A stretch of DNA of 45,511 nt from a virus (Duplodnaviria; Caudoviricetes), in IMG/VR virus record IMGVR_UViG_3300027693_000008, positions 1-45,511 of that record; one strand, given 5' to 3'. The notes under the pieces were generated by a model that searched no databases, was not told the DNA's origin, and saw nothing but the letters and a program-made list of their open reading frames with translations. Both the position numbers and the translations under genes were made by a program. How positions within the stretch are numbered: the stretch's first letter is position 1; every line of letters starts with the position of its first letter. Of this stretch, positions 1 to 45,511 are shown in pieces.

Positions 1-265
1 CCTTCAGGCACTCGCGGAGAGAGGCAGAAAAATCTCGCGCCATGAACTTTTCGAGACTGTCCCAATCCGGTTCGGGCGGCTCGAAACAGTGTTGGACAAT
101 CTGCATGAGGCGGAATGATCCAGCGCAGCCAAAGACATAAGGGCCGTTCTGAAACGACTTGCTCGTCTTGAATCGGAACTGCTCTAGCGCCTCTGGTCTT
201 GTCCCCGCGCTATCCGCCCCGAAGATGACTCGATCCCCGCAGAGAAGCCCGATCACGCATGTCAT
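1..265 (-). CDS. HslV/proteasome-beta-like Ntn-hydrolase (Thr peptidase), 3' end runs off the window
   Basis: Not in ORF track. Manual translation from ATG at 265: MTCVIGLLCGDRVIFGADSAG...KSF...FGCAGSFRLMQ...SLRECLK. Shows N-terminal Thr nucleophile, GADS, Lys and G-x-AGS motifs of Ntn peptidases; GGAGG upstream. Confidence 0.8.
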   Translation of the reverse strand, partial: MTCVIGLLCGDRVIFGADSAGTRPEALEQFRFKTSKSFQNGPYVFGCAGSFRLMQIVQHCFEPPEPDWDSLEKFMARDFSASLRECLK

Positions 266-446
266 CATCCACCTCCACGAAGATCCTGATTACCCCGCCC
301 TCTACACTGACCGCCGCGATCCTGTCTCGCTTCTCTTTCAGCGGGATCACTAGGAACTCTCCACTGCTAGAGTCAGTAGCCACCCAATCACGGGAGCGGA
401 GTACGTTATAGTCTAGGTCAAGCACCTCGTATTTCTTGCGAGGCAT
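210..446 (-). CDS. hypothetical protein
   Basis: ATG at 446 (MPRKKYEV) with GGAGG RBS; fits operon packing. Confidence 0.55.
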   Translation of the reverse strand: MPRKKYEVLDLDYNVLRSRDWVATDSSSGEFLVIPLKEKRDRIAAVSVEGGVIRIFVEVDDDMRDRASLRGSSHLRGG

Positions 447-454
447 CAAGCCTC

Positions 455-700
455 CTAGAGTTTCTTTCCGCACTCGGGGCAGCAGTTGATCGGTCCAACT
501 GGATCGCAGAATGAACTCCGTAGCCACCTATCGCCATTGGTCGTTTTGAATGTGTCTCTCCGCCACTTCTCGCAGCACTTATTGACCTCTTCCTCGATCG
601 TGACGCGGACTTTTCTGTTTGGGTACAGATTCACCATCCCGGGAAGACATCCCATATCGTCTGACCACACAATGTCCTGACGGATTATGTTCCACGCCAT
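455..700 (-). CDS. small Cys-rich (zinc-ribbon-like) hypothetical protein
   Basis: GGAGGGG RBS; CC...C...CCPECG motif. Confidence 0.65.
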   Translation of the reverse strand: MAWNIIRQDIVWSDDMGCLPGMVNLYPNRKVRVTIEEEVNKCCEKWRRDTFKTTNGDRWLRSSFCDPVGPINCCPECGKKL

Positions 701-709
701 TTTCCCCTC

Positions 710-1570
710 CTAGATTGTTACGTGGACATCCTTCTTCCTGCCATCCAGCCTAATGCGCGGACAGCCAACGGGAAGCGGGCGCTTGGACTTACGCTTGACG
801 TACCCAGCATAGCCCAAGAGCGAGCCAGCCAGAACAACGTACCGCTTCTCTTCACGGATCTGGTTGTTGTAGACATCGAAGACGAATCTCTGTTGCTCGG
901 ATGCGGCCTTGCCGTGCGTGTGACCGTAAATCACCACGTCAGAGTTTTCAACAACCTCGGCCATCTTCTCGGCAGCATTGAGCCGCCCGCCATTCGTCCC
1001 TGCATTCGAGCCACCGTGGCCAAAGTGAATGACGTATGCCACCGGCTTGTCATTCCGCTTTTCCCCAACCCGCACCTTGATAATGCCCTGTGCGCTACGG
1101 AAGAATGGCACATCTAGTTCACGGGCAATGTCCTCGGCTGGATCGAAGTCCGTCTCTTTCGTTACCCGCCACTCGTGATTGCCGCTGGAAATGCCATAGA
1201 TTCTGTCACGGACTGGCTTGAGGCGTTCAACCATGTCGTCTCTCTGTTCCTTCGGGCTCATCCTCTGGTGGAAGATGTCGCCGATAGACGACCTCGTGGT
1301 GCATTCTAGAAGGTCGCCAGGGAACAACAAGCGCGCCTGGGGAGTCTCTAGCACCCAGGCAATCCACTCGTCAAACAATACCTCGTTGAACTCCTCCGCT
1401 CCGTTGTGCGTCTCCATTGGGACAAGGTAGATTTCCTCTAGGTTCGACGGCTCATCAATTACGGCAATGTCAATGATGTCGCGGATTAGCTTGATCGTAG
1501 TGCCACTTGTCTTCAGATCCCCCTCCGATTCCGAAGATGGAAGAGGCCCCGTTGCCGGGGCCTCCATCAA
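710..1570 (-). CDS. calcineurin-like metallophosphoesterase
   Basis: E-T-H (variant DxH), GD, GNHE, HG and GHTH motifs in canonical order; exact start uncertain. Confidence 0.85.
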   Translation of the reverse strand: MMEAPATGPLPSSESEGDLKTSGTTIKLIRDIIDIAVIDEPSNLEEIYLVPMETHNGAEEFNEVLFDEWIAWVLETPQARLLFPGDLLECTTRSSIGDIFHQRMSPKEQRDDMVERLKPVRDRIYGISSGNHEWRVTKETDFDPAEDIARELDVPFFRSAQGIIKVRVGEKRNDKPVAYVIHFGHGGSNAGTNGGRLNAAEKMAEVVENSDVVIYGHTHGKAASEQQRFVFDVYNNQIREEKRYVVLAGSLLGYAGYVKRKSKRPLPVGCPRIRLDGRKKDVHVTI

Positions 1571-1576
1571 GTGCGC

Positions 1577-2113
1577 CTAGCCAGCAACCGGCGTCGGCCC
1601 TCGGAAGAGTTCCGAGAGACCGAACCAGTCTACCGTCAGCCCAAGCCCCCAACTCACTCCCGCAGAGTTGAAGAACGCCTCTCCACGGATCGTGATGTCG
1701 TAGGGAATCACTAACGCTATGCTGGCAGCAAGTCCAGGATCGGTGATCGCGCAAGCAAACACTTCGTCTGCCGAACCGATCTGGAACGGCAGGATCACAC
1801 CGAGTCCGGGGCGGACGATTAGAACATCTTGCCCGCTGACCGTGTACAGCGGGATGTCGTAGGTCAACTGGACATCGGGGATTCCGATAAGCGCAAAGTG
1901 CCAGTCGTCGCCATTGGCATAATCAATGCCAACGAACTTGAACTCGCCAAACGCGCCCCAGTTCTGTTCCGAGATGTAGCTAATGCCCGCGCCCCAGACC
2001 ATCTGCCAGTCGTCGCCATACCACAGGCTCTCCAGAGTCACCGTGGGGCCAGCCCAAGCAACCGCGCTCGCGATACACATCACGAGCAGACTAAGAACAA
2101 TCGCCTTCTTCAT
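1577..2113 (-). CDS. exported protein, possible small beta-barrel membrane protein
   Basis: Sec signal MKKAIVLSLLVMCIASAVAWA; alternating aromatic/hydrophobic strands. Confidence 0.65.
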   Translation of the reverse strand: MKKAIVLSLLVMCIASAVAWAGPTVTLESLWYGDDWQMVWGAGISYISEQNWGAFGEFKFVGIDYANGDDWHFALIGIPDVQLTYDIPLYTVSGQDVLIVRPGLGVILPFQIGSADEVFACAITDPGLAASIALVIPYDITIRGEAFFNSAGVSWGLGLTVDWFGLSELFRGPTPVAG

Positions 2114-2124
2114 ATTCGTACCTC

Positions 2125-2382
2125 CTACTTTCCTAGTTCGCTCACGAGTAGATCCGCGAGCCCTTCAAGCTGGTCGGCAAAGACCTCAACGAGAGAATCG
2201 TCCCACGTTGCGTCTGTGCTCTTCGCAAAGGCTTGCAGCTTATCAAGGACGTTCTGTAGCGCCACAATTACTGCCGCCTTCTTCTCCTCAACCGTTCCAT
2301 TGCCCTTCACGGCCTTACGAATCTTGAGATACCCAAGACCGGCGGCAATGACGATGTTGATGATCGAGCCAATGACCTTCAT
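2125..2382 (-). CDS. small single-TM membrane protein (holin-like)
   Basis: Start MKVIGSIINIVIAAGLGYLK at 2382 after AGGAGG; one hydrophobic helix plus a charged tail. Confidence 0.55.
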   Translation of the reverse strand: MKVIGSIINIVIAAGLGYLKIRKAVKGNGTVEEKKAAVIVALQNVLDKLQAFAKSTDATWDDSLVEVFADQLEGLADLLVSELGK

Positions 2383-2398
2383 GTTCTCCACCTCCTCC

Positions 2399-3277
2399 TT
2401 ACGGGCACCCGCCCACCCAGATTTCCCAGTAGAACTTCCCGTATGTAGTTTCTCCCATTGAGTCCTTTGCCCAGATCTCGACGCACAAGTTCTTACCAGA
2501 CGGCCACGGGTTATCCTGGTCGAATGGCTCGTCTGGGTCTGGGTAACAACCAAGCGCCCCAATTCCGGGCGGCACTCCGTCATACCCGACCCAGAAGTGC
2601 GTCTGGGTTCCAATGGGCAGCCATTCATCGCTTAGGATCACGTACTCGTTCGTGCCCGGAAGATCGTTGTAGAGACGGTACTGAATGAAGTCTTCCATTG
2701 AAGCCTTCTTCGGCCCCGTGATCCTTAGCCGATACGTGAGCGTGTCACCATACTCATAGTCGGCGTCATAGACTCCGGTAAAGGTTGGATCTTCAATGGT
2801 CGGGCACGTACCCCACTGGCTGTATTCAGCAATCACCCGAAGGTGAGCGCCCATCTCTGGCTTCACGCTAGACATCCAAGGAGACAGGACGATAGGGGCA
2901 TTGTTGATGATCGTGAACTCATACGAAACAGGAACAGCCCGCCCCGATCGGATAGTGACTGTCTGGTCTACATTGACCTTGATCGAGACAAAGCTCGGCG
3001 GCTCGCTCACCTTGAACCATGCCTCACGAGACGTGGTCCCATCCATATACTCACAACGGTACTTGGCATTAGGGTCGCCGCCCATGGCTTCAATCGTCAC
3101 CATGATGGCGCCCTCGCTATAGTCAGGGCGAGACTCAACCTTCTCTCCCCCCGTCCACAGTTGCCCATTCACATACAACTTCACCTGAAGCGGAGTCACC
3201 GGCCCAGTGAAGAAGGTCTCGCAACCAAAGAGCCCGGCAAGCGCCAGGACAAGGAACACGAGGAGTAGCCTTTTCAT
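2399..3277 (-). CDS. lipoprotein
   Basis: MKRLLLVFLVLALAGLFG-C signal II/lipobox; GAGGAGG RBS. Confidence 0.8.
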   Translation of the reverse strand: MKRLLLVFLVLALAGLFGCETFFTGPVTPLQVKLYVNGQLWTGGEKVESRPDYSEGAIMVTIEAMGGDPNAKYRCEYMDGTTSREAWFKVSEPPSFVSIKVNVDQTVTIRSGRAVPVSYEFTIINNAPIVLSPWMSSVKPEMGAHLRVIAEYSQWGTCPTIEDPTFTGVYDADYEYGDTLTYRLRITGPKKASMEDFIQYRLYNDLPGTNEYVILSDEWLPIGTQTHFWVGYDGVPPGIGALGCYPDPDEPFDQDNPWPSGKNLCVEIWAKDSMGETTYGKFYWEIWVGGCP

Positions 3278-3401
3278 ACAGCCTCCTCAAAACAGAAACA
3301 GGGCAAGAAGCGGTTCCTTGCGCCCGTTTTCGCGCGCCGCGTAACGCATGATGCGTAATGCGACATCAATCTCATGGAATCAGCATTCGATTCCGCCTGT
3401 T

Positions 3402-3430
3402 ATTATACTTGCTGATGTTGGGAATGTCAA
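3402..3430 (-). promoter_or_regulatory. sigma70-type promoter
   Basis: Perfect TTGACA-N17-TATAAT on minus strand in intergenic gap. Confidence 0.85.
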
Positions 3431-3447
3431 GTCTGATACGAGGAGCG

Positions 3448-3473
3448 GCGGCGGATTGCTCCAACCGCCGCCA
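3448..3473. terminator. GC-rich hairpin after last tail gene
   Basis: GGCGGCGG...CCGCCGCC inverted repeat; weak U-tract. Confidence 0.5.
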
Positions 3474-3482
3474 TTTCGCCAA

Positions 3483-5560
3483 CTACACCCCAACCCCGTT
3501 CACGGATGCGATGTTCGCACTAGGAATACCGAGGATGGCCGCAGGAGCCTCCACGCCGTTGAAGAAAAACCATCGTTCGGCTGTACTGTTACCCCACAAA
3601 CCGCCTGCCTCTCCGACAAGCGGTTTCATCTTCGAGTTGTAGGAAGTCGTGACCCAGGTCGATGCTCGTTCAACGTTGTGGATCTCTACCTCGTCTATGA
3701 TCCCATCGAGGTTGTAAGCACCGCCTGCGAAGGAACCGATCTCGACATCCGCCGCACCGGCCTCCATCGCTACATACGACCCGCTTTTAGAATCAGCATT
3801 GTCAACCTGGGTGCCATCCAGATACAGCTTCACTCCCGAGGACAACGAACTTCCCGAATACGTTGCCACGATGTGATACCATGTTCCAGTCGCAAGGTCG
3901 GCGGCATAGGTGCGTCCGATGTAACACGATCCTAGACTCTCATCATAGCACCGCATGACAAGGCGTTTGTTATAGATATGCAGTAACCACTCGTACCCGC
4001 CAGTCGCTCCGTACTTTCCTACGATGCCGTAGTAGGTTGTCGCTGCTAGAGCATCAAACTTCACGATAACGCTGATGGAGAAAGCGGAATCTGTAGTCCC
4101 GTTACCGAAGGAGAAGTCATTACTATCCGGCATGGAGATGAAGTCGCCAGTACTGGACTGTAGATCAATCCCCTCTGACACTTTAGCTGAATCTGTGAAC
4201 ACTGGGCGATTCGCTCCGGTACCATTCCCTGAGACAACATGGTGAGTTCCCTTCTCGTCACGCCACACGCCCCGTAGAGCTTGTGGCGTATTTCTGGCAA
4301 CAAGCAACCAGGTCTCTCCTTCACCCGTCGCCCCAGTTCCTTGGTAGAAGTTGAAGTAGCACCAATACTCGCCATTCGATGCCGTGTACGTGTCGCGCGA
4401 GATCGTGTCTGTCAGCACGAATGGTGTGTCGATGCGGCAGCTTGTCGCCGGACTCTTCCCGGTTGGCCGGATTACCCCGAGGAATGTTCTGTTTGCGGAG
4501 AGAAACGTCCCGGCAGCATCGCTGAACATCTCCAAGTACCCATGGTCGCCAACGTTCCCATCATCGTGTGTGATGTGCATGTAGTAGGTCGACCCGACCT
4601 TGAACACACACGGGCAATAGTAGTTATCACCAGTAAAGATCGGGTTGTTGGCATCCTTGGACCACGTCATCAGGTCTGTCGAAGTGGCAAGTCCAACGTT
4701 GCGCGGAGACGGCCCAAGCGTAGAGTACCACAAGTAATACGTGCTCCCAATTTTGATAACCTGTGACGGCTCAACAAAGTTCGCATCCCATTGCCCCGCC
4801 GTCCCTTGCAGTACCGGATTACTTCCGTACTTCGTCCAGGTTACTCCGTCGTCACTTGTTGCGAGTCCTGCCGCTTTGTGCGTACCGGAGGCATCATCTG
4901 TTCCGGCATAGATCATGTACCAGGTACTCCCTTCCTTCCACACACACGGGAGCCATACGTTGTAATCGTCCCACGCCCCTGCTGACCCGACTGGCAGAAC
5001 CTCCTCGCCATTGCCCCACGACTTCCCATCTGCGCTAGTCGCATGATGGATTCGATTGGTCGCACCAGAGTTAGATACATAGGTGTAGTAGAAGTGATAG
5101 GTCGATCCTTCTTTCCACACGCTCCCCCAGCATTTACCCTCGCCTGCGTCACAGGGGAGAACGGGATTGCTGGCATACGGAATCCACGCATTGTCCATCG
5201 TCTGTGCGCAAACTGTGTTCGCATCGTATGGGCTTACACCTTCTTGGTCCACACACGTAGCACATCCACAGTAAATATAGACGTTCTGGTCTGCGTCTAC
5301 ATCGTGAGTTACCTGTACGCGCGCGATTAGCGTTGTCCCGTCAAAGTAGGCGCGGCGATGGACCAACTTCGTTGTTCCGTCTGAGGAAGTGAACAGGATG
5401 TCTCCGCCGTTGTGTTGGGCCTGGGCAAGATCGGGCCATTCGGAGGTCGTGATTTTGACGATCGTCATAAAGTTGGCAACATCCGCCCCGATCTTCGTGT
5501 GATCCACCGTGATTTTTTTGCGGTACTTCCACTTATCTGCTCCCGAACCATACCAGGCCA

Positions 5561-5561
<1 letters not shown>
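3483..5561 (-). CDS. tail-associated carbohydrate-active protein: DUF2341-like + five-bladed beta-propeller glycoside hydrolase-like + LamG/ConA lectin domain
   Basis: W...WKYRKKIT N-terminus with DILFT; repeated ATSxDGxxWxK...NPVL blades; C-terminal WYHIVATY...LYLDG...GIIDEVEI LamG signature. Confidence 0.8.
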
Positions 5562-7420
<1,859 letters not shown>

Positions 7421-9364
7421 TTACTTGTGAGTAACCTTTTCCTCAAAGAAGCGATAGTTGTTTTGATAGTGTGGGTCGGTTGGATTGAGCTTTAGCGCCT
7501 CTCCCGAATACACGCGCCCCTCTTCGTATCTCTGTTGCTTCCACAGACAACGGGAAAGAAGCTCGTACACCTTCGACATATCTGTCTGCGAGTAGCCCGC
7601 CTCTTTCTTGATCTCTAGGGCAAAGTGGAGGCAGCCAGCGGCAAGGTCAAATGCCCCGCGAGAGAAGTAGGATTCAGCCAGCGTGTACCACCAGAAACGG
7701 TTGTTGGGGCGGCAAGAGCAGGCACGATAGATCCAACTCTCGTATTCGTGAATGATCCCCTTCGACTTGTAACAGACAGCCAACTCGAAGCAGGCATCGG
7801 CGGCATCCCAACCGCGCGGAGATGCCTCCATGTACTTCTTGAGTGTGTCGATGGCCTCGTCAACACGATTGAGATAGCGGTACTGCCTGCCGAGATAGAA
7901 AACCTGTCGCGCCGATCCAGTCTCTTGCACGTCGAGGATGAGGCGGTCGAGCGTGTACTGTAACTTCCAAGAGTTCCGCTCTTTCGGTTGACGATGCTCG
8001 AAGACAAAGTTAGTGAACTCGGTCGTCCCAGTGACAATCGGAAGTTCATGCGCCCGATAGCGATACTCGCACTTGCCCTTTCGATAGGCGCGGACTTGGT
8101 CCCATGCCATCGTCCCGTTTCCGCTTGCGTCTACATTCGTGATACGTATTGAAACGGCATCGGCAGTAGAGGACAAGAGATGCTTCCGTAACCCCTCGGG
8201 CCAGGCAATCCTCTCGTCTGCATCGAGGACAACGATCCAGTCTCCCGTTGCCTCAGACGCTACCTGATTGCGCGAGCCACCCTTGTTCATTCGGTCGCCG
8301 CCAAGAATCACTCTCGCGCCAAGTGACTCAGCCACCTGGACGGAGTTGTCTTCCGATCCCGTATCGAGGATCACGACCTCGTCGGCTAGGCCCGCCGTAC
8401 TGTTGATTGCCCAGGGGAGAAGAGCTTCCTCGTTGCGGACAATCATGCAGACTGAGACGCGCCCGGTTTGCCTTTCCATGTTATTGTGCAATTCAACTGC
8501 CGCATTGCACAGTTCGATGAACTTTTCCGCTACTACCTTGGGCGCGTGATGCTTTGCAAGGTACTTGCGCCCAATCTCCGCCCACTTCTGTCTCTCTTCT
8601 GGATGGTCGCGGAAGAGTTCGACGGCGGCACGGATCTCCTCTTTCGTGTTTGCCCTGTAGTATGGCAGATAGCCGACCGCCTTGACAATCTCGGCCTCAA
8701 TCTCGGGCGGGGCATAGGAGATAACCGGCATACCAAGCGCCCATGCCTCAAGGGAGTTCGTCCCGTACCCAATCGCTAGGTCGCCAACTTGGTCAATGTA
8801 GACACTGGCCTTCGCCTTGCGCTTCAGGCATTCTTGATACGGGGTTCCCTCTACTATGTCGAGAGTGACCCCCGCAACCGATTGCAGGGCGTCTACGATT
8901 GATTGTGTGCCCTTCTGTAGCCTCTTGGTAGGGGCGTGGCAGACGATGAACCCTTCAGGGCAATATCCTTCCGATAAGTCTTCCTGCGCCCGCCCATTCC
9001 AAATCGGGCCGAAGAGTGACAAATCCTGCGTGAGACACGTTTGAACGTGGCCTGAATGCTTTTCATTCACGGCCTGATGGTTTTGTCGATACCAAGTGCC
9101 GTGGTAGGTGTAAATGATCGGCTTGCGCGTGACATTCTCCGGGATCAGGCTATCTGCATCGTCATGGATGTCCCAGACATCGGCCCAGTCAAGCAACTCC
9201 CTCAGTTGCTCTACATTCGGCGCGACAACGTCAACTGGATACTGCGTCCAGTATTGATCCATGGCCACTTGTCGCGCATGGTGTTCTGTGTTCTCGTTGA
9301 TCGCCCGGCACCTTGCGTTACCGGCCCCACTCCAATCCCCCCGCGCAAGAATCAGAACGTTCAA
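7421..9364 (-). CDS. multidomain glycosyltransferase (GT-B/GT4-like + GT2 + TPR)
   Basis: HAP..R..KGT and G.NSLEAWALGMPVI (GT-B); SVCMIVRNEE, DTGSED, LDADE, HE (GT2); C-terminal TPR helices (FYLGRQY, ACFELA). Confidence 0.9.
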   Translation of the reverse strand: MNVLILARGDWSGAGNARCRAINENTEHHARQVAMDQYWTQYPVDVVAPNVEQLRELLDWADVWDIHDDADSLIPENVTRKPIIYTYHGTWYRQNHQAVNEKHSGHVQTCLTQDLSLFGPIWNGRAQEDLSEGYCPEGFIVCHAPTKRLQKGTQSIVDALQSVAGVTLDIVEGTPYQECLKRKAKASVYIDQVGDLAIGYGTNSLEAWALGMPVISYAPPEIEAEIVKAVGYLPYYRANTKEEIRAAVELFRDHPEERQKWAEIGRKYLAKHHAPKVVAEKFIELCNAAVELHNNMERQTGRVSVCMIVRNEEALLPWAINSTAGLADEVVILDTGSEDNSVQVAESLGARVILGGDRMNKGGSRNQVASEATGDWIVVLDADERIAWPEGLRKHLLSSTADAVSIRITNVDASGNGTMAWDQVRAYRKGKCEYRYRAHELPIVTGTTEFTNFVFEHRQPKERNSWKLQYTLDRLILDVQETGSARQVFYLGRQYRYLNRVDEAIDTLKKYMEASPRGWDAADACFELAVCYKSKGIIHEYESWIYRACSCRPNNRFWWYTLAESYFSRGAFDLAAGCLHFALEIKKEAGYSQTDMSKVYELLSRCLWKQQRYEEGRVYSGEALKLNPTDPHYQNNYRFFEEKVTHK

Positions 9365-9373
9365 TCCCCACTC

Positions 9374-11086
9374 CTAGATGAGTTCCACTTGGACGATGTT
9401 CATATAGGCCGTAACTGTTGTGCTCGATGGCTGGAAAGTAATTGCGAGATCTCTATCCGTCGCGGAATCCTCGGAAATGTCTTTGACGGCTCCAACTATC
9501 ATCCCCTCCCTCATGGCCGATCCAAAGGTTATGTTCATGTTTATCTCTGTTACAGATTGTTGCGAGTTGGTTGCATTTCGCGCGGAGATAGACGCATTGA
9601 TGAGAAAACCATATGTAGTGCTAGTGGCAGAGATATCATACGAGCCAATGGTTGTCGTCCCGTACTTTATTCTTACTGTTACAGTCTGTGATACAGAACC
9701 CTGCATCTTGCCCATGGCCGTCAGCCGAATCATCTTGTTCGTGCTGAGCGTCCCGCCAGGCACGGTGTAGGTGTAGACCGTTGTTTCAGATGTCGTTCCG
9801 CTGACGGTGGCCGTTACCACGTCGCGGTTGAGGGAGGTGGAGCCGACTGACCCGGTTGGGCCTGTAGGGCCACGAGATCCCGTTGCGCCGGTACTGCCGG
9901 TCGTACCCGTTGTCCCGGTAGGCCCAGTTTGACCAGTCTGGCCCGTCTGTCCAGTTGGCCCAGTTTGGCCCGTAACTCCGGTAACTCCAGTAACTCCAGT
10001 CGTGCCAGTAACGCCAGTGGTCCCTGTCGTCCCGGCACCCGTCGGTCCAGTCGTCCCCAATCCGCCAGCCGAACACAGGATCGTTCCACTTAGCGCCTCG
10101 TTGAAGGTGACGGTAAATTGATCGGTAGAATCATGGACGACGGCAAAGTCAACTCCATTTCCCGAGCCGTCGATTACATCCACTACAGGGCGCTTGCCAA
10201 AACTGTGCGCCACGACAACGGATGTCTGAGAGGAGAATCCGGTTGCCAGATAGCCAGAATCAGAAGCGGGTGCGCCAGCGGGACCGGCTGGGCCGGTAGG
10301 ACCAGTGATCCCAGTTGGCCCAGTTACTCCCGTTGGCCCGGTAACGCCCGTAGTTCCAGCCCCGGTTGTTCCCGTGTGCCCGGTCGGACCCGTAGGCCCA
10401 GTCTCTCCAGTCGGGCCAGTCGTCCCCGCGCCCGTAGGCCCAGTATGACCAGTTGGTCCCGTATTCCCTGTTGGGCCGGTTGTTCCGGTAGTTCCGGAGC
10501 CAGTTGTGCCCGTTGGCCCTGTTGGCCCCGTCGACCCGCCCGAAGCGACTGCCCACGTCGGATTCGCCCCAGCCCCTTGTGTCTGAAGGAAGTATCCGTT
10601 TGTCCCAGGATCGAGCGCCGTCCAGTTAGAGCCGTTGTAGTAGAAGAGCTGGCCCTGCGCCTCAGTGATTGAGCCAACGTCTGTGTGGGTTGCGCTGTCT
10701 AGCGTATGGCTCGTTCCGCCCGAGGATGGTGCTGCGAGCATGTGCCAATGGTTGTCAAATGATAGGTAGATCAACCAGACGAGCTTGTTGTTGTCGTCTA
10801 GTGAGTAGTCCGTCGCCGTCGGGGTGACGATCTTGCCCGCACCCGCTGTATCATCATGCTTGAGGACTACGGTGTGAGTGTCGTCATACGCCACAAGGCA
10901 GACGACCATCCCATCTTGCCCGCCATAGATATACGACACGTTATCCGACGAAGCAGCGGCCTCCGTCTCCACGCGGTAAACTCGCCCACCATCAACCCGG
11001 ATGTGATCCGACTTGATCTGGAGCTTGTTCGCCTCCGTGAAGCGGAAGTCACTGATCCTAAATGGATTCTCGAAAGGGATGGTCAT
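9374..11086 (-). CDS. collagen-like (Gly-X-Thr) tail fibre protein
   Basis: GXT tracts; [18 protein letters not shown] fibre motif; H-G.RP.V small beta domain. Confidence 0.85.
9845..10535 (-). repeat. Gly-X-Thr coding repeats (two tracts, about 10270-10535 and 9845-10060)
   Basis: Seen in translation and as 9-nt periodicity; boundaries approximate. Confidence 0.9.
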
Positions 11087-11105
11087 GCACCCACCTACCA
11101 GGGAA

Positions 11106-13403
11106 CTAGGACTCGAACTTGGCTTCTAGGCTGTCCACATAGACATAGCCAGTGGACTCGTTGCAGTAGCAGACGAACTCGACTTTCTTCGTCGCGTTCG
11201 GGATGTCGGCTTCGGGAATTACTTGAGAGAACGCCGTCCAGCTTTCTCCCGTGTAGGGTAGATCGGCGTTTCCGTCGTAGACGGTGATGGATTCAATGAG
11301 CGTTTCGCTTGTATCGTAGAATCGCACTTGGAACTCCCAATCGGCGGCAATCTGTGGATCGACTACTCGCACCTTAGAGTTGTCTACGTCAACGCCGATG
11401 ATGATCCCGCCTGTCTCGTCTGCCGCATCGAGGTCGCCCGTAAAGGCATAGCTGACTGTTTCAAGCACAGGCAGATCGGGGGCAGAGATATCCCAGTACG
11501 AGACGGAATACTTCGCGGCATCCGATCCCGCCCCGACGTTGACGAGGTATCCGCCCGACATGAACAAGGCGTCTGAGCCGGTGTAGTTAGGAGTCCCTGC
11601 CCCGCCGACTGCTGTTTCGTAGGCAATCGCGGTCGGGTCGGTGATGTTGAGGACAACGATCTTGTTCGCGTCGGTGCCGGAGTCGCAAGACACGTAGGCG
11701 AAGGAGCCGTTGAGGACAATCTTCTTCAGGCCGTCTTGACCATAGTGGCCGAGAACCGAAACGGCGGTCTTGTTGGATGCGTTGTACAGCGACACCCGAT
11801 TGGAACTTGGGTAGAAGTCGAATTCATGCAGACGCACCGTGGACGAACCAGTATCATCGTAGTAGAAGCGAACTCTTGCTTGCGTGACAACTTGATCCGT
11901 GAATGTCTTCGTGGTCCAGGTCTTGTCGGAGAATGTCCCGGAATAGACATCCGTCCAGGAAGATCCATCGTAGACATCGATGTCAATCAACAGATCGGTG
12001 CCAGTCTGCATCGCGTAAAACCTAATTCTGTCAGATGCGAAAGGCTGGCTGGGAATTAGAATAATGTAACTGCTCCACTGATAAGCCAAGGCCGTCGCAT
12101 CAGCATACGTCGCGGTATCATCGTCATACGCATTGGCTTCATTCGCCCAAGCGGAGTCTGGGTCAGAATGGCTGGTTGGTGATACCCAATCGTCCTTTGT
12201 GTCATCCACAGACACAGCGAGGATGTCATTGCGCACCATCGCTCTACGGAAGTCTGCCGTAGGAATAGAGACATCCTCTAAAAGATCGGTTTGCGTTGCA
12301 CCCGCTGGCGTCGTGATGTTGATCGTCTCGATGAATCCGCCGTTGGTGTCATCGTCGCAGCACGCGAAGACGTACCAGTCTCTTACCGCGAGTGCGGCCA
12401 ATCTCCCCGTCGCGTTCGCCAGTGTGTAGTCCTTGACGAGCGTCGGGCTTGCGGGGTCGGAGATGTCGTAGATGTAGAGATGGTTGCTTGTCTGATTTCC
12501 GCAGATCAGATAGTCACCGTAGATTTGGAATGGCTTTGAGCGGTGCGAGGTCGATCCGCTTGCGTCAATCGAGCCAATCTTGTAAGGCGCGGTTTTGTCA
12601 GTAACGTCCCACAGTTCGATGATGTCATAGCTTGCATTCTGACGAGCCACGGCCGCAATGTTTCCCGAGGCATCCGTGTAGGCAATCGGGGCACTCGTTG
12701 TTGCCACCGACGCCGACTCGGCTAGAGAGAAGGATGTACCCGACGACTTAGCCACTCCCGAAACAAGCAGGCCCTTGTTTGACATTGGGAGTTCAACCTT
12801 GTCGGAGATGGCCGATACACCCGTCCCCTGTCCCCGAATGCTCCAAGTTCCCTGGAAGGACTCTGTGACCCTCCCCCATCCCGCTTGTAGCGTCCAATCA
12901 TCCGGTATGTTGTCGCCGTCTTCATCAAGTATGAAGAACGGGTTGGGGACATAGTTCGATCGAGCGACTTCCGCCGCATCGGGCGTCGCGCTCGTCTCGC
13001 CCGAGGCAATAGACTGGTTGCCTGATTGATCGTAGGCTGTGACAACGAAGTAGGTTGTCGCGGTAGAGGGATGGCTATGGTTTGTAGTCTCAGTCTTCGA
13101 CCCCGCTACAACATAGAGCGCGTCGTAAGTCGCGCTGTTTGTGATGTCAATCCCGCCCGCATCCGAGTAGTAGACTCCGTACTCCTTGAAGTCTACGCAA
13201 GCCGTCCCATCCGAGTTGAGTGTTGGCGGGACAATAGAGAGCAGGATCGCGTTGGCCTTTGGACTGACTGAAACCGTGGGCGCGGCGGGAGCAAGAGAGT
13301 CCCCGGCAACGTCTATCTCGCCGGGATCGGACCAATCACTTGTCCCATCCTCGTTGATGTAGCCAACGGCAGCATCAAACAGCACCCAGTACAGACGATC
13401 CAT
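11106..13403 (-). CDS. tail tip/receptor-binding protein (FN3-like, carbohydrate-binding-like and LVIVD-like repeats)
   Basis: [16 protein letters not shown]3 strand; NPFF..D.D.IPDDW CBM-like start; [10 protein letters not shown] / LNITDPTA repeats. Confidence 0.7.
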
Positions 13404-13996
13404 TACAATCCCATCGTGGTTACGGCAAGGGTAAAGCCAGTTACGTCCTGGTTCCCGTTATTCGTGACGCGGGCCTTCATGTAAAGGGGAACGGGGGAGA
13501 TGGGCTGAGAGTGATGCTGGAAAGAGTGGGCCGATACCGATCCATTCTGTGTTGCTGCCCCGGCGACGCTCCCAGTCAACGCCCCATCATTTGACATCGT
13601 GCCCGTTTGATCTTCCAGATAGATAACCCCCGCAGCAGTATTGAGAGCAAACGTACCGCTGGTGATCGTCCAGCCAGCAACCGTTCCAGTGCCCGCTGCT
13701 GCCGCCGTTACCGTCTCGCCTAGAATCCATTCCACGGTCCCCGCGTCATACCCAACCTCAACGCACTGCCTGATGTCGTACTTGAACCAACAGCGGTCGT
13801 CATAGGTCGAGTTGTCGTCGCTCGGATAGAGATGCACTGTCAGTCCATCAGTCGTCGCGGCATTGAATGTGCCGTCAGCGACGATAGAGAATTGCACTAC
13901 CCGGCTTAGATCAATCGCCGTGCAGGATGCAAGGAGAGTGGTTTCCCCTGCGAGGATTGTGCAACTAGAGATCAACGTCGTCTTCGTTTTGTTCAT
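13403..13996 (-). CDS. putative minor tail protein
   Basis: Position in tail-tip operon, translational coupling, beta-rich composition. Confidence 0.55.
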   Translation of the reverse strand: MNKTKTTLISSCTILAGETTLLASCTAIDLSRVVQFSIVADGTFNAATTDGLTVHLYPSDDNSTYDDRCWFKYDIRQCVEVGYDAGTVEWILGETVTAAAAGTGTVAGWTITSGTFALNTAAGVIYLEDQTGTMSNDGALTGSVAGAATQNGSVSAHSFQHHSQPISPVPLYMKARVTNNGNQDVTGFTLAVTTMGL

Positions 13997-13997
13997 G

Positions 13998-15530
13998 CTA
14001 CCCTCCCAGGGCAGACCAGTCTTCCGCTCTCACCTGTACGGACACGGACTTTCCTACGGGCAACCCCTTTACCACCAGGCGCGGTTCAGCGGTTGTGATT
14101 TCCGTCCAGTTCTCCGCGCCACGGATCTTGTAGCGCCATCTGTACCCGGCCAGATCCCAGTTCTTGACGGGGGTAGTCGTCGCCTCAAGAATTGGGACTT
14201 CCGCACCCGTCGACGAATCCGTCCCCCAGTAGGACTTGAGCGTCGGAGTCTCTGGCTGATCGGGGCGCTTGCCGTCCCCAGACATATACGCCAACTGAAG
14301 ATCCTTGCGGACATCGGGGTTACGAGCATCGGCGGCAAGCCACGTCTGGAATCGCCCAATCACTCGATCCGCCGTCCCGGTGATGTTCATTGTCCCAACC
14401 TGATTCTCTACAGACCACTCCCAGGAGATTGAAGTGACTCCGACATTTACTGTGTAGTCGCGGCCAATGAATGCCAACAGATCGTGAACCTCTGCCCCTG
14501 GATGAATGTACGGAACCTCGATCTCGACATTGGGCGCAGGCTCTTTGAGATCGGATAGGATGTACTCAGCAAGCGACTGCGCCTCGGCCTGAGTGTCAAT
14601 CAGCGAGTGGCGGTCGCTCGTTCCCTCGGCGGCATACCACATCGTTTTGTGAATGCGCCCACCAACACCATTAGGAATCCCGTACTTGTCACGCGCCGTC
14701 TCGCTCTCTGCTTGAACGGACAGGATCGTTCCATAGTTCCTGTTTCTGTATCGGACAACGACCTTCGTCCTTACATCCTGCTCATTCACGTCAATGCTGC
14801 GCGAACGGAAGTCGCTGGCGAAGGAAGCGTCGGCTACTGTCTTCGTCCTCTCTGGATCGTACACACAAGGCCGGAACGCCGTCGAGTACCATGTCATGCG
14901 GAAGATGAATCCCGTGGGTTCGAGCAAACTCTGCATGGCCTCCCACAGGTTCGTCTCTCCAGTGCTGTACTCGTCAATGTGGTAGTTGGCCGCATCAATC
15001 TCTACGACGGAGTCGTTCGTTCCCTTGAACCCCTGATCCTCCATCATCTGCGAGCAGATAGAGACGGCATCGGCGTCCGTGTATGTGAGCGGATCGTACC
15101 AGTAGTGTTCCTTGTAGCGGAACGATTCATCTACCGGAGACACTTCCACTACATCGTCGCCGTTGATGTCAACGAAGCACGATACAGTCCCTGGTCCGAC
15201 GCGGCCCTCAAACACAGTGTACCAAGTTGACCCACCATTCTTTGACACCTTGAGGTAGCACTCGTGGTAATGTCCGAGCAAGGGAGAACTTGACACATAA
15301 TACGAACTCGTGGTATCGAGCGGATCGAGTGAGTCGTTCGTCCCGCTTACCCATCGCTCATAGTTGTTTCTGAGCTTGACGGTGATCGAGCAGGAATCAG
15401 ATTCCAACTCGTCCGAGTAGGAGATCCCAAATACCCTGGCGCTAAGATCCTGCCAACTTCCGGCCTCGTCCTTGACCCGGAAGTCTATGCTCATGTTGCC
15501 GCGAGTGGTGCCGCCGGTAATGGTCCTCAT
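13998..15530 (-). CDS. tail tip/baseplate hub-like protein with C-terminal FN3-like domain
   Basis: Directly follows tape measure (ATGA overlap); S..ARDKYG motif; VQVRAED strand. Confidence 0.65.
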   Translation of the reverse strand: MRTITGGTTRGNMSIDFRVKDEAGSWQDLSARVFGISYSDELESDSCSITVKLRNNYERWVSGTNDSLDPLDTTSSYYVSSSPLLGHYHECYLKVSKNGGSTWYTVFEGRVGPGTVSCFVDINGDDVVEVSPVDESFRYKEHYWYDPLTYTDADAVSICSQMMEDQGFKGTNDSVVEIDAANYHIDEYSTGETNLWEAMQSLLEPTGFIFRMTWYSTAFRPCVYDPERTKTVADASFASDFRSRSIDVNEQDVRTKVVVRYRNRNYGTILSVQAESETARDKYGIPNGVGGRIHKTMWYAAEGTSDRHSLIDTQAEAQSLAEYILSDLKEPAPNVEIEVPYIHPGAEVHDLLAFIGRDYTVNVGVTSISWEWSVENQVGTMNITGTADRVIGRFQTWLAADARNPDVRKDLQLAYMSGDGKRPDQPETPTLKSYWGTDSSTGAEVPILEATTTPVKNWDLAGYRWRYKIRGAENWTEITTAEPRLVVKGLPVGKSVSVQVRAEDWSALGG

Positions 15531-18500
15531 TGCCAGCGTCTCCCACCGGGACCGCCCGTTGCTCGATTCTCTCGCGTGGCGTTGACCTTGTTCACGGCCT
15601 TGGCCGCAACGCGCCCGTCAAGCATCACGTAGCTTTCTAGGGTGAATCCACCGACACCGGCTGCCGCGAGGCTTGCCGTCTTCGCCGGGAGGACATACTC
15701 GTGCTTGTGGAGGTAGGCTAGACCCTCGGTGAGGGTAAAGCCGCCCTTCTTCATCCCCGGAATGGTCCATCCATAGTTTGTCTTTAGATAACTCTTTGCT
15801 GCTGCCTTCGTAGACGATCCGGCATAGATTGCCGCTTCCAGTGCCTTGAAAAACGCCGTGGCATTGACGCCAGCCTTGTTGACGTTGCTGATGATTGTCG
15901 AAACTTGCTTGCCCGTGTAGCCGAAGAAAGCAAGCGCGGTACTGAGACGCCCGGTGCTCTTATAGGCCGCCGTAGCGGCTGTGCTGGTGGAGGAGGCGGT
16001 CGGAGTCTTGGCTACAGTAGTTGTACTGGCAGCCTTTGAGCCAGTAGACGTATCCGATGTCGCGAGGGCGGCTTGCGATGTCGATGGGGATATGCTTGGG
16101 TCATATCCTGGCAGTCCGGCGAGAAGATCCCCGCCGTATTGATTCATCGCTTGTTCTTGCCACCACTCCGGCATTGCCTCGAATTGGTCAATCTGGCCCT
16201 GGTACTGCTGAAGTTGCGCTACGAGGTTGCCTAGATAGGTATCAAGGAGCCAAGTCAGCGCAGTCTTGATGGAGTCCCAGTTGTCATTGATCCATTGAGC
16301 AACTTCACCAAGAAACTCGATCAGCTTGCCTCCGAATTCCTTGATCGAGTTCCAGGCATCGCTCTTGATCCAATCCCAGCCCGGACCCTGGAATAGGTCA
16401 ACGAGATCCTTGAAGGACTCCCAAAGAGCAGTGCCCCATTCCTGCAACTGCGGGAATACTTCTGCCTGTAGGAATGGATCAACCTCTGTCTCCCACCACT
16501 CGCCAAAGCCGCCGAACATCTCGGTCAAGTCGGGAACAAGATTCTCATTGACCCAGACGGCAAATCCGGTTAGGGCGGAAATGACGGTGGCGAGGACTGG
16601 CGTCAATGCCTTTCCGATGCTGTCGAGCAATGCTGGAAGGCTGTCACCGAATATGCCAATTTGCACCGTTAGATCGGCTAGCCCAGGGATCAACTCCGTT
16701 GTCATGTCGAGGGTCATGTCGCCAAGCCCCTCGAAGAAACCGAAGATCAGATCCCCGATTCCTTGCACGATCACCGGAAGCTTCTCAGCCAGTTGCGGGA
16801 TCAACTCTTCTCGGATGCGGTCGGCAAGGGTGGAGAATGCCTCTAGCGCCTCGTTGAGCGGCTTGTCTAGGCCAACAGCAATTGCCCCGAACAGAGCGGG
16901 TAGCTCATCGCCAATCTTGCCCATGGCGAGAGCAAACTTCTCCAGATTGGGAAGGGTATTGATGAGCGTATCAACAAATAGTGTGGCAACGCCCGTTACC
17001 GCCCCAAAGAAGAAATCGAGTGCGCCAGAGATAACTCCAGGCAGATGCTTCTCCAGAAGCGGGAGGAGATCGCTCTGGATCTTTTCTCCTAGTGCGAGCA
17101 AGTTCTTCCCGAATTTCTCTAGTGACGGGAGAAGCCCCTGAAGAATTGCTGGGCCAAGCGCCTCGGCCACATCAGCCATTAGATTGATGAAGTCCTTGAA
17201 CGGCTTGATGGCAGAGGCGATGGCCTCAGAGAACTTGTCAAGAAGGGTTGTGACCCAAGCGGGCAACTCTCCCGTTCCCGATCCAGTTGGGACTCCCGGC
17301 TCTCCCGGTCTTGCCGCCTTCCATTCGGCCCGAGTTACCTTGTAGCCGCTGGGGACGTTGAGGCTGTTGAGAGATTCCGTGGCTTCGTCCGTAACGCCGA
17401 TTAGCTTCTCAAGGACCGCGACAACGGGCCACAGGAAGCCAAGCAGGGCGTTGAAGACTTCGGTCAGGATATTGGAGAGAGCCGACTGGATTCTCTGGTA
17501 CTGTTCCGTGTTACGGATGATGTTCGCAAACTGCTCGGCTAGTCTAGTAGCCACAGCGAGAAGGGCAGAGAACGCCTCTGGGATTCTGCGCAGGAGGGGC
17601 ATGATCTGGCCGATGGTTTTCCCGATGATGACAAATGGCTTCGTCAGAGACTCAATCGCCTCATCCGCCTTTTTCTGCATGGCTGCTTGAACTTCAGAAA
17701 CAGCCATGGCGAGGAAGTTGACAACCGTAGTTACGATTGACATCCCGCCCGAAGCCTGGAACTCCTTCAACCCGCCCACTAGCGTCTCAAGTCCCGCCCC
17801 GAATCCGCCCTTCGTAAACATTCCCTTGAGGCCGGACCACATGGTCTGGAGGGAACCAAGAACGGTTGCCTTGACTCGCTCCTCTTCTTCTTTCTGTGCC
17901 CTGGCAGGCATCTCGATCTTGAAGTCAAGGCCGTCAAATGCATCCTTGATGGCCTTGCTGATGGCGTCGCATACTGCCCCTGTATCGAGCCCTTCCGTGG
18001 GCGCGGGGACAAACGGTTGCCACTGGGCCATCGTCTCAGGCCCAGTTGACGGATACTGTGTTCCTTGCGGGAAGGCAGCGGGCAACCCAATCGCGGCGGC
18101 CTCGGTCGCAAATGCGTTCGTCTGGGCTGGGAACGCTGTCCTTTGCGCCTCAATCTGCGCTTGGACTTCCAGCATCTTGTCCCAGAGTTGCTGTTGTAGG
18201 GCTAGTTCCTCGGGGCTTGCAGTAATAACCGGGATGGTCGATACTTGAGGGACGGCAGTTACTCCAGACGCTTCCGCAGTTAGCCCCTCAATCGCTTGCC
18301 GAGCAGATCGAATGGCAGCAATCAGGGTGGCGACCGCCGCGCCAATCGACCCAGCAAGGGCGTTGGCCTCGGCGACAATGCTTGTCGTATCTGCTCCGCC
18401 GACATTCCCGAATCCGGTTACGCCGTAAGTTGATCCGCCAGCCCATGCCGCGTCAAAGGCGTTGCCCGTCCCGGCAAACCCGCCCGCTGGTGCCCAGCCC

Positions 18501-21500
18501 ATGTTTGCCATTAGGCTCGGGAGTTGATCGAGCGGGATGATGGCTTCAGGGCCAGCCTCGCCAATCATAGCCAGAGTGGCATCAGTGGTGATTCCGCCCT
18601 CGGCCAGTTTCGGGGTGGTAAGATTTCCAAGACCCTTGCCGCCCCAGTTGGCACTAACAACAGACCCAGCCAGAGAGACTAGCTTCGTCAGGAATTGGCC
18701 GAACTTGCCAGGGAACAACGTCGTGATGAGTGTGTTGAGTTCGTCAGCAAACTCCTTGAAGGCATAGCGAAGAACCGTCAGCGTCGACGATGCGCCCTCA
18801 ATCGCGCCCCGGAACTCATCCAGTGTCAACTCGTACTTCGACGCGTCGTAGCCAAACACCTGGAGTTGAGCAATCTGCTCCTCCATTTGCTTGACGAGTT
18901 CCTGCTCCATTTCGTGCGCGGCCCTCATGTCCTCTTCGACAAAGGCGCGGATCTTCTTTCCGGCCTCGGCGGGGCTAGATAGAATGTCCTCCCAGCGCAC
19001 TTTCGCAGCGGCTTGCTGCAACTCCGATCCAGTTGCCTCAAACGCCGTCTCGACTTGCTTCTTCAACTCCTCCAGGGCGTAGACCAAGTCCTTGTTCTTG
19101 CCACTGATGGAAATAAGGCCGTCGAGGGCAGACTCAAGGCCGCTCTTTGCCCCCTGGATCATCGAGAGGACATCCTGAGCGGACATCCCAAGCGGTGCGC
19201 CCTCTGCCGCTAGTTCGTGGAAGCGGTCGGCTAGGCTCTGGATCTCTTTCGCCGCACCAACAAAGTCTCCGCCACGGAGCGCCTTAGTAATCGGCGTCTC
19301 AAACATGGAGCGGAAGGCTTCCTGTTGAGCGGCGTAGGCTTCATCAAGAGATTGCTGGGCATCGTCACATGCCTTCTGAGAGGCGGCTTTCTGCTTATCG
19401 GCAGCATCCTTAGCGGCTCGGTTTGCCTCTTCCTGCAACTCGGCATTCGTCTTCCCTGCGGCTGGGAAGTTGAGGGCATCTTGGTAAGCCGACTTCATGC
19501 TGTCGTATTGAGCCTGAGTCATCTGCTCAACAAGGCGCTGATTATTCAGGATGCGCTCGAATCTCTCAGCATAGTTGCCGCCGTAAGATGTGATCGCCTC
19601 GTATTGAGAGAGAATGGTATCCCACTCGCCTACAGTAGTGGCGGCTTCTGCGCTTCTTCCGATCTGTTGGAGCAAGGAATCAATCCCGGCTACGAGGCCA
19701 CTGAGATTGATCCGCGCGATCTTCGCGGCAAAGTCTTCCGCTGCGGCAGCGCCAGCATCAAGCGCAGTAGCAAGTTCTTTTGCCGCGCTCTCCGAAAGAT
19801 TGAGAGATGTCTGGAAGAACTTCTGTGCGCTTACTCCCTCATCTAGCTCCCCAGACAGCTCCTTCAACTTTCCGTAGAAGTAGAGGATTGCTTCCTTGGA
19901 ACTGGAGTGGGCGAGGGCGGCGTCTCGTAGTTTGGCGATGAAGTCGTCAAGGTCGATCTGCCCGGACGAGAACTGACCGCTCAGAACCTTCCACGAATCC
20001 GCGAGAGGATTTGCAACGTCGCCAATACGGATACCCGCCGCCTCGATTGTGGCGACTAGGCCAAGGAGGGCATCCTTGAACAGAGAATACGCCGGATCGG
20101 AAGCAAGTTCAGTGAGCGCCTTGCCAAGCGACTGGAGCGACTGTCCCGCCGTGATGCGGGTCTCCATCGTCGCCCCATTCTTCCAGGTGTCAACGAGGGC
20201 GGCGATCTGTTGCTTCCACGTCTGGGCGAGTTGCGGATCGACCAGGGCCTGGAGTTCGTCAGCGAATGCTTGTATCGCATCTGCGCTGGACAATCCGCGC
20301 AATCGAGCGATCTCTGCCCGTTCAGCCCAAAGATCGGCGGACTTAGTCAGCAAATCCCAGATTTCGACTGCCCGCTCGTTTGTGACACTCCCCGATCCAA
20401 GTTCATCCCAAAGAGCCTGGAAGTCCTTTCTGGCAGCGACAATGCTGGCGTTAGAACCGAAGAACTTCCCGAGTCCGCCGGTTGTGGTTGCGAACTCAGC
20501 AATGCCCTGCGTAAGGTTCTTTGTAGGCGTCTCCCCGAGCATGAAGGCATCGAACAACCCAGAAACAGAATTAGTGGTGAGATCAATCGCATTCGTCGCC
20601 GCATCGAAGGCTCCGAATACTGACGGCTCTGAGATGTCGCCCAACGAAGACGCAATGTTTGTCAGCGGGCCGACTGTCCCGGTAGCTGCATCAGAGAGGC
20701 TCGCTAGTCCTGCACCGGCCAGGCGCAGTTGCTCGGCAACAGCGGAATACTGGTCTGCATTCAGTGAGAACGTGCCGCCAAACATCCCGCCAGATTGGTA
20801 GAACGTGTTCTTGAGGTAACTCGTTAGTTCGGCAATCAGCTTTGTGCGTGCTTCTCTGACAGAGATACCCAGGTTGTCAGCGAAGACGTTCAGGCTATCA
20901 CCAGCATCAATTGCGGCAGCGGCAAAGTCTTGTAGGGAGCCCGCCGCATTTACCCCAGATGGAAGGCTGGCCCCAGTCTCGCTCCACGGAGTTACTGTGC
21001 CAAACTTTGCGGGTAGAGGTACTCCGTAATCACGGAACCTCTTGATGGCCTCCTCGCGCAGAGACGCTTGTTCTACCCCGCTCTTTCTAACCTCGTGAAT
21101 GACATAGATGGTCAGTGCGCCCGCACCAGCTGTTATCGCGCCGATTACTGCGCCGGGGATTCCGCCGAATATGGCTCCAGCGATGATCGGGCCAAGCGCC
21201 TCCATAATGGCTGTCTTCGCCTTTTCAAGGCCAGAGACTTTGACATCAAACATGATCTCGAAATCGAGAAGACCTTTGATGCCCGCGCCAATTCCCAAAG
21301 CGCCAAGAAGACCAAGTCCAGCACCTTTGAGTAATCCAAGGCCCGTGATATCCCCGCCGAGTTTAGATAGGGCAGCCCCGATTCTCGCCGCCCACAATGG
21401 CATGTCCGCGATGGACTTGGCGGCGAATACAGCTGCGAGTTTCGCCCACGCCTTTGTCAAGCCGATAGTCGCCAGCGTGACAGTTCCAAGAACCGTGGCG

Positions 21501-22666
21501 AGTGCCACAAGTTGCTGCCCGCCGATCTGCGCAAGGAATTCGGAGACATAGGCCAGAGGGGTCAACATTGCGTTCAGCGTCTTCAAGAAGGCCCCGATCG
21601 CTGGGACAAGCATCTGGCCGAACGAGATAGCAAGGTCGTTGAGCCGTACCTTCATGTTCTGAATCTGATACAGCCACGAAGATGTGACCTTCTTGAACGC
21701 TGTGTCGGCAGCCCCAGCCGAATTTCCTACACGCTGCAAGTCCTGCGCATACTCATCCGCCGCCGTCGAGGTCAAAGGCAAAACGGCAAGCACGGCACGG
21801 ATGTTGGAGAACAGCGTCTCCATTTCAATCCCAGCCGAGTTGCCGTAGTCAACAAGGGCTTGCAGCGATTTCGCAAAGCCCAACGTCTCGACCATCGAGC
21901 GGCCCGTCGTGTAGCCCAGCGATGTAATCGCTGTTTGCAGCGCCTTCGACGGGCGCAGAATCTGGAACAGCGATTGGCGGACGGCGGTGACGGCGGTGTC
22001 GGTGTCAATTCCGAGACGGGTAAGAGTGGCGATGGCGGCGGAGACTTCTTCTAGGCTCGCCCCAACAGGGGCCGCGACGCCAGCGAGTCGGCCAAACTCC
22101 GTAGCCAACTCGTTCATGGTCACTTTGCCGTACAGAACTGTCTGGAAGAGCACGTCATTGACATGCGCTGACTTCTCCGCGCTCATGCCATAGGCATTGA
22201 GAACAGTCGTCATCATGTCAGCAACGGTGTAGACATCCGTCATGCCCGCCGCTGCGCCCTTGGCAGACTCTTTCAAGATCGTCAGAGCTTCGGCCCCGTA
22301 GAATACGCTCTGGTTGATCTCGTAGAAGGCGTGCTGGGCCTCGGTCGAGGTCATGTTGAACTGCCGGGCTAGGTTGCGGACCTCCCCGCCTAGTGCCCGC
22401 AGTTCTCCCGTTGTGAGGTCGCCAGCAACGGCCCATGTTGCCCTCAACTGTTGGTTGAAGCTCAGGGCCGCGCCGGTTGTCGCATCGAATGCCTTCTTCA
22501 AGGCATAGAGGCCCGTGGCAGCGATGGTGAACCGGCCGAGGTTCGCCATAACGCCGTCTACCTGCGTACCAAACGCCTTGAATGAGCCGAGCGTCCCCGC
22601 GAGAGAACGCTTCAGCGCACTATCGTCAACGGTAATGGGAAGTACGGCACCGCCGTAATCGACCAT
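15527..22666 (-). CDS. tail tape measure protein
   Basis: 2379 aa, Ala/Gly/Leu-rich helical; TP901-type N-terminal domain; AEGG...GEAGPEAIIPL motif; follows the tail chaperones. Confidence 0.95.
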   Translation of the reverse strand: MVDYGGAVLPITVDDSALKRSLAGTLGSFKAFGTQVDGVMANLGRFTIAATGLYALKKAFDATTGAALSFNQQLRATWAVAGDLTTGELRALGGEVRNLARQFNMTSTEAQHAFYEINQSVFYGAEALTILKESAKGAAAGMTDVYTVADMMTTVLNAYGMSAEKSAHVNDVLFQTVLYGKVTMNELATEFGRLAGVAAPVGASLEEVSAAIATLTRLGIDTDTAVTAVRQSLFQILRPSKALQTAITSLGYTTGRSMVETLGFAKSLQALVDYGNSAGIEMETLFSNIRAVLAVLPLTSTAADEYAQDLQRVGNSAGAADTAFKKVTSSWLYQIQNMKVRLNDLAISFGQMLVPAIGAFLKTLNAMLTPLAYVSEFLAQIGGQQLVALATVLGTVTLATIGLTKAWAKLAAVFAAKSIADMPLWAARIGAALSKLGGDITGLGLLKGAGLGLLGALGIGAGIKGLLDFEIMFDVKVSGLEKAKTAIMEALGPIIAGAIFGGIPGAVIGAITAGAGALTIYVIHEVRKSGVEQASLREEAIKRFRDYGVPLPAKFGTVTPWSETGASLPSGVNAAGSLQDFAAAAIDAGDSLNVFADNLGISVREARTKLIAELTSYLKNTFYQSGGMFGGTFSLNADQYSAVAEQLRLAGAGLASLSDAATGTVGPLTNIASSLGDISEPSVFGAFDAATNAIDLTTNSVSGLFDAFMLGETPTKNLTQGIAEFATTTGGLGKFFGSNASIVAARKDFQALWDELGSGSVTNERAVEIWDLLTKSADLWAERAEIARLRGLSSADAIQAFADELQALVDPQLAQTWKQQIAALVDTWKNGATMETRITAGQSLQSLGKALTELASDPAYSLFKDALLGLVATIEAAGIRIGDVANPLADSWKVLSGQFSSGQIDLDDFIAKLRDAALAHSSSKEAILYFYGKLKELSGELDEGVSAQKFFQTSLNLSESAAKELATALDAGAAAAEDFAAKIARINLSGLVAGIDSLLQQIGRSAEAATTVGEWDTILSQYEAITSYGGNYAERFERILNNQRLVEQMTQAQYDSMKSAYQDALNFPAAGKTNAELQEEANRAAKDAADKQKAASQKACDDAQQSLDEAYAAQQEAFRSMFETPITKALRGGDFVGAAKEIQSLADRFHELAAEGAPLGMSAQDVLSMIQGAKSGLESALDGLISISGKNKDLVYALEELKKQVETAFEATGSELQQAAAKVRWEDILSSPAEAGKKIRAFVEEDMRAAHEMEQELVKQMEEQIAQLQVFGYDASKYELTLDEFRGAIEGASSTLTVLRYAFKEFADELNTLITTLFPGKFGQFLTKLVSLAGSVVSANWGGKGLGNLTTPKLAEGGITTDATLAMIGEAGPEAIIPLDQLPSLMANMGWAPAGGFAGTGNAFDAAWAGGSTYGVTGFGNVGGADTTSIVAEANALAGSIGAAVATLIAAIRSARQAIEGLTAEASGVTAVPQVSTIPVITASPEELALQQQLWDKMLEVQAQIEAQRTAFPAQTNAFATEAAAIGLPAAFPQGTQYPSTGPETMAQWQPFVPAPTEGLDTGAVCDAISKAIKDAFDGLDFKIEMPARAQKEEEERVKATVLGSLQTMWSGLKGMFTKGGFGAGLETLVGGLKEFQASGGMSIVTTVVNFLAMAVSEVQAAMQKKADEAIESLTKPFVIIGKTIGQIMPLLRRIPEAFSALLAVATRLAEQFANIIRNTEQYQRIQSALSNILTEVFNALLGFLWPVVAVLEKLIGVTDEATESLNSLNVPSGYKVTRAEWKAARPGEPGVPTGSGTGELPAWVTTLLDKFSEAIASAIKPFKDFINLMADVAEALGPAILQGLLPSLEKFGKNLLALGEKIQSDLLPLLEKHLPGVISGALDFFFGAVTGVATLFVDTLINTLPNLEKFALAMGKIGDELPALFGAIAVGLDKPLNEALEAFSTLADRIREELIPQLAEKLPVIVQGIGDLIFGFFEGLGDMTLDMTTELIPGLADLTVQIGIFGDSLPALLDSIGKALTPVLATVISALTGFAVWVNENLVPDLTEMFGGFGEWWETEVDPFLQAEVFPQLQEWGTALWESFKDLVDLFQGPGWDWIKSDAWNSIKEFGGKLIEFLGEVAQWINDNWDSIKTALTWLLDTYLGNLVAQLQQYQGQIDQFEAMPEWWQEQAMNQYGGDLLAGLPGYDPSISPSTSQAALATSDTSTGSKAASTTTVAKTPTASSTSTAATAAYKSTGRLSTALAFFGYTGKQVSTIISNVNKAGVNATAFFKALEAAIYAGSSTKAAAKSYLKTNYGWTIPGMKKGGFTLTEGLAYLHKHEYVLPAKTASLAAAGVGGFTLESYVMLDGRVAAKAVNKVNATRENRATGGPGGRRWQ

Positions 22667-22684
22667 GTAACCTCACACGGGCTG

Positions 22685-22987
22685 TTAGACCTGGCCAGTA
22701 TTCGTGAAGCGGATTAGCTCTTTCTCCGATAGCTCGCTCGCCAGGGTAGAAACCTTGAAGAAGTCGGGGACTGTCTTAGGACGTTGTTTCTTGTCCACCA
22801 TGGCGTCCCACGGCATTGAGATAGCAGCTTCCCGCTCGATTAGCGGGGCGATGTTCTCTAGGTAGGTGTGAAACTCCGCGAAGGTAAGTTCAAGGACTTC
22901 GGCGATCGGCATTCCGTAGTACCGACGAAGCCCTGCAATACATAGATCCCAGTCTACCGTTACGAGTTGCTGCTTTCCGCGTTTCCC
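22685..22987 (-). CDS. tail assembly chaperone GT (frameshifted C-terminal part)
   Basis: -1 frame is open from the GGGAAAC site through GKRGKQQLVTVDWDLCIAGLRRYYG into the MPIAEV ORF. Confidence 0.8.
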   Translation of the reverse strand, partial: GKRGKQQLVTVDWDLCIAGLRRYYGMPIAEVLELTFAEFHTYLENIAPLIEREAAISMPWDAMVDKKQRPKTVPDFFKVSTLASELSEKELIRFTNTGQV

Positions 22988-23307
22988 GAACCACCAGCTT
23001 CAGGCTCAGTCCCATTCAAAGCGTAGGACAGGATGCGCCCCAGATCGTCTCCCTTGAAGGACAAGTCTCCCACCTGTTCAGTCGTGATCCCCTCGTACCC
23101 GCCACGCCGCAACGAGCGGAACAGGATCTCGCGGATGAACGCCGAAGAGAACATATCGGCTGGATTCTTCGCCCTCATCATCTCTTTCGTTACGTCCACC
23201 CCAGTCACTTTCTCGATCTCAACGAAGTCGTTGAGGGTCAGAGGGCCAAACTCCATCTCCGCCACAGTAATCAGACTATGACCGTACTTCTGAAGCTCTT
23301 TAGCCAT
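22960..23307 (-). CDS. tail assembly chaperone G
   Basis: Start MAKELQK at 23307 after GGAGGAG; ends ...SGNAESSNS; upstream of tape measure. Confidence 0.8.
   Translation of the reverse strand: MAKELQKYGHSLITVAEMEFGPLTLNDFVEIEKVTGVDVTKEMMRAKNPADMFSSAFIREILFRSLRRGGYEGITTEQVGDLSFKGDDLGRILSYALNGTEPEAGGSGNAESSNS
22981..22987 (-). promoter_or_regulatory. programmed -1 ribosomal frameshift heptamer G-GGA-AAC
   Basis: X-XXY-YYZ pattern in the correct frame near the 3' end of G; -1 frame open. Confidence 0.85.
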
Positions 23308-23989
23308 TACACTCCTCCAATACCATGTAGAAGACTCCGATGTCTTCACCCACGTACTTCCCCTCTTCGCCAAAATCGCTGCTCGAAAGCAAGTCATTCG
23401 GCACCTCTACCAAGAATCCGAAATAGCCAGCCAATCTGACTAGCGAGTTGATTGGGATGCCAAATATCCCGCCTGGAAGGCAGACATCCATTGTGAGAAT
23501 CAGGCGACCACCTGGGTAAAGCCATGAGAGCATCTTCTCAATCAGTTCAAGGATGTCGCAATCTGCGATGTGCTCAAGTACCGATATGCAGAAGATGCGG
23601 TCGAACTTCTCTGTCGGCTCCCATTCGCGCGCGTCCGCCTGGACAAATTCGCCCCCATGATCGAGCAGGATGCCCTGCAAATGGCTTGACGGCTCGATAT
23701 CGAGGCTAAGTAGCCTTCGACAGTTATCAGCGAGCAAGACAGGCAAGGGAGAGAACCCAGAGCCAATATCCAGGCACGACGCCCCCGTGATCGGCAACGC
23801 CTCACAAAACGCCCACGGAAGCTCAAACTTGCGCGACCAGTGTTGGCTTGCCGTCAACTCAAGGTGTGGCGCATACCAGATACCGATCTTCCCGTCTATG
23901 TACCTAAGCGCCTTGCGCAGCCTCTCAAAGTCGTCGCCCTGCAACGACTCGGAGTACATCTCCCGCGTTAGAAATCCAGCCGAGTTCAT
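23300..23989 (-). CDS. class I SAM-dependent methyltransferase
   Basis: CLDIGSG motif I, FDRIFCISVLEHI, L.PGGRLILT. Confidence 0.9.
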   Translation of the reverse strand: MNSAGFLTREMYSESLQGDDFERLRKALRYIDGKIGIWYAPHLELTASQHWSRKFELPWAFCEALPITGASCLDIGSGFSPLPVLLADNCRRLLSLDIEPSSHLQGILLDHGGEFVQADAREWEPTEKFDRIFCISVLEHIADCDILELIEKMLSWLYPGGRLILTMDVCLPGGIFGIPINSLVRLAGYFGFLVEVPNDLLSSSDFGEEGKYVGEDIGVFYMVLEECNG

Positions 23990-24235
23990 CTATGGATTCT
24001 GATGATCGCAAGGGCCATAAGAGGAAATGAGGATATTTAGAACATAGTCCCATAGACCAGTAGCGCACGATGTCTCATACGAGGCGGCGAATAGGCGGCA
24101 AAGACGATCAGCCGTCTTCTCGTGAAGGCCAGTCAGTTCAGCGCCACTTCCGGCATTTTCCATTCTGCAAACAATCTGCGCCTTGATTCGTTCGCGCTCT
24201 TCGTTATCTGCAATACCATCCCACCAATTCATCAT
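23990..24235 (-). CDS. hypothetical protein
   Basis: Fills the gap between GT and MTase; ATGA overlap with the upstream gene. Confidence 0.55.
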   Translation of the reverse strand: MMNWWDGIADNEERERIKAQIVCRMENAGSGAELTGLHEKTADRLCRLFAASYETSCATGLWDYVLNILISSYGPCDHQNP

Positions 24236-24969
24236 CCCACCATCCGTACCCATTCTGGCAACCTCGCAAGGTCCGAGTCACGGTAGACGTGGAAGGCGGG
24301 ATAGTGAGTGTCAACCCACATCTCGTATCCAAGCACCGCCGCCCGCACCCCAAAGTGCCTATCCTCTCCCCAGAAAGTCAGGTTGGGGATTCGAGAGTAG
24401 TTGATGCCTGCAGCAAGTACCTCGTGACGGATCAGAAGCAGGCCACCGATGTACCCGACTCGATACTCTCCCGGCTCGCGCAACTTCTTCTCGGTGTCGC
24501 TCTTGAAGATATAGTCAGCAAAGTCCCAGGCGTTCGGCCTCTCTGGCTCGTTCGTCCGCCATTTCGTCCACAGAATCTCGCCACAGATCGGCTTTCGCAT
24601 TGAGACAAGCCGCTGAAGCGTCTCGGGCCGCAGTACCTGATCCGAATCACAGAAGAAGATGTCTCTATCATTCTTGCGGGCTTCGTCAATCAGACTATTC
24701 TTGGCGGCGGCTACTGTATCTACCGTCGATCCGCCCCACTGATGGGTGTGCTGGCCACGAATGACGGGTTCGTGTTCTGTCTCAACTACGTCAAACTCCG
24801 CCTGCGGGAGATACTTCCGCAGCAGTTCCGTTTCATATCCAAGCGGATTGTGAATGACAAACGAGTGGCAAACGGCCAGGTTCCTTGTGTCGAGATTCTT
24901 CAATCCCCACAGCCACGCCTCAAGCACCTTCGGCGTTTCCTGGTGGAAACAGGTAGAGACTTGGATCAC
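24232..24969 (-). CDS. GT-A/GT2-like glycosyltransferase
   Basis: FFCDSD (DxD), GGLLLI, WGEDRHF motifs; GTG start overlapping the upstream stop. Confidence 0.85.
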   Translation of the reverse strand: MIQVSTCFHQETPKVLEAWLWGLKNLDTRNLAVCHSFVIHNPLGYETELLRKYLPQAEFDVVETEHEPVIRGQHTHQWGGSTVDTVAAAKNSLIDEARKNDRDIFFCDSDQVLRPETLQRLVSMRKPICGEILWTKWRTNEPERPNAWDFADYIFKSDTEKKLREPGEYRVGYIGGLLLIRHEVLAAGINYSRIPNLTFWGEDRHFGVRAAVLGYEMWVDTHYPAFHVYRDSDLARLPEWVRMVG

Positions 24970-25616
24970 TTCTCCACCTTCCTCCCCAGAAGTTCCGCCA
25001 CCTGAAGCAACCCAACTTCCTTTAGGTGATCGCATGGCGTCTCAAAATCCACATAGACCTCAAACCCATGCTCGGCAAGCTGGCTGAAGAAGACGGTGTC
25101 CTCGCTGTGCCCTTCAGTATGCCACTCATCCGTCTCTTGCCAGAAGAAACAGCCAGGCGGCATGGCTCTTAGCACGTCGGCCTTCATCAAACAGAAGGAC
25201 AGCGTCCCGATATCAACCTTCTGCAATCCATGCCAGTTCTTCGGATCGACAACCTTGAACCCCTCATCCACTCGATTCCACGCCACGAAGAACGGGCCGA
25301 AACTGCGCCAGGTATGTACCGCCCCGCAAACAACATCCTTGTCGTGGGCGATGAACTTCTCCAGAGCATCCTCGGGCGGGATCGTGTCGCTGTCACACCA
25401 CAGGACGTAGTCAAAATGCATTGATTCGTCCTGGCGCATGAACTCTCGATGCAGGAAGTTCCTCGCCCTGTGATGAGGGCTGACGCGCATGGCGGGAGCA
25501 ACTTGCCACTTGTACTTCCCGCTCGTAATCCACTGCATGAGGTGAATGAACAACACCTCATGGATGTACCCCATGCTCGGCCTAGCAAGAAAGATAACCG
25601 GCTTTTTGTTCTCCAC
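24966..25616 (-). CDS. GT-A/GT2-like glycosyltransferase
   Basis: ARN, LWCDSD (DxD), SEDTVF, C-terminal H.K motifs. Confidence 0.85.
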   Translation of the reverse strand: MENKKPVIFLARPSMGYIHEVLFIHLMQWITSGKYKWQVAPAMRVSPHHRARNFLHREFMRQDESMHFDYVLWCDSDTIPPEDALEKFIAHDKDVVCGAVHTWRSFGPFFVAWNRVDEGFKVVDPKNWHGLQKVDIGTLSFCLMKADVLRAMPPGCFFWQETDEWHTEGHSEDTVFFSQLAEHGFEVYVDFETPCDHLKEVGLLQVAELLGRKVEK

Positions 25617-25659
25617 CCCGACCCCCTACAGACTGAACATTGAATGTTGAAACTGCGCA

Positions 25660-25679
25660 GAGGGGGCCGAAGCCCCCTC
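25660..25679 (-). terminator. cUUCGg hairpin after tail tube genes
   Basis: GAGGGGGC-TTCG-GCCCCCTC; no strong U-tract. Confidence 0.55.
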
Positions 25680-25689
25680 CGGCAATTCG

Positions 25690-26091
25690 CTACGAAGTGT
25701 GGTAAACGAGAGCGCCAATCCCCGACAGAGTCGCCGAGAACGTCCCAGACGAATCAACAGCAGTCGTCGGACTAATGGTTACGACGGTCGCACTCCCAGA
25801 GAAGTAGATCGTCCCAGTCTCGTTGATGTAGAACTTCACTTCCGACTGTGCGCCAATAGCAGTCCACAGCACATTCCATTGGGTTGAGTTATCGCATTGA
25901 CCCTCAACCGTTCCAGACCAAGACTTCAGTCCGCCAACAGTAGTCCGCCAGCCAGTATCTCCGAATCCTGTGGTGTCAACCTCTTCAGCATTGACATCAA
26001 CAGACCAGGTTCTAACCTTGGAATACTCCAGCGGCGAACCACCGCTCGCAGCGATGTAGAAGGCTCCATTAACGCCACTAACAGCAGCCAT
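25690..26091 (-). CDS. major tail tube protein, copy B
   Basis: WSVD...EEVDTT.FGD.GWRT.VGGLKSWSGT.EG tail-tube signature. Confidence 0.85.
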   Translation of the reverse strand: MAAVSGVNGAFYIAASGGSPLEYSKVRTWSVDVNAEEVDTTGFGDTGWRTTVGGLKSWSGTVEGQCDNSTQWNVLWTAIGAQSEVKFYINETGTIYFSGSATVVTISPTTAVDSSGTFSATLSGIGALVYHTS

Positions 26092-26100
26092 GGTCCCCTC

Positions 26101-26502
26101 CTACGAAGTCGTGTAAACCAATGCACCAATGCCCGACAGCGTTGCCGAGAAGGTGCCCGAAGAATCAACGGCAGTCGTCGGACTGATCGTTACGACAGTA
26201 GCAGACCCGTCAAAGTAGATCGTCCCGCCTTCAGTAATGTAGAACTTAACCTCGACTTGCTCGCCGATGTTCTCCCACAGAACGTTCCAGCCGGTCGATC
26301 CATCACACTGGCCCTCTACAGTCCCCGACCAGGACTTCAATCCGCCGACAGTCGTTCGCCATCCGGTGTCACCGAATCCGGTGGTATCAACCTCTTCTGC
26401 GTTGACATCCACGGACCAAGTACGCACCTTGGCGAACTCGGCAGGCGTGCCGCCCGTATCGGCGACGTAGAACGCCCCATTCACTCCGCTTACAGCGGCC
26501 AT
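26101..26502 (-). CDS. major tail tube protein, copy A
   Basis: Same signature; 116/133 aa identical to copy B by manual alignment. Confidence 0.85.
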   Translation of the reverse strand: MAAVSGVNGAFYVADTGGTPAEFAKVRTWSVDVNAEEVDTTGFGDTGWRTTVGGLKSWSGTVEGQCDGSTGWNVLWENIGEQVEVKFYITEGGTIYFDGSATVVTISPTTAVDSSGTFSATLSGIGALVYTTS

Positions 26503-26511
26503 GTGTTCCTC

Positions 26512-26958
26512 CTAAGTCTTATCGCAAACCGCCCGGTACAAGGCGTTCAGATTCCAGATGTCACTCTCGTCCACATAGGGACCGGTGATTGAGTTACGAA
26601 ACTCCCGATGAAACTGTCTCAGAACCCAGCCGGAAAGGGTTAGGCTGCATCCATCATAGACGGTCTCAAGGAGCTTGAGGATGTTCTCTGCCTCGGTCGA
26701 AGTCGCGCTCGCTGAGAGGATCTTGAACATGATCGGTACGGTCTCGACCGAAGGAGAGAAGCCCTGCCCGAGATAGTAGTCACCATCGCTCGGGAGTGGG
26801 TAGTAAATGATGATCGGATAGTTCTCTTGCGTGACGCCAGCGGGAGGCTTGACCCAGTACATGCCGCCCGACACCGCTGTCTTGAAACCAGTCGTGTCGC
26901 CACTATACTTGGCATAGAGTTGCGTCTTTAGCTGCCGCTGAATGAGTTCGTTAGCCAT
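26512..26958 (-). CDS. tail terminator/completion protein
   Basis: Position upstream of tail tube; P....YP.I.Y motif. Confidence 0.65.
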   Translation of the reverse strand: MANELIQRQLKTQLYAKYSGDTTGFKTAVSGGMYWVKPPAGVTQENYPIIIYYPLPSDGDYYLGQGFSPSVETVPIMFKILSASATSTEAENILKLLETVYDGCSLTLSGWVLRQFHREFRNSITGPYVDESDIWNLNALYRAVCDKT

Positions 26959-27352
26959 TGCCCAGCCTTACTTCGCCAACCTCTACGTTTGGAAAGTCCT
27001 GCGCGAGGTGATATCCAGTTGTCGCCAGATGATGTCTGCCGTACAGCCCGGCCTCTTTACCGGCAGGGCCGTTCTCCTGGAACCATCCATAGTTCTTGCC
27101 GTCCGACTTGCGGTGCGCGTCTATCACAACAAAGGCTTGCGACGGGCCTGCGTGTCCGGCCACAGCGTCATCACTATTCGGATAGACGGCGCGGATGTGC
27201 ATGTCTAGTTCGCCCGTGTCTCTGTATTGTGCGGCAAGGCGCTGCGCCTCGATCTGCCCCTTGGTCGCCGCCGCAACGAGCGATTCCTGGGCCTTAGCGA
27301 GAAGCGCCGCCAATAACGCCCTCTCCGTGCCGGGAAGAAACGTGATGGGCAT
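26951..27352 (-). CDS. HK97 gp10-like tail-completion protein
   Basis: Start MPITFL at 27352 (TAATG coupling); DTGEL...I and Y..FQE.G motifs. Confidence 0.6.
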   Translation of the reverse strand: MPITFLPGTERALLAALLAKAQESLVAAATKGQIEAQRLAAQYRDTGELDMHIRAVYPNSDDAVAGHAGPSQAFVVIDAHRKSDGKNYGWFQENGPAGKEAGLYGRHHLATTGYHLAQDFPNVEVGEVRLGNG

Positions 27353-27597
27353 TACTGCGCCCCCCGCTTGGCCATCCACGTATGCTGTCCATCCTGCCAG
27401 TACACCTGCGCATTGCAACGGAAACAATCGAGTTCTTTCTGAAGCTCTCTTGCCAGCGAAGCAGTCCATGTCGGCATACGCACAACAACCGCCGCTTCTT
27501 CCGTCTTGGAGACGTGTCGGTACGATCGAACGCGCCTAAGCTCCTTGACGATGCCCCGCATCATTTCCACTTCGCGCTCGGCATCTAGGTCGCGCAT
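27352..27597 (-). CDS. hypothetical protein flanked by 16-bp direct repeats
   Basis: Start MRDLDAE at 27597 (TAATG coupling). Confidence 0.55.
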   Translation of the reverse strand: MRDLDAEREVEMMRGIVKELRRVRSYRHVSKTEEAAVVVRMPTWTASLARELQKELDCFRCNAQVYWQDGQHTWMAKRGAQ

Positions 27598-28004
27598 TAC
27601 TGCGCCCCCGTCTTCAATCGCATGTGAACCAAGTACAGATCCACCGCCGCCTTGTGCCCAACATACTGATATGTCTGCGAGGCATAGGTACACTCATCAT
27701 CGTCAGTTGGGGCCGTGGTCAACGAAGCCTGCGCGAACAGCACTTGGATGTCGCTCCGCTCCACATTCTGTACGTTGGCAACGACATTCCAGTTGAAGCC
27801 GCCGACAAGGGCGTCTGTGATGGTCGCCGTCTGCGTCCAAGTGAACGTGCCGTCGTATGTGTCTGGATCGTATGCCTGCCCGGTCTTCGGCCCCAGGTAA
27901 TACACAATCGACGCAGGAGCGAGGTCCGAACAGCCAATCCCCTCCGCCGTGTCGCGGAGTTCGGCAAGAACGGCAGGGCCTAAAGATGTGACTAGAGTGT
28001 TCAT
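27597..28004 (-). CDS. putative head-closure/head-tail joining protein
   Basis: Size and position; YDPDT and P..DD motifs. Confidence 0.6.
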   Translation of the reverse strand: MNTLVTSLGPAVLAELRDTAEGIGCSDLAPASIVYYLGPKTGQAYDPDTYDGTFTWTQTATITDALVGGFNWNVVANVQNVERSDIQVLFAQASLTTAPTDDDECTYASQTYQYVGHKAAVDLYLVHMRLKTGAQ

Positions 28005-28012
28005 CTACGTCC

Positions 28013-28041
28013 TTGACTTGGCTGCGCTAGAGCGATATTAT
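28013..28041 (+). promoter_or_regulatory. sigma70-type promoter
   Basis: TTGACT-N17-TATTAT followed by AAGGAGG and ATG. Confidence 0.7.
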
Positions 28042-28062
28042 GCTGATAGTGAAGGAGGAGAT

Positions 28063-28401
28063 ATGACCAACGACCGCTACGCTGCGGAACAGATCGTAAG
28101 CGCATTCATAGCAGAGGCGATGGTCCCATTCCAAGACTTCGAGCTGCGCCTAGAAGACGACCGAGCGCGGGAGGTATGTGCTTGGCTTGAGGATGAGATT
28201 GATGCCGCGCTGAAGAGCAGGACAATTGAGAACGAGGCCCAGGCGGAAGAGCTACGCAAGCTCAGAGCGGCATGGGTCGGATACCGCCTCGTCCCGCTGG
28301 AAGGGCTACAAGAGATTGCGGATCTCTTTGAGGAAGAGAAAATGCGCGTCCCGGACTGGCTGGCCGCCGCCATCGCAGGGAAGGAGACTACAGATTCGTG
28401 A
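28063..28401 (+). CDS. counter-oriented hypothetical protein (moron-like)
   Basis: Own promoter and RBS; start MTNDRY; acidic helical protein. Confidence 0.75.
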   Translation: MTNDRYAAEQIVSAFIAEAMVPFQDFELRLEDDRAREVCAWLEDEIDAALKSRTIENEAQAEELRKLRAAWVGYRLVPLEGLQEIADLFEEEKMRVPDWLAAAIAGKETTDS

Positions 28402-28810
28402 ACTCGTCGCCCGAGTAATCCTCGAAATCGGCCTCTGTATTGGCCGTCGTCAGTTCGTGGTCAGTGTAGTCGCGCCCGTACTTGTCGATCTTGAGTTGCA
28501 GTTGCGTCATCTGCATCCCGGCATCAGCCCTTGCAATCTCTCTGTACTCCTTCGCGAGGGAGCCAAGCGCGTCTGACTGATCCATCGCGCTGATCGAGAC
28601 TTCCCCGAATAGGCGGACGCTAATGAGCTTTTTGAACGAGGCCCTTGCAGATTCTAGCAGAATAGCCGCCGCGTCGAACACATTCTCCGAAGCAAGCGTC
28701 AATGCGGCGTCAACCTCATCGTCTTCCCACGTATAGCCAGTGGCTGACGTGTCAGAGACGAGGAGACGGGCCTTGCCCCTGTTCGTGGTGACGGAGTACG
28801 TGAATGCCAT
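28388..28810 (-). CDS. head-tail adaptor protein
   Basis: FTY...GKARLLVSDT....WEDDEV..AL motif of head-tail connector proteins. Confidence 0.7.
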   Translation of the reverse strand: MAFTYSVTTNRGKARLLVSDTSATGYTWEDDEVDAALTLASENVFDAAAILLESARASFKKLISVRLFGEVSISAMDQSDALGSLAKEYREIARADAGMQMTQLQLKIDKYGRDYTDHELTTANTEADFEDYSGDEFTNL

Positions 28811-28812
28811 GG

Positions 28813-29091
28813 TTACTCGAAGATAATCGAGATCGTGCCGATGTTCGTCTGGTCAATGTACAGCGCCGTTGGGAACTTGAACCCCACCGGGAACTCATAC
28901 CTAGTCGTCGCCCCCGCCGTCGCCAGCACCGAGTCATACCATTGCTGCGTCCCGCCGACTCCATCTAGAAACGACACGGTCCCTGCATTTGCCCCATTCG
29001 AGACAATGACGTAGCCCCACAGGCGACATGGACCCGCAGAGGCCGTTCCGTCAGTCGTGGCAACGTAGTAGTTCAGATCGCCTGGAAACAT
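28813..29091 (-). CDS. small putative virion protein
   Basis: G..F.T.LY C-terminal motif; located in the head module. Confidence 0.55.
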   Translation of the reverse strand: MFPGDLNYYVATTDGTASAGPCRLWGYVIVSNGANAGTVSFLDGVGGTQQWYDSVLATAGATTRYEFPVGFKFPTALYIDQTNIGTISIIFE

Positions 29092-29161
29092 GATTCTCCC
29101 GTTTGCTCAATGTAGAATTGCTTATAGTGACGCTGCTTGCTAACCGAGTTGCGCGTGAAGG

Positions 29162-29183
29162 GGGAGGGGCCGAAGCCCCTCCC
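29162..29183 (-). terminator. cUUCGg hairpin
   Basis: GGGAGGGGC-TTCG-GCCCCTCCC. Confidence 0.55.
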
Positions 29184-29198
29184 GCATTCAGTCGTGTG

Positions 29199-32100
29199 CT
29201 AATCCTCGTAAGTAACCTCGAACTCGACCGCCCAAATCGGGTTGTTGGTCGAGCCTGTGTCGTTCGTGACACAGATACCGATGAGGTCGCCCGGATCGGC
29301 TGCGATGGCCGTCCCCAGCGTGAACTTGTCGTTCAACTGGGATGCCGTCCAAGTCTGCGCCGCCGAGAACACCATGTCCGTGAAGTTGCCGACGATGAAG
29401 ACGATGGCCTGGTCGTGAACCGTCGCGTGCATGTTCGTCACGCGCACCTTCGTGATCTCCAGTTTGAACGGAGCGGAGAAGGTGTCGGCGTTCGGGATAG
29501 CGATGAACGGCTCGTCATGGTTCGTGCCGTCAATCAGCGGCGTCTGAGTCAACTGCGCCGCCGTGATGACATACTTGACCCAATACGCGGCCTGCCCATC
29601 GTAGGTTGCCGTAACCCAATCGGCGGGCGGAACGAACGTAATCGCCCCGGTGCGCTGCAAACTGCGCAGCCCGTCATAGGCCGTCAAGTCAGTATTGTCG
29701 AAAACCGTTAGATCAGACCACGTACCAGCGCCTGTGCTATACTGCCACTTAGCGCCATCGCCGCCCCAAGTCGCCAGCGCACCAGCCGCCGTTGCCAGGT
29801 CGTCAAACACGACCTCGCAGAACTTGGTAGCGAAGCCAACAGCGAACGCATCGCCAGCCTCTTCGGCATCAGCGTCAGGGAGCAACTGATAGTTAGCAGC
29901 CCAGTCCGCGCCAGCCGTAAGCAGCGCCGACGTAGCGAGAGCGTCCCAGGTCGTTGTGCCAACGTCATAGACAAGCACGAAGACATCATCCGTAGCGTTC
30001 GTGTAGGTGTGCGTCGTGATGTCAGGCGCTCCACCAACAAGCCCACCGCCATTCGTCCCTGCGCCGTCCGTGTCCTCGCCGCGTAGCCCGCCCGCAAACG
30101 GAAGGGTCGTGGTAAAGGTGTTCGTCACAAGGAAGTCAGCCGTGACGTCTACAAAGTCCGGGATATTGATCGTCGGCAGAGTCGCCGTCTGGTTATCCGA
30201 ATCGACAATCACGTCCTCGCTGCCATCGTCAACAATGAAGGTATCCGCTTTGACTGGGCTCGCTGCATCAATCGCATGGTCCCATCCGGCACCAATCGAG
30301 ATGAAATCTTCGACCGCTGCCGTGCCCGTCATTGCGCCAGCGCGAACACCATAGGTGCTGACAGTATCGTCACCCGTAATCGCAGCAACGTCAATCAGCG
30401 CCAGAGCGTTCGTGCCGTTCGTGGCCGCACCAATCGTCGGAGCGAAGTAGATACCACGATAAGTGCTCGTGGCCCCACCCGTCGCATAGATCGGAGTCGT
30501 GAACGTGAGGTCAACCAGGTTGACCGTGTTCGTCACCGTCGGAATTGCTACCGTCGGACTAATGTCAAAGAAGATCGAGGTTGGAGTTCCGCTCGCATGA
30601 ACCGGCACCGAACCCGTGATCGAGGCGTAAGTCATGTTCGACCCAGCCGCAGCATCGAGAGCATCAACGACAAGCCCAACACCAGCCGTACCGGTCGAGA
30701 TCGTGGCCGACGTTGCCGCAGTGAACGCCAACGTGCCGACAGCCTCGTCAATGACAAGGTCGCCAACCGTCATGGTGTCGTTTACATCGGCGTCGTCCGT
30801 TGATGCCAGGTCTTCCGCCGACAGCGTTGAACTCGACACAAACGGAGAGGCAAGGTCGATCGCTCGATCCCAGCCAGTACCGATTGAGATCCCGTACTCG
30901 ACTCCGGCCCCAGCCGTCATCGCTCCAAGCCGCATACCATAGATGGCAACAGAGTCATCGCCAGTAATCGCAGCCACGTCAAACAGCGCGACCGTGTTCG
31001 TCCCGGCACTCGCATTCCCAATCGTGGGGGCAAAGTAGAGGCCACGGATCGTGCTAGTAGCCCCGCCAGTAGCCCATGCAGGAGTCGTGAACGTCAAGTC
31101 CGCGAGATTGACCGTTGTGTTGACGGTGTTGATCCCGAACGTCGGGTTGAAATCAAGGAAGATGTCCGTCGGGGTTCCAGCAGCATGAGTCGCCTGCGTA
31201 GCCGTCATCGACAGTACAACGCTATTCGACCCAGACGCTGCCATGGTCGGCTGAATGTCAATTCCAGAGCCAGCTGTCGTGTTCTGAATGTCTCCGCCAT
31301 CAATCGTAATGTCAGAGTCAATCTGTAGCGCGCCAGCCGTTGTCAGCGTCAGAAGTTCCGTGGAATCATTCGTCAGCGAGAAGTTGTTGCCATTCGCCAC
31401 CGACTTGATGAACCACGAATCAGCCGCATCGCCGCCCGCATCAGCATCGAGCAAGATCACCGCATCCGAGGTCGTGTTATGGTCAGCCCCAACAATCGTA
31501 ACTTGCGCCCCAGTAGCATCGTCCGAAGTGATCGTTACGACACCGTCTGAAGCGTTCGCAATTGCCTCATCGTTCGCCAGAATGACCGACGCCTGAACGT
31601 CAATGGAGCTTGCCGAGTTCAATCCGATGTCCCAGCCAGCGCCAATCTCAATAGCGTTCTCCGTAGCGCCAGTCCCAGTCATCGCACCAAACCGCAAGCC
31701 ATAGAGGCTCACCTGCGCATCGCCAGTGATCGCCGCCACGTCGACAAGGGCAATCGTATTCGTCCCGTTCGTCGCAGCACCAACCGTAGGCGCGAGATAA
31801 ATACCGCGCAAGGTGCTCGTTGCCGCACCCGTTGCCCATGCCGGGCTAGTGAAGGTAAGGTCAATGAGATTAGCCGTCGCCGTGGCCGTATTGATGCCCA
31901 GCGTCGGTGTGATGTCTAGGAAGATGTCCGTAGGCGTTCCACTAGCATGGGCCGGAACAGACCCAGTGATTGACACATAGGTCTGCGACGTTCCAGCCGC
32001 AGCATCGCCCGCATCGAGAACAATGTCTCCGCCAGCCGGAGTAACAACCGTCAGAGATGTTGCACTCCCGCCCGCTACAAGACGAGCAGCCGTCGTGCCC

Positions 32101-32504
32101 GAGAAGTCCAGGCTGACATAGCTCGATCCCGCTAGGTTTTCGACAAAGAACGTCGGCTCGACAACGCTGTTGAAATACGCAAAGTCGGCATCTGCACTAA
32201 CGATACCGAAGACAGGAACATCAACGGCCCCGCCAGTGGGCAGATCGACAATCAGGCAGTTTGCGTTAGCGTCTGCCGTAGTCCACTCGATAGAAACCGG
32301 CTTCCCGGTTCCGCCAAACGAAAGATCGATGTCGTCAGGAATCGTGAACGATCCCGTCGAGTCAATCAACGTTACTTCCGACCCAGACTCACCGAATCCC
32401 AGGGCCTCAGTGACGGAAAGCGCCGTGAAGTGCGTCCATTCAGTCGCTGACACCGGGAGCGCGAGTAGGGCCAACGCCAAAACGAGGAAAAGAATCCTCT
32501 TCAT
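29199..32504 (-). CDS. large acidic Ala/Thr/Gly-rich repeat protein with signal peptide (putative head fibre or surface protein)
   Basis: MKRILFLVLALALLALPVSA signal; three roughly 125-aa internal repeats; directly follows the capsid gene. Confidence 0.7.
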   Translation of the reverse strand: MKRILFLVLALALLALPVSATEWTHFTALSVTEALGFGESGSEVTLIDSTGSFTIPDDIDLSFGGTGKPVSIEWTTADANANCLIVDLPTGGAVDVPVFGIVSADADFAYFNSVVEPTFFVENLAGSSYVSLDFSGTTAARLVAGGSATSLTVVTPAGGDIVLDAGDAAAGTSQTYVSITGSVPAHASGTPTDIFLDITPTLGINTATATANLIDLTFTSPAWATGAATSTLRGIYLAPTVGAATNGTNTIALVDVAAITGDAQVSLYGLRFGAMTGTGATENAIEIGAGWDIGLNSASSIDVQASVILANDEAIANASDGVVTITSDDATGAQVTIVGADHNTTSDAVILLDADAGGDAADSWFIKSVANGNNFSLTNDSTELLTLTTAGALQIDSDITIDGGDIQNTTAGSGIDIQPTMAASGSNSVVLSMTATQATHAAGTPTDIFLDFNPTFGINTVNTTVNLADLTFTTPAWATGGATSTIRGLYFAPTIGNASAGTNTVALFDVAAITGDDSVAIYGMRLGAMTAGAGVEYGISIGTGWDRAIDLASPFVSSSTLSAEDLASTDDADVNDTMTVGDLVIDEAVGTLAFTAATSATISTGTAGVGLVVDALDAAAGSNMTYASITGSVPVHASGTPTSIFFDISPTVAIPTVTNTVNLVDLTFTTPIYATGGATSTYRGIYFAPTIGAATNGTNALALIDVAAITGDDTVSTYGVRAGAMTGTAAVEDFISIGAGWDHAIDAASPVKADTFIVDDGSEDVIVDSDNQTATLPTINIPDFVDVTADFLVTNTFTTTLPFAGGLRGEDTDGAGTNGGGLVGGAPDITTHTYTNATDDVFVLVYDVGTTTWDALATSALLTAGADWAANYQLLPDADAEEAGDAFAVGFATKFCEVVFDDLATAAGALATWGGDGAKWQYSTGAGTWSDLTVFDNTDLTAYDGLRSLQRTGAITFVPPADWVTATYDGQAAYWVKYVITAAQLTQTPLIDGTNHDEPFIAIPNADTFSAPFKLEITKVRVTNMHATVHDQAIVFIVGNFTDMVFSAAQTWTASQLNDKFTLGTAIAADPGDLIGICVTNDTGSTNNPIWAVEFEVTYED

Positions 32505-32522
32505 CTTATCTCCTTCAGAGAT

Positions 32523-32545
32523 GGGGGCGGGCGCATCCCGCCCCC
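32523..32545 (-). terminator. hairpin after major capsid gene
   Basis: GGGGGCGGG-n5-CCCGCCCCC. Confidence 0.55.
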
Positions 32546-32562
32546 TGTGTCAGCCTTACTTA

Positions 32563-33672
32563 TCAGGTAGAGCCGAGAATCCAAGCGCGAGGATCGAGGA
32601 CCGCGCCACCAAAGATCGTTCGGATCTTCGTGCGCACCTCGTCAAACGCAAACCCGTGCCCGGTATTGGCGGGCTCATAGAAGAGTTCCGGCGTGGCGTT
32701 CCCGCCCCACAGGCCCACTTCCATCGTGTTCGCGCCCTGGCCCGGATCGGCCATCAGATACCAGTGCGTCGCCGTAATGTACGGCGAGACCATGATCTGA
32801 AGCTCGGGAAGGACGTTGACATCGTTGTCCGCCTTCCCGGGCCAGTTCGGCGTATAGAGCATTCGCTTCGCCGTCAACAGGTCCGAAGGATGTACAATCA
32901 GATACTTCGGAATGTACATCGCGGGCATGTAGTTCGCATCCGTGAACGTCGAAGACGAGTCAAGCTGGGTCTGCTGGAGCATGGTAGTAACAGCCGTCTC
33001 CAGGTTCGTGTAGTTCAGGCCCGTAGTCGTCATCGTGTTTGCGAACGTTCCAGCCGTGCTCCCAACCGTCCCGAAGATGGCATTCGAGCCATCGTAGCTC
33101 GTCGGGTTGGCGTCAAGGCAGGTGTAGAAGAAGAAGTAGTCGAGAGTGCGGTTCGTGGCCTGACCGAGCTTGCGGACATCATCATCAAACATCCCAAGAT
33201 CGTCATAGGTCGAAGCCTCAAACGAATACCCGTACATTCCGCCGTACTTCTTCGGCGTCCAGCTAATTTGATCGTCGCTGTACTGGAGTTCTTTGTAGCT
33301 TTCCTTTGCCTTGACTTCAGGCAGGCGGTTGAACCCAGAATGGATGATTGAGTAGCGAGTGCGGAAGTCGTTGATCGAAGTCGTCTTTGAGACCAGATTC
33401 GGCCACTGAGGCTCGTACTCTTTGTATCCAGCGAGCATCTGCTTGTGCATTCGGTCAAGGGTGAGAGAGTCGAACGCATCAGCGCCGACGGCCTCACGAA
33501 TGGCCTGGAGGCTGGCATGAGCAAGAAGTCCCGGCTTCCTCTTCAGGTTCTTCAGCGTCTCGCGAGCTTCCTCCGTCAAACGGATGGACTTATCGGGGAC
33601 GTACTTTGCCATCCCCTTCTCGCCAGAGTGCTGATCGTCTTCAGCAATGAGAATCGTTTTGTTTTCAGCCAT
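32563..33672 (-). CDS. major capsid protein (HK97 fold, Mu gpT-like)
   Basis: DFR...LPEV..Y.E, KKYG....S.E...DDLG, PKYLIV.P, WYL.AD motifs; start MAENK after GGGG RBS. Confidence 0.9.
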   Translation of the reverse strand: MAENKTILIAEDDQHSGEKGMAKYVPDKSIRLTEEARETLKNLKRKPGLLAHASLQAIREAVGADAFDSLTLDRMHKQMLAGYKEYEPQWPNLVSKTTSINDFRTRYSIIHSGFNRLPEVKAKESYKELQYSDDQISWTPKKYGGMYGYSFEASTYDDLGMFDDDVRKLGQATNRTLDYFFFYTCLDANPTSYDGSNAIFGTVGSTAGTFANTMTTTGLNYTNLETAVTTMLQQTQLDSSSTFTDANYMPAMYIPKYLIVHPSDLLTAKRMLYTPNWPGKADNDVNVLPELQIMVSPYITATHWYLMADPGQGANTMEVGLWGGNATPELFYEPANTGHGFAFDEVRTKIRTIFGGAVLDPRAWILGST

Positions 33673-33683
33673 GGCTATGCCCC

Positions 33684-34103
33684 CTAGCTCCGAGCGGAGA
33701 TGTCCATCTCTGCCACAGACCAAAGCAGGAACTGGACCCATCCGTCAGACGCCGGATCAGCTTCAACTACAATACCAATCGGCTTGTCGCCGCTCGTTCC
33801 GGCATCAACCGTCAACGCGCTGGCAAGGTAAATCTTGTCAAACAGCGCCGCGTTGTAGGAGGTAGCCGCATCAATCTCGAACAGGCCCGCCGTCAAGACA
33901 GTAATCGTCTCGCCAGCCGCCGCGTCCGAACCAGCAACGCCAATAACGCCAGTCGTGCAGCTATCAGCACCCTCAATGAGGACGCCGCTAGAGTCGCAAA
34001 CAATGTCGCCTTCCTCCAGCGCCGTGCTGCCGTTTACGAACTTGACGTGATGGCCCCAATCGTCAATAACGCGGACATTCCGTGCGCGCGCTCCGACGGC
34101 CAT
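33684..34103 (-). CDS. head decoration/capsid cement protein (DUF2190-like)
   Basis: GD.V, GVA..DAAAGE...V...G.F motif; located between protease and capsid genes. Confidence 0.7.
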   Translation of the reverse strand: MAVGARARNVRVIDDWGHHVKFVNGSTALEEGDIVCDSSGVLIEGADSCTTGVIGVAGSDAAAGETITVLTAGLFEIDAATSYNAALFDKIYLASALTVDAGTSGDKPIGIVVEADPASDGWVQFLLWSVAEMDISARS

Positions 34104-34105
34104 GA

Positions 34106-35389
34106 CTACTCACCATCCTTGCCGAGAGTGCTAACCAGGAGTTCCCAGTCGCTCTCGGAGGCGTTGTCAGCCTCTTCCTTGACACCTTCAACCTTGACCG
34201 GCTCCGCAAGTGAGGCCGCAAGGTCCGTGTATTCCTTCAAGAGCGCATCGACAGCAGCGTCCTCGGCAATCGCGTCGGTAAACTGCTTCCGCACAAGGTT
34301 CTTGAAACTCTCATGCAGCTTCGATCCACTCAGCTTCTTCTCAAGCAAGCCCTGGCTCTCTAGAGCGGCGATCTTGTGTCGAGCAGCGTCTCGCTCCTTG
34401 ACCGCCTTTCCGAGTTCGTCCTGGGCCTCTTTGATGTCGATCTTCATCTTCTCCATGTCCCCTTGCTCCTGAATTTCAGAGGTTACGGCTGTCCGAACCT
34501 CATCAGCGTGCTCCTTCAGGAGGGCGGGATATGCAGTTTTGAGATCCTTGAGATTCGCGATCTCCATAACCTCTCCTTCGTTTTCAAGTGCTTCAAGGAC
34601 TTCACCGATGCCGCCTCGTGCGCCAGCACGAATGACGGTGTCACACGTCCAGGGCTGGTCAGTGTCCACGTCCTCCACAATGAAACCGTCCCGACCTTCC
34701 GCTGTACCACGGACGATCTTTCCCTTTCCGTTGATGGACAGGTTCACTAGATGAGGGGCATGTTTGACTAGCCTCTGAATGTGCGGATCAATGGCAGTGA
34801 ATACTCCCTTGATCGCATCGCGACCCGTTGGCCCGCCGCCTTCCACAACACGAACGTTGTGGTAGACGCCGTTATAGTCCTTAACGCTTGGATTTGTGAT
34901 GTGGCCCGTAAACGATCCCGCTCCTTCGAGCAAGGGGGCCAGTTTCTTCAGCAGAGAACAGCTATAGTAGCGATTGTTCAGCGACCAACCCGCCTCAATT
35001 AGGCAAGCAGTCGCCTTTACAACGCCATCTTCTTCGACAGTCTCCGAAAGCGATACAGGAATGGACAAGTCCTCCCGAAGCGCCTGGATGTTGTCTTCGA
35101 CCACCGGCTCGGTGGTCTCATCGGTGGTCGTAGTCATATCTCGTATCTCCATTGGGGCTTCAGAGACAACTTGAGTTTCGTTTGTCTCTTCCCCCGCAGA
35201 TTCCTTCGTCTTCTTCTCTTTCACCTTTGCCAGCGCGATACGAATCGCCTTCGGTGCGCACTCCTTGTCAGTCCCGCCGTCCTTCAAGCATGAGCGGAGC
35301 ACGCCGTTCGCAATTGCAACGGCAAGCCGCTTCTTCTCTTTCGAGAGATTCTTGAAGGCGTCGGGAACGTTTCCGATAGACCAAGGCAT
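34106..35389 (-). CDS. prohead protease-scaffold fusion with extra N-terminal helical domain
   Basis: GWSLNNRYYS, His, LSI (Ser) and D motifs; C-terminal coiled coil; MPW...P...KNL...AIAN N-terminal domain. Confidence 0.75.
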   Translation of the reverse strand: MPWSIGNVPDAFKNLSKEKKRLAVAIANGVLRSCLKDGGTDKECAPKAIRIALAKVKEKKTKESAGEETNETQVVSEAPMEIRDMTTTTDETTEPVVEDNIQALREDLSIPVSLSETVEEDGVVKATACLIEAGWSLNNRYYSCSLLKKLAPLLEGAGSFTGHITNPSVKDYNGVYHNVRVVEGGGPTGRDAIKGVFTAIDPHIQRLVKHAPHLVNLSINGKGKIVRGTAEGRDGFIVEDVDTDQPWTCDTVIRAGARGGIGEVLEALENEGEVMEIANLKDLKTAYPALLKEHADEVRTAVTSEIQEQGDMEKMKIDIKEAQDELGKAVKERDAARHKIAALESQGLLEKKLSGSKLHESFKNLVRKQFTDAIAEDAAVDALLKEYTDLAASLAEPVKVEGVKEEADNASESDWELLVSTLGKDGE

Positions 35390-35498
35390 AATTCTCTAAT
35401 GGCCCGCTAGGGATCTCTCCCTAACGGGCCTTGGGGTTTAGGCCGTGCCCCTTGGAGGGGAGTTGGGTGGTGTGGGCCTTTCGGCCCAACTAGAATCT

Positions 35499-36296
35499 TT
35501 ACAGGGAGTACGTTCCGTACTTGCCCGTTACTGGAAGGAGCAAACAGCGCCCCCGAGGGTGGCATGGCATTCCTGGCTCAGTCCCCTTGGGGTAGAATTG
35601 TCCGTGCTTCGGCTCGCACCATTTACACGGCCATTCGCCTTCTGGCTGCGTCATCCACTGATATCCAGTGATCCAGTTCGTGTTCGCAAACTGCGAGGTC
35701 ATTGCCGCATGGTAGGACCGCGACATCTCTGTCCTAATCGTTGTCTCGGCCCTCGCCATGGCCGACTTCCATGCCGTACCCTCAGTCCCGAGTCCAGCCC
35801 CGATCATCCGATTCGAGATCGACTTGACGGACTCCTTGTTCAACAGCCCGCGCACTAGCTCGCCACGGATTCGCGCCTCAATCGCCCGCGTCTGAGCGTC
35901 GGCGAATGGGATGGCATTCGACTTGAGGGCGTCGAGCATTGTCAAAGGCTCTGCGCCTAGTGCCTGCCCCATGTGTGCGGCAACACCTTCTGCCGCTTTG
36001 AGACCACTCATCCACCCTATCTCGACGGAACGGGAGAGGAGATACCGTGTACTCGATCCTAGTTCTCTCCACAGACTTGCCGCACCGGCTAGGGCAAGAG
36101 AGGCGTCCCGGATCATTGCGCTTCGGCTTAGACCGCGATACCGCGCCTCGTTCCTCGCCAACTCGTCCAGCAACTTCTCGATGTCATGGCGCGACAGTCC
36201 CAACAGACGAGACAGTTCCCGCAACTCGCGGCCACTCAATGTCTCGGCTTCGCTGTAGTTGGAAAGGATGATCTGTTGAAGGCGGGGGTTGGGCAA
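35499..36296 (-). CDS. head morphogenesis protein (MuF/SPP1 gp7 family)
   Basis: RAETTIRTE...C..C....G...P.HPRGRC signature. Confidence 0.85.
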   Translation of the reverse strand: MPNPRLQQIILSNYSEAETLSGRELRELSRLLGLSRHDIEKLLDELARNEARYRGLSRSAMIRDASLALAGAASLWRELGSSTRYLLSRSVEIGWMSGLKAAEGVAAHMGQALGAEPLTMLDALKSNAIPFADAQTRAIEARIRGELVRGLLNKESVKSISNRMIGAGLGTEGTAWKSAMARAETTIRTEMSRSYHAAMTSQFANTNWITGYQWMTQPEGEWPCKWCEPKHGQFYPKGTEPGMPCHPRGRCLLLPVTGKYGTYSL

Positions 36297-36308
36297 TTGT
36301 CACCTTGC

Positions 36309-36337
36309 TTGACAAGCGGAACGCGGTTTGATATCAT
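36309..36337 (+). promoter_or_regulatory. sigma70-type promoter with extended -10
   Basis: TTGACA-N17-TATCAT with TG upstream of -10. Confidence 0.75.
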
Positions 36338-36343
36338 GGAGGC

Positions 36344-36721
36344 ATGGAAACGACGCTTGGGCGGTTTAAGATCGGGATGCGAATGGCGATAGATCCATAC
36401 CTCATTGACGCCAGAGTCGATATCACTAAAGATATCGTCGACAGAGTTTCCATGAGCGTGCGCGGTTACGTCTGGGGAGAGGCCGCCAGCATTCAGAGTC
36501 AGCGCATTCAGTACCCAGCAAACTGGTACGAAGCATTCAAAGAACGATGGTTCCCGCCATGCATACTAAGACGGACCCCCGTAAGGTACGCTGTTGTCAA
36601 GCTTGACGTTCGTGCGATCTATCCAGAATTCCGTCCTGCTATTCCCAACGAAAGAGCGGTCTTAGTAATTGAGCGCAGTGATTGCAATCAGGTATCCGCA
36701 GGCAGGAGAGAATGTGACTAA
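36344..36721 (+). CDS. counter-oriented hypothetical phage protein
   Basis: Own promoter and GGAGG; YPANWYEAFKERWFP motif. Confidence 0.75.
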   Translation: METTLGRFKIGMRMAIDPYLIDARVDITKDIVDRVSMSVRGYVWGEAASIQSQRIQYPANWYEAFKERWFPPCILRRTPVRYAVVKLDVRAIYPEFRPAIPNERAVLVIERSDCNQVSAGRRECD

Positions 36722-36866
36722 GCCAAGCGCCGAAGAAGTATTCGAGAAGTTATCGCGGTGGTGCAAGTTCGTGTTTCGTGAGCCGATGCCATGCTGTGAG
36801 AGACTGAACATGGCGGTTTGTTGCCTGGAAATATGCCCGCTGTTTAGCGAAGATACAGAATCCTAG
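36714..36866 (+). CDS. small Cys-rich hypothetical protein
   Basis: GTG start after AGGAG, overlapping the previous stop; 6 Cys in 50 aa. Confidence 0.55.
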   Translation: MTKPSAEEVFEKLSRWCKFVFREPMPCCERLNMAVCCLEICPLFSEDTES

Positions 36867-36894
36867 CGGCCCGCCCAGATGGTCGATGGCCCTG

Positions 36895-37116
36895 TCAAGC
36901 GGTCCCGTTCTTCTTCGCCATAATGACCTTGCCGAGGTCCAATATGCCCTCGATTCCCCAGTACCCTCCAGTGATTACGAGGAGGACAGTCTGGGTTCCG
37001 TCTAGCGACAACTTCCCCGTGAAGGTCAAGATGATCGTTACGATCATCCCTATAATGTACGAGCAGAACTTCTTTTTGCCAGACAGGATCGACTTCTTCT
37101 CGTTTGTTTCAGCCAT
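36895..37116 (-). CDS. two-TM holin-like protein
   Basis: Start MAETNEK after GGAGAGG; KKF...two hydrophobic segments...Y.GIEGILD, basic tail. Confidence 0.6.
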   Translation of the reverse strand: MAETNEKKSILSGKKKFCSYIIGMIVTIILTFTGKLSLDGTQTVLLVITGGYWGIEGILDLGKVIMAKKNGTA

Positions 37117-37127
37117 ACTTGCCTCTC

Positions 37128-37442
37128 CTACTTCAGTAACAGCACAAGAAGCGACACCGCCAGACTGCTCAAGAACGCCAGGATGATTGCCACGCTCCAA
37201 GATGTCTTGCCCCTTGCCGCAAGCTCCATCCTTGCCACCAGTACGGAAATCTGCGCGTCCAGCGCCTCGCGTGTGACGAAGTGAGCCGCCTGCTCTCGTA
37301 GCTGGTCCCTGAACTCATTCATGCTCGCAAGTCGCCGCTCAAGTTCAAGTCGGGCGAGCCCAAGGGCGTCCTCGGTAGCCTCAAGACGGGACTCTAGGTA
37401 CTCCCGGAGCGTAACGTCGTAGCCGGATTTGTCGCCGCCCAC
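37128..37442 (-). CDS. coiled-coil protein with C-terminal TM helix
   Basis: RL.SMNEFR.QL...FVTRE motif; hydrophobic C-terminus. Confidence 0.65.
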   Translation of the reverse strand: MGGDKSGYDVTLREYLESRLEATEDALGLARLELERRLASMNEFRDQLREQAAHFVTREALDAQISVLVARMELAARGKTSWSVAIILAFLSSLAVSLLVLLLK

Positions 37443-37446
37443 TGCG

Positions 37447-37782
37447 TCACCTCCAGATCACACGAGATACAATACCAAGCACCGCCACAATACCGCTGAT
37501 AAGCGATGTTATCAGAGCGAGTCGCGTTTGAGCCCTTTGGGTAGCAAGGGCCTTCTCTTCCCCCCTGCGCTCCTCGTCTGATTTCATCATATTAGCCAAG
37601 TCTCCCTCAAGCGTAGTAAGACGATTTGACATGGATGGAGTGCCGTTGCCCTCGAACCATGCACGAATCAGTTTTCCGACTCCGCTTTCGATGTTCCCGA
37701 GACGGCGGTCAGTCTCCGCCCGCCGAGCTTCGCATAGGTCTTCGCTGACGAGTCTGTCCGTTACCGACACAGCCATCTCCAT
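37447..37782 (-). CDS. coiled-coil protein with C-terminal TM helix (XhlA/holin-associated-like)
   Basis: GNG.P....RL..LE motif; hydrophobic C-terminus. Confidence 0.65.
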   Translation of the reverse strand: MEMAVSVTDRLVSEDLCEARRAETDRRLGNIESGVGKLIRAWFEGNGTPSMSNRLTTLEGDLANMMKSDEERRGEEKALATQRAQTRLALITSLISGIVAVLGIVSRVIWR

Positions 37783-37787
37783 CTATC

Positions 37788-39134
37788 CTATGGGGTATTC
37801 GGTGTCTGCGCGCCAATATTCCGATTCATCAAGCCACGCTCGATGTCCTTAGTCGGATTGCGCCACTGTTGTCCGCCTGTACCGGACTGAGCCGGGTCAA
37901 TCCCGATATCCGCTCCCGCCACCGCACCCCACGGAGGCCACCTACCCTCGTCGGTAAGCCTCGTCTCCTCTTCCTCTGGGTCAAGCCCCATCTTCTCCAT
38001 CGCCGTGTTCCACGAGACAGCGCCGATGATGTACGGCTCCATCCATGCCCGCACTTCCTTCTCGGAGTCACGTGGGACAATCGGGTAGAAGACGATCTTG
38101 AACTCGCCCTCGGGCTTCACTACGCGCTTGACCAACTCTCTCAATGCGCCCTGCATCGAAAGACGGATGTCATTGAATCTCCTGATCGCCGGGGCTTCAG
38201 CAACAAGCGTCGCAGAGTAGTTGGAGTCACTGGAGTCACAGAACACCATGAAGTATGGCAATCCCGCACCAGAGGCAATCGCAAGCGCCAGCGCCCGCCC
38301 TTGGTCTCTCCAGTTCACTCTCGCGGCAGCGTGATCGACCGATCCCCACTCTTCCTTATTGCCAGTCGTAATGACTGTTCCCGGAGGAGGAAGGGCCGCA
38401 AAGTCATTGATCCGCGACGCAATCTGCTCGGTCGTCCACGGCCCCTTGCGGATGATCGGCAACGACGCCACAATCTGCGCCGATACCGACTGGGCATTCA
38501 GGAACTTTCTGTACTTGGCAAGCGGAGAGAGGATCGGCTCAAGAATCCCGTGCCCCCTCATCTGGCCGTAAGAGAAAATCTTGAGGTGGATCAGCTTGTC
38601 TGGCTTCCACGACTTCTCATAGTAGTCAGCGCGGCCATGGTACATCTTCACTTTCTCGGGGTCGCCGTCTTCCGTGTCAATATCCCCTATCTGAGTCGCT
38701 GGAAGGTGCCGAATCTGAGGCGTCGAGTACCAGTTGTCATTCTCAAACAGCCAGAAGAAGTGCTCTCCCCTAACGAGCAACAGCCGCACGGCATTCTGGA
38801 ACTTGTCGTCAAACGTGTTCTCTTCCCTGAACGACTCCCACCGCTCTTTGTCATCCTCGTTGTCGAACTTGACAGAGTAGCCGTCGCCCAGAATGTAAGA
38901 GGCATAGATTTCGACGATGTTCTTGGCAATCGGATCAAACCGATAGGCTCGATATGCCTCCTCCATTTGATCGTAGCGATCGACACTCAACTCCTCGTCT
39001 TGGCTGCCGCCCATCTTGGTCCAACCGTTTTGGAAGCGCCCGCCGACGCCCTCGTGATTAGACAGGCTATAATCCGCCTCGCGCAGGAAAGATAATCTGC
39101 GCCACGGATCAGCAACTCGATCGAGGATAGACAT
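37788..39134 (-). CDS. portal protein
   Basis: 448 aa after terminase; PIAKNIVE....ILG, RGE.F, RG...L, GLP......D.S.SNYS motifs. Confidence 0.9.
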   Translation of the reverse strand: MSILDRVADPWRRLSFLREADYSLSNHEGVGGRFQNGWTKMGGSQDEELSVDRYDQMEEAYRAYRFDPIAKNIVEIYASYILGDGYSVKFDNEDDKERWESFREENTFDDKFQNAVRLLLVRGEHFFWLFENDNWYSTPQIRHLPATQIGDIDTEDGDPEKVKMYHGRADYYEKSWKPDKLIHLKIFSYGQMRGHGILEPILSPLAKYRKFLNAQSVSAQIVASLPIIRKGPWTTEQIASRINDFAALPPPGTVITTGNKEEWGSVDHAAARVNWRDQGRALALAIASGAGLPYFMVFCDSSDSNYSATLVAEAPAIRRFNDIRLSMQGALRELVKRVVKPEGEFKIVFYPIVPRDSEKEVRAWMEPYIIGAVSWNTAMEKMGLDPEEEETRLTDEGRWPPWGAVAGADIGIDPAQSGTGGQQWRNPTKDIERGLMNRNIGAQTPNTP

Positions 39135-39142
39135 TCAGGCTC

Positions 39143-39262
39143 CTACCTTTTCTTTGTAATCGCTGCAACAAGAAAACCGATCCCACCGAGGATCGCGACG
39201 AGCATGACAACCGTGCCCGCGAGGTATACGGTTCCCATGAAGATATCGTGCAGTACGTTCAT
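39143..39262 (-). CDS. 39-aa single-TM membrane protein
   Basis: Manual translation MNVLHDIFMGTVYLAGTVVMLVAILGGIGFLVAAITKKR; GGGGG RBS; fills the terL-portal gap. Confidence 0.6.
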   Translation of the reverse strand: MNVLHDIFMGTVYLAGTVVMLVAILGGIGFLVAAITKKR

Positions 39263-39271
39263 ATTTTCCCC

Positions 39272-40954
39272 CTACCACTCGTCTAGATTGAACTGCGCCC
39301 TATACCTTGGCAACTGTTGCCCCGCCACATCGGGGGAATAGTCGCCATACCGCTGGCACCAAAAAGCAATCCGCAAAGAGTCGAATCTATCAGGAGACTT
39401 AGCTGGTTTTGGTACCTTAACCTTGTTCCCGGCAGTGTAGGACCACTGTATAGATCCTAATTGCTGTTTCAGAATCTCATCGTCTGGTATCTCTATCTCG
39501 TCATTGACAAATTCTCCGCGTAAAGACCACGCCATTTCGCTGTTCAGGTCAGCATACTCTTGGCGATCATCAGCGTCATCTGCGGGGACTCCGCCCTTGT
39601 ACTCTAAAACCTCAATTCCCCGCGCTTGCAGCACAGCAACCGGGGCCACTCCCACGCCAGGCTTGTCGATCCCGCAACTCCAGATTTCGTAATCCTCCAG
39701 CGTCTCTTCGATGAGAGGGGGAAGTTGCACCGCCGCAGTGCCGTCTACAATGCGCTGCTCAAGGAGTTTCGGCCCCGCCAAAACCGAAATGACCGAGAGA
39801 TTGCCTCCACCATCGGCAACGTCCACTCCCACAGCGAGCTTGTTGAAGTCGGGGAGAGTAATTTGAATGTCGTTCGCTTCTGCGTACTCGATGATCCTTG
39901 AGATGGCCTCGTTGCGTCCCACCGAACTCATCAGCGAGCGCCACTCATCGAACCCTAGCGCCTCGATACACCGTTGCCAGCCGTGACTCCTCTCTGCCGC
40001 TTTCTGGATGTCGTCCCACGGCAACAGGCCCCACTCGGACCCTTGAGGAAACTCACCTAGCACATGGCCGTCGTGATAAGGCGCACCTGGCCGAGTCTCG
40101 GGATCGGATTCAATCTTGGTAATCCACTCCATCCCCGCGAGGCCCGGTATGAGTTCCTTGAACTCTACTTCCCCATTTGGCAGCGTCTTGATGTACGGGT
40201 CGTCGGGATATTTGCCGGTCTCTTCCTTGATCCGATCGGCCCACAGGCGGTGAATGTAGTTCGGGGATTCCTTGGCGCTGATCTTGAAGACCTTGCGGTG
40301 CGCCGGGATCGGTAGTTGCTGCCCCTTGTACCACCATCCGGCTCTAACCAGTGGGTTGCCCTGCGCCAAGAGAACGTTGTGCGCTCCCGTGACGTTTCCC
40401 GTGATCATCTCATGCACTGAGTCAGGGATTCCGGGCGCTTCATCTACGATGAATAGCTGGTACTTGTTATGGAATCCAGACCAGCCCATCGCCTTGTCTT
40501 TCTCTCCGCGTCCCTGCCCAGCGTACACCCGCGCCCACCAGTCTGGAGCAAACTCGACGCGCTCCACCATCGGGTCTGGAATGCCAATCCCGTTCTTGCG
40601 GCACCAAGTACGGAGACGGTTGTACGTTCCAAGAAACTGCGACCAAGCCTGCGTCTTCGCCTGTTCCTTCTTAGTAGACAGGTACATCACGTAGCTTGGC
40701 TGGCGGCAGAACAGATATGCGTTCCCCGCTATTCCCGCGCCAAAAGTCTTCCCGCTACTATTCGATCCGCGGACGAAGACCTCATTCACCTTCGGCGTCT
40801 CAAACAAGGACCGCAGGATGTCCTCTTCGACAGACCACTTGCCCCACTTTCCTTCCGCTCTCAGCCTAATCCCGAGTTGATCCCGCAACAGCCTGAAGAA
40901 CGCCTCGGGGTTGTTCTTTAGACGAGAGAAGAACTTGGAAGCGGGGGTTTCCAC
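39272..40954 (-). CDS. terL: terminase large subunit
   Basis: Walker A GSNSSGKT, Walker B FIVDEA, GNP coupling motif, nuclease GVDVA and SPDRFDS. Confidence 0.95.
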   Translation of the reverse strand: METPASKFFSRLKNNPEAFFRLLRDQLGIRLRAEGKWGKWSVEEDILRSLFETPKVNEVFVRGSNSSGKTFGAGIAGNAYLFCRQPSYVMYLSTKKEQAKTQAWSQFLGTYNRLRTWCRKNGIGIPDPMVERVEFAPDWWARVYAGQGRGEKDKAMGWSGFHNKYQLFIVDEAPGIPDSVHEMITGNVTGAHNVLLAQGNPLVRAGWWYKGQQLPIPAHRKVFKISAKESPNYIHRLWADRIKEETGKYPDDPYIKTLPNGEVEFKELIPGLAGMEWITKIESDPETRPGAPYHDGHVLGEFPQGSEWGLLPWDDIQKAAERSHGWQRCIEALGFDEWRSLMSSVGRNEAISRIIEYAEANDIQITLPDFNKLAVGVDVADGGGNLSVISVLAGPKLLEQRIVDGTAAVQLPPLIEETLEDYEIWSCGIDKPGVGVAPVAVLQARGIEVLEYKGGVPADDADDRQEYADLNSEMAWSLRGEFVNDEIEIPDDEILKQQLGSIQWSYTAGNKVKVPKPAKSPDRFDSLRIAFWCQRYGDYSPDVAGQQLPRYRAQFNLDEW

Positions 40955-41187
40955 TACTCCCCCTCGTCGCCCTTCTTGGCCTCTTCCTTGCTAACCTTCT
41001 CTTTCAGCTTCCCAATCTGCTGAACGAACCACTCACACTGACTCGCCCCGTACTGGAGTTCCTTCGCGCTCACATGCTGCGTCCCGCCCTCGTCCGCAGC
41101 CGCAAGCATGTCCCTCTTCCGCGCCACAACCATCTTCTCCAGCGCAGTTAGCCTCGTGTTGATCGCATTCTTCGTCCCCAACAGCAT
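40954..41187 (-). CDS. hypothetical helical protein upstream of terL
   Basis: TAGTG coupling to terL; start uncertain; overlaps the 41033-41320 ORF. Confidence 0.45.
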   Translation of the reverse strand: MLLGTKNAINTRLTALEKMVVARKRDMLAAADEGGTQHVSAKELQYGASQCEWFVQQIGKLKEKVSKEEAKKGDEGE

Positions 41188-41320
41188 GAATGACCACCTC
41201 GTAGAACTTCCCCTCGATGAATTCACCCGTCTCCACATTGTCAAGCACTAGGCCAGCGCCTTCTAAGGCGAACACGGCGCAGTCTGGGATTGCAGAGACG
41301 CACTCAAAGACGCGGTTCAT
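41033..41320 (-). CDS. hypothetical protein
   Basis: ORF track; N-terminal half looks protein-like. Confidence 0.4.
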   Translation of the reverse strand: MNRVFECVSAIPDCAVFALEGAGLVLDNVETGEFIEGKFYEVVIHAVGDEECDQHEANCAGEDGCGAEEGHACGCGRGRDAACEREGTPVRGESV

Positions 41321-41477
41321 TAGCGCCGCACGTTGTAGTGAATTCGTATGGAGATGGATCGCTAGTCCCGGCAGGATTCTGGAACGGGACCGTTACGCTC
41401 TTGCAATCGCACGACGGCATCCATGGAGCAAGAGCCTTTCCACACAGCGGGCATACCCATCCGTAATTCGGGAACAC
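41304..41477 (-). CDS. 57-aa zinc-finger-like protein (GWxCPxCG...CDC)
   Basis: Manual translation MFPNYGWVCPLCGKALAPWMPSCDC...; AGGGGG RBS; paralog of 43656-43877. Confidence 0.7.
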   Translation of the reverse strand: MFPNYGWVCPLCGKALAPWMPSCDCKSVTVPFQNPAGTSDPSPYEFTTTCGANEPRL

Positions 41478-41486
41478 ATCAACCCC

Positions 41487-41858
41487 CTACTCCGTCAACC
41501 TCGCAATCTCCTGTAGCGCCGCCGAACTCAACTCATCTGCTCGCAGATCAATAGGCCAGATCAAGAGACGGCTGTTCCCCTCGGATAGTCCGCCACGCAC
41601 CGCGTACTCGCGGAACTTCTGGTACGCCTGATCTGCCGCATAGGCCATTGTGTGCTTCGACACCACCCGCTCGCCCTTCTCCGTCACAATGTCAATACAG
41701 AATCGGCCACCGCTCTCATACGGCTGGCCGACCTCAACAACGGAAAGAAGGCGACGACCGTAACTGATCGTCCACATACCACCACCCACTGATTCTCTTG
41801 GAATGACTACGATGGTTCGGCGTCCACTAACTCGGCCCAGCGAGTCAGAAAACGCCAA
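41487..41858 (-). CDS. hypothetical protein
   Basis: ORF track; true start probably about 30 nt downstream. Confidence 0.55.
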   Translation of the reverse strand: MAFSDSLGRVSGRRTIVVIPRESVGGGMWTISYGRRLLSVVEVGQPYESGGRFCIDIVTEKGERVVSKHTMAYAADQAYQKFREYAVRGGLSEGNSRLLIWPIDLRADELSSAALQEIARLTE

Positions 41859-42178
41859 GGCTTCGGATCTGGGTTCACTGGATCATACGAGCGAGGATCG
41901 GGCTGCGTATCACGCGCCCAATCAGCCTTGACGCCGTACACGGATAGATTCCCATTGTTTTGTCCGTCGTATGCGGATAGACTGCCATGGTTTTCGTTCT
42001 CTTCCTCCATGGCCCGCCGTGCTTGATCCCAAGTCTCCCAGACGCGCCCGCCGAGTTGGGTCACGACACGATCTTTCATCGTGATTCTCTTCGTGCCGAG
42101 CTTGCCGTGTCGCTGTAGAGGACGAAGCCTCTCCCGCTCCGCTCTAACACGTTCGGCATTGTCGTAAGTGTAAACCAT
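41807..42178 (-). CDS. hypothetical protein
   Basis: Start MVYTYD at 42178, 3 nt after the tRNA CCA; GG.VW.T and VYGV.ADW motifs. Confidence 0.6.
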   Translation of the reverse strand: MVYTYDNAERVRAERERLRPLQRHGKLGTKRITMKDRVVTQLGGRVWETWDQARRAMEEENENHGSLSAYDGQNNGNLSVYGVKADWARDTQPDPRSYDPVNPDPKPWRFLTRWAELVDAEPS

Positions 42179-42181
42179 ATC

Positions 42182-42258
42182 TGGGGCGGTCGGCGAGGAT
42201 CGAACTCGCGTCTCTGGGATCACAGCCCAGCGTCTTCGGCCACTAGACAACGACCACC
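42182..42258 (-). tRNA. tRNA-His(GTG)
   Basis: G-1, acceptor GTGGTCG/CGACCGC, D arm, CTGGG-CTGTGAT-CCCAG anticodon arm, GCGAG-TTCGATC-CTCGC T arm, C73, encoded CCA. Confidence 0.95.
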
Positions 42259-42334
42259 GTAAACCCTCAGTACGCTCGCATGGTCCGTCGACCGCTGCGC
42301 TTGGCGCTGAGGGAACCACCAAGCTGCGTTAATC

Positions 42335-42668
42335 TGGTGGAGGCGTCGGCATCCGAGAGCCGAGTCTTGCTACGGTCCCGCTAACGGCACTACGAGCGTA
42401 GTCCGCTGTTAGTGTCGCAACCGTTAGGCTACGGACGGCCACGGTTGCTATCGCGTATCCGGCCACGATGGCCGGATTCATTGCCGGTTTCGCCTACGCG
42501 CAGACTAGAACCGGGCTGCCAACTTCAGTGACGCCGTTCCCAAATACGTTGGCAATCTTCGAGACAGCGCCCCGCACAAAGGCGAGGAAGGTGTTCTTAG
42601 TGTTCACACTTGTTGTGTGGTTGCTCGCACCACTAGCGTTCTTCGCGCAATCGATCCCTGTCGCCCCC
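42335..42668 (-). ncRNA. ssrA: tmRNA
   Basis: 5' GGGGGCG pairs with 3' CGCCTCC-ACCA with G3:U alanine wobble; TCGA D-loop; GAC-TCGGC/GCCGA T arm; long helix 2 pairing; internal tag ORF ending at 42494. Confidence 0.9.
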
Positions 42669-42723
42669 AATCTCGTAATCGTTCCCGTTTTGGTTACAAG
42701 CGTACCCGAATCGGGAACGCCGC

Positions 42724-42912
42724 CTAGACGATTGGGTAATTGCTGATCTCCAGCGGCCCACAATGCAAGAGCCAGAATCCAGGCTCGCGCCAGATAAACG
42801 GCCTTAGAAACAGACACTCGCGGCAGAAACACCAGTGAACCCAGTACCGCCCAAGCCGCCAATGCCGAAGACCATAGAAAGCTACTGGCGGGCGCAAAAC
42901 AATCTCTCCCAC
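42724..42912 (-). CDS. small aromatic-rich hypothetical protein
   Basis: ORF track; overlaps the resolvase 3' end. Confidence 0.35.
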   Translation of the reverse strand: MGEIVLRPPVAFYGLRHWRLGRYWVHWCFCRECLFLRPFIWREPGFWLLHCGPLEISNYPIV

Positions 42913-43172
42913 TCGTCCAGCCGCATCACCACTAACGGCCCACGCCTGTTCCTCTTCACAAACAGCGCCTTGTTATCCCCCAGCCACTCCCACAGATACT
43001 CCCCAATCGACTCGCGGTTCTTGGCTTCGCACAGACCAAAACCAGCAATCTCGATGTCTCCAGGCTCATTCGGATCTCCGCCTGACAGAGGAATGCGGCG
43101 AGCGTTGATGCCATGGGCACGGAGATGGGCCACAATATCGTGTTCCAGTCTATATCCTTTCGTTCGGCTCAT
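42882..43172 (-). CDS. Hjc-like Holliday junction resolvase (PD-(D/E)xK)
   Basis: SRTKG...E, R.PLSG, GDI, EAK motifs; ATGA overlap. Confidence 0.85.
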   Translation of the reverse strand: MSRTKGYRLEHDIVAHLRAHGINARRIPLSGGDPNEPGDIEIAGFGLCEAKNRESIGEYLWEWLGDNKALFVKRNRRGPLVVMRLDEWERLFCARQ

Positions 43173-43687
43173 TCTCCCTGGCACTTCAACACCGCCCTCG
43201 CCAGCCGCTCATAGAAGTCTCGCGGGACTAGCGTATAGTTCATGTGCCCCGCGAGTGCTTCCGCCACCTCGAAGTCCACCCACTCATTGCAGAGACGATG
43301 CCTGTCCGCATCAAACTCATCCTGCATCGCCTCAACTTCATCCTCTAATGCTTTCGCAACTCTGGCAACATCTTGTGGCGATTCGTCTACACTTGTTGGC
43401 ATCTGTGCGCGTCTTGCCACGCTCTCCGTCACGAACCGCGCCATGTCTCGCGACCGACGCCACGGAAGGCGGAACTTGTCGTGTAGGATGCGCTCGATCT
43501 CCCACGGTCCCCTCTCGTCCCCCGCCATCCTCCATGCTATTCTCCACGGCGCGAGAACATCGTTGCGGAATGGTATGTCGTCATACGCATCTGGGGGCAC
43601 CGCCCTGTCTCCTCTTCGCAAGGCCGCAATCTTGCCTCGCGGGCTACGGAAACAGTTAAAGGGCAACCTCCGTAACGTTTTGCCCAT
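43169..43687 (-). CDS. hypothetical protein
   Basis: GAGG RBS; operon packing. Confidence 0.6.
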   Translation of the reverse strand: MGKTLRRLPFNCFRSPRGKIAALRRGDRAVPPDAYDDIPFRNDVLAPWRIAWRMAGDERGPWEIERILHDKFRLPWRRSRDMARFVTESVARRAQMPTSVDESPQDVARVAKALEDEVEAMQDEFDADRHRLCNEWVDFEVAEALAGHMNYTLVPRDFYERLARAVLKCQGE

Positions 43688-43877
43688 TTCGCCTCGCCTT
43701 CAGCCCGTTTCTCATAACCGCCCGCCAATCAGGATCGCCAGAAGGCAGATTCAGAAACTGAGGATCAACCGGGAGCGGATCGCCATCTTGTACCATGCAG
43801 TCACACTCTCTTACCCATGGGGCAAGACTCTTCCCGCATCGAGGGCAGATCCAGCCATATTCTTGCGCCACTTGCAC
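43656..43877 (-). CDS. zinc-finger-like protein (GWxCPxCG...CDC)
   Basis: YGWICPRCGKSLAPWVRECDC. Confidence 0.7.
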   Translation of the reverse strand: MQVAQEYGWICPRCGKSLAPWVRECDCMVQDGDPLPVDPQFLNLPSGDPDWRAVMRNGLKARRNGQNVTEVAL

Positions 43878-43887
43878 CTCAACAATT

Positions 43888-44061
43888 TATGCGGTTGGCC
43901 CGATTACAGCCGGGTAAAGCGCACACTCTGCCGCAAATACCCAACCATCCCGCGACCGCTGCATAGGCACGGGCCGAGCGGGGCAGATACTGTCTGGAAC
44001 CTAGTGTCGTGGTATCTCCAGACGCACAGCGATCACACTCACGCGACACCGCAACCGCACA
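43888..44061 (-). ncRNA. unassigned multi-pseudoknot structured RNA
   Basis: 10-bp closing stem TGTGCGGTTG/CAACCGCATA plus several internal helices paired by hand. Confidence 0.55.
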
Positions 44062-44067
44062 ATCTTC

Positions 44068-44176
44068 GATGGCCGGTCAGTCCCGCCCTGACTTGTCTAT
44101 GGCGCGGGCAACGCCGCCTAGACGTTCTCCCAAGTTGCCCAATTGGGGTGCTTCATCTCGCAGCACCGCAGCCATC
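44068..44176 (-). ncRNA. unassigned cloverleaf-like RNA with loop-loop complementarity
   Basis: Closing stem GATGGCTG/CGGCCATC, four arms, GGGCAAC/GTTGCCC loops. Confidence 0.6.
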
Positions 44177-44260
44177 TAGCTGACGATATAGGAGCGTGTA
44201 CCCTACACGGCCTACACGGGCAAGTCTCACACGGATGGACCCGAGTTTCGTCGTCAGCCA
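44177..44260 (-). ncRNA. unassigned three-way-junction RNA
   Basis: Closing stem TGGCTGACGA/TCGTCAGCTA starting about 10 nt after a TATAAT box. Confidence 0.5.
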
Positions 44261-44269
44261 TCTCTTGAT

Positions 44270-44299
44270 ATTATACCACACTACACCGCTCCCTGTCAA
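44270..44299 (-). promoter_or_regulatory. sigma70-type promoter with extended -10
   Basis: TTGACA-N18-TATAAT, TGTGG before -10. Confidence 0.85.
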
Positions 44300-44606
44300 G
44301 TCCCAACAAACATCCACTTCAGGTACACCGCGAGCGCAGCCAGGAAGATGAGCCACAGAAAAACGTTCACGCCTACCCTTCTTCTTTCCCCCGTCCCTCT
44401 TGGCCCTCGTCTACCTTCTGCTCGCGCATCTCAGACTTTCTCGCCAGCCAGCTATGACACTTACCGTTCAGCCTACACTTACGACATCGCGCTTCGTCTT
44501 CACAGAGGTCTTGTGGCAAGGGAGCCTCCAAATTCACTTAGACCGCCGTCTCCGCATCCTGCACCTAAGCCAGATGTCAAAACGAATGACCAAGTACCAC
44601 ATGCGG

Positions 44607-45008
44607 TTAGTGCGTTTCATTCGACATTGCGAGGACAAACGCGCGCGTGATGGCAAGCGGGGCGGTTAGTGCCCATACGTTCTCCGCGTACACGTAGTCT
44701 TCATCGTGGTCTAGCGGCAGTACGACGAAACCAACGTGCGTCCCAACGGGGCCAACCCCATACTCCTTCTCATACCTGCGCTCGATTCCGCACGGCATGG
44801 GAATGAGTTCAAACAGCTCCCACGCTGCCGCGATGTCGCGCGGGTAGTCGGGGATAGAAAGCGGGCCGCGTCCGTCCTTCCATGCAGCCGTTCGCCCAAA
44901 AGCCCATTCGCCAAGGCGTACTCCGTCTGGCCCGCTCCATCCCGCCAACTCTGCCGCGCGTATACGCAACTCCTCGTCCGTCAGCGCCATCACTTCGTCT
45001 CGCGTCAT
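44607..45008 (-). CDS. phage ABA-sandwich-domain-like protein
   Basis: EL...AE..GW, PDY.RDIAAAWEL and TAPLAI.RA motifs; GAGGAGG RBS. Confidence 0.75.
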   Translation of the reverse strand: MTRDEVMALTDEELRIRAAELAGWSGPDGVRLGEWAFGRTAAWKDGRGPLSIPDYPRDIAAAWELFELIPMPCGIERRYEKEYGVGPVGTHVGFVVLPLDHDEDYVYAENVWALTAPLAITRAFVLAMSNETH

Positions 45009-45022
45009 CGCCCCTCCTCTAT

Positions 45023-45108
45023 GTGGCGGCTGGCCGGGCTTGATACCGACTTACTATGCCTAGCAACCAGCGTTGGCTGTGCGTGTCCTTCCACGCCGCA
45101 GCCGCCAC
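45023..45108 (-). ncRNA. tRNA-like RNA lacking a normal anticodon loop
   Basis: 10-bp terminal stem, D-like arm, 4-nt-loop anticodon-like arm, variable arm, 5-bp T-like arm; begins just after the promoter. Confidence 0.65.
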
Positions 45109-45112
45109 CACC

Positions 45113-45141
45113 ATCATACCACACACAGAGACGAGTGTCAA
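45113..45141 (-). promoter_or_regulatory. sigma70-type promoter with extended -10
   Basis: TTGACA-N17-TATGAT, TGTGG before -10. Confidence 0.8.
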
Positions 45142-45184
45142 CTACCCGGAATCGCCGGAGGGTTCACGACCAACTCCAACACCC

Positions 45185-45367
45185 CTAGTCCGACGAGTCC
45201 CACGAATACGTGTATCGACAAATCTCGCACCACACCACATGCACACACCGCTCAAAATCGTCCTTGCGGTGAACTACATGCCCCTTCTGTTGACATTGAA
45301 CCACTATCTCGGGCTTCTCCCGCCACCCGTTCTCCCAGCCTAGATCAATCCACTCGTTATTGTTCAT
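45185..45367 (-). CDS. small zinc-binding-like hypothetical protein
   Basis: GGAGGAGG RBS; C...H...C..C pattern. Confidence 0.65.
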   Translation of the reverse strand: MNNNEWIDLGWENGWREKPEIVVQCQQKGHVVHRKDDFERCVHVVWCEICRYTYSWDSSD

Positions 45368-45511
45368 GGGCCGCCTCCTCCCCCTGGCTTAAGGCTGCCT
45401 TCAACAAACTGCGCTGCGCAATGGGGCACCATGGAGGGAAGCGCACTGATCCACCTAGACCGCGCAGGTCTGCCGGATAGTATGGTATCGTCCGCAGAGC
45501 TAGTTCCGATA

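Follow-up and report, generated by a model that had tools for sequence, protein, structure and literature searches.

A conserved, uncatalogued phage RNA with two covarying stems and a predicted pseudoknotted core

ROOL and GOLLD RNAs are phage-encoded, lie near tRNA genes, are pseudoknotted and have no known function; many GOLLD RNAs are longer than 800 nt (PMC12286853). T4 rnaC and rnaD (species 1 and 2) are adjacent small RNAs of about 138 and 118 nt, which are transcribed serially and whose function is likewise unknown (PMC9697503, PMC12685909). The raiA motif (RF03072), which is chromosomal and occurs in Bacillota and Actinomycetota, is about 113-250 nt long, has a closing P1, a conserved pseudoknotted core and variable peripheral stems, and acts in trans (PMC12968392). 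Theta/HDV-like ribozymes are small pseudoknotted RNAs in phage tRNA regions, with cleavage at a tRNA 3' end, an HDV fold and a catalytic C in J4/2 (PMC10879173), while the GIR1 lariat-capping ribozyme (RF01807, a model of 201 positions) has a double-pseudoknot core, a downstream mRNA and a eukaryotic intron context (PMC2219692). These descriptions follow the accessible parts of the papers cited, here and below.

The element described here lies in a stretch of 45,511 nucleotides (the window), a 45.5-kb virus record of 59% completeness whose terminase, portal, tape measure and tail fibre genes are those of a tailed phage; capsid relatives of this phage carry labels from bins of unrelated taxa. 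In kind the element resembles ROOL, GOLLD and T4 rnaC/rnaD, and in design raiA, and it belongs to none of them. Like ROOL and GOLLD, and like ornate phage non-coding RNAs of tRNA islands generally, it is phage-encoded, non-coding and conserved in structure, with tRNA and tmRNA genes nearby, although its knots are predicted, it is far smaller and no sequence similarity was found. As for T4 rnaC/rnaD, the element region has no blastn match among the cultured phages and plasmids searched, and its proposed fold is not among the descriptions in the accessible parts of PMC9697503 and PMC12685909. In raiA, PK1 is formed between the P3b loop and the P5-P6 linker (PMC12968392, accessible part), whereas the strand order of the element is different. 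Its predicted helix H crosses helix B, so that the raiA architecture (P3 loop PK1, nested P4 and P6) could not be fitted by hand even after circular permutation. The RF03072 model gave no match to the element at E<=10, a cut-off that no control genome passed either. Compared with theta/HDV-like ribozymes, the element is larger, has its ends paired in P1 and is not at a tRNA 3' end, the closest predicted tRNA gene being 1.6 kb away; membership was rejected on this distance and on the lack of an Rfam match. GIR1 is similar in size, in its double-pseudoknot core and in having a downstream mRNA, but RF01807 gave no match and the P3-P7/P3-P15 core, the P8 junction and the P7 G-binding pocket, as given in the accessible part of PMC2219692, could not be mapped by hand on the element's strand order.

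That the RNA could not be matched to any family, as the initial annotation had said, holds for Rfam 15: cmscan of 43850-44300 gave no match at E<=10, the whole window gave only tmRNA and tRNA, and the copy of the element in a second phage gave none. Rfam did not confirm supposed resemblances to glmS, hatchet, raiA, GIR1 and pRNA. The searchable supplement files of PMC10690425, part of that set of viral structured RNA candidates, hold no match (its archived alignments lie outside this search). Text searches of the open literature gave no paper with the motifs and none that describes the RNA.

The element is on the minus strand, in an accessory region upstream of the terminase gene. Read along that strand, the order is promoter, two stem-closed units, element, three small genes, tmRNA and tRNA-His. 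The coordinates of these features and of the helices are collected in the table.

Table. Features of the RNA cassette and helices of the element. Element numbering is n = 44062 - window position.
Feature	Window position	Element position (n)	Strand	Remarks
RNA gene (element)	43888-44061		minus	174 nt in window; 153-155 nt in homologues
Sigma-70 promoter TTGACA-18-TATAAT	44270-44299		minus	12/12 consensus; upstream of RNA cassette
Motif 2, second uncatalogued RNA	44179-44258		minus	first unit after promoter; in all three phage records
Third stem-closed unit (AUGGC...GCCAU)	44099-44175		minus	between motif 2 and element; closing stem predicted from sequence; common to L153
Phage tmRNA	42335-42668		minus	downstream of element, same island; G002 has one too
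tRNA-His(GTG)	42182-42257		minus	predicted tRNA gene
P1 closing stem	44052-44061 with 43888-43897	1-10/165-174	minus	8/10 pairs invariant, one G-U to G-C
Helix A as first listed		12-18/53-59	minus	GGTGTCG/CGACACT
Helix A, conserved part	44044-44049 with 44004-44009	13-18/53-58	minus	5' GUGUCG with CGACAC; crossing; partner in loop of C
Helix H	44038-44041 with 43975-43978	21-24/84-87	minus	5' YGRG with CUCG; crossing; 2/4 pairs vary on one side, stay paired
Helix B	44025-44035 with 43953-43963	26-37/99-110 as first listed, extends to 25/111	minus	
Stem C	43992-44023 (44017-44023 with 43992-43998)	39-45/64-70	minus	loop carries 3' strand of A
Helix D		46-50/72-76	minus	GATAC/GTATC; crossing in initial annotation
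Helix E		75-80/130-135	minus	TCTGCC/GGCAGA; crossing in initial annotation
Helix F as first listed		87-92/160-165	minus	GGCCCG/CGGGCC
Helix F, conserved part	43970-43974 with 43898-43902	88-92/160-164	minus	5' GCCCG with CGGGC; crossing; 5/5 invariant
Variable stem-loop G	43906-43948	116-124/146-154 as first listed	minus	11 bp in window
Invariant central segment	43965-43982		minus	candidate short helices K and J
Candidate helix K	43979-43982 with 43949-43952		minus	compatible in 4/4 sequences; tentative
Candidate helix J	43965-43968 with 43999-44002		minus	compatible in 4/4 sequences; tentative

A conserved 17-mer pattern has three matches in viral contigs and gives two homologues: L003, which is in phage record G001, and L005, which is in G002. 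Scans of viral contigs with another three patterns (53, 86 and 43 matches) led to the same two alone after profile screens, and one earlier pattern scan gave none; all are exact-pattern scans, by which diverged members are missed. In metagenomes, 4 of 16 matches are homologous, three being copies of known ones and the fourth, L153, a near variant, while none of 55 matches in bacterial and archaeal genomes is homologous. The covariance model R1 found nothing in five capsid-related records nor, with G001 as positive control, in eight motif-2 records; these are mostly small fragments. Seven loci that looked structured (L147, L150, L151, L155, L159, L160 and L189; six from metagenomes, one from a Steroidobacteraceae genome) were rejected as chance matches: they have no score in the profile screen and lie in a divergent promoter region, flanked by genes which, from their translations, we take to encode a ROK-type kinase and a glycogen-phosphorylase-like protein. 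At about 2400-2620 in four of them (L147, L150, L155 and L189), this divergent intergenic region of Steroidobacteraceae-like genomes holds an apparently covarying long stem of its own, without an Rfam match and unrelated to the element RNA.

The divergent lineages of full length number only three. G001 is 63-74% identical in nucleotides to the window over long gene matches, and G002 is distant, with a terminase 24% identical to that of the window and few other proteins in common. In the element, 89 (L003) and 87 (L005) of the 94 core columns are identical to the window, and 123 and 115 of 153 positions overall. The immediate flanks are unrelated, and the upstream and downstream neighbours differ in all three phages. 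Part of the element is present in five of the seven sequencing runs compared, out of 16 runs (X5, X6, X7, X8 and X14); X3 and X4 hold only its flanks, with uninformative contig gaps. In X7 the flanks are unlike beyond 43890 and 44063, where similarity stops, X8 and L153 have insertions at the 5' boundary (44061/44062), and in X4 the upstream units run into different sequence. These sharp boundaries mark the element as a discrete cassette.

A 56-codon GTG frame (43879-44049) spans the element, but coding is excluded, since L005 is out of step by 2 nt and run contigs have indels of 1 nt; this bears out the view of the initial annotation that there is no credible open reading frame. Judged from the aligned sequences, the element is conserved, modular and non-protein-coding, is read from the minus strand and has stems C and G paired.

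Stem C carries compensatory changes. Its pair 40/69 is U-A, C-G and A-U across the three lineages, its pair 42/67 is U-A, A-U and U-G, and a contig of the metatranscriptome X6 repeats the L003-type double changes; a helix of this length at the same place has a shuffle p of 0.001 in L003 and 0.004 in L005. Stem G is replaced wholesale. In L003 and L005 it has 6 bp and a loop, UGAAAGAU or UGAAAAAU, that resembles a T-loop, and two of the six pairs are double-changed between these homologues (shuffle p about 0.07 each). In helix B, pair 30/106 is U-G, C-G and U-A in the three lineages, with one mismatch in L005. Over 41 pairs, L003 has two double changes, four single changes that keep pairing and none that breaks it, and L005 has one, five and one, so that 12 of the 13 changed pairs are still paired. 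Since the one-sided changes pass through G-U, which is allowed on the minus strand only, they fix the strand as minus.

All 16 strands of the eight helices first proposed are present on the minus strand at 43888-44061, and some are mutually exclusive, as had been suspected: D overlaps E (75-76) and F overlaps P1 (165). Their density, taken at the time as a sign of a catalytic or scaffold RNA, is near chance and alone proves little, because as many helices are present in 250 of 300 shuffles. The fold separates only in part from shuffled controls: the minimum free energy has a z of -1.55, with 15 of 200 shuffles as stable, while the greedy helix set with crossings allowed scores -109.5 against -91.8 +/- 8.4, with 6 of 300 shuffles as good. 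The multi-pseudoknot fold is supported only in part. P1, A, B, C, F and G are kept in the homologues, but helix E has no 3' strand in L003 and L005, and helix D is broken in L005 and in X6 and X14 run contigs. Helix H, absent from the first list, is added here.

The weak folding statistics, together with the very high core identity and the sharp boundaries, are what would be expected of a recently swapped DNA cassette without selected RNA structure. This reading is very improbable: it is largely refuted by stems C and G, which have diverged and are still paired, and it is further opposed by G-U tolerance on one strand only and by the dedicated promoter in G001. The first proposal of a structured minus-strand RNA is upheld by these same compensatory changes, by that promoter and by conservation against unrelated flanks, and the element is almost certainly a real, uncatalogued RNA family of uncultured phages.

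The crossing helices are less directly supported than stems C and G. Covariation among homologues, named as a check at the outset, bears out these two stems, but for P1, A, H, B and F jointly it is not significant; 28 of their 36 pairs are without variation, and a covariation score at least as high is obtained in 375 of 500 shuffles. All six pairs of A are invariant in four sequences. Pseudoknots A, H and F are therefore given here as predicted, plausible and likely. Alternatively, the RNA might have a nested fold only (P1, B, C and G), the invariant segments being contacts with protein or RNA that are read as sequence; this is quite unlikely. Compensatory change is confined to the nested helices (one-sided in P1), and 71 helices of at least 4 bp are compatible with all four sequences, for which reason J and K are also tentative. 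One X6 contig (15 differences, two of them unlisted) alters two bases of the 3' strand of A; the change at base 55 is tolerated, and base 54 is mismatched unless 17 is also changed. However, the bases that could pair with GUGUCG, CGACAC, are exactly those kept in an otherwise variable loop, and H still pairs after two one-sided changes.

The order A-H-C-A'-C'-H' would form a nested double pseudoknot. The lengths of the linkers would bring P1, A, H and F together in a single compact core and let C fold back along B, giving a predicted fold of a compact pseudoknotted core plus two interchangeable outer stems. The combination of an invariant core with free peripheral stems points to a partner, or else a tertiary site, that is fixed.

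Five X6 contigs, with at least three variants, cover 43953-44062, and X6 contigs extend 49-66 nt beyond the 5' boundary; they suggest expression, while strand, ends and RNA or DNA origin are not readable from contigs. In G001 the -10 box of a sigma-70 promoter reaches as far as 1080, which leaves about 6 nt to P1, so the element RNA can begin a transcript. Transcription from a sigma-70 promoter would yield a stable RNA of 150-175 nt. In the window the element would come third in a cassette transcript, and in G002 it comes directly after motif 2. No terminator was found after it in the window or G001. The differing neighbours, the missing terminator and the P1-paired ends fit a tRNA-like life cycle, in which the RNA would be transcribed serially, trimmed by host nucleases, guarded at its ends by P1 and stable.

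The first unit of the cassette, motif 2, has a closing stem and the consensus GA...CGG...CCGUGUGRG...CUCCYAUAUC. Ten of 21 pattern matches looked homologous (L298, L279, L278, L280, L288, L290, L291, L292, L294 and L295), and in nine aligned sequences (window and eight of these loci) both bases are altered in 9 of 19 predicted pairs. In L280 the motif is inside a tRNA array, and the five loci scanned gave no Rfam match. Motif 2 is more widespread and covaries better than the element RNA. AUGGC begins cassette units at 44261 and 44175 in the window and at 7870 and 7751 in L228 of G002; two of the units close with GCCAU, suggesting a processing signal common to the window and G002 cassettes. The hairpin-like repeat CGUCUAGGCGGCGUU, at 44105-44132 in the third cassette unit and at 42711-42738 just upstream of the tmRNA, is a possible processing or protein-binding signal. 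In L228 a further GC-rich multi-stem unit lies upstream of motif 2 (7753-7872, minus strand), and a tRNA mimic resembling a tmRNA end is present at 8651-8720 (plus strand). A tRNA-like cloverleaf, with a non-canonical T-loop, follows a second strong promoter (45141-45113) at 45024-45108 on the minus strand of the window and was missed by Rfam and ARAGORN.

The initial annotation suggested that the RNA might be catalytic. A new self-cleaving or RNA-processing ribozyme would cut the RNA cassette or mature the downstream mRNA. The nested double pseudoknot and the near-invariant core, which includes strands without a proven partner, would suit such a role, and theta ribozymes beside phage tRNAs are a precedent (PMC10879173, accessible part). 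Against it, no Rfam ribozyme matches the element or its G001 copy at E<=10, P1 joins both ends so that an internal cut would leave the neighbours unfreed, transcription in G001 is predicted to start at the 5' end, so that cleavage there would release nothing, and, more weakly since only contigs are concerned, the X6 contigs run past the 5' boundary. A ribozyme is thus unlikely. The fuller form of this reading, a new class with a triple-pseudoknot core (P1/A/H/F) that is carried as a swappable cassette next to a second new covarying RNA family and processes either the RNA cassette or the downstream mRNA at its 5' end, is more doubtful still.

An equally unlikely role is that of a cis-acting leader of the small gene downstream, which would work as a riboswitch-like aptamer or as an operator bound by protein. 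In the window and G001 a GAGG ribosome-binding site follows P1 at a distance of about 10 nt, and in both the next gene encodes a small CxxC protein. However, these genes form no blastp pair and so are not homologous, and G002 lacks a gene start of this kind; inspection by eye showed no conserved anti-RBS pairing, nor was any terminator found. Neither the consistent class of downstream gene nor the expression platform of a riboswitch is present.

The large terminase gene is 2-5.4 kb downstream of the element in all three records, and phi29 pRNA is similar in length to the element RNA. Such a location could suit a pRNA-like RNA for packaging or virion assembly, in which the crossing helices would join separate molecules. 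This is extremely improbable, as there is no Rfam pRNA match and the window phage encodes a portal, a long tape measure and a large terminase of the ordinary kind. The large terminase gene of a close relative (L002, about 1820-2850) has an intein-like insertion of about 1 kb. At 25690-26502 and 29199-32504 the window has tandem paralogous structural genes, with a 1101-residue protein that has internal repeats and no family match.

The preferred reading, held with about even confidence, is that of a new family of stable phage RNA, about 150-175 nt long, that acts in trans via its compact core. The RNA would bind a protein or a part of the translation machinery as scaffold or decoy, and the scaffold role first suggested for it fits the evidence. 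tmRNA and tRNAs are near the element in two of the three phage records (window and G002), which favours action in trans on translation or defence; beside them it may serve translation support or counter-defence. In G001 neither was found in a record 58% complete, which weakens the link to translation. The window and G002 tmRNAs, the latter at L228 5910-6281 (minus strand), have long, similar candidate tags. Both were missed by ARAGORN; their candidate tag frames, with an inferred resume codon, have 36-37 codons, look amphipathic and end in VCA and FVFA. Between RNA cassette and tmRNA, the window (43169-43687) and G002 (6926-7174) encode, on the minus strand, a basic N-terminal domain of about 85 residues that is 48% identical and has no match in Pfam, PHROG or the atlas. 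Nothing supports this neighbouring protein as a partner of the RNA, and the G001 fragment lacks it.

New RNA folds that are both compact and knotted seldom come to light. The element has natural variants, sharp ends and, in one phage, a dedicated promoter, so its RNA can be synthesised and probed directly. Should it prove to be catalytic, it would define a new class of ribozymes. Besides the element, the 45-kb phage record holds a tmRNA and a tRNA as well as one or more further RNA families that are not catalogued, and the finding bears on the old question of what job is done by the stable RNAs other than tRNAs in phage tRNA regions, such as T4 rnaC/rnaD, ROOL and GOLLD.
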